A DNA stretch of 37,346 nucleotides from an uncultured Candidatus Saccharibacteria bacterium (lineage in GTDB: Bacteria; Patescibacteriota; UBA1384; JAMDBS01; CAZXAY01): positions 1 through 37,346 of the forward strand of contig CAZXAY010000004.1 in the NCBI GenBank assembly GCA_964638435.1, written 5' to 3'. The notes beneath the pieces are model-generated. The model did not search any database. It saw nothing but the letters and a program-made list of their open reading frames with translations, and was not told the origin of the DNA. How positions within the stretch are numbered: position 1 is the stretch's first letter; every line of letters starts with the position of its first letter. This document shows positions 1-37,346 of the stretch, piece by piece. Made by a program: the position numbers and the translations under genes.

Positions 1-40
1 GAGTAGCTTGCTTCGAACACCCCAAGAAAAAGTATTTCGA

Positions 41-115
41 CGCGGGGTGGAGTAGTGGCAACTCGACGGTCTCATAAGCCGTAGGTCGGCGGTTCGAATC
101 CGCCCCCCGCTACCA
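41..115 (+). tRNA. initiator tRNA-Met (anticodon CAT), CCA encoded
   Basis: The cloverleaf was read by eye. The acceptor is CGCGGGG/CCCCGCT with a 1:72 mismatch. The 5' CGCGGGGTGGAG matches E. coli tRNA-fMet as recalled from memory. The T-arm is GGCGG-TTCGAAT-CCGCC and the anticodon loop is CTCATAA. Confidence 0.85.
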
Positions 116-189
116 ATTCCAAAATTTTTCGATTTTCAATCTCAAATTTTGTTCATGGCTAGCCAATATAATAGAAAAATTTTGGAATT
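115..189. repeat. 16-bp perfect inverted repeat (AATTCCAAAATTTTTC / GAAAAATTTTGGAATT) directly after tRNA-fMet
   Basis: The arms lie at 115-130 and 174-189. A second imperfect inverted repeat pairs about 124-148 with 207-235. Confidence 0.7.
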
Positions 190-248
190 GTCCTAAAATA
201 AAATTGAGAATGCAATTCGAAAATTTTATGAAGGGCAAAATCCCATCT

Positions 249-459
249 ATGTTTTATAGTTATATTTTAAAATGCTTTGATAGTTCTTACTATCTTGGCT
301 CAACTAATAATTTAAGTAAAAAGAATTAAAGAACACAACTCGGGTAAAGCAGCCAATTATACTGCAAAAAGAAGGCCTTGCTTTATAGTATGGTATAATA
401 ATTTTCCAACCAGGCAACAAGCTATAAATGAGGAAATGAGATTAAAAAAAACTAAGTAG
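249..459 (+). pseudogene. GIY-YIG nuclease minigene with a +1 frameshift
   Basis: Frame 1 reads MFYSYILKCFDSSYYLGSTNNLSKK and then stops at 327-329. The +1 frame continues RIKEHNSGKAANYTAKRRPCFIVWYNNFPTRQQAINEEMRLKKTK and stops at 457-459. The shift falls in the A5 run at 318-322. Removing one A restores a canonical roughly 69-aa GIY-YIG protein. Confidence 0.75.
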
Positions 460-481
460 GATAAAAAAAGAAAACCTAATT

Positions 482-706
482 TTGTCTAAAAACACAGTTT
501 GGTTACATTACAAAGGAAATAAATATATAATTTTAAATATATTTGATAACCTAGTTTGTTACGCCGATTTGCAAGAATGGAAAGGATTTTCTAAAGATAA
601 AAAAGCTGTCGGAAATCAATTACAAGTTTGGCTACGCAATAAAAATCAATGGCTTGATATAATTGATAATAATAAATTAAGATTTAATCTAATAGAGGCT
701 CTGTAG
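482..706 (+). CDS. small DUF1653-like protein (TTG start; the 3' end overlaps the next tRNA by 10 nt)
   Basis: HYKGNKY...LVCYADL...VWLRNKNQWLD...KLRFNLI resembles the DUF1653 pattern (HFKGNLY...VVY.AL...WVRP...PRFEY) as recalled from memory. The start codon is uncertain. Confidence 0.45.
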   Translation: MSKNTVWLHYKGNKYIILNIFDNLVCYADLQEWKGFSKDKKAVGNQLQVWLRNKNQWLDIIDNNKLRFNLIEAL

Positions 707-771
707 CTCAGCGGTAGAGCGACGGAATCATAATCCGCAGGTCGGTGGTTCGATCCCACCCGGAGCCACCA
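697..771 (+). tRNA. tRNA with anticodon CAT (elongator Met or lysidine-dependent Ile2), CCA encoded
   Basis: The acceptor is GGCTCTG/CGGAGCC, the D-arm is GCTCAGCGGTAGAGC, the anticodon loop is ATCATAA and the T-arm is GGTGG-TTCGATC-CCACC. Confidence 0.85.
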
Positions 772-883
772 CTTAACAAAATAACAAATCTCAAAAATCA
801 AATAACAAACAAAGTTCTAATTCTCGAAATATATAATTCAAAACTGTTTGAAATTTAGAATATTTGAATTTGATATTTATTTG

Positions 884-914
884 CCCTACAGGGGTCTCGA
901 GCCTGTCGAGAGAT
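884..914. repeat. small GC-rich double hairpin (CCCT-ac-AGGG; TCTCGA-gcctg-TCGAGA)
   Basis: It is near-identical to 5962-5983 (ATCTCGAGCTTCGTCGAGAGAT). It is also related to modules inside the elements at 3078-3222, 11312-11428 and 27519-27598. Confidence 0.6.
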
Positions 915-948
915 GATTTGTAACTTGTCATTTGGAATTTATTTATAT

Positions 949-2757
949 ATGCCAAATAACGAAACTCCCAAACAAAATGTTACTAAAAATATTGTTTACA
1001 TCATAATATTAATTATGATTGGTTTGAGTATGTACACAATATTAAACCCTGCTAAAAGCCAAACCAAAGTAACTAATATTTCTGACATTGCAAAAGAGGT
1101 CAATCAGGGTCAAATAGATAAAATTGAGATTAAGGATAACGAGATTACTGCCTTTTTTAAAGATGGTAAAAAAACTAAAGCCTATAAAGAATCAGGGGTT
1201 GGTTTAAATGAATATGGTATAACTCCAGATAAGGTAACTATTGATGTCAAAGATACCGGAAAAAATGCTGGCTGGGTAAGTTTACTAAGTATTTTATTAC
1301 CATTTCTTTTAATCGCAGGTTTTTTGTGGCTTTTGCTTCGTCAAGCTCAAGGTGGCAATATGAAAGCCATGAGTTTTGGTAAAACCTCTGCTCGCCTCTT
1401 TGGCCCCGGAGCTAAGAAAAAGATCATGTTTAAAGATGTCGCTGGGTTAAAAGAATCCAAACAAGAATTATCAGAGATTGTTGAATTTTTAAAAAGTCCT
1501 AAAAAGTTTAAGGATGTTGGAGCCGAGATTCCAAAAGGTGTCTTAATGATTGGCCCACCTGGCTGCGGTAAAACATTACTTGCCAAAGCTGTTGCGGGTG
1601 AAGCTAATGTACCATTCTTTTCCCTATCAGCCAGTGAATTTGTCGAAATGTTTGTAGGAGTAGGAGCTAGTCGAGTTAGAGACCTATTCCAAAAAGCCAA
1701 GAGAAACTCTCCAGCATTAATTTTTATTGATGAGCTTGATGCAATAGGTCGCCAGCGTGGCTCAGGTCTAGGGGGCTCTCATGACGAAAGAGAACAAACA
1801 TTAAACCAAATACTTGTTGAGATGGATGGCTTTGAAACCGATGATAAAGTTATTGTACTCGCTGCCACCAATCGCCCCGATGTACTTGATCCTGCCCTGC
1901 TTAGACCTGGAAGATTTGATCGTAGAGTAGCACTAAGTTTACCAGATAAAATTGAACGTGAAGAAATTTTAAAAATTCATTCAAAAAATAAACCGCTTGC
2001 CAAAGATGCTAGATTAGATAAAATTGCCTCAGCTACTGCTGGTCTTGCTGGTGCTGATTTACGTAATATCATGAATGAAGCTGCAATACTTACTGCTCGA
2101 GGTGGTAGAAAAGAAATTAAGCAATCGGACATTGAAGAATCAATCGAAAAAACAATGTTGGGCCCAGAGAAAAAATCACAAATTCTAAGCCAAAAAGAAA
2201 AAGAAATTTCTGCTTATCATGAATCAGGCCACGCAATTGTTGGCCACGTATTACCAAACTGCGATCCTATTCACAAAATTTCAATCGTATCTCGTGGTAA
2301 TGCCCTTGGCTATACTTGGAGTCTACCATTAGAAGATAAACACTTATATTCCAAAAGTAAGTTTGAAGATGAAATTGCTCAACTACTTGCCGGTCGCGAG
2401 GCCGAAACTATTATCTTTGGCGAAACTACAACTGGCGCCGAGAATGATCTAAAAAGAGCTAGTAAAATTGCTCGCGATATGGTCAAAGTTTATGGCATGA
2501 GCGAAAAAATGGCACCCGTAGTATTGGGCGAACGTGAAGAAATGGTATTTTTAGGTCGCGAGATTGGCGAGCATAAAATTTTTAGCGAAAAAACTGCCGC
2601 CATGGTTGATGATGAAATCGAAAATATTATCGCCCGCAATCAAATCCGCGCCCATAATTTATTAATGAAACACAAACCCGAACTCAAAAAAATCACCGAC
2701 AAATTACTTAAAGTTGAGGTAGTTGAAGGTAAAGAGCTGGAAAAGTTATTTAAATAG
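949..2757 (+). CDS. ftsH: ATP-dependent zinc metalloprotease FtsH
   Basis: There are N-terminal TM segments. Motifs seen are Walker A GPPGCGKT, Walker B LIFIDELD, the [22 protein letters not shown] and the zinc motif HESGHA. The start was moved to ATG 949 (MPNNETPKQ). Confidence 0.95.
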
Positions 2758-3074
2758 TTATACCAACAATTTGATTTAATCTCCACCAATGCTTTTTCAC
2801 TAATTACACTAATATACAAAAAGAGACCTCAAAGTTTTATTTTTGTATCTAAAATTAGAAGTTATTAGAAAATACCTAATTCACTTATTTCTTTAAGCTT
2901 TTTAGTACCAAGAATTTCGTGTTGCTTTAGTGCGTTAATGATAATCAAATATAATTGTTTATCTTTATTGCGTTTAAATTATTTAACTTCTTTATTCTTC
3001 ATGCAAAGTTCTTATATTTTTAAGAATCATATCTAGTCTATTAATAACTTTATCTTCAAGTTTTTCTATTCTAT

Positions 3075-3353
3075 TTAGGACTTACGCGTTTCAGCGTTGT
3101 CATCCTGAACAACAGTGAAGGATCTCGATGAGATTCTTCGGGATGAACCCTCTCTTCGAGTCTGAGCGACGAGATCGCCAGACCTCAGAGTCGATGACAG
3201 AATGACATCAAACGCGTAAGTCTTACTATTATTAAACTCTCCCTTGGTCACTAAACGTTCTTCCATCTCTGGAAATAAAACTTTCCGATTATATTTAATC
3301 AACATTTCCAACGTAAGTGGTTTATCAAGTTGTATTTTTTTATTACTAGACAT
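3075..3353 (-). CDS. small ORF whose 3' half is read-through into repeat element E1 (probably disrupted)
   Basis: The N-terminal roughly 44 aa (MSSNKKIQLDKPLTLEMLIKYNRKVLFPEMEERLVTKGEFNNSK) look genuine. The rest translates the palindromic element. A further fragment, LNRIEKLEDKVINRLDMILKNIRTLHEE, follows in another frame downstream of the element. Confidence 0.3.
   Translation of the reverse strand: MSSNKKIQLDKPLTLEMLIKYNRKVLFPEMEERLVTKGEFNNSKTYAFDVILSSTLRSGDLVAQTRREGSSRRISSRSFTVVQDDNAETRKS
3078..3222. repeat. nested-hairpin repeat element E1 (MITE/REP-like)
   Basis: The terminal inverted repeats are GGACTTACGCGTT and AACGCGTAAGTC. The inner arms are GTCATCCTGAA and CAGAATGAC. Its reverse complement shares long blocks with 11312-11428. 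Confidence 0.8.
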
Positions 3354-3454
3354 ATTTTTATTATAATTGATTTTACTAATCTCTGTCGAATTTTTCCTCA
3401 GATTTAAAACTTCCTTTATTTTATGCGTACGCTTTTTTTAGAGGAAGTTGAATA

Positions 3455-4099
3455 TTATTTGTTGATTTTTAATAAACTTGCGTTATCACAACATGAATAA
3501 GCACTGGAGTAAACACTGTATAAAAAATCACTCATCAAATATTTCTTTTTACCACCTCTATGATTCCATAGAGAATCGTTTGCATAAACGAAATTATCTT
3601 TATACCCAGTTACCACATTAAAATGAAGGTTAAATTCTGGCTTGTCACTTTCAAAAATATTGGGAGTTAATATTGTAATTAGTGGTCTCTTGTTATCAAT
3701 CTCGTTTTTAACATCATCAGCATTAGGAATTTTTAGCTCTATTTTCCCACCCGCTTTTATAAATTTCAAACTAAATTTTAATGATCTTATGTTCTCTAGT
3801 TTTCTCTCTTTTTTAAGAATATTTTTTAAACGCTGGACAATCTCTTTTTGAATAAGATTTTTATCTTTAAAAGTAAACAAATATGGATTAAGCGTGGTCA
3901 TAGTAACTTTAAAACTCTTTTTTATCAAATATTGCCCAAGTTGTGGCATATAAGTACCCATTTTATAAACTTTAATCTCTTCACGCAGTTTTTCAATATT
4001 AATTTTAACGCCATAAAAATTCAAGACCATAGCTACCGCAGCCAACCCGCAATCAACTGAATTCTTTTTTTGCCTAATAAGTGGCACATTTAATTGCAT
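3455..4099 (-). CDS. papain-like cysteine peptidase (C39-like)
   Basis: The N-terminal QKKNSVDCGLAAVAMVLNFYG is a C39-type Q...C motif. An RBS GAGGAG lies inside the end of the upstream gene, and the gap to the amidase gene is 3 nt. Confidence 0.6.
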   Translation of the reverse strand: MQLNVPLIRQKKNSVDCGLAAVAMVLNFYGVKINIEKLREEIKVYKMGTYMPQLGQYLIKKSFKVTMTTLNPYLFTFKDKNLIQKEIVQRLKNILKKERKLENIRSLKFSLKFIKAGGKIELKIPNADDVKNEIDNKRPLITILTPNIFESDKPEFNLHFNVVTGYKDNFVYANDSLWNHRGGKKKYLMSDFLYSVYSSAYSCCDNASLLKINK

Positions 4100-4102
4100 A
4101 TT

Positions 4103-4876
4103 TTACTCCTCATCCGCAGGGATTATTTGATCATTATTAATTACTGGTTCAATACTATCAGGATTTTCAAAATAGTTAATAATCCCATCAACTATCCCTT
4201 GAGCCTCGTCTTTTAATCGCGTTGAACCAGCTTTAGTCAGTAAATTATATTCTTCACTACTACTCATAAAAAATGCCTCACTAATAGTTGCTGGCATATC
4301 CGCCTTTGATAATATTCGGGAATTTAATTTGGCAACTCCTCCATTTTTGATGCCAAGCCTATTTGACACACCACTAACAATACTACTAGCTAACACTTGG
4401 TCAAACTCAGTATAATATAATGACGATGAGTAATTAACAGTCGGATCAGTGTATGAATTATGATGAATTGCCACCATAATCTCAGCCTTGGTATTGTTGC
4501 AATAATTATAACGATCTTGTTTTGATAATGATTGATCACTTGTTCTAGTCATATAAACCTTGTAACCCTTATCTTCAAGGATAGTTTGCATTTTTAAAGC
4601 CACTGTTAAATCAATCTCTTTTTCAATAATTTTTTTATTATTACCACCCTGATCCACCCCTCCGTGACCAGCATCCAAACAAACTGAATGTGAATTGCTA
4701 ATCTCTTCTTCTTGAGTTACCTCCACTCCCAAAAACTTGGAAAATTCTTCGCTCTCTGCAGGTTTATTGTTAACAATAGCGGATTTAATCACAAAAAACC
4801 CCACAATTATCAGGATAACAAAAAAAATAGGTGACTTCTTCCTTTTAACTTGCCCCGGTCTAATAAATCTATTCAT
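4103..4876 (-). CDS. N-acetylmuramoyl-L-alanine amidase (Amidase_3 type), membrane anchored
   Basis: There is an N-terminal TM segment. Motifs are CLDAGHGGVDQGG, EKEIDL, the MTR motif and AIHHNS. Confidence 0.8.
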   Translation of the reverse strand: MNRFIRPGQVKRKKSPIFFVILIIVGFFVIKSAIVNNKPAESEEFSKFLGVEVTQEEEISNSHSVCLDAGHGGVDQGGNNKKIIEKEIDLTVALKMQTILEDKGYKVYMTRTSDQSLSKQDRYNYCNNTKAEIMVAIHHNSYTDPTVNYSSSLYYTEFDQVLASSIVSGVSNRLGIKNGGVAKLNSRILSKADMPATISEAFFMSSSEEYNLLTKAGSTRLKDEAQGIVDGIINYFENPDSIEPVINNDQIIPADEE

Positions 4877-4980
4877 AAAATTAATTTTTCAAAGTCAAAA
4901 ACTACTACCTTAATAATTTCACCTTTCTGCATGTCTAATTAAAAATTAAAATTTGTAAATTAAAAATTTGTAATCAGCCT

Positions 4981-5454
4981 TTAGATATCTGTTCCCGTAA
5001 TTCCCATAATAAGTAACGCAATTGCGACGAACAAAATACTTAAGTAATACATCCATGATTTTCTGGCATTATATAAATACGCTAGTATACCCAATATAAC
5101 CACCGAACCAAGCGTATAAGATAAATATGGCCGTTGATAAGTCAAAATACCAATGGATACTAACGCAATCGCTGTTGGCACCATAGTCCATGTTGCTTTA
5201 TAAATTGCTATTAATTTCGATTTATAAACATAGTAAGTAGTAACTGCAATTAGCCCAATAAAAATTGACACTCTTAAAACGTGGTATTGCCAGTTTAACC
5301 GTGGTTCAAGTTCATGACCGGTACCAAGAATTCTATCGCAAGTCGTATATACAAGCGCGCAAAATCCAAATACTAGAATTAATAGTACTATACCAAAAAC
5401 TAAAATAGCCAGCACTTGCAAAAAAATCGCTAAATTCTTGTTTTTAATTTTCAT
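4981..5454 (-). CDS. integral membrane protein, function unknown
   Basis: There are four or five hydrophobic segments. The RBS is AGGGAGG. No motif was recognised. Confidence 0.6.
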   Translation of the reverse strand: MKIKNKNLAIFLQVLAILVFGIVLLILVFGFCALVYTTCDRILGTGHELEPRLNWQYHVLRVSIFIGLIAVTTYYVYKSKLIAIYKATWTMVPTAIALVSIGILTYQRPYLSYTLGSVVILGILAYLYNARKSWMYYLSILFVAIALLIMGITGTDI

Positions 5455-5493
5455 TATTCCTCCCTATGCGCCTACTGGCGCCGGGCGGTCGAT

Positions 5494-5994
5494 TTAGCGA
5501 CATAGCCCAATCACCACCACATAGTTTTTACCATAAACCTTAGCGCATTTAGGACAAGTTGTGTACCACATATATGGTCTAACTAATTTTAATTTTTGAG
5601 ACGCAACATATTTGGCAAAATCTTGCATCCACTTACCGGTATCTTTAAATTCACCCTCGTATACTTTACTTACAAATTTTCCGCTAATTTTCTCAGTTTC
5701 TAGACCCTCAACTTCTTTATCAACTGCCAAATAAACATTCATATTCCACATCGAGGTGTGATCACTCAAACACATAAAATCTTTACTAGTTGCGCCAGCT
5801 GAGCGCACTTTTTCATCCAATTTTTTCATCACTCCACCAAAGTTAATAGGCATGTACATAAAAGTAAAAACTTTACCTTTAACAAAAGGTTTATCCTTCC
5901 ATTCAAAAGTCTTACCATCCCAAGGCGCTGGGTCAAATTTGGGGCAACAACCTGTCGATAGATCTCGAGCTTCGTCGAGAGATTCATTTGGCAT
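5494..5994 (-). CDS. conserved Cys-rich protein (CCPKFDP...TCPKCAKVYGKNYVV family), function unknown
   Basis: The pattern CCPxFDPxPWD...TCPKCAK is one I recall from uncharacterised archaeal and clostridial proteins. The RBS is GGAGG. Codons 5-12 (SLDEARDL) are encoded by a copy of the TCTCGA/TCGAGA hairpin. Confidence 0.6.
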   Translation of the reverse strand: MPNESLDEARDLSTGCCPKFDPAPWDGKTFEWKDKPFVKGKVFTFMYMPINFGGVMKKLDEKVRSAGATSKDFMCLSDHTSMWNMNVYLAVDKEVEGLETEKISGKFVSKVYEGEFKDTGKWMQDFAKYVASQKLKLVRPYMWYTTCPKCAKVYGKNYVVVIGLCR

Positions 5995-6010
5995 AAAACC
6001 TCCAATTAAG

Positions 6011-6056
6011 GTTAATAATTGTTAATATTGGTTAACAAAAGTTAATAACAGTTATT
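6011..6056. repeat. five exactly 10-bp-phased GTTAAT/GTTAAC/GTTATT units
   Basis: The units are GTTAATAATT, GTTAATATTG, GTTAACAAAA, GTTAATAACA and GTTATT. The array starts 17 nt upstream of the start of the 5494-5994 gene. Confidence 0.85.
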
Positions 6057-6096
6057 CTTATATATTTTTCAAATATAATGCTATCTTTTTATGTTA

Positions 6097-6125
6097 TGTG
6101 TTACATGCTACATGATACATGTTTC
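6097..6125. repeat. GTTACATGCTACATG word repeat (copy 1)
   Basis: The sequence TGTGTTACATGCTACATGATACATG shares the 14-mer TGTTACATGCTACA with 7014, 7074 and 25130. Confidence 0.8.
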
Positions 6126-6162
6126 GCAATCTACTTCCAATATATCAAAAAATATGATGTTA

Positions 6163-6192
6163 GTAAAAAGCGGCTAATCCTATTTAGCCGCT
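6163..6192 (-). terminator. rho-independent terminator of the three-minigene operon
   Basis: On the minus strand, GCGGCTAA-ataggat-TAGCCGC is followed by TTTTTAC. Confidence 0.7.
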
Positions 6193-6216
6193 CGAATGCT
6201 CGTCAGACGAATCCAC

Positions 6217-6387
6217 CTACTTTTCCTCAATGGAATTTCCTGATTTATCAACCTGACGCAGTCGCCTGCAAAAGTCCCTCATTGCGTCGAGGATATCAAA
6301 CAGTGACGCACAGGGAAAACCAGGCTGCGAGCAAGTATTCAAACACGACGGTACGAGTGTGAGCTTGGGCGGTTTATTTTGTTCCAT
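6217..6387 (-). CDS. 56-aa Cys-rich protein, unknown (not in the ORF track)
   Basis: Hand translation gives MEQNKPPKLTLVPSCLNTCSQPGFPCASLFDILDAMRDFCRRLRQVDKSGNSIEEK. The RBS AAGGAGGAG lies 5 nt upstream and a terminator follows. Confidence 0.6.
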   Translation of the reverse strand: MEQNKPPKLTLVPSCLNTCSQPGFPCASLFDILDAMRDFCRRLRQVDKSGNSIEEK

Positions 6388-6422
6388 TCTTTCTCCTCCT
6401 TATTTCGTTTCAGATTTGTTCC

Positions 6423-6743
6423 CTAACTGCTAATGGCTTTGCCACATTCAGATGAAAAATAAATTCCTGTTTTACCTCTGATCGTGCATACCTGAAAGAC
6501 TTCGGCGAGTTTGTCATTTGCACATTGAAGCCTAGCCTTTCTCAGTAGAGATCTCACATCTTCTTCTGAAAGTTTGGTTTCTTTCATAAGATTATTTAGA
6601 CTAACTGACCGAAATCCAGTCAGTATTTCGAGTAATTTTTCGATGACCTTTATCTCATCGTCTGACAAATCATCGAAAACCAGTTTGTCCTTTATTGCCT
6701 GCGATCTTTGCTCGCAAAGTTTTAGAAATGCTTCTGATGGCAT
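6423..6743 (-). CDS. 106-aa protein, possible HTH (TKLSEEDVRSLLRKA), unknown
   Basis: The RBS is GAGGAGGAAGG. This is the middle gene of the compact higher-GC operon. Confidence 0.65.
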   Translation of the reverse strand: MPSEAFLKLCEQRSQAIKDKLVFDDLSDDEIKVIEKLLEILTGFRSVSLNNLMKETKLSEEDVRSLLRKARLQCANDKLAEVFQVCTIRGKTGIYFSSECGKAISS

Positions 6744-6760
6744 TTTCCTTCCTCCTCATC

Positions 6761-6919
6761 TCAGATCTTTAGTAATCTCAGCACTTCATCTATACGACAA
6801 ATTATTTCTTGTAAGTCTTTTATAACTTTATCTAGAAGGTCTAGTGGTTCTTGATACCATGAAAATACCGGCTCATCTTCAGAATCGTCGGGGTTATTAC
6901 TAGCTGCTGACTCTAACAT
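6761..6919 (-). CDS. 52-aa acidic/helical protein, unknown (not in the ORF track)
   Basis: Hand translation gives MLESAASNNPDDSEDEPVFSWYQEPLDLLDKVIKDLQEIICRIDEVLRLLKI. The RBS is AGGGGGTG. The stop lies 17 nt before the next start. Confidence 0.55.
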   Translation of the reverse strand: MLESAASNNPDDSEDEPVFSWYQEPLDLLDKVIKDLQEIICRIDEVLRLLKI

Positions 6920-6947
6920 GTTAAGGTTCACCCCCTTCATCCTGTAT

Positions 6948-6981
6948 CTTATAACTCAAAACTTGTCACTTATAACTCAAA
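6948..6981. promoter_or_regulatory. direct repeat CTTATAACTCAAA x2 (21-bp spacing) upstream of the minigene operon
   Basis: Exact 13-mers lie at 6948-6960 and 6969-6981. The position is operator-like. Confidence 0.4.
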
Positions 6982-7011
6982 TTAGAACCCAATATAGTAA
7001 ATATACTTGAA

Positions 7012-7040
7012 TTTGTTACATGCTACAAGTTACACTTTTC
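7012..7040. repeat. GTTACATGCTACA word repeat (copy 2)
   Basis: The sequence is TTTGTTACATGCTACAAGTTACAC. Confidence 0.8.
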
Positions 7041-7071
7041 AGGCTTAGCAAATATTGTTGTTTTTATTCCC

Positions 7072-7108
7072 CTTGTTACATGCTACATGTTATATGTTAC
7101 ATGATTTC
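7072..7108. repeat. GTTACATGCTACATGTTATATG word repeat (copy 3)
   Basis: The 22-mer GTTACATGCTACATGTTATATG is identical to the one at 25131-25152. Confidence 0.85.
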
Positions 7109-8465
7109 AAATCTCCGTCATCCATTTCTTGCCAATTATTTTTGCTCCAGTTTTTAGTGAAGCCAAAAAGGATGATCTAAACATCTCACTCATTAAAGTT
7201 TTTTTGACTGGATCCAATTTTAAAAACGTACCGATAAATCTTCTCATTACATTGTGAGATATGCTTGAAGGGTCATCAAATATCTGATTTTGAAGTGTTC
7301 CTCGTTCCAAGCATTGTAAAACTACTCTCTCAAATGTTGTGTCAGGATGCAAGACCCTTTGTTTACGCTTAACAAGTTTGGCAGCACCTTTGGGACATTT
7401 TAACCCGCAAACCCCGCAACCTAAACATCGCGATTCATCTATTACTGGCTTTTGTTTTTTAATCTCGACTTGTCCAGAGTATTTTCGAGGAAGCGAAGTC
7501 GAGATACCTGACTTTGGATCAGTTTCTGGTTGCATTGTTATGGCATTAACTGGACAAATTTTGGCACAAACCCCGCACCCATTACATTTATCATCATCTA
7601 TACTGTTAATAAACGTTGAAGTGACAATAATATTTTGTCCGCCGTATTTATTGTAAGCTGCCAGTCCTGTACAACAACATTTACAACAATGACAGATAAA
7701 ACCTACATTATTTTTAACATTATCAGCGTTTAGTACTAATCCTAGATGCTTGGAACGTTCAAGATTTTCTAACATTTCTTCTTTAGACACTTCCTTACCA
7801 AATTTATGGCGAATAGCCATCTCGGCCCATCTGTCAAATGACGAGCAAGTGTCAAGTGGATTGGTACACTTCCTAATACCTAGGTGGGTTTTCTCATGTC
7901 TGCAAGCGCAAGTGCTAATAGCAAATTTACTAGATTGCTTAATAATCGCACGGGCTTTTTCATAATCTAAAATCTCATTGTAAAATGACTCTTTTATAGA
8001 TTCTTCGTGTGGCAAGGTTCTTAAAATCGAAATTTTTTTATCTTTTCCAAAATTTTTCTTGATAATCTCGGGATTATTCTCTAAATAATCATAAAATAAT
8101 TTAGCTAATACATCAGTATGAACATTGCCCCCTGTTCTCATTAATGTAAATTCAAAAAATCCAATAATAATTGGCGAGGGAAGATAATAATACTCATTGT
8201 TAACAAAAAAATCCATAATTAAGCCTTTGCTGCAGGCTGTATCTAGGATTTTTTTTACTTTATCTTCGCTATATTTTGTAACAGAAACTAATCTATTTAA
8301 ATTCGACAGATTATATGGCATTTTAATAACAAATTCTGCTTCCTCCTTAGAATAAAGAAGTTTAAGAATCTCATATAATTTTTTAGTCCTGGGAGTATGA
8401 GCCGTTAAATTATCAATCTTTTCTCCCAAAAGCTCATATAAATCCTTACCAACCATGTGACCCAT
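7107..8465 (-). CDS. 4Fe-4S dicluster domain protein
   Basis: CNGCGVCAKICP and CLGCGVCGLKCP are ferredoxin motifs. There is also a CHCCKCCC cluster. Confidence 0.75.
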   Translation of the reverse strand: MGHMVGKDLYELLGEKIDNLTAHTPRTKKLYEILKLLYSKEEAEFVIKMPYNLSNLNRLVSVTKYSEDKVKKILDTACSKGLIMDFFVNNEYYYLPSPIIIGFFEFTLMRTGGNVHTDVLAKLFYDYLENNPEIIKKNFGKDKKISILRTLPHEESIKESFYNEILDYEKARAIIKQSSKFAISTCACRHEKTHLGIRKCTNPLDTCSSFDRWAEMAIRHKFGKEVSKEEMLENLERSKHLGLVLNADNVKNNVGFICHCCKCCCTGLAAYNKYGGQNIIVTSTFINSIDDDKCNGCGVCAKICPVNAITMQPETDPKSGISTSLPRKYSGQVEIKKQKPVIDESRCLGCGVCGLKCPKGAAKLVKRKQRVLHPDTTFERVVLQCLERGTLQNQIFDDPSSISHNVMRRFIGTFLKLDPVKKTLMSEMFRSSFLASLKTGAKIIGKKWMTEI

Positions 8466-8474
8466 AAAAACCTC

Positions 8475-8498
8475 ACAAGTTACACGTTACAAGTATTG
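8475..8498. repeat. degenerate GTTACA word repeat
   Basis: ACAAGTTACACGTTACAAGTATTG lies between two co-directional genes. Confidence 0.5.
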
Positions 8499-8501
8499 CG
8501 A

Positions 8502-9659
8502 TTATTTCTTGTATTCCAATGAAAGCATGATAAACAAAAATTTAGTTATTCGGTATAAATTTGGCAAATAAACAATAAAGATATTTTTTAGATTGGCTGG
8601 AACGGGCATAGTATGATCAAAAGCACTGATTAAAACCAAAACTGATTGTGTCTTGTGTTTAACCAAATCATACAATTTAACTGATTCGGTATATGGGATA
8701 AGATGATCTTTTGTTGAGTGTAGTATTAGAGTGGGAATCATAGGAAAGTTACTCTTATAGCTTGGAGATAAATCATTAAAATATTTATGAACTCTGTCAG
8801 GTAATTTGCTATATCTATCGGTAAATTCTTGGTCGTTACTACTTTGATACCAATTAATAATTTTGTTACCATCATCACTTATATCAGGTGATATTTTTAA
8901 TAATCGCTTGAGAAAATTAGTTCCATCAGCGTTCTTAGATATATCTGTAAAAAAAATTTTATCTTTATTATCACTACTCCAAGATGCAGCAGTTTTAAGC
9001 ATTACATCATAAGCATATGGTTCGGGTTCTAATATACCCTTAATCTTTTTATACTCAAATTTTTTAGTGATTAACGTCTTGATAGTTTCTAACAAATCGA
9101 TGAAACCGCTAATTAACGCCACGAATTTAATATCTTTTTCTAAATTATGTTTTTTAATAGATATTAAGGCTGGTCCAGCCCCATAACTTACCGCCACCAC
9201 CCCAATTTTTTCATCCAGAACGTATGGATATTTTTTAAACCATTTTAAAGATGTGGCAAAATCATCAATATCAGTTAAATAAATGTTGCCAAAACCCCGC
9301 TCTGGCCAAAAAGGCGCTGTTACAGTGTAACCCAAACGAGCTAAACCTTTTAAAAAATTTACAACTAACGGATTACGTCTTCCCTCATCAGCAAGTGGCG
9401 CAAAAACAATCATTCCTGAATATTTTTTATTATTTTTTGGCCGATAGACATCAGAAATTATTGTTCGTCCATATGACTCAAACTTGTTTTCCTCGATGAT
9501 AATTGGTCGGCTAAACCAATTTGGGAAGTGCCATTTGCGATAGGGAAACATTATTATCAAATAAAAAACTAAACTTTTTTTTATTAAACTTCCAACTCGA
9601 GTAAAATACAAAAAAAGTAGTATGGCAATAATTAATATTATGATTGTTTGATAGCTCAT
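8502..9659 (-). CDS. membrane-anchored alpha/beta-hydrolase-like protein
   Basis: There is an N-terminal TM segment. VAVSYGAG is a nucleophile-elbow-like motif and LILHSTKDHLIP lies near the C-terminus. Confidence 0.55.
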   Translation of the reverse strand: MSYQTIIILIIAILLFLYFTRVGSLIKKSLVFYLIIMFPYRKWHFPNWFSRPIIIEENKFESYGRTIISDVYRPKNNKKYSGMIVFAPLADEGRRNPLVVNFLKGLARLGYTVTAPFWPERGFGNIYLTDIDDFATSLKWFKKYPYVLDEKIGVVAVSYGAGPALISIKKHNLEKDIKFVALISGFIDLLETIKTLITKKFEYKKIKGILEPEPYAYDVMLKTAASWSSDNKDKIFFTDISKNADGTNFLKRLLKISPDISDDGNKIINWYQSSNDQEFTDRYSKLPDRVHKYFNDLSPSYKSNFPMIPTLILHSTKDHLIPYTESVKLYDLVKHKTQSVLVLISAFDHTMPVPANLKNIFIVYLPNLYRITKFLFIMLSLEYKK

Positions 9660-9849
9660 CCCAGTATATCAACTTTCAGTTAAATTTTTATTAATGTTTT
9701 ATATCTACCAAGTCACCATCATTTATTAAACCTCGTTACATAATTGAACTTCTCAAAAAATTTAATAAGTTTTGAAACATTTTGAAAGTTGTATTACTGG
9801 GTCATATATTACACTTTAAACATACATCTAAAACTACACGTAATCAATA

Positions 9850-11289
9850 TTATCTTTCAAAATCAGTTGCTGCAGAAGTAAAATTCCATGGACCGCTACC
9901 ACAAGAATCTGCTTGTTTTTCGATTTTAAGTGTTACGGAGTTAGTAAGTTGCATAATTATTTTGCCTGACAAATAATTCGGCTCAAAGCAATAAGCATTA
10001 CCGTCAGATGTAATGTCATCAAAATCTCTATTTACTAATCCCGATGATTGTGGACTAAATTGATAGGTTCCGCTAGATAATCCACTAGCACTCATAGAAG
10101 TACCTACAGAAAATACCGCCTGCGCTGGGTCAATATTATCATGTACTAAGGCTAAATGCGGATCTTCGCTGGAAAATGTGGTGGTTCCTGCTACAAACCA
10201 ATTCCCTTGAGTAGTCCCTGCCACATCCTGCTCTATAGTACCACAAATTGGGTCAACTGTTCTTTTAGGATTGCCATCATAATCACCAAAACGATTCGTT
10301 AAAGTAGTCTTTAGATCACTAGAATAATAGTTTATCGGACAAACTGTATGAGTAGTATCACTTCTCTGACTCCACCGAGACAAATTAGCAAAATTTAGTG
10401 TAATTCGACTATCATAAGCATTCATATCCAATGCCATTTGTCCAGCGTTACCTCCAACTGTACCTATTTGCTCGCCAGCAGTAATAGTCAAACTAACATT
10501 TTTGCCGTAATTACGATAAGTTTTTCCTCCAGTCGAATAAGTGCTATCCCATTGATAAGGAGCGCTAAGCGCTTGGCTCAATTTATCTGCAAGCGCAGAA
10601 ACATGACCAAATTGTGCCTTAAATTCATTACATGGTTGAAAGGTAAAGGTATAATCAGTAAATCCATCTGTCACATGCTCACTAGCTGATATCTGGATCA
10701 CCGTTGCATCACCAGGAGAATAAAGATTATAACTTGATAAATAATTTGTTAAATAAAAATATATATGATCAGTAGGGAAAACGTGACCTGATGGGTTAAG
10801 ATTACCCAAAGGAGTAATGCTAGTATAGTCAGATTCATTAAGTGGTGAAGTAGTAAAAAACGAGTAATTTGACTCGCATGATGGTAAGCTGGATGAACTC
10901 CCATTATCAACCCCAGAACTACCAGAACTTGATCCACTAGATGAGCTCGAGCTACCAGAACCATTACTTGAGCTTCTTGATGATGTATTTGATGTTTTAT
11001 TGCTAGTTCCAGGAGTTTGTTGATTATTTGTTGTGTCAGTAGCGATATCACTACTTATTGCTGGCAACGAGTTTTCCGTTTGCTCAATTGCTTTTTCATT
11101 AACTAGTACTGCATTCTTTTTATTAATACCTGTATAAATTTTATTAACAACTTCTTTGGCCGCAATATAAGTAATTGGTGACAATATTAAACCACTAGTA
11201 ATTATCAAAATTAAATTCCGCTGGGGGTTCAACCAGATAAGATTTTTAAATATTCTAAATTGGTTAACTACTTGCGTCCAAATTAACAA
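9850..11289 (-). CDS. membrane-anchored/secreted protein with a Ser/Gly-rich linker, unknown
   Basis: It has a TTG start and an N-terminal TM segment. The linker is SSRSSSNGSGSSSSSSGSSSGSSG. The C-terminal region is beta-rich. Confidence 0.6.
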   Translation of the reverse strand: MLIWTQVVNQFRIFKNLIWLNPQRNLILIITSGLILSPITYIAAKEVVNKIYTGINKKNAVLVNEKAIEQTENSLPAISSDIATDTTNNQQTPGTSNKTSNTSSRSSSNGSGSSSSSSGSSSGSSGVDNGSSSSLPSCESNYSFFTTSPLNESDYTSITPLGNLNPSGHVFPTDHIYFYLTNYLSSYNLYSPGDATVIQISASEHVTDGFTDYTFTFQPCNEFKAQFGHVSALADKLSQALSAPYQWDSTYSTGGKTYRNYGKNVSLTITAGEQIGTVGGNAGQMALDMNAYDSRITLNFANLSRWSQRSDTTHTVCPINYYSSDLKTTLTNRFGDYDGNPKRTVDPICGTIEQDVAGTTQGNWFVAGTTTFSSEDPHLALVHDNIDPAQAVFSVGTSMSASGLSSGTYQFSPQSSGLVNRDFDDITSDGNAYCFEPNYLSGKIIMQLTNSVTLKIEKQADSCGSGPWNFTSAATDFER

Positions 11290-11311
11290 ATGCCCCCTAT
11301 AATAATTGTAC

Positions 11312-11428
11312 GACTTACGCGTTTGATGTCATTCTGACCCGCCCTCAGGGCGAGGGAAAAATCTCATCGAGATCCTTCATCCGTCGGCTGGCGGATTCAG
11401 GATGACAACACTGAAGCCACGTAAGTCC
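11312..11428. repeat. nested-hairpin repeat element E2 (inverted relative to E1)
   Basis: GACTTACGCGTTTGATGTCATTCTG, TCTCATCGAGATCCTTCA and TTCAGGATGACAAC..CGTAAGTCC match the reverse complement of 3078-3222. Confidence 0.85.
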
Positions 11429-11439
11429 TAAACTGAAAA

Positions 11440-11784
11440 TTATATTGTGGCCAATATTATTAACGTAATAATAACCAGTAAAAACAACCATCCTAAAGTT
11501 GCTAGTAAGAATCTAATTGCCTCTTTTTTGCCTGTACCGAGAGAAGTCGAGGTATTACCATCCAAATACATTATAACTGGTTTACCCAGAATTAAAATTC
11601 CACAAACTCCTGTTGAGAGTACAAATAGCATTAAAATAGCAAAAACACCCCAAATGCTGTCATTTTGTCCAAACCACTTCTCACCATTTTGCATAATGTT
11701 TACTACTACAAAAACATAAACTGCTATTCCCAGTGCATGCAAAAAACTATTTCTGCAAATGTTAACCTTTTTGTCGTTAGACAT
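11440..11784 (-). CDS. small membrane protein (3 TM), unknown
   Basis: It has three hydrophobic segments and an RBS GGAGG. Confidence 0.6.
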   Translation of the reverse strand: MSNDKKVNICRNSFLHALGIAVYVFVVVNIMQNGEKWFGQNDSIWGVFAILMLFVLSTGVCGILILGKPVIMYLDGNTSTSLGTGKKEAIRFLLATLGWLFLLVIITLIILATI

Positions 11785-11831
11785 TTTACCTCCATAATTT
11801 AATAACTTATAACTTAAATCAAAAATATAGC

Positions 11832-12599
11832 TTATTTAAAATACCTAACATTACCTTTACCATATGACTTTCCACCACCAGGAGGATATTTATATTTACT
11901 CGCATCTTTTTCTTCTTTTATTTCAGTAAGTGATGGTGACCTCTTTAACGAATCTTCACGTATTTTTTTATATTCCATATCCTCCTTCATAGCCCTATCG
12001 GAATTTTCATTTTTTACTCTCAATTTATATTCATCCATATTATCACGTGAGTTATTTTGATCATTATCTGATCCTCTTTGTAACTCATAATTTTCTCTTT
12101 CCTCAGAATATATTGGATATTCTAACTTTTGGTTATCAACTTCTTCACCCAATCCTTTGTTAATTCCTTCCTTCAACTCACTCAACTCTTTTTTAATTAA
12201 CAACCGTTTTTGTTTACTTGTTGGATCCCAATTCATTGACGTTTCCCTTTTATTTTTACTACCAATTAGCGGCCTCTCACGCAATCCTTTATTATCATGC
12301 TTATTTGCATGACCTTCATTATCAAACTCTAAAATATCTGTAACACGTTCTTGACCTCTACCGATAGATGGGTTTGGTCTTGTTACGTCATCGCTAGTAC
12401 CGTGCCCATAATGTAAACCAGTTTTATGAATTGGTGTACCTCTTTCAGGAATTGGAGCAACAAGATATTCATTACTTTCCTTTTCATTTTTTTGTTTCGC
12501 CTTAGACCATTCAATCCTTTTACGTTCTTCTTCGCGATCATCATGCTTTCTCTGAGCATCCGAATCAAAATTCCTTTTTTCGAAAGTTAATGTTTCCAT
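11832..12599 (-). CDS. highly charged low-complexity protein (E/K/R/D/N rich), unknown
   Basis: The start was moved to ATG 12599 (METLTFEK), preceded by GGAGG. Confidence 0.5.
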   Translation of the reverse strand: METLTFEKRNFDSDAQRKHDDREEERKRIEWSKAKQKNEKESNEYLVAPIPERGTPIHKTGLHYGHGTSDDVTRPNPSIGRGQERVTDILEFDNEGHANKHDNKGLRERPLIGSKNKRETSMNWDPTSKQKRLLIKKELSELKEGINKGLGEEVDNQKLEYPIYSEERENYELQRGSDNDQNNSRDNMDEYKLRVKNENSDRAMKEDMEYKKIREDSLKRSPSLTEIKEEKDASKYKYPPGGGKSYGKGNVRYFK

Positions 12600-12617
12600 C
12601 TTTGCCTCCAAACAATT

Positions 12618-13055
12618 TCAACCTATTGATTTTTTTATAATGCTAATACACTCCGCCTCATCTTGAACCAAATTAATCTTTAAAACATCCCTAACCCTAA
12701 CCCATTGATAATCTTGACGCTCTTTAGTATTAATTACAATTCTAGGTTCTAAATCCAATTTAACACTAAATAAATGATAAATAAAATCAAATTTTGGGTG
12801 TCTTACATAAACTTTATTATAATATTTCAATTTATTTTTGTCTAACTTTAACCCTGTTTCCTCTTGAACTTCTCTCAATAACTCAATAACTAAATTCTTG
12901 CTTTTGTCCGCCTTCCCTCCGGGCCTGCCCCATAAACCTCCGCGATTTTTATCATCATTTCTTTTTAACAATAATATTTTATCATCATAATAAATATAAC
13001 AACTTACTGCCTTTCCAATCGACTTAAAATCTTTAGGTGGCTTTATATAAAGCAT
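12618..13055 (-). CDS. NUDIX hydrolase
   Basis: The Nudix box is GGKADKSKNLVIELLREVQEETGL. Confidence 0.85.
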   Translation of the reverse strand: MLYIKPPKDFKSIGKAVSCYIYYDDKILLLKRNDDKNRGGLWGRPGGKADKSKNLVIELLREVQEETGLKLDKNKLKYYNKVYVRHPKFDFIYHLFSVKLDLEPRIVINTKERQDYQWVRVRDVLKINLVQDEAECISIIKKSIG

Positions 13056-13062
13056 ATTTAAA

Positions 13063-13485
13063 TTACTTCTTGTATTTTAACCAAATAATCCTAATTAGTC
13101 CTATGGTTATTAATATAGCTAAAGTAATTGTTGTTGCAATATCAGGCACGTTGATTCCAACTTCTCCAAGATAATGGCGTACAAAACCACTTGAATAAGA
13201 TGGCAAATTTGCTTGCACTCTAATATTTTTCTCTAATGTTGTTAAAAAACAAGCACCAGTAATTATGAATGATAATGCTGTTAATCCTCCCAAAACTATA
13301 AAAATATTTTCTAGCTTCGGATAACGTTTTTTACTAAACAAAAACATTGGCCCGCCTAGCAAGCCAATCATAACTAAACCATGAAATATTGCAACAAAAT
13401 TTGCTAATGTTTGCATACATTTTTTGATTACACTTTCAACTAAATCTACTATTTCTTTATTGAAATACTCAATTTTTAAACACAT
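13063..13485 (-). CDS. membrane protein, DUF2784-like
   Basis: It has TM segments, and GACFLTTLEKNIR resembles the CPLT.LE..LR motif as recalled from memory. The start may instead be M24 at 13416. Confidence 0.45.
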   Translation of the reverse strand: MCLKIEYFNKEIVDLVESVIKKCMQTLANFVAIFHGLVMIGLLGGPMFLFSKKRYPKLENIFIVLGGLTALSFIITGACFLTTLEKNIRVQANLPSYSSGFVRHYLGEVGINVPDIATTITLAILITIGLIRIIWLKYKK

Positions 13486-13712
13486 ACCAAATCAGATTTT
13501 ATTAAATTACTTTCAGTTATCAATTTTTCTTTTTCTCTCCTTTTTAGTGATTTGATAACAAATTCTTCTCTTCTGGCCTCACTTTGCGAATATCCTTCGG
13601 CATTATAACATAATTTTACTGGCAATCTTCCCGATGTATATTTTGCACCTTTTTTATTATTATGTGCTTTTATCCTTTTTTCTAGATTAGTCGTAATCCC
13701 AGTATAATACAT
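13476..13712 (-). CDS. GIY-YIG nuclease minigene, N-terminally eroded
   Basis: YYTGITTNLEKRIKAHNNKKGAKYTSGRLPVKL is present. The expected MNKKWYV.. N-terminus lies just upstream in another frame (ATGAATAAAAAATGGTATGTA), and the GIY strand is missing. Confidence 0.6.
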   Translation of the reverse strand: MYYTGITTNLEKRIKAHNNKKGAKYTSGRLPVKLCYNAEGYSQSEARREEFVIKSLKRREKEKLITESNLIKSDLVCV

Positions 13713-13743
13713 ACCATTTTTTATTCATGATAATTTATTTGGA

Positions 13744-14213
13744 TTATTCTTTCTTTTTAAGATTATTCTTCCCTTTCGCACTTGCCAACGCTTGCAAGGC
13801 GACTTTGTCAAAATCAGTATCTTTTGTCGCCTCGACTTTATTATAGTTAATAAACTTTTTATCAGCAATTTCTTGCATTAGTTCATGAGATATTTTACCG
13901 GCATCTTGCAATATATTGCGATTGTTAATTGTTAAAAATCCATGTTATAATATTCTAGATCTCGCGAAACCTCACGCGAGCCTTCTTTTTGAACTGTAAA
14001 GAATTTCTTTACAGTTGAATTTTCCGACAGTTCTTCATCTTCTACTATATTTTTTATATGTTGGCCTATATTCTGCTTTGTCGTCTGAAAAAGCTCAGCT
14101 AAAGCATTTTGTGTAAGCCACACAGTATAGCCATCAAAACGCACATCAATTTTGGTCTCCCCAGTTGGTGATTTGTAAATAACTATTTGTGATTTTTTAT
14201 CATTTTTTTTCAT
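13744..14213 (-). pseudogene. RhuM-family remnant (N-terminal about 90 aa plus C-terminal about 60 aa in another frame; middle deleted)
   Basis: 13932-14213 (IVIYKSPTGETKIDVRFDGYTVWLTQNALAELF...YYN) parallels the N-terminus of the neighbouring full gene. 13744-13925 reads NILQDAGKISHELMQEIADKKFINYNKVE, which parallels its C-terminus. Confidence 0.6.
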
Positions 14214-14265
14214 AATTCTTTATTTTTTAATACCAACCTACTAATAATTTTATTGTGAATATTGT

Positions 14266-15315
14266 TCATAGTGTTGTAGTTGGTTTGATATTTGGTTTTT
14301 TAACCTTTTTTTCAACCTTTTTCTGGATTGTTTTAATCGTATCTAAATATGACTTTTCTACTGGACTCAAAATTTGTGTTTGATATTTTTTATACTCTGC
14401 TTCAGCTTTCTTTGTCGCCTCAGCATGACTCACGAAACCAGCTTCTGTAAGAATTTTTTTATCAAATACACCTATTAGCTTATCGAGTCGGACAATCCAA
14501 TCCTTCATATATGTCGGTTCATGATCCATTACTTTTACTTCCGCTAGATCAAAAAAGGCTGAAACCATGTTATTCAATACTTTTAACTCTTTTTCTGTAA
14601 GATAATTTTTCGCGATTACAATATCTTTTTTGCTTACACCGTTGTTTGAAAAACTCAGCAAACCCATAAATGGCTTGCCCGCATTAGCTCGCAGGGTAAT
14701 GACCTCGGCGGCGGTGTTGCCATGTGTAGCGTAGTGAAGTTTATTTTGTATGATTTTGAAAAACTTTATAGATTCTAAGGCTTTTGGGTTGTAATCAAGA
14801 CTAGTGGCATACAAATCAAGCACCTGACGATAAAGCACCTTTTCACTACTACGAATATCGCGAATACGATCAAGTAGCTCATACCAATATTTCCCACTAC
14901 CACTTTCTTTGAGAAAATCGTCATTCATGGTGAAACCTTTGATGATGTATTCACGAAGCCGTGTGGTTGCCCAAATACGAAACTGGGTCCCTTGAAGCGA
15001 TTTGACACGATATCCAACAGAAATAATTACATCAAGATTGTAGTATTTTACTTCTTTTTCCTGAGATTTCTCTTCAATTGCACCATGTTGAGTGGTATGT
15101 CGGAATTTCCGACACACCACTTTTTCATCTAATTCCCCTTCTTCAAATATATGAAAAATATGCTCAGTAATAGTTGTTCTCCCCTTACCAAAAAGTAATG
15201 CCATTTGCTCCTGTGTAAGCCAAACGGTTTCGTTTTCCATATGTACCTCAATACTCGGTGTTCCGTCGGCTGATTGGTAGATGATGATTTCGTTATTAGG
15301 TTGGTTGTTTTTCAT
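14266..15315 (-). CDS. RhuM-family (virulence RhuM-like) protein
   Basis: Motifs seen are IIIYQSADGTPSIEVHMENETVWLTQEQMALLF, YYNLDVIISVGYRVKS, TQFRIWAT and RDIRSSEK. The start was set at ATG 15315 to clear the tRNA. Confidence 0.7.
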   Translation of the reverse strand: MKNNQPNNEIIIYQSADGTPSIEVHMENETVWLTQEQMALLFGKGRTTITEHIFHIFEEGELDEKVVCRKFRHTTQHGAIEEKSQEKEVKYYNLDVIISVGYRVKSLQGTQFRIWATTRLREYIIKGFTMNDDFLKESGSGKYWYELLDRIRDIRSSEKVLYRQVLDLYATSLDYNPKALESIKFFKIIQNKLHYATHGNTAAEVITLRANAGKPFMGLLSFSNNGVSKKDIVIAKNYLTEKELKVLNNMVSAFFDLAEVKVMDHEPTYMKDWIVRLDKLIGVFDKKILTEAGFVSHAEATKKAEAEYKKYQTQILSPVEKSYLDTIKTIQKKVEKKVKKPNIKPTTTL

Positions 15316-15407
15316 AGAATTATTTGTTATCTTTACCCCGTTTTCACATATCGGTTTCGAACGGGCAGGCAAAGGCAACCTCTTTCAATTTCGCTGAATG
15401 TAAAACT

Positions 15408-15496
15408 TGGCGGAAGGGGAGGGATTCGAACCCTCGAAGCCTTGCGACTTACACGCTTTCCAAGCGTGCGCACTAGACCAACTATGCGACCCTTCC
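15408..15496 (-). tRNA. tRNA-Ser (anticodon GGA), long variable arm, CCA encoded
   Basis: The reverse complement reads GGAAGGG...CACGC-TTGGAAA-GCGTG, then a variable arm, then GAGGG-TTCGAAT-CCCTC-CCCTTCC-G-CCA. Confidence 0.85.
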
Positions 15497-15564
15497 AACT
15501 TGCCTTTTTTCTTCTTGTATTATAAGCTAAAAGTGAACCGTATGCAATATGATTTGGAGCTAGC

Positions 15565-16482
15565 ATGAACCCAGAAAATATACCACAAAATTTAGATATC
15601 AAATCAGAACGAACTGAAAATGGCATTTGGAAACCATCAATTTTTAAACCCTACTCAGATAAAATTGCCTTTGGTGGCAATACCGAAGATTTTAAAAAAA
15701 CTTTTTTTGCTAATGAAAAAAATATTTTCTTATTTTTACGTAACGAAGCTAGATTTAATGATACATTATCGACCGATGATCAAGAAAAACAAAAAATTGT
15801 CGAGATTGCGATTAAAAAGTTATTATTCCAATTAGATCCAAATCTCGACCCAAATAATATTGTGATGCCCGAATTAAATCATACAAGTAATGTAACTGTT
15901 ATTGATCAATCTTTTTTGGATATTAAATCAAGTGAACAAAATCTGGGTAAACGATTATTAATTAATGAATCTGATGGCTTAATCACAAATATCAAAGGTA
16001 TTCCCCTAATGATTTTAGGAGCCGATTGCCCACCTGTTATGGTATATGATTCAAAAAATGAGGCTATTGGACTATTCCATTCTGGGCGTAAAGGCGCAGC
16101 CGGTAATATCTCTGTTAAGGGTATAATGCAAATGATCGAAAAATATGGTACCAACCCAAATGATCTAAAAATTTCCATTGGCCCTTCCATAAGCCAAAGA
16201 AACTATGAAATCGAAAAAGATTTAGCACTAAAAGAATTTGGTGCCTTAGCATACTCGATATCTAAAAAAAGTCCGCCCAGGCCTGGCGATGATGTTGAAA
16301 GAGTACTCATTGATATCCAAGAAGCAGTAAAATATTCACTATTAAAAATTGGCGTTCCTAATAATCAAATATTTATTTCTGGCCTAGATACTACCGAAAA
16401 TAACAACTTATCATCTTTTAGACGCAATGGCAAATTAGCTGATCGTATGGCATTTATTTTAGCATTAAGAGAATCAAAATAA
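15565..16482 (+). CDS. pgeF: YfiH/PgeF-family (DUF152, laccase-domain) protein with an N-terminal extension
   Basis: Motifs seen are HTSNV, GADCPPV, LFHSGRKG and SSFRRNG. Confidence 0.7.
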   Translation: MNPENIPQNLDIKSERTENGIWKPSIFKPYSDKIAFGGNTEDFKKTFFANEKNIFLFLRNEARFNDTLSTDDQEKQKIVEIAIKKLLFQLDPNLDPNNIVMPELNHTSNVTVIDQSFLDIKSSEQNLGKRLLINESDGLITNIKGIPLMILGADCPPVMVYDSKNEAIGLFHSGRKGAAGNISVKGIMQMIEKYGTNPNDLKISIGPSISQRNYEIEKDLALKEFGALAYSISKKSPPRPGDDVERVLIDIQEAVKYSLLKIGVPNNQIFISGLDTTENNNLSSFRRNGKLADRMAFILALRESK

Positions 16483-16488
16483 CTGTTG

Positions 16489-16533
16489 TTAACTTCTATT
16501 AACCATTATTAACAGCCATTAACCTTTTCAACC
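16489..16533. repeat. five exactly 10-bp-phased TTAAC units abutting the dnaG start codon
   Basis: TTAAC occurs at 16489, 16499, 16509 and 16519, and TCAAC at 16529. The ATG is at 16534. No obvious Shine-Dalgarno sequence is present. Confidence 0.85.
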
Positions 16534-18303
16534 ATGAATGACAATGTCGAAGAGATAAAAAAACGTTTAGATATCGTAGATTTTATATCCGGCTATCTAA
16601 CACTTAAAAAAGCAGGGATTAATTACAAAGCACCTTGCCCATTCCACTCGGAGAAATCTCCTTCTTTTATGGTGTCACCCGAACGTCAAATTTTTAAGTG
16701 TTTTGGGTGTTCTGAATCTGGTGACGTTTTTAGTTTTTTAATGAAAATGGAAGGGCTTAATTTCCCCGAAGCACTAGAAATGTTGGCCAACCGCGCCGGG
16801 GTAATAATTGATAAACATGTTAACAAAGAGGTTTATCAAAAAGAAAAAGATGTTAAAACACGCCTTTATAAAATTAATAAACTTGCCGCTCAGGTTTATC
16901 ATAAAATTTTGCTCGAGCATCCCAGCGCCCAAGAAGCTCGAGATTATCTTAAAAAACGTAAATTGGATAATAAGACTATTAAAGATTTTACAGTTGGCTA
17001 TGCTCCAACTCAACCAGTACTTGCTAATTTCTTACATCAACGTGGTTTTTATGAGTCAGAAGTCCGCAGTGCAGGTAATCCAGATCGCTTTAAAAATCGA
17101 ATAATTTTCCCCATCTCAGATCAAATGGGCAATGTGCTGGGTTTTACAGGTCGTGTACTCAATCCAAACGATCAACCTAAATATTTAAATACGCCTGAAA
17201 CCGCGATTTTTCATAAAAGTCGGGTACTTTATGGGCTAAATGTTGCTAAACAAACCATTAAACAGCAAAAATCTGCCATTATTGTCGAAGGGCAAATGGA
17301 CGTCCTAGCTTCTCACCAAGCAGGGGTAGCTAACGCTGTAGCCACATCAGGCACAGCTCTAACTAATGACCACTTAGATATCTTGGCTCGTTATAGTCCT
17401 AATGTAATATTTGCTTTTGATCAAGATGATGCTGGCACAAAAGCTGCCAAAAAATCTATCCAAATGGCAATTGCCAGCGGGTTAAATGCCAAAATGGTTA
17501 TTTTTCCAGATGGTATCAAAGATGCAGGCGAATTAGTGGAAAAAGATCCCAAGCTTTGGCAAAATAATACTTCAAATGCCATTATTGCCTTAGACTGGTT
17601 ATTTATTACTATTTTCAAACCATATATTAATAATGAGTTATCGGGTGAAATTAAAAAACAAATTGCCCAAGAAATTATACCTTTTATTGCAGGTATCCCT
17701 GATACAATTGAGCAACAACATTACATCAAACAACTCGTTCAAAAACTAGATACTAAAGAAAATTTGATAATTGATGCAATTAATAAAGTTAAAAAAATAA
17801 ACCCAAGAGAATCATCTCATAAAGTTAGCCACAATCTTACGCCTGAAGAACATTTAATTGGCTTGCTTATAAATTTTCCCCAACTAATTAAACAGTCTGT
17901 TATTAAACTTGATTGGCAAGAATTTACTGATAAAAATTTAGCCCAAATTTACAAACTCTTGCAATCGTGTTATACTAAAGATAGTTGTCCCGCTACAAAT
18001 CGGGATAGCAAGCCGAATTCTTGTGATAACTCTAAAACTATAGTTAACTGTTTTAAAGCCAAATTGCCCCAAGCGTTTATGGCCGAGTTGGAATTTGTTT
18101 TGATGGAAATCGAAAATTCTTATCGTGATTTCCCCATCGAAAATTTGCAAACCGAGATAATAAACAATATTAATAGAATAAAACAAAACAATAGCGAAAT
18201 GATTAAAGATAAATTTGCTAAGGCGATTAAATCAGCCGAGCAAGAAGGCAATATCCAAGAAGTTAAAAAGCTTCTTAAGGAGTTTCAAAATGCCATTAAA
18301 TAA
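16534..18303 (+). CDS. dnaG: DNA primase
   Basis: The zinc finger is [23 protein letters not shown] motifs are EGQMDV and DQDDAG. Confidence 0.92.
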
Positions 18304-19399
18304 AAAATTAAAAAAAAATCAAGAAGAAGTAATTATTCTACCACCAGAGGTGAGTAATTTAATCGAAAAAGGGCGCAATCATGGCTTTGTAACTTATACT
18401 GAGATACTGCAAATTATGCCTGAGCCAGAAAAACAAATTGATATTCTTGACGTAATTTATGACACTTTTATTCGAGAAGGTATTGAGATAAAACAGCCTC
18501 GCTCACTGCTTAAAGAACATTTGTCCAAAGACAAAGATAAAAGTTTATCAATCGTAACTGATTTGGCCGAAATTTCTGACGACTCAGTAAGAATGTATTT
18601 ACGTGAAATTGGTAAAATCTCACTATTGTCTGGTGAAGAAGAGATTAGACTTGCCAAAAAAATTGAACTTGGCGATAAACTAGCTAAAAAAAAGTTAGCT
18701 GAAGCTAATTTGCGTTTAGTAGTTTCTATTGCTAAAAAATATATTGGCCGCGGACTTAGCCTACTTGATTTAATCCAAGAAGGTAACTCTGGCCTATTAA
18801 GAGCTGTAGAAAAATTTAATTTTCATAAAGGTTATAAATTTTCAACTTATGCTACTTGGTGGATTCGTCAAGCTATTACCCGCGCCATAGCAGATCAGGC
18901 TCGTACTATTAGAATTCCAGTACATATGGTAGAAATGATTAATAAACTTATTAGAGTCCAACGCCAGTTGGTTCAAGACCTTGGACGCGCTCCATTACCA
19001 GAAGAAATTGCCGAAGAGCTTGAGCTACCGGTTGAAAAAGTCGAGCATATCCTAAAAATTTCTCAAGAAACAGTTTCTTTAGAATCTCCTGTTGGTGAAG
19101 AAGAAGATTCCAAACTCGGCGACTTTTTAGAAGACAAAGATAATATGACACCAGATGAATCGGCTATTTATCAACTTCTTAGGGGGCACGTTACAGAATT
19201 TCTGCAAACCCTCCAACCTCGCGAACAAAAAATCCTAAAAATGCGCTTTGGTCTAGAAGACGGTCGCACTCACACACTCGAAGAAGTTGGCAAAGAGTTT
19301 GGTGTTACGCGCGAGCGTATCCGTCAAATCGAGGCTAAATCCCTGCAGCGCTTAAAAAAGAATGAGGATAGCCAAAAACTTAAAGATTATTTAAAATAA
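18290..19399 (+). CDS. rpoD: RNA polymerase sigma-70 (primary sigma factor)
   Basis: Motifs seen are [21 protein letters not shown] and [24 protein letters not shown]. The start is ATG 18290 behind AAGGAG, overlapping dnaG by 14 nt. Confidence 0.92.
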
Positions 19400-19409
19400 A
19401 GATTAAACT

Positions 19410-20324
19410 ATGAATACCGAAACAAATTTTGACCTCCCCACTTGGCAACAAGAACGATATAAAAAATTAGAAATTGAGGGCAGGCCTGAATACAAATATT
19501 GTTTCCATGGTACCGCTGCAAAAAATTTACCCGTTATTCTTAACAAAGGTTTTTCATTCCGAGAAGGCAGACCCAGTGTTTCAGTATCAGCATCATACTC
19601 TTTAGGTTGGACTGATCCAAAGATGCTGATTGATAAGAAAAGATTGTATACGTCAGATGTAGCTACGGATCAAAATGGACAAATTGTTAATCCCGAGAAT
19701 GAAGGAATTTTACTAGTTATAGAATCAAAAAAATTTAAACCTTATCCAATTAATGATGGTTTCCCAATCAAAATAAACAACGAAACTTTTACCCGCGGAC
19801 GTTGGCATAATTTTCATAATATCTTAGCCAATCCAAATAAAGAAATTATCCCTGAAAATCAAATTAATTTAGATCCAAATGAAGTAAAACTAGCTCTTAA
19901 ACCAACTAAAGAATTTGCTAGTATATTAGCAGATTTCCGTAATGAGCTTTTTCATGGTCAATTAAAAAAAGACGATTATTCTCAACTACTAAACAATTAT
20001 TTTCATAAGAAAGATGTTGCTGTAATCGATAGAATTAGCGATAAGAAGGAACTAATTAATAATATTTTAGATGGAGAAGTAGAAAAATTCATTGTTGAAA
20101 CTATCAGAAAATCAATGTTAAGCATTATGACTTTAAGCGGTGAAAATATCTATGTTGGTGGTGAAAAGAAACCTTTCAAACCATGGTCTAAAGATAAAAT
20201 CAGTGAATGTATTGTGAGCTTAACAAAATTAGCTCCACAAATAACTAATAAACTGATGCAAACTAACATTACAAAATCAATACTTGTCCTTAATCAAGAA
20301 TTAACAAAAATTGAAAATAGTTGA
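19410..20324 (+). CDS. hypothetical protein
   Basis: It is a long intact ORF immediately after rpoD. No domain was recognised with confidence. Confidence 0.6.
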   Translation: MNTETNFDLPTWQQERYKKLEIEGRPEYKYCFHGTAAKNLPVILNKGFSFREGRPSVSVSASYSLGWTDPKMLIDKKRLYTSDVATDQNGQIVNPENEGILLVIESKKFKPYPINDGFPIKINNETFTRGRWHNFHNILANPNKEIIPENQINLDPNEVKLALKPTKEFASILADFRNELFHGQLKKDDYSQLLNNYFHKKDVAVIDRISDKKELINNILDGEVEKFIVETIRKSMLSIMTLSGENIYVGGEKKPFKPWSKDKISECIVSLTKLAPQITNKLMQTNITKSILVLNQELTKIENS

Positions 20325-20353
20325 TAAAATATGTAAAAATAGATATATCATGC

Positions 20354-20382
20354 TTGACTTATTATCATATCCGTGATATTAT
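20354..20382 (+). promoter_or_regulatory. sigma-70-type promoter (TTGACT-17-TATTAT with TG extension)
   Basis: TTGACT lies at 20354-20359 and TGATATTAT at 20374-20382. It is about 175 nt upstream of the helicase ATG. Confidence 0.55.
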
Positions 20383-20557
20383 AAAATCTCGTGGTTAATT
20401 GTTCTATAGATTTCCGAAAAGCCTCCGCACCTAATAAGTACGGGGCAAGTAATTATTTCGATGTTCTGTACAGCAATCACCCAGAGAGCCGGTTATCAAA
20501 TGGGCTCTAAAAAACAGAATATTAAATAATTATTTTTGTGTTACAAAAAGGAAAAAA

Positions 20558-21787
20558 ATGCACAACAACATGAAGCAAAAATCTAACTTTAGACAAAGAA
20601 TTCGTTCTAATAGATTCAGTACTGGTAGAACGCCATTCTTTTCGTCCAATTCTTTTAGTAAAAAAAGAAACTTTCAACGCAAGCGCGGTGAGTCTATTGA
20701 TGTAAATAAATTTGTTAAAAGAGCTATTGATCAACCTCAAATTATTGAGCAAAAAGCAAAAAATACCTTTGCTGATTTTAGTTTTGTGCCGGAATTAGCT
20801 AGAAATATTGCCATCAAAAAATTTGAAACCCCAACTCCAATTCAAGATCAATCAATCAAAGAAGTTATGAACGGACGAGATTTAATTGGCCTAGCCAGCA
20901 CCGGAACCGGTAAAACTGGTGTATTCTTGTGGCCCATGATTAATAAAACATTTAAAGATCACAATCAAAAAGTATTAATTATTGCACCCACTAGGGAATT
21001 AGCTCAACAGATTGCTAATGAATTTCACTCCTATTCATTTGGAATGAGAGTTTTCTCGGCACTTTGCGTTGGTGGCATGCCAATTCACAAGCAAGTTATG
21101 AATTTAAGACGCCGACCTCAATTTGTCATCGGCACACCCGGCAGATTAAAGGATATGCATAAACGTAATTTAGTTGATTATACCCAATTCCAAAATATTG
21201 TGCTTGATGAGGTTGATCGAATGCTTGATATGGGTTTTATTGATGAAATACGCGATATTCTAAATCAGTTGCCAAAAAATCGTCAAACACTATTTTTTTC
21301 TGCTACTATGCCACCAAAAATTAGATCACTAGCAGAAGAATTCTTACAAAATCCTGTTACTGTTTCAATTCACGCTGGCGAAACTGCTCACAATGTAGAT
21401 CAAGATATTATTAGAGCTAGTGAGTTTGAAAAATTTAGTAAACTTCAAAACATTTTATCCCAAGATGGATTTAACAAAGTTTTAATTTTTAGCGAAACTA
21501 AAAGAGGTGTTGAAAAGCTGACTAATAGCTTAATTGATTGCGGCCACAAAGCTGCATCAATTCACGGTGATAAACGCCAAGGTCAGCGACAACGCGCCCT
21601 AGACCAATTTAAAAGAAGTGAATTGACCATCTTGGTTGCAACAGATGTTGCAGCCAGAGGTCTTGATATTAAAAATGTATCTCATGTTATTAACTATACT
21701 GTTCCTCAAACATATGACGACTATATCCACCGCATCGGCCGAACCGGCCGTGGAGATAAAAAAGGTATAGCACTGACTTTTGTTTAA
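20558..21787 (+). CDS. DEAD-box RNA helicase (DEVD variant) with a basic N-terminal tail
   Basis: Motifs seen are TPIQ, ASTGTGKT, PTRELA, DEVD, SAT and HRIGRTGR. Confidence 0.9.
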   Translation: MHNNMKQKSNFRQRIRSNRFSTGRTPFFSSNSFSKKRNFQRKRGESIDVNKFVKRAIDQPQIIEQKAKNTFADFSFVPELARNIAIKKFETPTPIQDQSIKEVMNGRDLIGLASTGTGKTGVFLWPMINKTFKDHNQKVLIIAPTRELAQQIANEFHSYSFGMRVFSALCVGGMPIHKQVMNLRRRPQFVIGTPGRLKDMHKRNLVDYTQFQNIVLDEVDRMLDMGFIDEIRDILNQLPKNRQTLFFSATMPPKIRSLAEEFLQNPVTVSIHAGETAHNVDQDIIRASEFEKFSKLQNILSQDGFNKVLIFSETKRGVEKLTNSLIDCGHKAASIHGDKRQGQRQRALDQFKRSELTILVATDVAARGLDIKNVSHVINYTVPQTYDDYIHRIGRTGRGDKKGIALTFV

Positions 21788-21819
21788 AAACACCCTTCTC
21801 TTATAATTTATCGGGCATG

Positions 21820-22839
21820 CTATACCAACGCTCTTTTGATCATAAATTCGACATTCTTGTTAGTTTTAGTATAGACAATAGTTATCCCAGAATATTGAGA
21901 TTGCCAAACACGAAATACTTCATCGGCAAACCCTTGTCCAATAGTTTCTACCTGATCAAAATCTAAAATAATAGTATTAAATTTATCAAGCCCAGACATC
22001 ACCCTTTTGGCCCGTGAACGGGAAAGAAAACTAGTTCCATGCTGAAATAGTTTGACCTTAATTTCAGATTTATTAAAACTAAAATTATTATCAGTATATT
22101 TTTTAAAAATCTGGTTTAATTGTGTCTTGCTGGTTTGGTCAATTTCAAAACGTACCTTTGTACCTTGATGTCTAGCAATCTTTGTTATAAATATATCATT
22201 AATATTATTATCAAAAATCAACCCAATATCTGAGCTTTCGATAATCAGTTTATCAGCTACTTTAGAAGTAAAAAATATACCTTCTCCAGAATGTCTTTGA
22301 GGCATAGTGGTTTGTTTCCCCTTAAATAAGTCCTCTACTGCCTGCATTTCGTTTTTTAGCTTCTTTTTAATTTTAATATTATTAAAAATTCCCACACCTT
22401 GATCGGCAATCTCAAAACTAAATTTATCATCTACCAAGTTAGCATTTACCGTAACAAATTTAGATTTGGAATGGTCTATGGCGTTATTAAGCATCTCGGT
22501 AAAAGCATATTCTATAATAACACGAACATTTCTAGAAAGATTTGCCAAATGAATAATATTTTGTTCTAAATCAATAAAAACTTGATGTTCATGCAAATTT
22601 TTATTTAATATTCTCTTTTTAAATATATTCTGATTGTTTTGTAGTTTTTTAAGATTTTCTTTACTAAACAAAACATACTCGGCATTATGTGTTATGCCAA
22701 ATTTAATAATCCTTTTCTCTTCTAATAATTGGTTAACAATTCTATTTAAATACTGCCTGGAGACTTTTAATTTCTTGGTTAAAATAGATGATTTAACTAT
22801 CTTAGATTCTTTTATTAATTGTAATATTTTATTCTTCAT
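21820..22839 (-). CDS. wHTH / GHKL-type ATPase / STAS-like (DUF4325-type) fusion protein
   Basis: The N-terminal wHTH is SSILTKKLKVSRQYLNRIVNQLLEEKRI. ATPase motifs are the N-box EMLNNAIDHS, G1 DQGVGI and G2 GEGIFF. The C-terminal ILDFDQVETIGQGFADEVF matches the DUF4325 pattern from memory. Confidence 0.65.
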   Translation of the reverse strand: MKNKILQLIKESKIVKSSILTKKLKVSRQYLNRIVNQLLEEKRIIKFGITHNAEYVLFSKENLKKLQNNQNIFKKRILNKNLHEHQVFIDLEQNIIHLANLSRNVRVIIEYAFTEMLNNAIDHSKSKFVTVNANLVDDKFSFEIADQGVGIFNNIKIKKKLKNEMQAVEDLFKGKQTTMPQRHSGEGIFFTSKVADKLIIESSDIGLIFDNNINDIFITKIARHQGTKVRFEIDQTSKTQLNQIFKKYTDNNFSFNKSEIKVKLFQHGTSFLSRSRAKRVMSGLDKFNTIILDFDQVETIGQGFADEVFRVWQSQYSGITIVYTKTNKNVEFMIKRALV

Positions 22840-22843
22840 ATTT

Positions 22844-22898
22844 TAATTGTAAACTAAATCATTTTAATTGTCAACCTCTAACAATATAATTGTCAACT
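22844..22898. promoter_or_regulatory. three direct repeats TAATTGT(A/C)AA(C) spaced 21 and 23 bp apart, directly upstream of the 21820-22839 gene
   Basis: The minus strand reads GTTGACAATTA, GTTGACAATTA and TTTACAATTAAAAT-ATG. These are repeated -35-like or operator-like boxes. Confidence 0.45.
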
Positions 22899-22925
22899 AA
22901 AAAAACTACAAATAGTAGTTTTTTT
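22899..22925. terminator. bidirectional rho-independent terminator
   Basis: The sequence is AAAAAAACTAC-aaata-GTAGTTTTTTT. Confidence 0.7.
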
Positions 22926-22931
22926 ATAATC

Positions 22932-22978
22932 AGCCATGAACCAATTGGTAACCTACGGTTACCTGCTGGTTCATGGCT
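22932..22978. other. long nested hairpin overlapping the tRNA-Asn 3' end
   Basis: AGCCATGAACCA pairs with TGGTTCATGGCT, and GGTAACC-tac-GGTTACC lies inside. Confidence 0.6.
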
Positions 22979-23048
22979 CCGGAGCTCGGACTCGAACCGA
23001 GAACCCTCTCCTTAACAGGGAGATGCTCTGCCATTGAGCTACTCCGGA
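22974..23048 (-). tRNA. tRNA-Asn (anticodon GTT), CCA encoded
   Basis: The reverse complement reads TCCGGAG-TA-GCTCAATGGCAGAGC...CTGTTAA...CTCGG-TTCGAGT-CCGAG-CTCCGGA-G-CCA. Confidence 0.88.
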
Positions 23049-23056
23049 ATAAATTG

Positions 23057-23311
23057 TTATTTAATATTATCAAATAATTTTTTAATAAATTTTCTACCCG
23101 CGTGTGATTTTAAATACTTTTCTCTTTTGCATGCTTGTTGCTTATTGTCAAATGTTTCAGTATAAAATAATTCCCACGGTTTAAATTGGCTAGTATATTT
23201 ATTCGAGCCAGAATTATGTTCCTTTAGTCTTTTCTGAACATCTAATGTATAGCCAACATATGTCTTGGACATCACCTTACTTTTTAAAATATAAATATGA
23301 TAATTGATCAT
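23057..23311 (-). CDS. GIY-YIG nuclease minigene (84 aa), copy 1
   Basis: The protein is MINYHIYILKSKVMSKTYVGYTLDVQKRLKEHNSGSNKYTSQFKPWELFY...KREKYLKS. The start was set at the internal ATG, because the longer ORF reads through the leader and the tRNA fragment. Confidence 0.8.
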   Translation of the reverse strand: MINYHIYILKSKVMSKTYVGYTLDVQKRLKEHNSGSNKYTSQFKPWELFYTETFDNKQQACKREKYLKSHAGRKFIKKLFDNIK

Positions 23312-23399
23312 TGTCCGTCTTATGTCTAGATTACTATACAAAAGCCGAGACCTCGGCTCGCAATAATTTGCGAGACGGGAGCTACTCCGGAATAAATTG

Positions 23400-23654
23400 T
23401 TATTTAATATTATCAAATAATTTTTTAATAAATTTTCTACCCGCGTGTGATTTTAAATACTTTTCTCTTTTGCATGCTTGTTGCTTATTGTCAAATGTTT
23501 CAGTATAAAATAATTCCCACGGTTTAAATTGGCTAGTATATTTATTCGAGCCAGAATTATGTTCCTTTAGTCTTTTCTGAACATCTAATGTATAGCCAAC
23601 ATATGTCTTGGACATCACCTTACTTTTTAAAATATAAATATGATAATTGATCAT
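23400..23654 (-). CDS. GIY-YIG nuclease minigene (84 aa), copy 2 (identical)
   Basis: It is offset from copy 1 by exactly 343 nt. Confidence 0.8.
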   Translation of the reverse strand: MINYHIYILKSKVMSKTYVGYTLDVQKRLKEHNSGSNKYTSQFKPWELFYTETFDNKQQACKREKYLKSHAGRKFIKKLFDNIK

Positions 23655-23851
23655 TGTCCGTCTTATGTCTAGATTACTATACAAAAGCCGAGACCTCGGC
23701 TCGCAATAATTTGCGAGACGGGAGCTACTCCGGAATACTAAAAATATTTTAGCACTAAATTTATTTTTTTGCAACAGCTTGAAATATTTTAATTAATCCA
23801 TTGTATTAATTATTACGAGCTCGATATTAATTAATAAAGAAAGGAAAATTA

Positions 23852-24238
23852 ATGAACAAAACACATTTAGCATTAGTGGCAGGTGCATTAGCAGTACTAT
23901 TTACTGCTGGTGGGCTGGCTCTTGCTGATGATAATACTAACCCACGAACCAAAGTCTTAGATGAAGCAGTTAGTTCAAGTATCATCTCGCAAGATCAAGC
24001 AGATAAACTCAAAGATCTACAACAAAAAAACTTTGAGACCAAGCGCGCCGAGATGCGTCAAGCTCGTCAGGAGATGATGAAGCAAAGACTTGATCAAGCT
24101 GTTAAAGACGGCACAATAACTCAAGAAGAAGCTGATCAAATTACCTCGTGGCAAAACTCTCGCCCTGCGGCCTTAGACAAAATAAAGGGTCCTGGTAAGG
24201 GGATGCACCGGGCAATGGTAGGAGTTGACGAATCTTAG
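23852..24238 (+). CDS. secreted helical protein, unknown
   Basis: The signal peptide is MNKTHLALVAGALAVLFTAGGLALA. The body is charged and coiled-coil-like. An RBS AAGGAAA is present, and G+C is visibly higher than in the neighbours. Confidence 0.65.
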   Translation: MNKTHLALVAGALAVLFTAGGLALADDNTNPRTKVLDEAVSSSIISQDQADKLKDLQQKNFETKRAEMRQARQEMMKQRLDQAVKDGTITQEEADQITSWQNSRPAALDKIKGPGKGMHRAMVGVDES

Positions 24239-24337
24239 TTATTATACAACCTATGCACAACTTCTTTCACCTCGGAGGTGCTTAAATTCTTCACCTCCGA
24301 GGAGGTACGTAAGTTGTATTAATACATTACCTCCATC

Positions 24338-24361
24338 AAAAACAGGCTTGTGCCTGTTTTT
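24338..24361. terminator. bidirectional rho-independent terminator
   Basis: The sequence is AAAAACAGGC-ttgt-GCCTGTTTTT. It is preceded by a long nested palindrome at 24258-24320 (CACCTCGGAGGTG / CACCTCCGAGG). Confidence 0.75.
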
Positions 24362-24432
24362 GATTTTATTTAAATTTTTACTATAGTTACCACCTGTTGT
24401 ATAAAAGTAATCAACAAGCTGCAAACCTTATT

Positions 24433-25092
24433 TTAAATTATTTTTCCATCCTTGAGTTCATACGTTTTACTAGCGTATTTTCTTACATCTTGATCGTGAG
24501 TAATTAAAATAATTGTTTGCTTATTAGTTTTATTAAGATTGTGTAATAATTCAATAATTTCCTGGCCAGTTTTACTATCCAAATTGCCAGTTGGTTCATC
24601 AGCTAATATCAATTCCGGTTCATTAATTAAAGCTCGTGCGATAGCTACCCTTTGTTGCTCTCCACCAGATAACAAACTTGGTAAATGGCTAGCTCTACTA
24701 CCTAGACCAACTTTTTCTAACATTTTTTCAGCTTTTTTAATATCATTTTTACCTCTTATTGCAATGGCAGCTTCCACATTTTGACTAGCCGTCAGGGTTG
24801 GAATCAAATTAAAGCTTTGGAAGATAAAACCGATTCGTTTTTGACGTATCTTAGCAAGTTGAGCTTCATTGGTTTTCATAAAATCTCTGCCACCTACCTC
24901 TATTTGTCCACTTGTTGGCTTATCTAACCCACCGAGTAATGATAATAATGTACTTTTGCCACTTCCTGATGCTCCGATTATAACCACAAAATCGCCTTGG
25001 CCCACTGACAAATCAATACCATCAACTGCATTAATAGTCTTACTGCCTTGTTTAAATGATTTAACTAAATTCTTAATTTTTATAAGTTCCAT
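24433..25092 (-). CDS. ABC transporter ATP-binding protein (MacB/LolD-like)
   Basis: Motifs seen are Walker [10 protein letters not shown], the signature [15 protein letters not shown] and Walker B LILADEPT. The start was set at ATG 25092 (MELIKIKNL) behind AAGGAA. Confidence 0.9.
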
Positions 25093-25121
25093 ATATTTCC
25101 TTGTTTTATGCCACATATCAA

Positions 25122-25155
25122 ATGTTATATGTTACATGCTACATGTTATATGATA
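25122..25155. repeat. GTTACATGCTACATGTTATATG word repeat (copy 4) between the permease stop and the ATPase start
   Basis: The sequence is ATGTTATATGTTACATGCTACATGTTATATGATA. Confidence 0.85.
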
Positions 25156-26790
25156 TTATTCCAACTTCCTAAGTGCTTCTTGCGGCTTCATTTTAGCTGA
25201 TTTAAATGCCGCAACTGTTCCCGAAACAAATGACCCAATAATTGCAGTAAGTACTCCTAATAGCATTATTATGTATGAATATTCCACATTCAACTTAACA
25301 CTTGTTGCAGTATTGTTCTGGGTAGTTTGAGCAAATCTGCGCATAAATCCTCCGCCACCTTCACCCGTGCTTTGATTAGCAAAATTAGCGCTAAAAGTAA
25401 TATTATAATGGTTAATTAAATATATCGCTAAAACTCCCAACCCAATACCGATTATCGCGCCAAAAATTCCTAAAACCAAATTTTCTAATATTATTTGGCG
25501 AGTAACTAGTCCATTACTCCAGCCTAGTGCTTTTAGGGTTCCGATTTCTCTAACTCTTTTATTAACAGATAATAATGTTAATAAACTGACTATAATGAAC
25601 GAAGCAAGAACAACTAATATACTTACCAAACCAATAAATTTATTAACTAAATTTGAGGCATTAACTAAACTACCAGAAACTTCTTTGGCGGTACTGGTAG
25701 CATCAGTTATTTTTGCCCCGGTAAATAAATTTGCTAGCGATTCACTAGTTTTACTTACCGAATTAGCGTTAGTCGATTTGACTAAAATGACATTAATTCT
25801 ATCGGATTTTCCTGCTAAGTTTTGCAAATCAACGATAGGCACATACATATCGGCCGTATTAGTATAAAGTTTTGGGTCAATAATACCAGTTACTATTAAC
25901 TCTTTTTTATTGATGCTAATTTTATCACCAACTTTAGTATTATTTTTGTCTGCATATGATTTATTAATTAATACTTGATCAACCTCACCATCAAAATATT
26001 TACCATCTGTAATTTGATCTGGAAGAATTAACCCAATATCAGTTTTTGTAGTATCAACTCCACCTACGGTAAAATTTGTAGTTTTAATGTCCGTTGAAAT
26101 TGATCCTACATCTTGAGTATAGGTTCGATTTGGTGTTCTAAATGTAGTACTCATCTCTGGTGCATATTCTTTTATGGCTGCATCCATAGCTGCCCTGCCT
26201 TCTTCTGATCTTGGGTCAAGCCCTTTAGCTCGTACTGCTTCTTGAGCTTGATCCATCGCCTCTCTAAATTTGCTACTTTGCTCACTCGTTATTTTTTGAC
26301 TAACCTCAAAATCTTCTCCACCAGTTTGAATTGTTGCCGTTACTTGTGGAATTTTTCCCTCTTGATGGGTTACATTTAAGATAAGACCTGTGGCATATTT
26401 TTTTACTAAACTCAGGTCAAGTTTTTTTGTATTTTCGTCAGAAGCAAAAGTCAGTAATGTTCCAGATAAAAAGCTATCATTAACAAATTGATCACCTGGG
26501 TTACCTAATTTTGATAAATCAGTTGAGATTCTGCTTTCACTCATTAATTCTGTTCTGGTAGCTTCATCTAAATCCATCATATTGCTGGTACTAACAGACC
26601 GAGTAACCATAATATCAGTACCAACATTTTGCAAAGGGTTCAAAACTTTGTCCTGAGCGCTAGATAAACTTTGCGAAACTGCAATAATAATGATAATTAT
26701 GGCGCTTGATAGTGCTAATCCTAGGGAAATTGTTAAGGTCTTTCCCAGCCTTCTACTAAGCTCAGCCCATAAATACTTTAAATAAAACAT
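25156..26790 (-). CDS. ABC transporter permease, FtsX/MacB type with a large extracytoplasmic domain
   Basis: It has an N-terminal TM segment, a long soluble domain and a C-terminal cluster of three TM segments. It lies directly upstream of the ATPase gene. Confidence 0.75.
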   Translation of the reverse strand: MFYLKYLWAELSRRLGKTLTISLGLALSSAIIIIIIAVSQSLSSAQDKVLNPLQNVGTDIMVTRSVSTSNMMDLDEATRTELMSESRISTDLSKLGNPGDQFVNDSFLSGTLLTFASDENTKKLDLSLVKKYATGLILNVTHQEGKIPQVTATIQTGGEDFEVSQKITSEQSSKFREAMDQAQEAVRAKGLDPRSEEGRAAMDAAIKEYAPEMSTTFRTPNRTYTQDVGSISTDIKTTNFTVGGVDTTKTDIGLILPDQITDGKYFDGEVDQVLINKSYADKNNTKVGDKISINKKELIVTGIIDPKLYTNTADMYVPIVDLQNLAGKSDRINVILVKSTNANSVSKTSESLANLFTGAKITDATSTAKEVSGSLVNASNLVNKFIGLVSILVVLASFIIVSLLTLLSVNKRVREIGTLKALGWSNGLVTRQIILENLVLGIFGAIIGIGLGVLAIYLINHYNITFSANFANQSTGEGGGGFMRRFAQTTQNNTATSVKLNVEYSYIIMLLGVLTAIIGSFVSGTVAAFKSAKMKPQEALRKLE

Positions 26791-26911
26791 GCAAATCCTG
26801 TGTTTGGTTAATTGATATTTCTATATTAGTTATTACAAAATTATTAAATAAATATTTCAAAAATCAGTCACAATAATTAAAATGTTAATAAAATAAATAT
26901 CAGTTATTAAA

Positions 26912-27016
26912 TAACTTTTACTTGCCCCGCATAATTTTATGCAAAGCGGGATTAACTACCATTAACTTATGTTAACTTTACTTGTCCCGCTAAGCTTTAT
27001 ACAAAGCGGGGTTAAC
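26912..27016. repeat. two 45-nt hairpin units (60-bp period) separated by 10-bp-phased TTAAC units
   Basis: Unit 1 is TAACTTTTACTTGCCCCGC-ATAATTTTATGCAAA-GCGGGATTAAC. Unit 2 is TTAACTTTACTTGTCCCGC-TAAGCTTTATACAAA-GCGGGGTTAAC. ATTAAC, ATTAAC and GTTAAC occur at 26951, 26961 and 26971. Confidence 0.8.
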
Positions 27017-27038
27017 CCGCCCGCCATCGCAAGACGAG

Positions 27039-28181
27039 TTAGCGAAACGTTGCGGGCGTGGCCTCCCCAATAATATCCATCACCATCAAGTCAAGTGCCA
27101 ATTTTGGTTCGATTTGACCTGTTTTCATTTTTACATCATAATCCAAAAGGGTTTTGTAAATTTCTTTAAGCCTCTCCATTGTATAATTTTTCGCCTGCCC
27201 CATCGTCTTTTCTGCTACAAAAGGATGGAGACCACTTTGTTTTAAAATTTCAGTTTTAAGATTTAAATTGTAGCTTTTAGCTTTTAGTTTTTCGCTTTTA
27301 GTTTTTTCATCAAGCAAATCTTTTATAATTAAAAGATTGCGAAACTGGTACACTACCATTGTATGAATATAAAGCTCGTTCATACCACTATCCAAAAGCT
27401 TATGTAATTCGCTCTGAGCACGTTTTATATTCTTTGCGCCTATTGCATCAATTAAGTCAAAAACATTAGCTGTAACGCGCGCTCTAACTAATAATTCTAC
27501 ATCCTTACTTTTTATCGTGTCATCCCGAACTTGCCTGTCTCGAGTATCCTCGAGAGAATTCGGGATCTCACTTGATTCTGAAATAAATTCAGAATGACAA
27601 TAAGTAGTAAGTTTGCGAATTTCATTCGATAACCGCCATAAATCATTCCCAACATATTCAATTAATTTATCAACTGCCATATTATCGATCAAACCACCGA
27701 GCAACTCAACCTCACCCATAATCCATTTTTTAAGTTCATATGGTTCAAGTAATTTAAATTCTTGTGACTGAGGCTTGCCCTCCGAAGCTTTTTTATCATC
27801 CGTAGCTTTAGCGTAGGATGAAGCGGAGGATGGGGGTTTATTTAATTTTTTAAATAATGCAGTTCTTCTATCAACCTTTTCTGATTCATAAATAACTAAA
27901 ACCGTAGTTTCGGGAATCTTAGGTAAAAACTCAATAAACTGCTCCTGTAACTTTTTTTTGCCATCACTTAATAGATTTTTTATTATAACTAACCTGGTTT
28001 TAGCCAAAAAAGGCATAGCAAGTACCATCCGCGTTATCTGCGTATAATCTAATTCCTTATCCGCACAATCCGCGACTGAAAGATTTGTATCTCCCAAACT
28101 TGCATCAATAAACCTAGCCTTAATTTGCGCTAGTTTTTGATGCGACCTATATGTATCCTCTCCAAAAAGAAACAATATCAT
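27039..28181 (-). CDS. holA: DNA polymerase III delta subunit, carrying in-frame palindromic insertions
   Basis: The N-terminus ILFLFGEDTYRSHQ fits holA, as does the overall layout (..NDLWRLSNEIRKL.., ..VFDLIDAI..). It has 380 aa, against about 330 typical (from memory). Confidence 0.75.
   Translation of the reverse strand: MILFLFGEDTYRSHQKLAQIKARFIDASLGDTNLSVADCADKELDYTQITRMVLAMPFLAKTRLVIIKNLLSDGKKKLQEQFIEFLPKIPETTVLVIYESEKVDRRTALFKKLNKPPSSASSYAKATDDKKASEGKPQSQEFKLLEPYELKKWIMGEVELLGGLIDNMAVDKLIEYVGNDLWRLSNEIRKLTTYCHSEFISESSEIPNSLEDTRDRQVRDDTIKSKDVELLVRARVTANVFDLIDAIGAKNIKRAQSELHKLLDSGMNELYIHTMVVYQFRNLLIIKDLLDEKTKSEKLKAKSYNLNLKTEILKQSGLHPFVAEKTMGQAKNYTMERLKEIYKTLLDYDVKMKTGQIEPKLALDLMVMDIIGEATPATFR
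27519..27598. repeat. short member (E3) of the nested-hairpin element family, inside holA
   Basis: GTCATCCCGAAC...TGTCTCGAG-tatc-CTCGAGAGA...TTCGGGAT...ATTCTGAA-ataaa-TTCAGAATGAC. The termini match the inner termini of E1 (GTCATCCTGAAC and CAGAATGACA). Confidence 0.7.
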
Positions 28182-28210
28182 AACTTTATCTTAACAAAAA
28201 TTTAATAAAA

Positions 28211-28245
28211 GAAAAGAAAAAGGACGGATTCTACCGAATCCGTCC
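28211..28245 (-). terminator. rho-independent terminator ending the small-protein operon
   Basis: On the minus strand, GGACGGATTC-ggta-GAATCCGTCC is followed by TTTTTCTTTTC. Confidence 0.8.
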
Positions 28246-28266
28246 GAGGTTAGTCCCTTTCGAATA

Positions 28267-28506
28267 TCACTTACTTTTTACGCCTACTTCAATAATCCTA
28301 CCGTAATCGTTCTTGTTGATAAAGGCGATATTTTCTTTTGGCACCTCAACGATGTTACCTGTACCACTATCCGAATTACTTTCATGACACCGCTGAAACT
28401 CGATCGTTTTAATCCTCTCAGTTGCAATAATACCTGTATTATAGCAACTTTTACTGGGGGTTAATCTGACGAGGTCGCCATCTTTCTGGATATCAATTCC
28501 TGCCAT
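28267..28506 (-). CDS. 79-aa soluble protein, unknown
   Basis: The start was set at ATG 28506 (MAGIDIQKDG), 7 nt after AAGGAGG. An alternative start is ATG 28557. The longer ORF overlaps the upstream gene. Confidence 0.6.
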   Translation of the reverse strand: MAGIDIQKDGDLVRLTPSKSCYNTGIIATERIKTIEFQRCHESNSDSGTGNIVEVPKENIAFINKNDYGRIIEVGVKSK

Positions 28507-28579
28507 TTTCAATCCTCCTTTCACTACAGATTTTCGTGCATTTCTGTCATAGGCCATCACCTCCTCGTTCTTATTTAGA

Positions 28580-28771
28580 CTAAGGTGATTTGGAGAATAT
28601 ATATTTGACTGCCTTGCCCAAAAAGGCAATGCCTGCTATAACCGCAATGATAATTGCCAATGGGATGGCGATTATCAGACTCAGTTTGCAGACAAAGAAA
28701 AACACAGGTATCAATACCAGGCACAAGAAAATTATCAAGCATCCGGTCAGAAAATCCTTGAATCTAAACAT
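28580..28771 (-). CDS. 63-aa two-TM membrane protein, unknown
   Basis: It has two hydrophobic helices. The RBS AAGGAG lies 7 nt upstream. Confidence 0.6.
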   Translation of the reverse strand: MFRFKDFLTGCLIIFLCLVLIPVFFFVCKLSLIIAIPLAIIIAVIAGIAFLGKAVKYIFSKSP

Positions 28772-28807
28772 CGTTAATCTCCTTTTCGGTTGTTGACAAT
28801 CAAATGT

Positions 28808-29398
28808 CTAACACATTCCTATCTCGCTATTGAATTTGATGATCTCGTTTCTCAAGCTCTCCGTTATGCCGAGAATTGATCGCTGGCTTTGTTCTGATCT
28901 AGTATTGAGTCTTACCAGAGCATTGACAAGCGCTATTTTACGTATCTCGTCCGAAAGATTAGTCTTACTCATGATGTTATCCACGAATTCCAGATATACA
29001 TCATAAAATCCGGCTATGACTATTTCGTTTACATGTGCGAGATGAAGTACCATACGATCAAAGGTTTCTGTTACCATTCCGATAGCTCTAACCTTTAGCT
29101 CATCCTTATATGCTATCACGTAAACACGGATATGACCGCCTAGACCTTCGATTAAGTTTTTCCGCGCCTCAATAGCTTTTATTTTTGATTCTTCGATGAC
29201 TCTGGCATAATCACGGTTACCAGCTGAAAACCACTGGTCAATCACCGATGGAGGTAATGGATGCCTCTCATTGATTTGATCCAATATGAGTAATATTTCA
29301 TCGAGTGAAAGTCCATTGAGTCGGCGACGGTTAGAAGAAACTTCCAAACCAATAGTCGTTTGAGTCGTAACCATTTCGATCGCAGTTTTGTTATCCAT
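28808..29398 (-). CDS. 196-aa protein, unknown
   Basis: It is an intact ORF whose start lies 1 nt after the upstream stop (TAA-A-ATG). No motif was recognised. Confidence 0.65.
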   Translation of the reverse strand: MDNKTAIEMVTTQTTIGLEVSSNRRRLNGLSLDEILLILDQINERHPLPPSVIDQWFSAGNRDYARVIEESKIKAIEARKNLIEGLGGHIRVYVIAYKDELKVRAIGMVTETFDRMVLHLAHVNEIVIAGFYDVYLEFVDNIMSKTNLSDEIRKIALVNALVRLNTRSEQSQRSILGITESLRNEIIKFNSEIGMC

Positions 29399-29399
29399 T

Positions 29400-29873
29400 T
29401 TACTTTACCTCCGCATGACCAAGATTTTTTAGCACTATCTCATCGATTTTATCAATAAGATGCTGTTTGGCTTCATCACTTAACTTTGATGACAAAACCT
29501 CCTTTTTTAGCAATTCTGCTCTATTTATTGTCTGCATATTGGTTTCATTCTGTAACTGGAATATCATATTTTCATTAGCTAGAGAATTAGAAACCAGTTG
29601 TGTGGTCAGATAAGCGCATAACGAAGGTGTTAATAGTTTAGCGTAATTTAAATGTGCCTCTGATGGTAGATTTGCGCTATAATTTAGATGTTTACTTAAC
29701 TCAAATAAATCACACCTGCTTGTTTTCTGAGTACAAATGGATTCGATGATAGCAAAAAAAGTATATCCCAGATATGTTGTACTTGCAGAGATTATTATTA
29801 CTATTACTATTGATAAACTTCTTTCTATAAATAATTCTCCAATAAAACAACTGATTAGATCTCCTATATTCAT
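29400..29873 (-). CDS. about 157-aa protein with one N-terminal TM segment, unknown
   Basis: The start was set at ATG 29873 (MNIGDLIS), 8 nt after GGAGGT. Confidence 0.6.
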   Translation of the reverse strand: MNIGDLISCFIGELFIERSLSIVIVIIISASTTYLGYTFFAIIESICTQKTSRCDLFELSKHLNYSANLPSEAHLNYAKLLTPSLCAYLTTQLVSNSLANENMIFQLQNETNMQTINRAELLKKEVLSSKLSDEAKQHLIDKIDEIVLKNLGHAEVK

Positions 29874-29972
29874 GTTAATGTACCTCCACAATCATCGTTC
29901 ATTTTAATTTTAACTTTTCAATTTCCGAAAAATAGGGACGATTTGGCGACAAACTAGAGAACTAGCTCATTA

Positions 29973-30242
29973 TCAGGTTGATTCGCCATATTTTTCTTTA
30001 AGATATTTTTGTTGTATCTTTTGATAAAATCGGGTTAAATCACATTTGTTAATATTTTTTTGATTAATCATTTGATTTAAAGTATCCAACATCTTGATTT
30101 CCTGCTTGGTGCAATAGTTATTCGTTAAGCATGGATGTTTTTTTATCCAATCTAAAAAGTCTTGATGATTTATCTCCTCATGAGTATATTCATTAATAAT
30201 TCTTAAGATATCTTTAGACAAATAATATAATCTAGCAGTCAT
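29973..30242 (-). CDS. 89-aa protein, unknown
   Basis: It is an intact ORF. It shares an upstream motif with the next gene. Confidence 0.5.
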   Translation of the reverse strand: MTARLYYLSKDILRIINEYTHEEINHQDFLDWIKKHPCLTNNYCTKQEIKMLDTLNQMINQKNINKCDLTRFYQKIQQKYLKEKYGEST

Positions 30243-30334
30243 ATATTTATAATAAAAAAATCCCTAGCGAAAACTAAGGAAAAATTTCCGACAAATTAGC
30301 TCTTTATTCGTTTATGTTAGCTATTTATTCGTGT

Positions 30335-32164
30335 TTAAAAAACTTTTTCTATAATTCTAATATCCAGCTCTGATGGCTCGAGCTTTAAGTAAAAATCAAC
30401 TAAATTGCCTGATAAGCTAAGAGGTAGTTCTTTTTTAGTTTTAGATTTGATAATTTTTTTGAGCGGTGAGATAATCTTGCTCTGCATCTCATTACGATCG
30501 TGATTATAAGCTGACTCGGGTAGGCTAGCGCTAGCTATATTCTTGCCAATATTTTCTAATAACACTTGCAAAACCTCGATTGTTGCCGAGGTACTATGCA
30601 ATTGTTTAGAAGTTAATTTTTCTCCTTTAATATAAATTTTTTCTTCAACCAAATCAATTAATAAATCTATATGGCTTTTCTCTTTTTCAAGCTTTTCTAA
30701 TGTACTAAGTTCAGATGCAAACCCTTCAAAATGATATTTTTTAAAACTCACACTACCCTGGGATATAAATTTTGATCTAATCCCTTCTTCAAGATGCTGT
30801 TCGATTTTTACCCCTTCCTCCTCAATCCCATCAAGCCATGAGGCATAATCTAACTTGATCTTTTTATCAAATCTACCTTGTAAATAATTAATTATTTCCG
30901 ATATTTTATCTCTTAATACCCATGAAGGAAATATAGCTAAAATATCTCCACCTCCGCCAGCACCTAATGGTTTAGCTACAATGGAATAATTAAATTCATC
31001 TTTGACTTTTCTCTCAAGCTCAACACACAGTTCGTTTGTTCTTATAATATCGTGTCGCAATAAAGGGAAAAAACGACTATATTTTTTAATTGTACTAATA
31101 ATTTGTTGTGCATCACCAGTTAAAGAAGTTTGGTAGAACCCCGCTATTACTTCTAAACTTATATATCCTAAAAATTGAATGTATTTTTCCCAAATTCGAA
31201 AATTATTCTCAATAAAATCTGTTTTATATAACGATTTATTAATAAATTTGTCGGTCATGTCACTTTTAATTTGTCGAAGAATTTGATTTACAAGATTGTT
31301 GGTATCTAATTCATAGTTATTTGTTGTTCTTTGCAATTCGTCAGAGCGATACTCTCGTCCAGTATAAATTAAACAATAATCAATAGAGTCAAGTGGATTT
31401 TTATCAATATTAAGCAAATCATTTAATCGCGAAAAATAGTAATCAATTTTATCTATACAATCATATTCCGGGTGGATGTTGGCAGGGATAGGCGTGTCAG
31501 AGTCGTTAAGTTGGCCAAAACGTTTTTCATGAAACTCAATCAAGGGATAACCATATTTAAGTAACGCCCAAGGAGTTGCATTTCCTGCACATCCACCATG
31601 GTAAATACTAAGTAATTTGTGCCCCAATTTAAGCAAATCAAAATATCTAGAATCTTTATAAAAATCATTTATTTTACCATCAGTTATCTTATCTATATCA
31701 TCAGACTTTAAATTCGAAAAATATAGGTTTATACCTACAGATAAGGCTGTTGCAAACCCAGGAGAAAAACCGCTACTTGATCCTGGCCTAACTTCACTAA
31801 TAATATGTATTGTAAATTTAGAGAGATTCTTAAATCTATTGTTAAATTTTTCTAAATATTCAAGAACTAATTCCGATGGAAAATACGCATTTTCATCAAA
31901 CTTAATAAAATTATTTGTATCTGGATCAAAATATAAACAATTACCATAACTATTTTTACTTTTTGATAATTCCAAACCGATAAATATCCTTAATGGGATA
32001 TGATTGGTGATTGCAATCCCACCTTGTTGACAGGTGTATTCACCAGCCCAAAGAATTTTCCCCGGGGCGCTCACCACAACCGGACATTTACTAAAAAAAT
32101 CCCCATACACTTGTGGGAAGTGCTTTTGTAGGGATTTCGAATTCATGGTGATACGATTATTCAT
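30335..32164 (-). CDS. GHMP-family kinase fused to a C-terminal OmpR/PhoB-type winged-helix-like domain
   Basis: GHMP motif 1 is VSAPGKILWAGEY, motif 2 is VRPGSSSGFSPGFATALSV and motif 3 is KPLGAGGGGDILAIF. The C-terminal IYIKGEKLTSKQLHSTSATIEVLQVLLEN...NEMQSKIISPLKKII...FYLKL follows the Trans_reg_C pattern. A GTG alternative start lies at 32173. Confidence 0.65.
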   Translation of the reverse strand: MNNRITMNSKSLQKHFPQVYGDFFSKCPVVVSAPGKILWAGEYTCQQGGIAITNHIPLRIFIGLELSKSKNSYGNCLYFDPDTNNFIKFDENAYFPSELVLEYLEKFNNRFKNLSKFTIHIISEVRPGSSSGFSPGFATALSVGINLYFSNLKSDDIDKITDGKINDFYKDSRYFDLLKLGHKLLSIYHGGCAGNATPWALLKYGYPLIEFHEKRFGQLNDSDTPIPANIHPEYDCIDKIDYYFSRLNDLLNIDKNPLDSIDYCLIYTGREYRSDELQRTTNNYELDTNNLVNQILRQIKSDMTDKFINKSLYKTDFIENNFRIWEKYIQFLGYISLEVIAGFYQTSLTGDAQQIISTIKKYSRFFPLLRHDIIRTNELCVELERKVKDEFNYSIVAKPLGAGGGGDILAIFPSWVLRDKISEIINYLQGRFDKKIKLDYASWLDGIEEEGVKIEQHLEEGIRSKFISQGSVSFKKYHFEGFASELSTLEKLEKEKSHIDLLIDLVEEKIYIKGEKLTSKQLHSTSATIEVLQVLLENIGKNIASASLPESAYNHDRNEMQSKIISPLKKIIKSKTKKELPLSLSGNLVDFYLKLEPSELDIRIIEKVF

Positions 32165-32327
32165 ATCACCCACAATTTATCACTTTTTCCAGCTAAAGTC
32201 AATCCCTTCTTTACTGTTAATTCTTTCCTGTTAATTATTGTTATAATTAAACCTAACCACTATAACAGCGATAGTGTTTATAGTGGTATTGTGGTTGTTG
32301 GAAAGTAATCAGCAGTAATCTGACAAA

Positions 32328-32585
32328 TTACTTTCCTATTATCTCCAGAGTACTTTTTACCGAGGCATTATCAGTATTAATATATTTAATATCTTTAGTA
32401 ATTGTTTTTAGGCCACTAATAAATTCATCTGCCCAAGAAGGAGCGAGTACTGCCACATCTGCAAAATCAAGTTCTAGCGGTTCCTGTTTATCAGATAAAA
32501 TATAAGCCTTGGTTACCAAAAAAGCTTCCCTACCAGCTGGACGAGAAATTAACATTTTACCAAATCTATCCATTTTTATTGTCAT
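32328..32585 (-). CDS. STAS-like (DUF4325-type) small protein
   Basis: ISRPAGREAF...LELDFADVAVLAPSWADEFISGL parallels the C-terminus of the 21820-22839 protein. Confidence 0.6.
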   Translation of the reverse strand: MTIKMDRFGKMLISRPAGREAFLVTKAYILSDKQEPLELDFADVAVLAPSWADEFISGLKTITKDIKYINTDNASVKSTLEIIGK

Positions 32586-32641
32586 ACAAATCTCCGATTT
32601 GTTTCCTACTAATTACAAATTAAACTAATTACGAATCATTT

Positions 32642-33226
32642 CTAAAAACAAATAGCTGCGATTGTTCCTTCGATATTTTCGTCGCTATTTTCAAAAACTA
32701 ACTTATAATCTGGCTTATCAATAATTACTTTAGCTTTTCCAGAATGAAACATTAATCCCCATCTATTTTCTTGCATAATTTTACTAACAAATTTTAAACC
32801 ATTACCACGCTTTTCAGGAGCTCTGCCAGAAATTGTTTGGGTAAAAGCTACATTAATTGCTTTTAAATCATCTGCAATTTGAGGTATAACTTTTTGAATA
32901 GTTTTTTTAATACCTTGCCCCCGATCAGCTAAAACAATAATCTTATTTTCAAAATCGTAATTAAAATAAATTCCCGGGATATCTCGCCAATTTCCTAAAT
33001 TGTGATCGTATGAATTGTTGCCAATTTCTCCTACAACAGCCGTTAAAAGTGATGAGATGTTTATATTATCAACATTTTTTTCTAAAATAATTCTAAATTT
33101 GTCCAATCTACCAAAAAAAACATCTCGATTATCACAATATTTATCGGGATTTATTTTTATTGGTTCATTTAATTCTGACACAAATTGATAAGCATTTTTA
33201 ATTATTATATTTTTTGTATCAATCAT
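32642..33226 (-). CDS. GHKL-type ATPase (RsbW/SpoIIAB-like serine kinase fold)
   Basis: Motifs seen are the N-box EIGNNSYDHN, G1 DRGQGI and G2 GNGLKFV. Confidence 0.65.
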   Translation of the reverse strand: MIDTKNIIIKNAYQFVSELNEPIKINPDKYCDNRDVFFGRLDKFRIILEKNVDNINISSLLTAVVGEIGNNSYDHNLGNWRDIPGIYFNYDFENKIIVLADRGQGIKKTIQKVIPQIADDLKAINVAFTQTISGRAPEKRGNGLKFVSKIMQENRWGLMFHSGKAKVIIDKPDYKLVFENSDENIEGTIAAICF

Positions 33227-33232
33227 AGCCCT

Positions 33233-33261
33233 ATTATACCCATTTCTCTTGACAAAAGCAA
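33233..33261 (-). promoter_or_regulatory. promoter TTGCTT-17-TATAAT, 6 nt before the ATG (leaderless-type)
   Basis: On the minus strand, TTGCTT lies at 33261-33256 and TATAAT at 33238-33233. The ATG is at 33226. Confidence 0.55.
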
Positions 33262-33282
33262 GAATTATGGTTTAGCAACTAG

Positions 33283-33933
33283 TTATTTAATGCTTAATAC
33301 AAAATCAATTAATTGTTTTTTAGCTACCTCAAAACCCGATAAAATTAATGGTTGTATTTTATCAATTTTATCAATTGCCTCGAGAGATTTTTCTAAAAAA
33401 ATCACCTTATCAATCTCCACGCCAAATTTTTTAATTGCGCCACTATGTAGTTTTTTTAAACTCAAATTTTTATTTTTTTTAGCGATCCAATAAAGATCAA
33501 ATATATGTTTCGATCCAACATTTTCATAAAGTGCTAATATCTTATTTTCTGCAACAGATTTAACACTATCAACTCTTATGTTAAATTCCTTAGATATTTT
33601 TTTATCCATTAATTTACCAAAGGGAAAATAAACAAATTCTAATTTAATAATATCTTTATCGGAAAAAATTAGATTAAAAATCTGACGATTTTTATCTTTT
33701 TGATATTTTATCTGTTTTATTTTAAAATTACTTTTTAATTTATTAATCTCACCTAGCAATACTTCATCACTATAAAGGTCATCAGAAAAAAAATCTAAGT
33801 CTTCACTTAAGCGATGTTTTAAATAAATTTCTGCTAGCGCCGTACCACCAGTAAAATAAAAATTATGACTAAAAAAATTGCTCCTAGATAAAAAGTTAAG
33901 AATTTGTATTTGTTTATTAGTTAGAATTTTCAT
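33283..33933 (-). CDS. AbiEii/DUF1814-like nucleotidyltransferase (type IV toxin-like)
   Basis: FYFTGGTALAEIYLKHRLSEDLDFFS is the NTase motif. KILALYENVGSKHIFDLYW is also present. Confidence 0.7.
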   Translation of the reverse strand: MKILTNKQIQILNFLSRSNFFSHNFYFTGGTALAEIYLKHRLSEDLDFFSDDLYSDEVLLGEINKLKSNFKIKQIKYQKDKNRQIFNLIFSDKDIIKLEFVYFPFGKLMDKKISKEFNIRVDSVKSVAENKILALYENVGSKHIFDLYWIAKKNKNLSLKKLHSGAIKKFGVEIDKVIFLEKSLEAIDKIDKIQPLILSGFEVAKKQLIDFVLSIK

Positions 33934-34138
33934 TATTAAAATATAGTTTAATCGCTTTTTTTCTATACGGAGAAATATTAAGTTTATTAAGGTTTTTGAC
34001 CAACACTTTTTTATCTAACCCTACCCAATCAGCCATTTGAGCTTTACGCTCTAAATACCATAACAAAACTTTAGGATCACTAAGATCTTTTTTACTAATT
34101 TTATAATCCCAAATTGAGATATCATTTAGCATTTTCAT
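33917..34138 (-). CDS. 73-aa putative cognate antitoxin/partner
   Basis: It overlaps the NTase gene by 17 nt. SIWDYKISKKDL...WYLERKAQMADWVGLDKKVL parallels the 35384-35686 product. Confidence 0.55.
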   Translation of the reverse strand: MKMLNDISIWDYKISKKDLSDPKVLLWYLERKAQMADWVGLDKKVLVKNLNKLNISPYRKKAIKLYFNNENSN

Positions 34139-34144
34139 ACCTTA

Positions 34145-34173
34145 ATTATACCCTTTTACCTTGACAAAAGCAA
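34145..34173 (-). promoter_or_regulatory. promoter TTGCTT-17-TATAAT, 6 nt before the ATG (leaderless-type)
   Basis: It has the same box as 33233-33261. The ATG is at 34138. Confidence 0.55.
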
Positions 34174-34189
34174 GATTTTATGATATAAT
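34161..34189 (+). promoter_or_regulatory. consensus promoter TTGACA-17-TATAAT with a TG extension
   Basis: TTGACA lies at 34161-34166 and TGATATAAT at 34181-34189. It is divergent from the minus-strand promoter, and their -35 boxes overlap. Confidence 0.7.
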
Positions 34190-34346
34190 TTCTTGTTAAA
34201 GTCTGAATATTGTATATTTCGATAATCTCAGGCTAATGTTCATTAAAAAACTGATATTTATTCTTACGAGGCAAATTGCTCATAATTACATATATTATGT
34301 TCAGCTTGCTTCGTAAGAAGTAATATTATCAAGGAGGGAAACTCAA

Positions 34347-35093
34347 ATGTCAGATCTCAATTTTACCCTCAAGTTCTATGACGGGGACGGCACGGTAATG
34401 GTTTACCATGTCAGCCAGAAGGAAAAAAATTTTTCCCTGGTAGAGGTCATCATCACCGGTAGCTGGGGATACGGGCCAGAGGAAACATGGTACCAATCTC
34501 TAGACGACCTACGTGAGAAGTTGGGAGAATCCCAGGAATGGAGCTGGCTTAATCACTTCTGGTTCGATGGCCGATCACTTGATGAAGTGAATGGCAAAAC
34601 GGTGCGCTTTCACTACAAGTCCCCATTCTCCATCACTATCGAAGACGAAAACGGTAATGACACAAAAACCGTCTTTGATCATGAGGGACTAGAAGCTCAA
34701 AAAAATGAGCAAAAGCAGTTCGCCAACATGCAGCTGCAGACGCTCAAAAGGATGGGTTACTCCGAAAAGGAGGCATCGAGCATCATTGGCTCGGCTGGAC
34801 CCGGTAGAGCCGTAGAGGCAGCACAATGGGCAGCAAAAAACTGCCCTATGTGCGAGACCGAGGTTAAGTGGGACGCGCTCATGATGGTGCTCAGTGGAGC
34901 ATTGACATCAGGAACCGGCTACGATCGATTGGTCGTTGCTATTGAGTCTCTCGGATTCTCTCGCGTCCCAGCCTGCGGATCCAGAACAGGGCTTGTAAAG
35001 TTTCTGAAAGGTGCCCGGGCAGCAATGTTCTCCCCAACTTTCAGAAGAAACGGTGGAGGACGACCAGTCGTCATCGACCAAGTTCCGGCATAA
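34347..35093 (+). CDS. 248-aa orphan protein in a high-GC island
   Basis: The RBS AAGGAGGG lies 8 nt upstream. A hand count of the first 120 nt gives 46% G+C, against 25% for 33281-33340. No motif was recognised apart from one CPMC. Confidence 0.7.
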   Translation: MSDLNFTLKFYDGDGTVMVYHVSQKEKNFSLVEVIITGSWGYGPEETWYQSLDDLREKLGESQEWSWLNHFWFDGRSLDEVNGKTVRFHYKSPFSITIEDENGNDTKTVFDHEGLEAQKNEQKQFANMQLQTLKRMGYSEKEASSIIGSAGPGRAVEAAQWAAKNCPMCETEVKWDALMMVLSGALTSGTGYDRLVVAIESLGFSRVPACGSRTGLVKFLKGARAAMFSPTFRRNGGGRPVVIDQVPA

Positions 35094-35101
35094 ATCAACC
35101 A

Positions 35102-35152
35102 ACCCGCTAAAGCATAATGCATCAAAAACATGTGCTAAGGCGGGTTTTTTCT
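35102..35152 (+). terminator. rho-independent terminator (long imperfect stem)
   Basis: AACCCGC...GCGGGTT is followed by TTTTTCTTT. Confidence 0.6.
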
Positions 35153-35164
35153 TTGCCAAAATTT

Positions 35165-35193
35165 TTGCAAAAAATCCAATTTTTTGCTATAAT
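35165..35193 (+). promoter_or_regulatory. promoter TTGCAA-17-TATAAT with a TG extension
   Basis: TTGCAA lies at 35165-35170 and TGCTATAAT at 35185-35193. Confidence 0.6.
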
Positions 35194-35383
35194 ATAGTTA
35201 TGCTCAGTAATACAACTTTCAGAATGTTTTAAAGATTTATTAAATTTTTGAAAAGACTTATCGATATTATCTGGGTTTATAATATGGTGATAGCTAGGAA
35301 GATATTAAACATTAATAAAAATTTAACTGGAAGGTTGACCCCGTATAGCTACTACGTGATTATACGGGGTGAATATACTGAGT

Positions 35384-35686
35384 ATGAAAATAAAATTTCG
35401 AAAAGAAATTTTTTGGGACACTGACCCTAAAACGATTGATTATCAAAAACATGCTATTTATGTTATTGGTAAAGTAATAAAATGGGGCAATCTTAGTGAC
35501 TGGCAAGAACTAAAAAAAATTTACTCAACAAGGAAAATAAAGGCTACAGTCAAAAAATTATGTGATCTTGACAACAAAGATAGAAATTTTATACACATGG
35601 TTTATGACATTCCTTTACAACAATTATGTACCAAGAGGCAGTTCGCTCAAAACTTATCTCCTTTCTACAATCGCTCGCAAAGATAA
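35384..35686 (+). CDS. about 100-aa putative antitoxin/partner of the second NTase
   Basis: KEIFWDTDPKTIDYQKHAIYVIGKVIKWGNLSDWQEL is present. The start was set at ATG 35384, because the GTG at 35369 lies inside the hairpin CCCCGTATA/TATACGGGG (35339-35369). Confidence 0.55.
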   Translation: MKIKFRKEIFWDTDPKTIDYQKHAIYVIGKVIKWGNLSDWQELKKIYSTRKIKATVKKLCDLDNKDRNFIHMVYDIPLQQLCTKRQFAQNLSPFYNRSQR

Positions 35687-36240
35687 AAGAAATTAATAAT
35701 TTTTATCTAGCTGGCGGCACTAGCTTGGCTTTGCAAATAGGACATCGAGAATCTATCGATTTGGATTTTTTTAGCTATAAAAAATTTTCTAATAAATCTT
35801 TAAAATCAGTTCTTGAACAAATTGGAAAATTACAAATCATTACTGATGAACCTAATACTCTAAACTTAACAATCGATAGAATAAAGCTGAGTTTTTTTTA
35901 TTATCCATATAAATTAATCCTTCCTACTTTGAGGTTTAAAGGAATTAATATTGCCGATAAACGAGATATTGCCGCAATGAAATTAGAAGCAATTGCAGGC
36001 AGAGGGAGTAAAAAGGATTTTATTGATATATATTATCTTTGCCAAAAATATTCTTTAGAAAAAATTTTGGCATGGTATAAAAAAAGATATAAAAATCTTA
36101 GTATCAACCAATTTCATCTCATAAAAAGTTTAACTTATTTTGTAGATGCAGAAAATGATCCAATACCAAAAATGCTCAAACCAGTCAACTGGACTCAGGT
36201 AAAAGAAGAAATTATTAAAGAAGTAAAAAAATTGGTGTAA
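35626..36240 (+). CDS. AbiEii/DUF1814-like nucleotidyltransferase, second copy
   Basis: FYLAGGTSLALQIGHRESIDLDFFS and RGSKKDFIDIYYL are present. It overlaps the upstream ORF by 61 nt. Confidence 0.7.
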   Translation: MYQEAVRSKLISFLQSLAKIKEINNFYLAGGTSLALQIGHRESIDLDFFSYKKFSNKSLKSVLEQIGKLQIITDEPNTLNLTIDRIKLSFFYYPYKLILPTLRFKGINIADKRDIAAMKLEAIAGRGSKKDFIDIYYLCQKYSLEKILAWYKKRYKNLSINQFHLIKSLTYFVDAENDPIPKMLKPVNWTQVKEEIIKEVKKLV

Positions 36241-36267
36241 AATAATCTTATAGTCAGGATAAAAGTT

Positions 36268-36996
36268 CTATCTCGAAATTTTCCAAAGCATATCAAAAGT
36301 GTCTTTGTAACTTTTGGCGACTTTTTCGTTTTCGATTAACACCATCACTGGCTCATCACCCCAAATTTGGATTATCACACAATCCTCAAAAATCGCTGTA
36401 CTCGATGGCATCTCAAATTTTTCAGGTAAAGATTTTATCTCAATATATTCAAAATTTTTGAATGCTTCCTGCGTTTTATCCTCAATCGGCTCGTAAAGTT
36501 GCACCATATATTTTATCTTTTTTTGTGCTCTTTTTTTGTGCCAAATTTCGCTATAGTCACCCATATTTTTAAAATACCACCCAGACGCACCTAAAATTCT
36601 AATTTCACCACCAACCCGAGTCCGTCTGATCATAAATTCTCTCGCCTGAATCACCCCTTCGCTTCCAGACCAAATTTGAATAAACTGCTTATTGGTAGTT
36701 TTTTGTTGTAATTTTTCTAAATCAGGAATAATCTTTTTAGCAATATTAAAATTGTTTTCCACCATCTCCAGTATTCTTTGTGGTGAAGCAGCGCTATAAA
36801 ATCTCCTGCCCTTTTTGCGAATGTATGTAACCAAATTTTTTTCCTCAAGATGCTTAAGAGCAGTATATACTATCTCGCGATGATAATGGGTTTTGCTGAT
36901 AATTTTTCCGGCCGGCGTCTCACCAATCTCGAGTAGTGCTAAATATACATTGGCCTCTTTATCATTAAATCCCAATTCGATTAATTCATTTTTCAT
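36268..36996 (-). CDS. TrmB-family transcriptional regulator
   Basis: The N-terminal LGFNDKEANVYLALLEIGETPAGKIISKTHYHREIVYTALKHLEEKNLV is a TrmB-type HTH. Confidence 0.65.
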   Translation of the reverse strand: MKNELIELGFNDKEANVYLALLEIGETPAGKIISKTHYHREIVYTALKHLEEKNLVTYIRKKGRRFYSAASPQRILEMVENNFNIAKKIIPDLEKLQQKTTNKQFIQIWSGSEGVIQAREFMIRRTRVGGEIRILGASGWYFKNMGDYSEIWHKKRAQKKIKYMVQLYEPIEDKTQEAFKNFEYIEIKSLPEKFEMPSSTAIFEDCVIIQIWGDEPVMVLIENEKVAKSYKDTFDMLWKISR

Positions 36997-37090
36997 CTTC
37001 CCTCCGTGATCCTCTTATTAAAATATTTAATTCTATTTAACCCTTTAATCTTATTAAACACCATCTAACCAACTTTGTCAAATAAAATAC

Positions 37091-37119
37091 TTGACAAACT
37101 AGTTAAAATATGATATAAT
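37091..37119 (+). promoter_or_regulatory. consensus promoter TTGACA-17-TATAAT with a TG extension
   Basis: TTGACA lies at 37091-37096 and TGATATAAT at 37111-37119. Confidence 0.7.
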
Positions 37120-37212
37120 TACGTTGTTAAGCTGAGAATATGAGAGTATTTAAAGCTTGGCAAATTAACAACAAAATACCCTATCCTCAGGGTTAAGAGG
37201 AGGAGAATACAT

Positions 37213-37326
37213 ATGCTGATTAATTATCGTGATATCCTGGATTGTTTTGATCAGAAAAACGGTATTCCGACCTCTTGTTTCTATCAAACCAACAATGTGG
37301 GCTTAATGGTCAAAACGGGGGTCTAG
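37213..37326 (+). CDS. 37-aa mini-ORF behind a strong RBS (not in the ORF track)
   Basis: AAGAGGAGGAG lies 7 nt upstream. The product is MLINYRDILDCFDQKNGIPTSCFYQTNNVGLMVKTGV, with a TAG stop at 37324. Its codon style (CTG, CGT, CCG) is unlike the AT-rich neighbours. Confidence 0.4.
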   Translation: MLINYRDILDCFDQKNGIPTSCFYQTNNVGLMVKTGV

Positions 37327-37346
37327 TTTCCTAATATTTGTTCGAT

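Follow-up and report, generated by a model that had tools for sequence, protein, structure and literature searches.

The closest described relatives of the repeats analyzed here are the CGTC-tagged REPs, a class that includes dRS3 of Neisseria and RPE-4 and RPE-6 of Rickettsia (Di Nocera, De Gregorio & Rocco 2013, PMC3733652). A second related system comprises the NTS hairpins of Neisseria and the GIY-YIG nuclease Ssn (Chenal et al. 2025, PMC11893778). Binding and cleavage of NTS by Ssn require single-stranded DNA, and SsnA does not bind RNA; NTS tolerates both loss and extension of its loop, and NTS-ssn-NTS units are laid out like an insertion sequence (PMC11893778). In Neisseria, the Ssn/NTS system modulates natural transformation (PMC11893778). 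In the third system, REPINs/RAYT, the unit that replicates consists of two short palindromes in inverted orientation (Bertels & Rainey 2011, PMC3116915).

The window, i.e., the whole 37,346-nt stretch of Candidatus Saccharibacteria DNA that was analyzed, contains two related elements, E1 and E2, and a shorter one, E3 (Table 1). Judged by its tag and the AT start of its stem, the core shared by E1 and E2 is a member of the CGTC/TGTC-tagged REP class, to which the Ssn-recognized dRS3/NTS hairpins of Neisseria belong, and is not a new RNA. We consider it probable that E1 and E2 are non-coding, non-autonomous selfish DNA elements, which work at the DNA level and carry an Ssn-hairpin-pair core within TA-flanked ends.

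The first-pass annotation had described E1 and E2 as members of a nested-hairpin repeat family sharing three blocks, all of which were found. E2 positions 1-25 are the reverse complement of E1 3222-3198 (25/25), positions 49-68 correspond to E1 3135-3116 (20/20) and positions 85-104 to E1 3109-3090 (19/20). The family is genuine and structured, with conserved blocks, self-complementary variable parts and copies throughout the genome. As ssDNA, E2 folds at -27.3 kcal/mol (z = -4.6), E1 at -33.5 kcal/mol (z = -4.9) and E3 at -18.9 kcal/mol (z = -5.5), and for each element 0 of 200 shuffles folded equally well. The pairings proposed between the blocks, GTCATTCTGA with TCAGGATGAC and GAAGAATCTC with GAGATCCTTC, each contain one non-Watson-Crick position (T.G and A.C, respectively). 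Covariation supports two local hairpins over these block-to-block pairings, GTCAT-N-CTG...AAG-N'-ATC, in which N and N' are always complementary. E3 does retain the inner ends, as had been noted; it is a two-hairpin dimer that lacks outer ends and is read in frame as part of holA. The suggested label of a structured MITE was close to the mark. The core fits a known family, the CGTC/TGTC-tagged REPs (dRS3/NTS/SRM), which has a protein partner, although this partner, Ssn, is known as a nuclease and not as a transposase. The match to a known REP super-family argues against novelty and not against the structured-MITE reading.

Table 1. Parts of E2, E1 and E3 and a mini-hairpin near ftsH, with their positions in the window.
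Feature	Position	Strand	Basis or remark
E2 left flank: TA and one variable base	11309..11311	+	TA at -3/-2 in 14/18 family ends
E2 left terminal inverted repeat GACTTACGCGTTTGAT	11312..11327	+	Direct reading
E2 left hairpin, TGTC tag, E-type; upper stem CCCGCCC/GGGCGAGGG	11328..11363	+	Direct reading and 24 E-type copies
E2 inter-hairpin spacer TCATCGA, 7 nt	11364..11370	+	Direct reading
E2 right hairpin, inverted; module M2, a 16-nt palindrome (TCCGTCGGCTGGCGGA), as upper stem/loop	11371..11406	-	E-type comparison
E2 right terminal inverted repeat region, 3' end ...CGTAAGTCC	11407..11428	+	TA next at 11429-11430
E1 left terminal inverted repeat	3207..3222	-	TA at 3224-3225
E1 left E-type hairpin with 46-nt plug-in M3 (~3152-3197); upper stem GGG/CCC	3132..3206	-	
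E1 right E-type hairpin GTCATCCTGA-ACAACAGT-GAAGGATC	3099..3124	+	
E1 right terminal inverted repeat region	3078..3098	-	Flanking TA is 3076-3077
E3 first hairpin GTCATCCCGAA...TTCGGGATC; module M5 (TCTCGAGTATCCTCGAGAG, 27538-27556) in the loop	27519..27567	+	
E3 second hairpin GTCATTCTGAATTTATTTCAGAATC, inverted	27574..27598	-	
Weak CTCGAG-loop-CTCGAG mini-hairpin just 5' of the ftsH start codon	895..912	+	-6.6 kcal/mol, z = -2.4

Two facing (T/C)GTCAT-palindrome-ATC hairpins make up the core. A (C/T)GTC tag, a palindrome starting with AT and a C directly after it are present in each half of E1, E2 and E3. The genome contains 63 GTCAT-palindrome-C hairpins versus 2-9 in ten Markov-1 simulated genomes, and the pairs among them include 15 tags-outside dimers, 3 tandem arrangements and no tags-inside dimer; in cross-phylum loci, 19 dimers had the tags outside versus 4 with the tags inside. 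The stem of the E-type variant is built of 5 bp, a tandem G.A/A.G and a further 2-7 variable bp, its arms are separated by inserts of 2 nt to ~57 nt, and its tail is mostly TC, TG or TT. The claim that structure is kept while sequence changes was borne out, since N and N' are paired in all 24 E-type copies of the genome (T-A in 12, C-G in 10, A-T in 1, G.T in 1, unpaired in 0), and the upper stem is complementary in 21 of them, with at least eight different sequences. Across 120 contigs from many phyla, N/N' formed a Watson-Crick pair in 169 of 171 cases, and 130 of the 171 copies had T before GTCAT, while 26 had C. The left hairpin of E2 is slightly decayed, as AAG has become AAA, producing a C.A mismatch; its loop has relatives at C73:1232 and C67:1816. 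The 7-nt spacer between the hairpins is also present in the E1, C1a and C62 dimers; the left hairpin of E2 scored below the dimer filter, and the E2 spacer was therefore taken from direct reading.

Two kinds of variable insert are present: upper stems that covary, and mini-palindromes of independent origin lodged in the hairpins. The earlier idea of replaced sequence holds for the covarying upper stems. Another part of the variation is not compensatory change and is made of the modules M2, M3 and M5, which also occur at unrelated places. M2 was found at no fewer than eight unrelated loci. M3 is solitary at C10, C24 and C25, with a looser relative at C20:20475, and the C62 copy without M3 forms a filled/empty pair with E1. 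One contig in run X1 skips E1 3152-3197 (46 nt) and probably comes from the C62 paralogue. The cyanobacterial SDR described by Elhai and colleagues in 2008 are reportedly also tiny palindromic modules, nested in each other and in other repeats and tolerated in frame. Their sequences and host phylum differ from those of E1/E2, and we know of no described link between SDR and GIY-YIG hairpins.

Like the CGTC REPs, the hairpins of this genome are tagged with (C/T)GTC on one side, have a stem starting with AT, form mostly HH dimers, often of unlike partners, and occur in several phyla, with in-frame copies in replication/repair genes. The bias toward tags-outside ('HH') dimers was likewise reported for CGTC REPs (PMC3733652). 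The differences concern the stem (8-9 continuous bp in CGTC REPs versus 5 bp, a tandem G.A/A.G and 2-7 variable bp here), the loop (4-5 nt versus no fixed size, with room for whole extra palindromes) and the tail (CCA versus mostly T-rich). Furthermore, the host is a CPR bacterium, a group absent from the hosts in PMC3733652, and an additional inverted repeat with TA flanks encloses the dimer. With NTS and the Ssn-related motifs (PMC11893778), the hairpins share the tag, the AT-start palindrome, the 3' C and the dispensable loop, and some CPR copies are exactly equal to the NTS core; as in the NTS/SsnA system, hairpins flank ~95-aa single-domain GIY-YIG genes, direct upstream and inverted downstream. 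Unlike NTS, the pairs described here are gene-less and dispersed. In addition, the E-type and most other hairpins of the genome fall outside the published degenerate SRM sequence, HGTCWYN(0-2)YYVSBRHN(0-5)WNVSBRGN(0-2)RNCYNB. It gave 3 matches in the genome versus 0-2 in simulated genomes and none in E1, E2 or E3. The hairpins flanking the Ssn-like gene of contig C59 also failed it when compared by hand, and 0 of the 3 genome matches lay on C59. Thus, the published search sequence is too narrow as a detector for this phylum and misses almost all of its hairpins.

The outer layer of E1 and E2 is a 15-16-nt inverted end, N-GACTTACGCGTTTG..., flanked by TA. The genome-wide frequency of TA is 9.5%, versus 14/18 at positions -3/-2 of the family ends. 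A third full copy of the family was located at C1:23594-23747, C62:4815-4893 and C11:1-55 are copies cut at contig ends, and the genome holds many partial relatives. The left end of E2 recurs in E1, C1:23594, C62:4815 and the elements of types B and C. Since GTCAT lies 14, 17, 21 or 30 nt from the outer end, cleavage at a constant distance from the hairpin cannot define the outer ends. The boundaries of the copies are sharp: C5:4160-4280 and C21:2481-2601, both of type C, do not differ at all from one TA to the other and have unrelated flanks, and the alignment of type A copies is confined to the stretch between the TAs. The TA beside E1 at 3076-3077 contributes to the TAA that terminates ORF 3075-3353, the last 48 of whose 92 codons come from E1. 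Correia/Neisseria mosaic elements resemble E1/E2 in size (~100-160 nt), inverted ends, TA flanks and intergenic position; as here, their ends can make outward promoter-like sites, and they have mosaic, recombining interiors with dRS3-type hairpins as bounds. Their end sequence is unrelated, and in E1/E2 the hairpins lie inside the inverted ends instead of bounding the element. To our knowledge, a partner transposase is known for neither the Correia/mosaic elements nor the E1/E2 type.

Elements with such outer ends were detected in 4 of 162 genomes of the class, while a control pattern gave zero matches; besides the genome studied (G000), these represent three other genera (G003, G511 and G532), and there, too, the cargo is a hairpin pair. 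E2 DNA had no match in 40 relatives or in plasmid and phage collections. Based on these searches, the whole element is apparently lineage-restricted, and the hairpin core is not. The pattern of ends plus GTCAT matched two sites in viral contigs, both in one and the same coding sequence and without hairpins, which were treated as chance. An empty site, i.e., a form without E1 or E2, was not found in the contigs of three groundwater runs; one metagenomic orthologue of the neighboring gene (67% identity) has a type B element in the corresponding position, with no synteny beyond the gene and no empty site.

These ends raise the question of whether E1 and E2 are ordinary MITEs of a TA-duplicating DDE transposon of the IS630/Tc1-mariner type, in which only the 15-16-nt ends would matter and the nuclease hairpins would be passengers inserted in the central loop. 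We regard this as unlikely. The terminal inverted repeats, the small size, the several copies with boundaries sharp at TA, and the C-TA that follows 9 of 10 right-hand ends in the three other genera all agree with it, as do the three unrelated kinds of cargo (types A, B and C) between the same ends and the fact that mini-palindromes do plug into other hairpins. However, no DDE_3 transposase is encoded in any of the four element-bearing genomes; in our genome, OrfB_IS605 is absent and the sole rve match is below the family cut-off. No pair of ends more than ~165 nt apart was found, so there is no candidate autonomous copy whose ends could enclose a gene, and no cargo-free version of the ends was found. 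Moreover, the cargo in all four genera is always a kind of hairpin that flanks GIY-YIG genes, which is unexpected for random passengers.

Two Ssn-like candidates were found in the genome, C59:3728-4012 (95 aa) and C18:73-363 (97 aa), with GIY-YIG as the only Pfam match; the best PDB match was weak (1zg2, E = 0.08). Both genes are flanked by (C/T)GTC hairpins of non-E-type variants, on the same strand upstream and inverted downstream, and their proteins share 45-54% identity with homologues from other phyla whose genes have flanking hairpins. Of 401 Patescibacteria genomes, 190 encode a homologue of the C59 protein, and a hairpin of this class lies within 250 nt of 30 out of 32 gene matches in 30 fetched Patescibacteria loci; some of these hairpins equal the Neisseria NTS core letter for letter. 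In G381, a 410-nt hairpin-ssn-hairpin unit occurs twice with 99.8% identity and unrelated flanks, the identity extending from 5 nt before the left GTCAT to 1 nt past the right ATGAC; this one duplicated unit constitutes the evidence for mobility of such units. In our genome, E-type hairpins flanked a GIY-YIG gene at 0 of 12 loci of a 75-contig assembly in which several contigs end in repeats. Among 120 E-type loci, all three GIY-YIG genes found were flanked on both sides and lay 72-119 nt from an E-type hairpin. These genes (loci L025, L038 and L058) belong to contigs of Saccharibacteria, Cyclobacteriaceae (L038) and Gracilibacteria; the two intact ones encode 90-109 aa, and the Cyclobacteriaceae frame runs stop to stop with an unclear start. 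They are candidate enzyme/site pairs of a new specificity in a protein family proposed as ssDNA tools. The GIY-YIG gene at C8:28481, adjoined by a CTGAGC...CGAAG hairpin, was considered as the cognate nuclease of the E-type and dropped at 37-42% identity to the E-type-flanked nucleases.

Like a REPIN, E1/E2 would be a non-autonomous unit that depends in trans on one single-copy gene, itself bordered by the same palindromes. Unlike in REPINs, the tag is (T/C)GTC and not GTAG, and the candidate partner is a GIY-YIG nuclease, whereas RAYT is a Y1 HUH transposase. Different hairpins, of the AACC...GGTT type, flank the eight RAYT-like genes of the genome, and one IS200-like gene likewise has other hairpins; these Y1 transposase-like genes were rejected as partners, their own flanking hairpins being unrelated to the E-type.

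For E1 and E2 as probable selfish elements, we propose the following scheme. The TA-flanked 15-16-nt terminal inverted repeats would bound the copied unit, and the core is a tags-outside pair of (T/C)GTC-tagged palindromes (GTCAT, an AT-start stem and a C), of the class that Ssn nucleases bind and cut in ssDNA. The upper stem and loop are probably not read by the protein, which would permit compensatory drift and the uptake of the mini-palindromes M2, M3 and M5. The hairpin pair may represent the gene-less counterpart of hairpin-ssn-hairpin, served in trans by Ssn-type nucleases such as the two candidates on C59 and C18. The TA-flanked ends would add a second, cut-and-paste-like mobilization. 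The anatomy, covariation, gene association, in-frame insertion and sharp copy boundaries were observed here, hairpin cleavage by Ssn is published work, and movement of E1/E2-type elements by Ssn is our inference. It should be noted that inverted hairpins offer one cleavable site per strand only, which counts against excision and re-insertion by the nuclease alone.

A more general proposal can be put forward only tentatively, as an unlikely one: Ssn-type GIY-YIG nucleases may be the missing mobilizers of CGTC/TGTC-tagged REPs. The hairpin-ssn-hairpin units would then be autonomous via ssDNA hairpins, the E3 pairs and the wrapped E1/E2 would be non-autonomous derivatives, and new insertions would favor other hairpins, at their loop or upper stem, giving the nests observed. 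If true, it would mean a new transposition chemistry, with a ~95-aa nuclease acting on hairpins. The gene-less pairs, the TA-bounded identical copies and the duplicated hairpin-ssn-hairpin unit provide a concrete model of spread, a question that was left unanswered in 2013 (PMC3733652) and 2025 (PMC11893778). Independently of this proposal, the analysis ties the very widespread tiny GC-rich hairpin repeats of ultra-small (CPR) bacteria, where Ssn-type hairpins are often translated inside essential genes, to a named system, the hairpins of the Ssn ssDNA nuclease.

The hairpins could instead serve the host as sites that mark DNA for the resident Ssn, modulating ssDNA uptake or recombination, and be kept by usefulness and not by movement; to us, this seems quite improbable. 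The role of Ssn/NTS in Neisseria transformation is in its favor, together with the wide distribution of hairpins and Ssn-like genes in Patescibacteria and the conservation of the hairpin core across phyla. On the other hand, a copy interrupts an essential gene in frame: the holA alignment shows ~22-26 extra residues (HSEFISESSEIPNSLEDTRDRQVRDD) at E3, missing in 10 relatives, and by this comparison E3 is an in-frame insertion in holA. Copies also decay, e.g., through the mismatch in the left hairpin of E2, and identical copies are present at unrelated sites. In-frame interruption, decay and identical copies at unrelated sites together indicate selfish-spread behavior.

The functional RNA entertained in the first-pass annotation, whether a small RNA or a cis-acting hairpin of a polycistronic mRNA that stabilizes or processes it or regulates neighbors, is very improbable, given that no Rfam family was matched by three element loci even at E = 1 (only 4 tRNAs in the window reached the gathering score), that copies lie in frame within coding sequence, E1 and E3 being translated, and that SsnA is devoid of RNA binding (PMC11893778). 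Several features had spoken for such an RNA: the fold is strong on both strands, 12 of 13 outer-end elements lie between co-directional genes, several of them 12-25 nt before a start codon, and members of a type share one orientation with respect to their neighboring genes (5/5 in type C, 3/3 in type B and 4/5 in type A). However, E1 and E2 are opposed relative to transcription on the same replichore. The left end of E2 contains an outward promoter-like site (ATGACA-16 nt-TACAAT) facing the gene at 9850-11289, but the region shows no enrichment of such sites (48 versus 39.8 expected). A role as an intrinsic terminator was rejected, as no T-run follows E1 or E2.

Two mini-hairpins had been proposed as detached modules of the family. 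The segment 963-980 is not a hairpin (-1.1 kcal/mol), while the one before ftsH is a weak hairpin and possibly a relative of module M5.

The host genome, recovered from groundwater, has a size of 1.10 Mb, 33.5% G+C and 75 contigs and is rated 100% complete; its relatives comprise many families with genomes of 0.5-1.1 Mb, which places it in Patescibacteria/CPR. The three blocks that the first-pass annotation had recognized in both E2 and the reverse complement of E1 were confirmed (identity 25/25, 20/20 and 19/20), as was the self-folding of E1, E2 and E3. As single-stranded DNA, all three elements were far more stable than shuffled sequences (z-scores -4.6, -4.9 and -5.5; none of 200 shuffles equalled any of them). 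The proposed genome-wide family was recovered by a search with a profile made from full copies of the element, which found a third complete copy, two copies truncated by contig ends and a further tail of partial relatives. Of the two mini-hairpins suggested near 895 and 963, the first (895-912) is a hairpin, but a weak one, while 963-980 does not form one.

The middle and inner blocks proved to be halves of two hairpins in a face-to-face arrangement, with the form GTCAT-N-CTG-A-(upper stem)-loop-(upper stem)-G-AAG-N'-ATC (E-type hairpin). Among the 24 E-type copies of the genome, N/N' was T-A in 12, C-G in 10, A-T in one and G.T in one, and was never unpaired; the upper stem was complementary in 21 copies and had at least eight different sequences. 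Long-range stems pairing the shared blocks had been assumed earlier. In the E-type dimers listed for this genome, one half carries T/A and the other C/G, so that the long-range stems bear T.G and A.C, whereas the local hairpins are perfect; therefore, covariation favours the local hairpins. In total, 63 hairpins consisting of GTCAT, a palindrome starting with AT and a following C were found, compared with 2-9 per genome in ten simulations. They formed 15 inverted pairs with the tags outermost, none with the tags inside and three tandem pairs. The CGTC-tagged REP super-family (Di Nocera et al. 2013) takes in Neisseria dRS3 and Rickettsia RPE-4/RPE-6; copies were reported to lie in frame within genes for replication and repair, and "no dedicated transposase" was noted (PMC3733652). 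The elements studied here share with it the (T/C)GTC tag, the stem starting with AT and the mostly tags-outside dimers of unlike partners, and belong to this super-family.

SsnA is a 94-aa single-domain GIY-YIG nuclease (Chenal et al. 2025), which binds and cuts NTS (CGTCATTCCCGCGMAVGCGGGAATCYRG), a longer form of dRS3, solely as single-stranded DNA (PMC11893778). The positions of most weight in NTS are the three bases preceding the palindrome and the C following it, the loop is dispensable and extendable, and hairpins of this kind typically flank ssn genes (PMC11893778). The genome under study contains 12 GIY-YIG matches. Two of these genes, on C59 and C18, encode proteins of 95 and 97 aa with the GIY-YIG domain only and have GTCAT hairpins on both sides, the upstream hairpin on the same strand and the downstream one inverted; a single compensatory pair separates the C59 hairpin from the NTS core. 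Homologues of the C59 protein were found in 190 of 401 Patescibacteria genomes. In 30 fetched Patescibacteria loci, hairpins of the GTCAT kind lay within 250 nt of 30 of the 32 gene matches; in several cases the hairpin equals the NTS core, and in several the loop is enlarged.

When the E-type hairpin was searched for as an exact pattern, at least 120 contigs from many phyla were found, where by our own estimate chance could produce of the order of a hundred single hits across the scanned collection. Among the matches listed, 37 loci had two or more hits, tags-outside pairs outnumbered tags-inside pairs (19 versus 4), and N/N' was Watson-Crick in 169 of 171 pairs. A GIY-YIG gene was present in 3 of the 120 E-type loci listed, 72-119 nt from the hairpin in each case, on contigs of Saccharibacteria, Cyclobacteriaceae and Gracilibacteria. 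Judging by gene context, we assign the E-type hairpin as a putative Ssn-associated motif, because all three of these genes are Ssn-like (45-54% identical to C59) and have E-type hairpins on both sides. The published degenerate search sequence matched neither the E-type hairpin nor almost any hairpin of the genome. It should be noted that the twelve GIY-YIG matches include at least three sequence types, several beside tRNA genes.

Repeat elements and associated features (bare coordinates refer to the window, which is one entire contig, C4)
Feature	Position	Remark
E1 (type A)	3078-3222 (-)	
E2 (type A)	11312-11428 (+)	
E3	27519-27598	
Other type A	C1:23594-23747	complete
Other type A	C62:4815-4893; C11:1-55	truncated by contig ends
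Type B		interior arms match (18/18) hairpin arms flanking GIY-YIG gene C19:6366-6584
Type C, five copies	including C5:4160-4280 and C21:2481-2601	interior is a different hairpin pair
Promoter-like site, type A left end	11305-11332 (-); 3202-3229 (+)	
M2	at least 8 loci	TCCGCCAGCTGGCGGA
M3	E1 left hairpin; solo on C10, C24, C25	46-nt unit; solo units closely related; looser relative on C20
M5	at least 16 loci, including E3 loop	TCCCGAGTATTTTCGAGGG
GIY-YIG matches	23093-23302; 23436-23645; 13533-13724; 319-468	not Ssn-like (motif REKYLKS or other); stop codon in 319-468
GIY-YIG matches, other contigs	C8, C10, C16, C19, C53	
Y1_Tnp matches	C14:2531-2788; C5:5330-5566; C15:18572-18823; C23:1686-1925; C10:5253-5531; C20:8801-9133; C29:12107-12436; C12:7246-7497; C61:2820-3185	two stops in C12 match
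AT-rich inverted repeats	9673-9799; 35205-35333	60 and 51 nt, 82% identical
Heptamer arrays	6086-6123; 7001-7098; 25103-25154; C18:470-600	TTACATG/TTATATG-like
holA second insertion	about 27774-27833	PSSASSYAKATDDKKASEGK; residues about 117-136

A functional RNA had also been considered, and nothing matched any Rfam family. E3, a hairpin pair that lacks the outer ends, lengthens the holA product in frame by about 22-26 residues, between its two Pfam domains, and is absent from ten relatives. E1 encodes the final 48 codons of a 92-codon ORF, the TAA stop of which includes the flanking TA, and E1 and E2 have opposite orientations within one replichore. We conclude that the elements are inserted and act at the DNA level. 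A second insertion in holA, specific to this genome and lacking in most relatives, probably represents a further repeat module that is translated.

The outer block consists of a terminal inverted repeat, N-GACTTACGCGTTTG. Eighteen ends of this kind occur in the genome, 14 of them with a TA located two bases beyond the repeat (background 9.5%). These ends bound three kinds of interior (types A, B and C). The copied unit is bounded by TA, since the two located type C copies are identical from TA to TA between unrelated flanks and the type A copies can be aligned only between the TAs. Of 162 genomes of the class, four contained the pattern of ends plus 85-115 nt, and the control gave no hits. At least five complete elements, as well as several single ends, occur in the three other genera, with flanks TAG-GACTTACG...GTAAGTC-CTA; most of the ends lie directly beside GTCAT hairpins belonging to other variants, and one end in G511 has a type-B-like cargo instead. 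An orthologue of gene 9850-11289 from a metagenome (67% aa identity) is accompanied by a type B element in the position of E2, and synteny ends at this gene.

Orientation relative to flanking co-directional genes was uniform by type (C 5/5, B 3/3, A 4/5), which could reflect replication-strand bias or a transcription effect. The type A left end forms an outward promoter-like site, where the hairpin tag supplies the -35 box ATGACA and, after 16 nt, a -10 box (TACAAT or TACTAT) starts at the flanking TA. The E2 site points toward gene 9850-11289, from which it is separated by 22 nt; overall, there was no enrichment of promoter-like sites.

The E1/E2 core repeats the arrangement of hairpins around ssn genes (tags outward), with the gene absent. 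In another genome (G381), contig C21 carries two copies of a 410-nt unit in which a 95-aa Ssn-like gene lies between a hairpin and an inverted hairpin (L205:1478-1887 and L205:5857-6266; 99.8% identity, unrelated flanks). The identity extends from 5 nt before the left GTCAT to 1 nt after the right ATGAC, and the left boundary adjoins the position corresponding to the SsnA cut in NTS. On sequence grounds, the unit appears to be autonomous and to have been copied recently. We suggest that hairpin-ssn-hairpin units may be mobile, the duplicated unit being one case, and that gene-less pairs such as E3 would be non-autonomous derivatives, with Ssn-type nucleases acting on them in trans. Portions unread by the nuclease would then drift and take up plug-ins. 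The distance from the outer end to GTCAT is variable (14-30 nt), and thus a fixed-offset Ssn cut cannot define the outer ends; no matching transposase was found in the four host genomes, nor any empty site. The main rival explanation is an ordinary TA-duplicating MITE, the central loop of which gathered nuclease hairpins; however, all cargoes observed are hairpins of a kind found flanking GIY-YIG genes.

As for the inserts, previously described as unrelated but self-complementary, some are the covarying upper stem (CCCGCCC/GGGCGAGGG in E2, with relatives on C73 and C67), but others are independent mini-palindromes occurring elsewhere. The C62 copy is E1 minus M3, and the four type A copies between them represent each possible combination of M3 and M2 (present or absent), which implies recurrent insertion or recombination among copies. 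In G511, M3-like units lie within hairpin loops and M2 within a type-B-like element. A filled/empty pair was seen for type B: C32:198 reads GGTAATC-CGA-GAACTAC, and C7:26709, C3:40283 and C54 carry a 25-nt CTCGAG-type insert.

The hairpin class, the dimers, the in-frame insertions and the protein partner are all already published. In the literature searched, we found no account of E-type hairpins with their tandem G.A and free upper stem, of how abundant this system is in CPR bacteria, of TA-flanked inverted repeats that enclose gene-less hairpin pairs, or of the nesting.

The nine Y1_Tnp matches are one IS200-like gene (142 aa) and eight ORFs of 190-236 aa resembling REP-associated tyrosine transposases. 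All eight have a hairpin of their own on both sides (AACC...GGTT types or GGGGACGGTTCTCTTTTAACCTGA), which bears no relation to the GTCAT hairpins. The AT-rich inverted repeat is a repeat family of its own, with many length-variable joints in public contigs at 9679-9783 and a related stretch in a metagenomic relative (L185:110-280). The heptamer arrays also adjoin the C18 Ssn-like gene and some M5 modules.

Follow-up and report, generated by a model that had tools for sequence, protein, structure and literature searches.

Why are two identical copies of a very small nuclease gene, each headed by a scrap of tRNA-Asn, lined up in front of an intact tRNA-Asn gene? The arrangement lies in a 37,346-nucleotide stretch of DNA from an uncultured Candidatus Saccharibacteria bacterium (GenBank assembly GCA_964638435.1, contig CAZXAY010000004.1, positions 1 to 37,346), which we call the window. 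A preliminary description proposed that a minimal 343-bp GIY-YIG cassette had inserted after nt 13 of the tRNA gene, carrying a replacement copy of the tRNA 5' end, and had then been duplicated by exchange between 16-nt repeats. To answer the question we first examined the tandem itself, then compared it to related loci, and finally weighed the mechanisms that could have produced it.

The observation is correct for the assembled sequence. A tandem repeat search (TRF) finds a single array at 23036-23737 with a period of 343, 2.0 copies and 100% matches. Hence, the region on the minus strand is an exact 2 x 343 bp tandem plus 16 nt. The two 359-nt stretches 23379-23737 and 23036-23394 are identical, and the identity stops exactly at both ends. 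The 16-mer TATTCCGGAGTAGCTC, which is 3 leader nt plus tRNA nt 1-13, occurs three times on the minus strand. It occurs nowhere else in the window even with 2 mismatches, while 0 matches are expected by chance. The third copy runs into tRNA-Asn(GTT), which is called by both ARAGORN and Rfam (69.3 bits). In order of transcription the features are:

23746..23774 (-), a sigma-70-like promoter (TTGCAA, 17 nt, TAAAAT with TG before the second hexamer) that ends 8 nt upstream of the first 16-mer
23722..23737 (-), 16-mer copy 1, a tRNA 5' fragment
23658..23721 (-), a 64-nt GC-rich insert folding as a four-way junction, copy 1
23400..23654 (-), GIY-YIG ORF copy 1, 84 aa plus stop, of the Slx1/UPF0213 type; CAATG at its start is the remnant of the tRNA-Asn D-loop
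23379..23394 (-), 16-mer copy 2
23315..23378 (-), four-way-junction insert, copy 2, identical to copy 1
23057..23311 (-), GIY-YIG ORF copy 2, identical to copy 1, with a TAA stop 5 nt before the third 16-mer
23036..23051 (-), 16-mer copy 3, 3 nt of 5' leader plus nt 1-13 of the intact tRNA
22974..23048 (-), intact tRNA-Asn (GTT)
22898..22978 (-), a very stable 13+7 bp hairpin beginning in the GCCA end of the tRNA (22932-22978; -43 kcal/mol, z = -8.0), followed by an A-tract/stem/U-tract terminator (22898-22926), the likely end of the transcription unit

The promoter is a consensus match only. It is probably the original tRNA-Asn promoter, now driving both cassettes and the tRNA, and no terminator-like site lies between it and the tRNA.

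A few details of the preliminary description need to be corrected. It presented the leader as nested hairpins within an outer stem that closes 3 nt before the ATG. The outer stem does close 3 nt (ACA) before the ATG, but the notation counted one CT twice and missed a third hairpin (P4). The insert consists of P1 (CCGT/ACGG), P2 (CTCGCAA/TTGCGAG, loop ATTA), P3 (CCGAG-GT-CTCGG) and P4 (CTTTTGT/ACATAAG). Hence, it is a four-way junction with no linker nucleotides. Of the four GIY-YIG genes in the window, three of which were said to sit next to tRNA genes, only the two tandem copies are intact. The copy between tRNA-fMet and tRNA-Met (about 204-470, +) is frameshifted. The copy at 13476-13712 (-) has lost its N-terminal strand and lies 1.7 kb from tRNA-Ser. 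Finally, the gene caller of the source annotation used an internal start, which gives 71 aa (P0001), whereas homologues show that the 84-aa start is the right one. In agreement with the preliminary description, no integrase or transposase domain was found among the neighbouring ORFs that were scanned, which are not all ORFs of the window. These neighbours are ABC/FtsX, DUF2680-like, HATPase/DUF4325 and a DEAD helicase.

What kind of protein do the ORFs encode? The 84-aa product matches the GIY-YIG profile PF01541 with 65.7 bits (cut-off 22.6, E 4.6e-18) over residues 4-73, without any accessory domain. Homologues are 79-100 aa long. Y7, Y18, G20, R28, H32, N33 and E64 are invariant in 24 homologues; these include the Tyr of GIY, the Tyr of YIG, the Arg, the His and the metal-binding Glu that are catalytic in the superfamily. 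In the alignment, in which the structurally equivalent position was not mapped, no invariant Asn lies after E64; a C-terminal Asn is typical of the UvrC+ lineage (PMC1564403). The AlphaFold model (pLDDT 92.9) has the element order E-E-H-H-E-H-H and shows the three-stranded sheet flanked by helices of the GIY-YIG fold. In the PDB the only sequence hits are 1zg2 (E 1.6e-9) and 1ywl (E 8e-7). In the structural comparison 1zg2 and Slx1 chains fill ranks 1-10 (TMq 0.55 for the 1zg2 NMR model and 0.64-0.71 for Slx1), ahead of UvrC (0.47) and I-TevI (0.52). Thus the protein is closest to the Slx1/UPF0213 structure-specific nucleases and not to I-TevI. NCBIfam, PHROGs and PADLOC give no specific family and no defence-system hit.

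The comparison with other genomes is our main result. The same module, in single copy, sits at tRNA-Asn in at least 10 other Patescibacteria contigs. The module is present in the loci we number L001-L004, L135, L138, L140, L184 and L185. There the tRNA homology resumes after the insert (AATGGCAGAGC, nt 14-24) and supplies the ATG: the ORF start ACAATGGCAGAGC matches tRNA-Asn nt 14-24. The stop codon is often U8-A9-G10 of the intact tRNA, as in L001-L003 and L135. All 20 relatives' loci examined (11 from the genome scan and 9 looked up individually) have a tRNA gene within about 350 nt, and most have it immediately 3' on the same strand. L184 and L185, looked up later, also abut tRNA-Asn. A separate metagenome scan with a leader DNA pattern was swamped by chance matches in GC-rich contigs; among the matches it returned, only the contig L120 was real.

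The fold of the insert is conserved with covariation in relatives. In all, 93% of cells are paired, against 27-44% when the partners are slid. Four of 5 P2 pairs are compensatory, and 0 of 500 shuffles reach the observed covariation score. P2 forms a hairpin in 12 of 12 inserts and P4 in 9 of 12, with many different stem sequences. P2 and P4 covary, whereas P1 and P3 are conserved. We considered whether P3 is a copy of the tRNA-Asn T-stem, but P3 stays constant while the T-stems differ between genomes. No Rfam family matches the leader; only tRNA is found at gathering score, and nothing credible appears at E up to 10 in 22900-23800. Known ribozymes, riboswitches and group I introns (RF00028) are therefore set aside. 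It is also unlikely that the inserts are spliced introns of functional tRNAs, because every insert-bearing copy lacks something essential or sits next to an intact copy. Every copy of this type A insert seen lies at nt 12-14 of a tRNA-Asn sequence in the same orientation, and the window has only the two cassette copies. It does not behave like a dispersed MITE/REP-like palindrome.

Sister ORF clades carry other GC-rich palindromes and sit at tRNA-Arg, -Lys and -Gln in Omnitrophota, Bacteroidota and other phyla. Clade A has the four-way junction at tRNA-Asn. Clade B has CCTGCCTG..CAGGCAGG at Arg-CCT in Omnitrophota and Bacteroidota, at Asn in the second ORF of L135, and at Lys in locus L180. 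Clade C has TCCGG..CCGGA at tRNA-Lys. However, the type B palindrome also occurs widely without any GIY-YIG gene or tRNA nearby. It does behave like a dispersed element, and at least this insert may be an independent element.

In three loci a resident tRNA is split around an ORF plus a second intact tRNA. In L184 the 5' fragment TCCGGAG pairs with CTCCGGAGCCA of a degenerate copy downstream, and the intact tRNA between them has the acceptor stem TCCCCGA/TCGGGGA. In L010, GCCCTGC...GCAGGGC are split around the ORF plus an intact tRNA-Lys. In L007 the 3' part, with the same palindrome in its T-loop, lies after the intact tRNA. Arrays and nesting recur in independent assemblies: two cassette types lie in series at one tRNA-Asn in L135, L008 has a tandem with a decayed second copy, and L003 has a remnant copy. 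ORF-less copies of the insert occur at nt 13/14 of tRNA-Asn pseudogenes in L005 and L138, which are the products expected from recombination between the nt 14-24 repeats. Finally, L120 differs from the window at 25 of 183 ORF positions (12 synonymous and 9 non-synonymous codon differences) and at 0 of 3360 positions elsewhere, an ORF-only allele swap in an otherwise identical background.

The interpretation given in the preliminary description is therefore supported in part. The unit is a recurrent cassette tied to the 5' part of tRNA genes and not a chance slippage product. Two of the three conditions that had been named in advance as able to refute this were examined, and both came out in its favour: relatives are not found away from tRNAs, and the leader covaries. 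Secondary duplication between the repeats is plausible, given the recurrent arrays. Yet three points need revision. The leader is a separate structured insert at nt 13/14 of a longer tRNA fragment. In several loci (L184, L007 and L010) the cassette carries a whole second tRNA and splits the resident one, rather than carrying only a replacement 5' end. And the nuclease has no DNA-binding domain, so that sequence-specific homing of the I-TevI or Seg kind cannot be assumed. That the GIY-YIG protein is the mobility function, as the preliminary description suggested in the absence of other candidates, remains an inference.

To explain these observations, we propose that the 343-bp unit belongs to an apparently undescribed family of very small selfish cassettes, mobilised by recombination, that live inside partially duplicated tRNA genes without destroying them. 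We consider this somewhat more likely than not. What the sequences show is the anatomy: the promoter-like site is followed by tRNA nt 1-13 and then by the four-way-junction insert; in relatives tRNA nt 14-24 follow, and their ATG starts the ORF, which runs up to, or into, the 5' end of an intact tRNA-Asn. Judged by its intact sequence the tRNA therefore stays functional, but it would now be transcribed through the cassette. The mechanism, including any nuclease activity and mobility, we infer. In this view, the nuclease breaks or nicks tRNA-gene DNA. Because its predicted fold is closest to the branched-DNA nuclease Slx1, it would probably act at a structured or cruciform-prone site rather than read a long sequence. 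Repair would then copy the cassette from a filled copy, using the tRNA sequence as homology on both sides. If the right-hand exchange falls inside the cassette-side intact tRNA, the result is the window's layout, fragment, insert, ORF and tRNA. If it falls in a further downstream copy, the resident tRNA ends up split around the ORF and a second intact tRNA, as seen in L184, L007 and L010.

The structured insert would be the cassette's own cis element, since each ORF clade has its own insert type. Its likely roles are to interrupt the tRNA homology or target in the left-over fragment and, as RNA, to close over the Shine-Dalgarno region and start codon to throttle translation. The exact tandem would be a recent secondary event, either by unequal exchange between the direct repeats or by re-insertion into the regenerated intact tRNA. 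The decayed GIY-YIG copies in the window fit the invasion-and-decay cycle of selfish genes.

Several results do not sit easily with this proposal. No empty tRNA-Asn site in a close relative was found, although the one search, through the upstream neighbour gene, returned only two homologues, and the single contig looked up ends 150 nt upstream of the gene. All type A cassettes sit at tRNA-Asn in Patescibacteria, which long vertical inheritance could also explain. In most type A loci the upstream 13-mer matches the adjacent tRNA although acceptor stems differ between genomes, which fits in-situ duplication or concerted evolution as well as it fits homing. The intact tRNA next to the cassette keeps any target that lies within the tRNA, which leaves the immunity of the filled allele unexplained. 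Furthermore, no nuclease activity or substrate is known for this protein family (PMC1564403).

Alternatively, the module could be resident and non-mobile, which we consider unlikely but the most serious rival. The Slx1-like nuclease would have a host function tied to tRNA genes, such as processing branched or cruciform DNA or R-loops at very highly transcribed tRNA loci, or a role at the RNA level. It would be co-transcribed from the tRNA promoter, with the leader as a cis-regulatory RNA, and the fragments, palindromes and tandems would be by-products of recombination at a fragile locus, inherited vertically and kept alike by concerted evolution. The restriction of type A to tRNA-Asn in one superphylum and the 13-mer that usually tracks the adjacent tRNA agree with this. 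So do purifying selection on the ORFs, the overlap of the leader's 3' strand with the SD-like GGA/AGGA just before the ATG, the very large size of the family (8365 representative clusters at E <= 1e-3), and a reported fusion of this family to the tRNA D-loop methyltransferase TrmH (PMC1564403). However, frameshifted or truncated copies, two unrelated cassette types in series at one tRNA, resident tRNAs split around an ORF plus a second tRNA of different sequence, one ORF clade with its palindrome at different tRNAs in different phyla, and the ORF-only allele swap speak against it. Plain slippage or unequal crossing-over of an ordinary gene, the default of the preliminary description, accounts for an exact duplication bounded by a short direct repeat. 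As a full explanation it is very unlikely and contradicted by the comparative data: the state before duplication already needs a 16-nt copy of the tRNA 5' end upstream of the leader, and the same layout is conserved in single copy in many genomes. For the second copy only, it remains compatible with our proposal. That copy could also be an assembly artefact, a repeat loop traversed twice. The two-copy state rests on one assembly, the copies are 100% identical, and the independent assembly of a nearly identical strain (L120) breaks inside the ORF, which shows that assemblers struggle here. Yet we think an artefact improbable, since L008 and L135 have tandem or serial cassettes with diverged copies in other assemblies, and ORF products of about 200 aa with two GIY-YIG stretches exist in public data. 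A single cassette would not change the main finding.

Two further mechanisms appear very improbable. Site-specific integration through a small circular intermediate, with a recombinase encoded elsewhere and the tRNA 5' repeat as attachment core, would explain tandem arrays, which are typical of repeated integration, and the direct repeats of 16-17 nt, including 2-4 nt of tRNA leader, that flank the unit in the window, L001 and L140. However, no integrase is found in the cassette or among the neighbouring ORFs scanned, the tRNA homology in relatives continues beyond the insert, so the repeat is not a fixed core, and repeat lengths vary from 7 to about 95 nt between loci. The most extreme possibility is an RNA-guided GIY-YIG system, in which the tRNA 5' fragment fused to the four-way-junction scaffold guides the nuclease, probably as a multimer, to the complementary strand of an uninterrupted tRNA-Asn gene. 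The order of fragment, structured RNA and nuclease ORF, with a host-flank-derived fragment as in OMEGA systems, fits, as does a promoter placed so that the RNA starts at the fragment. In L184 the fragment matches the split resident tRNA and not the cassette-borne one. Against this, the protein is a single 84-aa domain with no known RNA-binding part, in types B and C the insert lies inside a longer tRNA fragment rather than after a free 5' guide, in the window the would-be guide matches the adjacent intact tRNA, which would mean self-targeting, and L005 has only a 7-nt fragment and no scaffold.

If our reading is right, it gives a concrete biological context to a very large family of minimal GIY-YIG proteins of unknown function, together with candidate substrates: the tRNA gene, the four-way-junction insert and branched DNA. 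More broadly, but only tentatively, the bacterial UPF0213 proteins, without a known function for about 20 years, may be the nucleases of a cross-phylum class of tRNA-gene-invading cassettes. Each clade would be paired with its own structured palindrome, and the cassettes would spread by splitting or partly duplicating the target tRNA gene instead of being spliced out. The reading also describes a way for a selfish element to occupy an essential RNA gene without splicing, by duplicating part of the gene or bringing a replacement copy. It would explain a class of tRNA gene fragments, insert-laden tRNA pseudogenes and contig breaks at tRNA loci in Patescibacteria, Omnitrophota and Bacteroidota assemblies. 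It would also warn annotators that these ORFs start inside a tRNA fragment and may end inside the next tRNA. Full-text literature searches, in which most subscription journals were not covered so that a prior description cannot be excluded, found no account of GIY-YIG cassettes in partially duplicated tRNA genes and no paper linking the Slx1-like proteins to tRNA genes, tRNA fragments or palindromic inserts.

How does the cassette compare to known systems? The closest functional analogue of an ORF plus tRNA cassette is SegB of phage T4, a free-standing GIY-YIG homing endonuclease in the T4 tRNA gene cluster (PMC2330249). Its gene lies between tRNA genes and not inside an intron, it recognises a tRNA-gene motif, the T-psi-C stem-loop, and it spreads together with neighbouring tRNA genes by break repair. 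The window's ORF likewise lies between a tRNA fragment and an intact tRNA and not in an intron. However, SegB belongs to the HEase/UvrC branch and has a 27-bp recognition site (PMC2330249). Seg-type proteins join the GIY-YIG domain to a sequence-reading DNA-binding region, about 200-250 aa in total, and SegB carries such a region, whereas the window protein is a bare 84-aa domain of the Slx1 branch. SegB loci have no partial tRNA duplication and no structured palindromic insert. The window's host is cellular (Patescibacteria-like), and neither the type A leader nor the type A protein occurs in the viral collection IMG/VR, so that the cassette is not phage-borne as far as that collection shows.

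Slx1 and the prokaryotic Slx1-like UPF0213/COG2827 proteins (PDB 1zg2 BH0048, 1ywl EF2693; Slx1-Slx4 6sei, 7cq4) are the best matches in sequence and structure. The prokaryotic family is described as a minimal stand-alone GIY-YIG domain (PMC1564403), as found here. Slx1 cuts branched DNA, and the cassette's cis element folds as a four-way junction, but eukaryotic Slx1 needs a RING domain and Slx4. OMEGA systems (IscB/TnpB with omega RNA; PMC13565253) also have a nuclease ORF preceded by a conserved structured RNA that adjoins host-flank sequence at the element border. OMEGA nucleases contain RuvC, with or without HNH, and are several hundred residues long. Without evidence here for RNA guidance, this is a resemblance in layout only.

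Integrase-borne genomic islands and prophages in tRNA genes (discussed in PMC9897764) are likewise bounded by a direct repeat of part of a tRNA gene, leaving one intact tRNA and one fragment. Those elements are kilobases long and encode a tyrosine or serine integrase. They usually duplicate the 3' part of the tRNA. The example in PMC9897764 has a 44-bp repeat, given without assignment to either end. Here the unit is 343 bp with one ORF, has no integrase, duplicates the 5' part, and its fragment carries a structured insert. Group I introns with GIY-YIG homing endonucleases of the I-TevI type, and bacterial tRNA group I introns (PMC3984707), also place a GIY-YIG gene and a structured RNA element within a gene for a structured RNA while preserving the function of the host gene. 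In our case no group I intron model matches, the structured element is 50-75 nt, and function is preserved by duplicating part of the gene or bringing a whole tRNA, not by splicing. Finally, in fractured genes (PMC2677866) a host gene is physically split around a homing endonuclease gene, and function is restored by split inteins at the protein level. Here a second intact tRNA copy substitutes for the split one.

The preliminary description of a perfect tandem of small GIY-YIG units in front of tRNA-Asn is confirmed in the sequence as assembled. On the minus strand, 23036-23737 is an exact tandem with period 343, 2.0 copies and 100% identity. The two 359-nt stretches 23379-23737 and 23036-23394 are identical, and the identity ends exactly at both borders. 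The 16-mer TATTCCGGAGTAGCTC occurs three times and has no near-match elsewhere in the window. The third copy continues into an intact tRNA-Asn(GTT) at 22974-23048. Read 5' to 3', each unit consists of four parts:

3 nt of tRNA leader plus tRNA nt 1-13
a 64-nt GC-rich segment
ACA
an 84-codon ORF

In copy 2, TAA and 5 nt precede the next 16-mer. The 64-nt segment is CCGT|CTCGCAA-atta-TTGCGAG|CCGAG-gt-CTCGG|CTTTTGT...ACATAAG|ACGG, a closed four-way junction without linker nucleotides. It is the minimum-energy fold with both RNA and DNA parameters.

A sigma-70-like promoter sequence (TTGCAA, 17 nt, TG-n-TAAAAT) ends 8 nt before the first 16-mer, and no terminator-like site lies between it and the tRNA. 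The tRNA-Asn therefore appears to be transcribed through both cassettes. At 22898-22978 (minus strand) a very stable 13+7 bp hairpin starts in the GCCA end of tRNA-Asn (-43 kcal/mol with the terminator, z = -8) and is followed by a bidirectional A-tract/U-tract terminator. Three copies of a 21-nt unit containing TTGACAATTA / TTTACAATTA lie at 22840-22902, just upstream of the HATPase/DUF4325 gene (21820-22839, minus strand), and look like an operator or promoter array. The surrounding genes are cellular: DnaG, holA, a DEAD-box helicase and an ABC/FtsX transporter. The G+C content of the window is 34%, and the nearest relatives are named Patescibacteria.

The ORF matches PF01541 at E 4.6e-18. 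In the PDB it hits only the two UPF0213 proteins, BH0048 (1zg2) and EF2693 (1ywl). A confident predicted model (pLDDT 92.9) is closest to 1zg2 and to the nuclease domain of Slx1 in its complexes with branched DNA, where TM is 0.64-0.71, rmsd about 2-3 A and identity 27-32%. These rank ahead of UvrC and I-TevI. Y7, Y18, R28, H32 and E64 are invariant in 24 homologues. According to the 2006 phylogenomic survey of the superfamily, these prokaryotic Slx1-like proteins are the 'minimal variant' of the fold, with no accessory domain and no known function (PMC1564403). The family is large, with 8365 representative clusters at E <= 1e-3 and 966 at E <= 1e-10. These include several predicted proteins with two GIY-YIG stretches (P0063, P0070 and P0109, about 205-214 aa), which are probably read-through products of tandem cassettes like the one in the window.

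Contigs that encode close homologues (60-68% identity) carry the same layout in single copy: a copy of the tRNA-Asn 5' end, the four-way-junction segment, the ORF and then an intact tRNA-Asn. These are contigs L001, L002, L003, L004, L135, L138, L140, L184 and L185. Two features that have decayed in the window are plain in these relatives. After the structured segment the tRNA sequence resumes, and the ORF start ACAATGGCAGAGCA equals tRNA-Asn nt 13-24 (CAATGGCAGAGCA). The segment is therefore an insert at nt 13/14 of a longer tRNA fragment, and the start codon comes from the D-loop. In the window only CAATG survives. In addition, the ORF often ends at the TAG formed by U8-A9-G10 of the intact tRNA, as in L001, L002, L003 and L135. 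The same 'stop codon inside the tRNA' arrangement is seen in the window at 482-706 (plus strand), where a 74-aa ORF with a weak DUF1653 match (E 9e-4, below the cut-off) has a TAG stop that is nt 8-10 of tRNA-Met (697-771).

The association with tRNA genes is general. All 11 loci returned by a protein-based scan of one genome per species have a tRNA gene next to the ORF. They come from Saccharibacteria, Berkelbacteria, Omnitrophota, Bacteroidales, Lentimicrobiaceae, Curtissbacteria, Levyibacteriota, Opitutales and Neomarinimicrobiota. All 9 homologues looked up individually also have a tRNA gene next to the ORF, as do L184 and L185, which were looked up later. In two loci (L006 600-800 and L180 824-900) the tRNA that follows the cassette breaks off at the anticodon loop into a long structured sequence. 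ARAGORN does not call a tRNA at either place, and in L006 Rfam finds neither a tRNA nor a group I intron. This may be another kind of insertion.

The insert is a conserved structure. On nine type-A sequences (those with the four-way junction) the consensus fold has P1, P2 and P3. Overall 93% of cells are paired, against 27-44% when the 3' partners are slid. Four of the five P2 pairs show compensatory changes, and none of 500 column shuffles reaches the observed covariation score. Among 12 tabulated inserts, P2 is a hairpin in all 12, with at least six different stems, P4 is a hairpin in 9, and P1 (CCGT/ACGG) and P3 (CCGAG-NN-CTCGG) are conserved in sequence. The sample is small and partly related, so this is good but not overwhelming evidence. 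Neither does it decide between an RNA structure and a DNA structure. A few G-T appositions would be mismatches on the other strand (P3 in L135 and L138 and, by inspection, P1 in L184), and the 3' strand of P1 overlaps the SD-like GGA/AGGA before the ATG; both points lean towards a role as RNA. The fixed position and the Slx1-like protein, in contrast, lean towards a role as DNA. No Rfam family matches the insert.

A neighbour-joining tree of 20 ORFs groups them by the kind of insert they carry, not by host or tRNA identity. Clade A has the four-way junction at tRNA-Asn. Clade B has the palindrome CCTGCCTG...CAGGCAGG inside the D-arm region of a longer tRNA fragment (nt 1 to about 38), and its ATG comes just after the anticodon loop. 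It occurs at tRNA-Arg(CCT) in Omnitrophota (L007, L011) and Bacteroidota (L008, L009), at a further Arg(CCT) in L146, at tRNA-Asn in a Patescibacteria contig (L135 ORF2), and at a tRNA-Lys-like gene in L180. Clade C has TCCGG..CCGGA hairpins at tRNA-Lys (L010, L013). A tRNA-Gln cassette (L141) has a 70-nt insert of its own. In L135 a type-A and a type-B cassette lie one after the other in front of a single intact tRNA-Asn.

Several loci show resident tRNAs that are split. In L184 the upstream fragment TCCGGAGTAGCTT does not match the adjacent intact tRNA-Asn (TCCCCGA...TCGGGGAGCCA). Instead it is complementary to the 3' acceptor strand CTCCGGAGCCA of a degenerate, insert-laden tRNA-Asn copy that lies after the intact one. 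In L010 the strands GCCCTGC and GCAGGGC of one tRNA-Lys are separated by the ORF plus a different, intact tRNA-Lys, and a direct repeat of about 40 nt that includes the hairpin flanks the insertion. In L007 the 3' part of the split tRNA-Arg follows the intact one and carries the same palindrome in its T-loop. Degenerate second tRNA copies or 3' remnants lie downstream in L003, L005, L011, L135, L138 and L185, but none is recognisable in the window.

ORF-less inserts sit at nt 13/14 of tRNA-Asn pseudogenes in L005 and L138. Recombination between the nt 14-24 repeats of a full cassette would give exactly such a product. The L138 copy (596-778), a second tRNA-Asn copy, carries three ORF-less inserts, in the D-loop, the anticodon loop (after U36) and the T-loop. 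Each is bounded by TCCG(T/C)C...GACGG(A), and all four tRNA stems are still recognisable.

Arrays and decay are found as well. L003 has a truncated extra leader. L008, from a Lentimicrobiaceae genome, has two units at 1340-2290; the repeated unit includes the tRNA's upstream flank (TTACTTTTGCAACCCGTTA), so each cassette copy has its own copy of that flank, and the second copy carries two palindromes and a frameshift. Besides the two intact GIY-YIG genes, the window holds a frameshifted and a truncated one, and it may hold the tail of another tRNA fragment:

204-470, plus strand, between tRNA-fMet (41-115) and tRNA-Met (697-771): a frameshifted GIY-YIG pseudogene, with the N-terminal part in ORF 204-329 and the rest in another frame at 319-444; no GC-rich insert or tRNA fragment was recognised next to it
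13476-15496, minus strand: a GIY-YIG gene lacking its first strand (13476-13712) near a RhuM-family gene (14266-15378) and a RhuM fragment (13932-14213), all directly downstream of tRNA-Ser (15408-15496), which looks like a small island at that tRNA
1-8: GAGTAGCT, identical to tRNA-Asn nt 5-12 and followed by TGCTTCGAACACCCC; this may be the tail of another tRNA fragment, cut by the window edge

Finally, the ORF alone can differ between otherwise identical sequences. Contig L120, from a different assembly, is identical to the window at all 3360 positions outside the ORF, including promoter, 16-mer and insert. It differs at 25 of the 183 ORF positions it covers, starting right after the ATG, with 12 synonymous and 9 non-synonymous codon differences. 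The contig also ends inside the ORF.

The simplest account of these observations is a selfish cassette that spreads by break repair, with the tRNA sequence as homology on both sides. In this view the cassette keeps the host viable because an intact tRNA is always regenerated or brought along. Different right-hand exchange points would give the window-type layout or the split-tRNA layout. Exchange between the short repeats would give ORF-less inserts, precise loss, or tandem duplication as in the window, and re-insertion into the regenerated tRNA would give the same tandem. The anatomy, its conservation, the covariation, the pairing of clades with inserts, the split tRNAs and the allele swap are shown by our analysis. 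In contrast, that the nuclease makes the initiating cut, where it would cut and what the insert does are inferences. The account also meets difficulties. The intact tRNA next to the cassette retains any target that lies within the tRNA, the protein has no obvious way to read sequence, and no empty site was found.

Furthermore, the type-B palindrome may be an independent element that the cassettes have picked up. It is also found in 35 IMG/VR contigs (L149-L183, with G+C from 38 to 68%), where the perfect 20-nt palindrome CCTGCCTGCCGGCAGGCAGG occurs mostly without a GIY-YIG gene or tRNA nearby. Some copies have 7-8-bp flanking direct repeats (L167 TTGCGGA, L151 CACAGAGA), one sits in the variable loop of a tRNA-Met (L173 2239-2330), and one contig holds several copies (six over L169, L176 and L177). 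It looks like a promiscuous mini-palindrome.

The preliminary interpretation, a tiny cassette inserted after nt 13 of the tRNA gene that carries a replacement copy of the tRNA 5' end, is right in outline and needs revision: the structured segment is an insert within a longer tRNA fragment, and at some loci a resident tRNA is split around the ORF plus a second, intact tRNA. The pattern is of interest because it is general, crosses phyla and is attached to a large protein family of unknown function.

Full-text literature searches found no description of the arrangement seen here, although the collection searched was incomplete. We would place the element among the homing-type selfish endonuclease cassettes, with a protein that is a member of the Slx1-like/UPF0213 GIY-YIG family. 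Integrase-borne islands also leave a tRNA fragment, but they are kilobases long and encode an integrase (PMC9897764). Such islands usually duplicate the 3' part of the tRNA. Group I introns preserve the host gene by splicing. The closest functional analogue is T4 SegB, a free-standing GIY-YIG homing endonuclease in a tRNA cluster, which recognises a tRNA T-loop motif and drags neighbouring tRNA genes along (PMC2330249). However, SegB is a larger enzyme of another branch of the superfamily, and its locus has neither tRNA fragments nor structured inserts.

Follow-up and report, generated by a model that had tools for sequence, protein, structure and literature searches.

The closest described systems for the locus analysed here are small nucleotidyltransferase (NTase) toxin-antitoxin (TA) modules. 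In Mycobacterium tuberculosis, MenT1 (Rv0078A) and MenA1 (Rv0078B) pair a minimal NTase with a 68-aa antitoxin that has no DNA-binding domain, and the phosphoacceptor of MenT1 is T39 (PMC10435456, PMC11375011). A nucleotidyl-transfer mechanism has been worked out for MenT1, MenT3 and MenT4 only (PMC7450476, PMC10435456), tRNA targeting and antitoxin-induced autophosphorylation being documented in the same literature (PMC7450476, PMC10435456, PMC11375011). The second system, AbiE, is a type IV TA and abortive-infection system known from Lactococcus and from Streptococcus agalactiae; its bicistronic operon begins with the gene of the AbiEi antitoxin (COG5340, wHTH plus C-terminal domain), and that of a PF08843 toxin follows. 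The S. agalactiae AbiEii protein is about 100 aa longer than the NTases described below.

We compared these systems with a locus in a 37,346-nt stretch of DNA (hereafter the window) of a groundwater bacterium with low GC content, a member of the Patescibacteria (CPR). All five ORFs were present at the coordinates given in the sequence-only reading: two NTases, two small partners and one central ORF. In the explanation that we consider quite likely, the locus is a small chromosomal accessory (TA or variable) patch made of two separate TA modules and an unrelated recent import. Two AbiEii/DUF1814 (MenT-like) two-gene modules would thus stand head to head, each a small upstream protein gene overlapping a minimal NTase gene (about 205-216 aa), with the imported gene occupying the spacer.

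Profile searches bore out the earlier claim of two inverted AbiEii-like NTase modules. NTase-L (33283-33933, minus strand, 216 aa, ORF intact, L-type subfamily) matched Pfam PF08843 (AbiEii) with E 7.5e-18 and 65.8 bits, and NTase-R (35626-36240, plus strand, 204 aa, R-type subfamily) with E 3.4e-16 and 60.3 bits, against a gathering cutoff of 22.5; 17 and 14 PADLOC AbiEii models were matched, respectively. The two proteins are 32% identical (E 1e-11) and, as had been read from the sequence, they have motifs in common, the N-terminal G-G-[ST]...[ST]-x-D-x-D motif being FTGGTALAEIYLKHRLSEDLDFF in NTase-L and LAGGTSLALQIGHRESIDLDFF in NTase-R, with residues invariant in both subfamily alignments. 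NTase-R, for which 7151 homologues were found chiefly in Patescibacteria, has a canonical sequence: it shows only 2 departures from the consensus held by at least 80% of members, both conservative, and retains S43-x-D45-x-D47 and all C-terminal motif III/IV residues (D114, K119, D131 and D134). NTase-L retains GGT, R-x-S43-x-D45-L-D47, K131 and D146 and departs from the corresponding L-type consensus (at least 80%) at 16 positions. Compared with the motif III/IV pattern D-I-x-x-x-K ... [KR]-D-F-x-D-x-Y, it carries D126S and D143H, at positions where D is found in 99% and 93% of members. As two near-invariant aspartates are lost, the NTase-L toxin may be weakened. Its gene also has a GC3 of 0.16, the joint lowest in the window.

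A small upstream ORF accompanies 150 of 165 NTases (166 loci), with a median length of about 66 aa for the L-type and about 95 aa for the R-type; short partners other than AbiEi, as noticed in the sequence-only reading, are therefore the norm in both subfamilies. Partner-R (35384-35686, plus strand, 100 aa, longest ORF beginning at GTG 35369) overlaps NTase-R by 61 nt and belongs to DUF6922 (PF21956, E 3.3e-18, 65.3 bits, cutoff 27). Upstream of R-type NTases 68 of its homologues were found, and in L001, the nearest relative, the right module is built alike, of 100 aa and 204 aa with a 61-nt overlap. Its gene position, the only guide here, suggests that DUF6922 is an antitoxin; the searchable literature gave nothing on DUF6922, including the DUF6922 plus minimal-AbiEii pair. 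Partner-L (33917-34138, minus strand, 73 aa), also a putative antitoxin, overlaps NTase-L by 17 nt. It matched nothing in Pfam or PADLOC, the short partner family not being in Pfam, and gave no match to DUF6922 at E <= 10. It is 34% identical (E 7e-6) to the partner in L021, a locus with the same divergent pair, and 68 of its homologues lie upstream of L-type NTases. The claim that both partners are related stood in part: no relation between them was detectable by BLASTP (E 2.2), while hhalign of the two partner profiles aligned 29 N-terminal columns (E 2e-4, probability 45%), so that they appear to have in common only an N-terminal motif of about 30 residues.

Both modules resemble MenAT1 in joining an NTase of about 200 aa (DUF1814/AbiEii) to a very short upstream partner, in having Ser43, two residues before DxD, at the position of MenT1 T39, and in the presence of the catalytic Lys and C-terminal Asp. 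They differ from it by overlaps of 17-61 nt between genes, apparently leaderless mRNAs and a CPR host. Sequence similarity to MenA1 was detectable neither in DUF6922 nor in partner-L, and the NTases showed none to MenT1. Judged on sequence, the modules have the short putative antitoxin without a DNA-binding domain and the S/T phosphoacceptor position typical of MenAT1-like modules but not homology to MenA1 or MenT1. With AbiE they have in common a PF08843 toxin with the GG[ST]...DxD and Lys motifs and a bicistronic operon in which the antitoxin gene would come first; unlike AbiE, the partners are of 73 and 100 aa, and no AbiEi or HTH match was found for either in Pfam, PADLOC or NCBIfam. When the PDB, which according to PMC11375011 contains 8AN4 and 8AN5, was searched with phmmer and with profiles, the partners gave nothing at E <= 10 and the NTase profile nothing at E <= 0.01. 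As neither NTases nor partners could be linked by sequence to a solved structure of MenT, MenA or AbiEi, it is membership of the Pfam family that points to the tRNA-targeting mechanism. If the proteins behave like MenT1/MenA1 and MenT3, the NTase would stop translation through the addition of nucleotides to the 3' ends of tRNA; the small partner would neutralise the NTase by binding, and perhaps also by causing autophosphorylation at the conserved Ser that precedes DxD by two residues.

The R-module has its native promoter, of the leaderless kind, and its original start codon at 35165-35202 on the plus strand (TTGCAA-17-TATAAT-ATAGTT-ATG). Of this stretch 25 nt are identical to L001, and L021 and L028 keep the promoter-ATG arrangement, with the ATG as the first codon of the DUF6922 ORF. 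In the window, a 180-nt MITE-like insertion (35203-35382) separates the promoter and ATG from the DUF6922 coding sequence. It has terminal inverted repeats (TIRs) of 9-10 nt (CTCAGTAATA / TATACTGAG) and a target duplication, TATG, at 35199-35202 and 35383-35386; its excision in silico gives the exact L001-type homologous junction. Its ends match at least 4 other, unrelated contigs of the sequencing runs X1-X3, these matches covering the element ends alone (about 45-59 nt, at least 85% identity). With its small size, TIRs, 4-bp target duplication, absence of coding capacity and multiple copies dispersed in the metagenome, the element has the features of a MITE, differing from known ones in that no parent IS element was identified for it. 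The resulting leader folds (z = -5.2) with the TIRs paired over the ATG at 35384.

The central ORF (34347-35093, plus strand, 248 aa) was acquired horizontally and belongs to an uncharacterised family. It had been described as compositionally foreign, in agreement with its G+C of 0.50 and its GC3 of 0.55, compared with GC3 values of 0.16-0.39 in the other 27 window genes measured. The foreign codon composition is limited to the ORF and stops exactly at its ends, the adjoining UTRs having 28-30% G+C; a composition break this exact is unusual for ordinary horizontal transfer and counts against the preferred reading. Relatives of the gene do not stand out in composition from their loci, which have about 50-56% GC, and the donor would have had roughly that G+C content.

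A promoter and a terminator of its own had also been claimed for the central gene, and both were recovered. A palindromic bidirectional promoter module (34135-34190, inverted repeat I2) carries on the minus strand TTGCTT-17-TATAAT-6 nt-ATG, a leaderless-type promoter for partner-L, and on the plus strand TTGACA-17-TGATATAAT, the predicted promoter of the central ORF. The latter (34161-34189) matches TTGACA-17-TATAAT at 12/12 positions and has a TG extension. This module contains a 44-nt direct repeat, 82% identical, of 33223-33266, a copy that sits upstream of a 194-aa gene (0 matches expected by chance). The AT-rich 5' leader of 157 nt folds with -44.8 kcal/mol (z = -6.9), matches no Rfam family and contains a long hairpin (34252-34328, plus strand), an inverted repeat with 33-nt arms, 79% complementary, that ends 3 nt 5' of the SD AAGGAGGG. 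Downstream, inverted repeat I8 and direct reading of the sequence located an intrinsic terminator (35101-35152, plus strand) with a hairpin at 35101-35146 (stem AACCCGC...GCGGGTT) and then the T-run TTTTTTCTTT. The gene would be expressed alone: the bidirectional promoter of the left module would drive it in the plus-strand direction, with a structured leader, a strong SD and its own terminator.

The description of this gene as an orphan did not hold, as an exhaustive phmmer search gave 39 remote relatives besides itself (E<1e-3). The protein has a beta-rich N-terminal domain, variable in the family, and, from about residue 115 to 230, a conserved C-terminal domain that is helical and UBA-like at its start. 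An AF2 model built with the family alignment reached pLDDT 80.6, above 90 in the C-terminal domain. There was no match in Pfam, PHROG or PDB sequences, and Foldseek gave none below E 0.1; the family is thus uncharacterised, with a confidently predicted fold that has no counterpart among solved structures. The product would be soluble and act independently of the NTases, most plausibly, although this is a guess, as a protein-binding adaptor.

As composition switches exactly at the ORF, we considered whether a GC-rich ORF of another organism had been joined to the contig by misassembly, which we judge very improbable. The X1 contigs are interrupted at 34762-34864, the right-hand contigs (34865-35122 and 35102-35775) overlap by only 21 nt (35102-35122), and depth over the 3' part of the ORF is lower (3.8 vs 6.5). 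Nevertheless, a single X1 Logan contig (32500-34761) spans the left junction with zero mismatches, including 1.8 kb of flank and 415 nt of the ORF, and a second contig leads from within the ORF to 29 nt past the stop, into the terminator, where the third continues. The SD, the start codon and the terminator run without a break into UTRs of host-like composition, and the depths are of the same order, making a chimera unlikely. We also asked whether the three units could form one functional defence system, in which the central protein would work with the NTases as sensor, target mimic or extra regulator. Physical adjacency is in its favour, as are the variable N-terminal and conserved C-terminal domains, a layout of some sensor proteins, and the -35 region common to the central ORF and partner-L promoters, through which both could be co-regulated; one relative of the central ORF, in L167, adjoins a PIN toxin pair. 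But the units occur independently: the R-module is on its own in 78 of 80 genome loci, no AbiEii gene adjoins any of the 4 traceable relatives of the central ORF (L004, L167, L169 and the P0122 contig), and jackhmmer and hmmsearch over about 150 AbiEii loci gave NTases and partners only, with no relative of the central ORF. The central ORF is also missing from L001 and from L021, which has the same divergent L(-)/R(+) pair with an empty spacer of 400 nt; its codon usage indicates a recent foreign origin, unlike either module, and its expression signals (promoter, SD and terminator) are its own. Recurrent co-occurrence across genomes, the mark of a multi-component system, is thus not observed, and independent occurrence, named beforehand as what would speak against the three-part idea, is essentially the result of the synteny comparison. 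We regard such a system as highly unlikely; as the three parts were not found in each other's company elsewhere, the locus is better read as an ordinary variable genome patch.

The other suggestion of the sequence-only reading, a recombination hotspot or cassette, found weak support. Here the gap between the divergent promoters of two addictive TA modules would be a favoured, stabilised landing place for insertions, cargo varying while the bookends persist; we find this rather unlikely. The empty L021 spacer fits it, as do a MITE-like insertion at most 110 nt from the central ORF terminator and the divergent AbiEii pair of L165, which encloses a different gene, an SNase (PF00565). So do the differences from L001 and L002, the nearest relatives, which have the R-module only (NTase-R 64% and holA 53% identical): synteny from holA to the R-module is loosely kept, but the stretch in between differs. 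Moreover, X2 and X3 contigs of a near-identical sister strain end at 34348 and 34334, at the ORF edge, X2 resuming at 35142 after 8 nt unlike the window, and the ORF is uncovered in both. Since X2 and X3 extend over no more than about 39% and 23% of the region and leave gaps of up to 959 nt elsewhere too, this absence is not significant alone and is a weak hint of variable cargo. Against a hotspot, just two cargo-bearing cases occur in about 150 loci, and in L165 the history is reversed: the enclosed gene (GC 0.55) resembles its flank (0.47), the AbiEii modules (0.37-0.40) being the newcomers. In addition, no direct or inverted repeats or att-like sites were found around 34190-35160, and no integrase or transposase at 30-37 kb; the flanking recombination sites or terminal repeats and the recombinase of a mobile gene cassette are thus absent there. 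The pairs of the window and L021 are not especially close (NTase-L 34%, NTase-R 44% identity), so that the L/R pairing may have arisen twice by chance. A second AbiEii is uncommon in 153 related loci (2/80 R-type and 8/73 L-type, mostly in tandem), and where the flank upstream of the R-module reaches 3 kb or more, in 57 loci, none was found there. Since divergent pairs recur at low frequency (L021, L152 and L165), one of them, L165, bracketing a gene, they may have some non-random tendency. It is improbable that back-to-back AbiEii/MenT-type modules in CPR are, in general, stabilised bookends of a gene-capture spot. If they were, the spacer would accept foreign ORFs and lend them a ready-made promoter between divergent leaderless ones, the addictive modules would guard the insert against deletion, and cargo would vary among close strains (X2/X3 vs X1).

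Under the reading that we prefer, two separate modules and an unrelated import, the right module would be the older resident, having host-like composition, consensus sequence and a position near holA as in L001. The left module, with the lowest GC3 in the window and not found in L001, would have arrived later. Both would originally have had leaderless mRNAs, made from promoters of the form TATAAT-6 nt-ATG, the 180-nt element striking the start codon of the right module once it was resident. We therefore take the inverted NTase pair and its supposed orphan as a chance neighbourhood in a variable region rather than a new defence architecture. For a reduced CPR genome, the locus nonetheless displays at single-nucleotide resolution gene flow and MITE activity, and possibly the decay of a toxin. 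The DUF6922 plus minimal-AbiEii pair is moreover a very large family, with >7,000 cluster representatives concentrated in Patescibacteria, and widens the theme of MenA1-type tiny antitoxins.

The locus also recalls chromosomal TA/defence islands in bringing together, next to the two AbiEii modules and the foreign gene, a MITE-like element and a split HATPase/DUF4325 pair; in L021, likewise, an MNT/HEPN-like pair adjoins the AbiEii modules. The locus differs from such islands in its size of only about 4 kb and in its reduced CPR genome, with no integrase or tRNA boundary seen in the window.

The best reading of the locus is a pair of independent MenT1-like TA modules with, between them, a gene that was acquired horizontally and belongs to an uncharacterised family. 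ORF calling recovered all five ORFs of the sequence-only reading where it had placed them. The left module (L-module) lies on the minus strand and consists of the nucleotidyltransferase NTase-L (33283-33933, 216 aa) and its partner-L (33917-34138, 73 aa), while the plus strand carries the central ORF (34347-35093, 248 aa) and the right module (R-module), composed of partner-R (35384-35686, 100 aa) and NTase-R (35626-36240, 204 aa). For partner-R, the longest ORF starts at a GTG at 35369, and the start agreeing with relatives is the ATG at 35384. Exact-protein look-ups with the window proteins gave no match, and the DNA of the window is present in a groundwater metagenome of 2012.

Profile searches bore out the AbiEii-like assignment, as both NTase-L (E 7.5e-18) and NTase-R (E 3.4e-16) passed the PF08843 AbiEii gathering score and many PADLOC AbiEii models matched both; the two proteins share 32% identity (E 1e-11). 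A search with NTase-R gave 7151 relatives at E<1e-3, and those that carry a name are Patescibacteria, including Moranbacteria, Nealsonbacteria and Parcubacteria. We fetched 80 genome loci with an NTase of the NTase-R subfamily (R-type) and 80 metagenome loci with one of the NTase-L subfamily (L-type), called their ORFs and then ran profile searches. Results showed that a small ORF on the same strand abuts or overlaps the NTase start in 150 of 165 NTases, and that the median partner measures about 66 aa in the L-type and about 95 aa in the R-type. Therefore, short partners are the rule in both subfamilies, and the window partners, described earlier as far shorter than AbiEi, are typical of them; none of the L-type or R-type partners in the fetched loci resembles AbiEi. 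Partner-R clearly belongs to DUF6922 (PF21956; 65 bits, cutoff 27), a family for which we found no mention in the searchable literature, and partner-L matched no family. The proposed relationship between the two partners was not significant by BLASTP and was retained only as a remote one: alignment of the two partner-family profiles with hhalign (probability 45%, E 2e-4, 29 N-terminal columns) and a common motif, hW[DS].D...[ER]..N[FY]G, together with sub-threshold DUF6922 scores in a few L-side partners, suggest that the families are at best remotely related. PDB sequence searches with the NTases and with the partners were empty.

Toxins of the MenT type extend tRNA 3' ends by nucleotide addition, and the 68-aa antitoxin MenA1, which has no DNA-binding domain, blocks MenT1 through binding and induced autophosphorylation (PMC7450476, PMC10435456, PMC11375011). 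Both window modules resemble MenAT1 in pairing a minimal NTase with a tiny partner, whereas homology to MenT1 or MenA1 is not detectable, so that we can only infer from this likeness that they would work like MenAT1. Unlike AbiE, they have no AbiEi and are thus not AbiE in the strict sense. A Ser is kept in both NTases at position -2 relative to the DxD, corresponding to the phosphoacceptor position of MenT1 T39 and MenT3 S78. NTase-R departs from the R-type consensus (at least 80%) at 2 positions only, both conservatively, and NTase-L departs from the equivalent L-type consensus at 16. Among the latter are D126S, at the D of the D-I-x-x-x-K motif (Asp in 99% of the subfamily), and D143H (Asp in 93%), 12 residues beyond the catalytic Lys. 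In MenT1, K137 and D149, a predicted contact of the ribose 3'-OH, are spaced identically (PMC11375011). These substitutions suggest that the NTase-L toxin may be inactivated or attenuated despite its intact ORF.

The view of the central ORF as compositionally foreign, with its own promoter and terminator, was well founded. Its G+C is 50% and its GC3 0.55, against 0.16-0.39 in the other 27 measured window genes and 28-30% G+C in the adjoining non-coding DNA. The promoter (34161-34189) matches the consensus at 12/12 positions and carries a TG extension; it is followed by an AT-rich 157-nt leader with a long predicted hairpin (z = -6.9) and a strong SD, and the gene ends with a hairpin and T-run terminator. 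Rfam searches of the leaders returned nothing real. Only two 12/12 promoters occur in the 37 kb (0.05 expected by chance). The other, TTGACA-17-TGATATAAT within 37091-37326, has about 55 nt in common with the central-ORF promoter and transcript start and precedes a strong SD and a 37-codon ORF (MLINYRDILDCFDQKNGIPTSCFYQTNNVGLMVKTGV), which by eye is rich in G/C-ending codons. Contig depth rises from 6x to 20x at 37300-37346, which suggests that the end of the window may be a repeat.

Independent Logan contigs from the metagenomic run X1 cover both junctions of the central ORF, and therefore its misassembly into the locus is unlikely. A single contig crosses the left junction (32500-34761) with 0 mismatches, and two contigs (34865-35122 and 35102-35775), overlapping by just 21 nt, span the right one. 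TSD or TIR scars were looked for around the insert and none was found.

The central gene is not the orphan that it had been taken for. A word-seeded homology search recovered only the ORF itself and, with the family profile, one relative, and an exhaustive phmmer search of 1.84 billion representatives gave 39 relatives at E<1e-3 (best 6e-19). Conservation is concentrated in residues ~115-230, with F125, A126, G137, A150, P152, W161, D176, G191, R194 and G222 near-invariant; N-terminal parts differ among members, and some members have nothing but the C-terminal domain. Pfam has no family covering these proteins (weak UBA_7 matches in 4 members), PHROG and PDB sequence searches gave no match, and neither did tblastn against phage and plasmid collections. 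An AF2 model built with the family alignment averaged pLDDT 80.6, exceeding 90 over the C-terminal domain, and found nothing below E 0.1 with Foldseek in PDB and BFVD; the single-sequence model was useless (pLDDT 43). No RNA-seq run searched holds the central ORF. Two of three relatives are compositionally native to loci of ~50-56% GC and one is an outlier, which rules out that members are always GC outliers; a donor of roughly 50-56% G+C would therefore fit the window copy.

A module of ~44-55 nt is repeated at 33223-33266 and 34135-34178 (or 33223-33275 and 34135-34190), 82% identical with 0 such repeats expected by chance, and precedes the gene for a 194-aa protein and partner-L, both on the minus strand. 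Read on that strand, it contains TTGCTT-17-TATAAT-6 nt-ATG, a putative leaderless-type promoter whose spacing implies leaderless mRNAs. The module is palindromic, and its plus-strand face provides the central ORF with its perfect promoter; the copy beside the 194-aa gene has a degenerate -10 box on the plus strand.

The promoter and ATG of the R-module (35165-35202) differ very little from those of L001, the closest related locus. In L001, L021 and L028, the ATG after TATAAT-ATAGTT opens the DUF6922 ORF, a leaderless layout, and in the window 180 nt (35203-35382) separate this ATG from the DUF6922 coding sequence. Judging from its TIRs (CTCAGTAATA / TATACTGAG) and its TATG TSD at 35199-35202 and 35383-35386, this stretch is a MITE-like insertion exactly at the antitoxin start codon; sequences matching its ends also occur in several unrelated contigs from the same metagenome. 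It splits the conserved promoter-ATG junction and creates a 10-codon mini-ORF (MLSNTTFRMF) and a 184-nt leader predicted to be strongly structured (z = -5.2), with the paired TIRs covering ATG 35384. The hairpin CCCCGTATA-N13-TATACGGGG lies within the element and occurs in none of the 170 loci fetched, which rules it out as an operator conserved among DUF6922 modules. Of the two TA modules, one may be decaying and the other has been struck by a MITE-like element.

Across relatives, the arrangement is rare: two AbiEii ORFs, mostly in tandem, occur in 2/80 R-type and 8/73 L-type loci, and where an R-type locus extends 3 kb or more upstream, as 57 do, no second module lies there. L001/L002 (NTase-R 64% identical; holA 53%) carry a DUF6922+NTase pair with the identical 61-nt overlap 1.8 kb from holA, and neither L-module nor central ORF; two unannotated ~250-aa genes upstream of the L001 module show no relationship to the central ORF. 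In the window this distance is 7.2 kb and the intervening genes differ. One protein encoded in that stretch, 612 aa long (30335-32173, minus), matches no Pfam family and resembles GHMP kinases (mevalonate / phosphomevalonate kinase) only weakly, in its N-terminal part. In L021 (Candidatus Howlettbacteria) the divergent L(-)/R(+) pair recurs in exactly this form around a gene-free 400-nt spacer. Adjoining it (L021 3369-4290) are two ORFs, one of 167 aa that carries a minimal-NTase-like motif and one of 141 aa, which by eye look like a TA pair of the MNT/HEPN kind; if so, L021 would also be a TA cluster. L152 carries a tight divergent pair with one NTase frameshifted.

A three-part system of the NTase pair and the central gene is not supported, in view of the cargo-less L021 pair, of the R-module standing alone in L001, and of the four central-ORF relatives placed in context (L004, P0122, L167 and L169), none of which has AbiEii nearby and all of which are stand-alone genes among ordinary genes. 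A hotspot with variable cargo between the modules keeps a small probability. The L021 spacer and the MITE-like insertion speak for it, as does L165, the sole other bookend case found, where two divergent L-type modules (GC 0.37-0.40) enclose a membrane-anchored SNase-family nuclease gene (PF00565; 1830-2633) on a contig of higher GC. There, the enclosed gene is host-like (0.55; flank 0.47) and the history is opposite to that of the window. In runs X2 and X3, the contigs of a strain that is near-identical (3 SNPs in NTase-L) also stop at the central-ORF edges, at 34348 and 34334, and resume at 35142, one having 8 divergent bases (GAGGGGGG) before 35142; this point is weak because the runs cover only ~39% and ~23% of the region, and the breaks may mean that the ORF is present, absent or replaced depending on the strain, or may simply stem from low coverage.

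Directly beside the L-module (32328-33226, minus), the 194-aa protein, HATPase-like by motif inspection with only weak NCBIfam sensor-kinase and phrog_3364 matches, forms a split pair with an 85-aa DUF4325 STAS-like protein; its gene has a GC3 of 0.16, as low as that of NTase-L. In a 339-aa protein (21820-22839, minus), a single polypeptide combines the Pfam domains HATPase_c and DUF4325, and the HATPase/DUF4325 pair may be a further accessory or defence-type module. Adjoining tRNA-Asn (22974-23048), two tandem, slightly overlapping GIY-YIG ORFs of 119 and 124 aa (23057-23774, minus), with near-identical Pfam scores, look like a duplicated small nuclease gene beside the tRNA.
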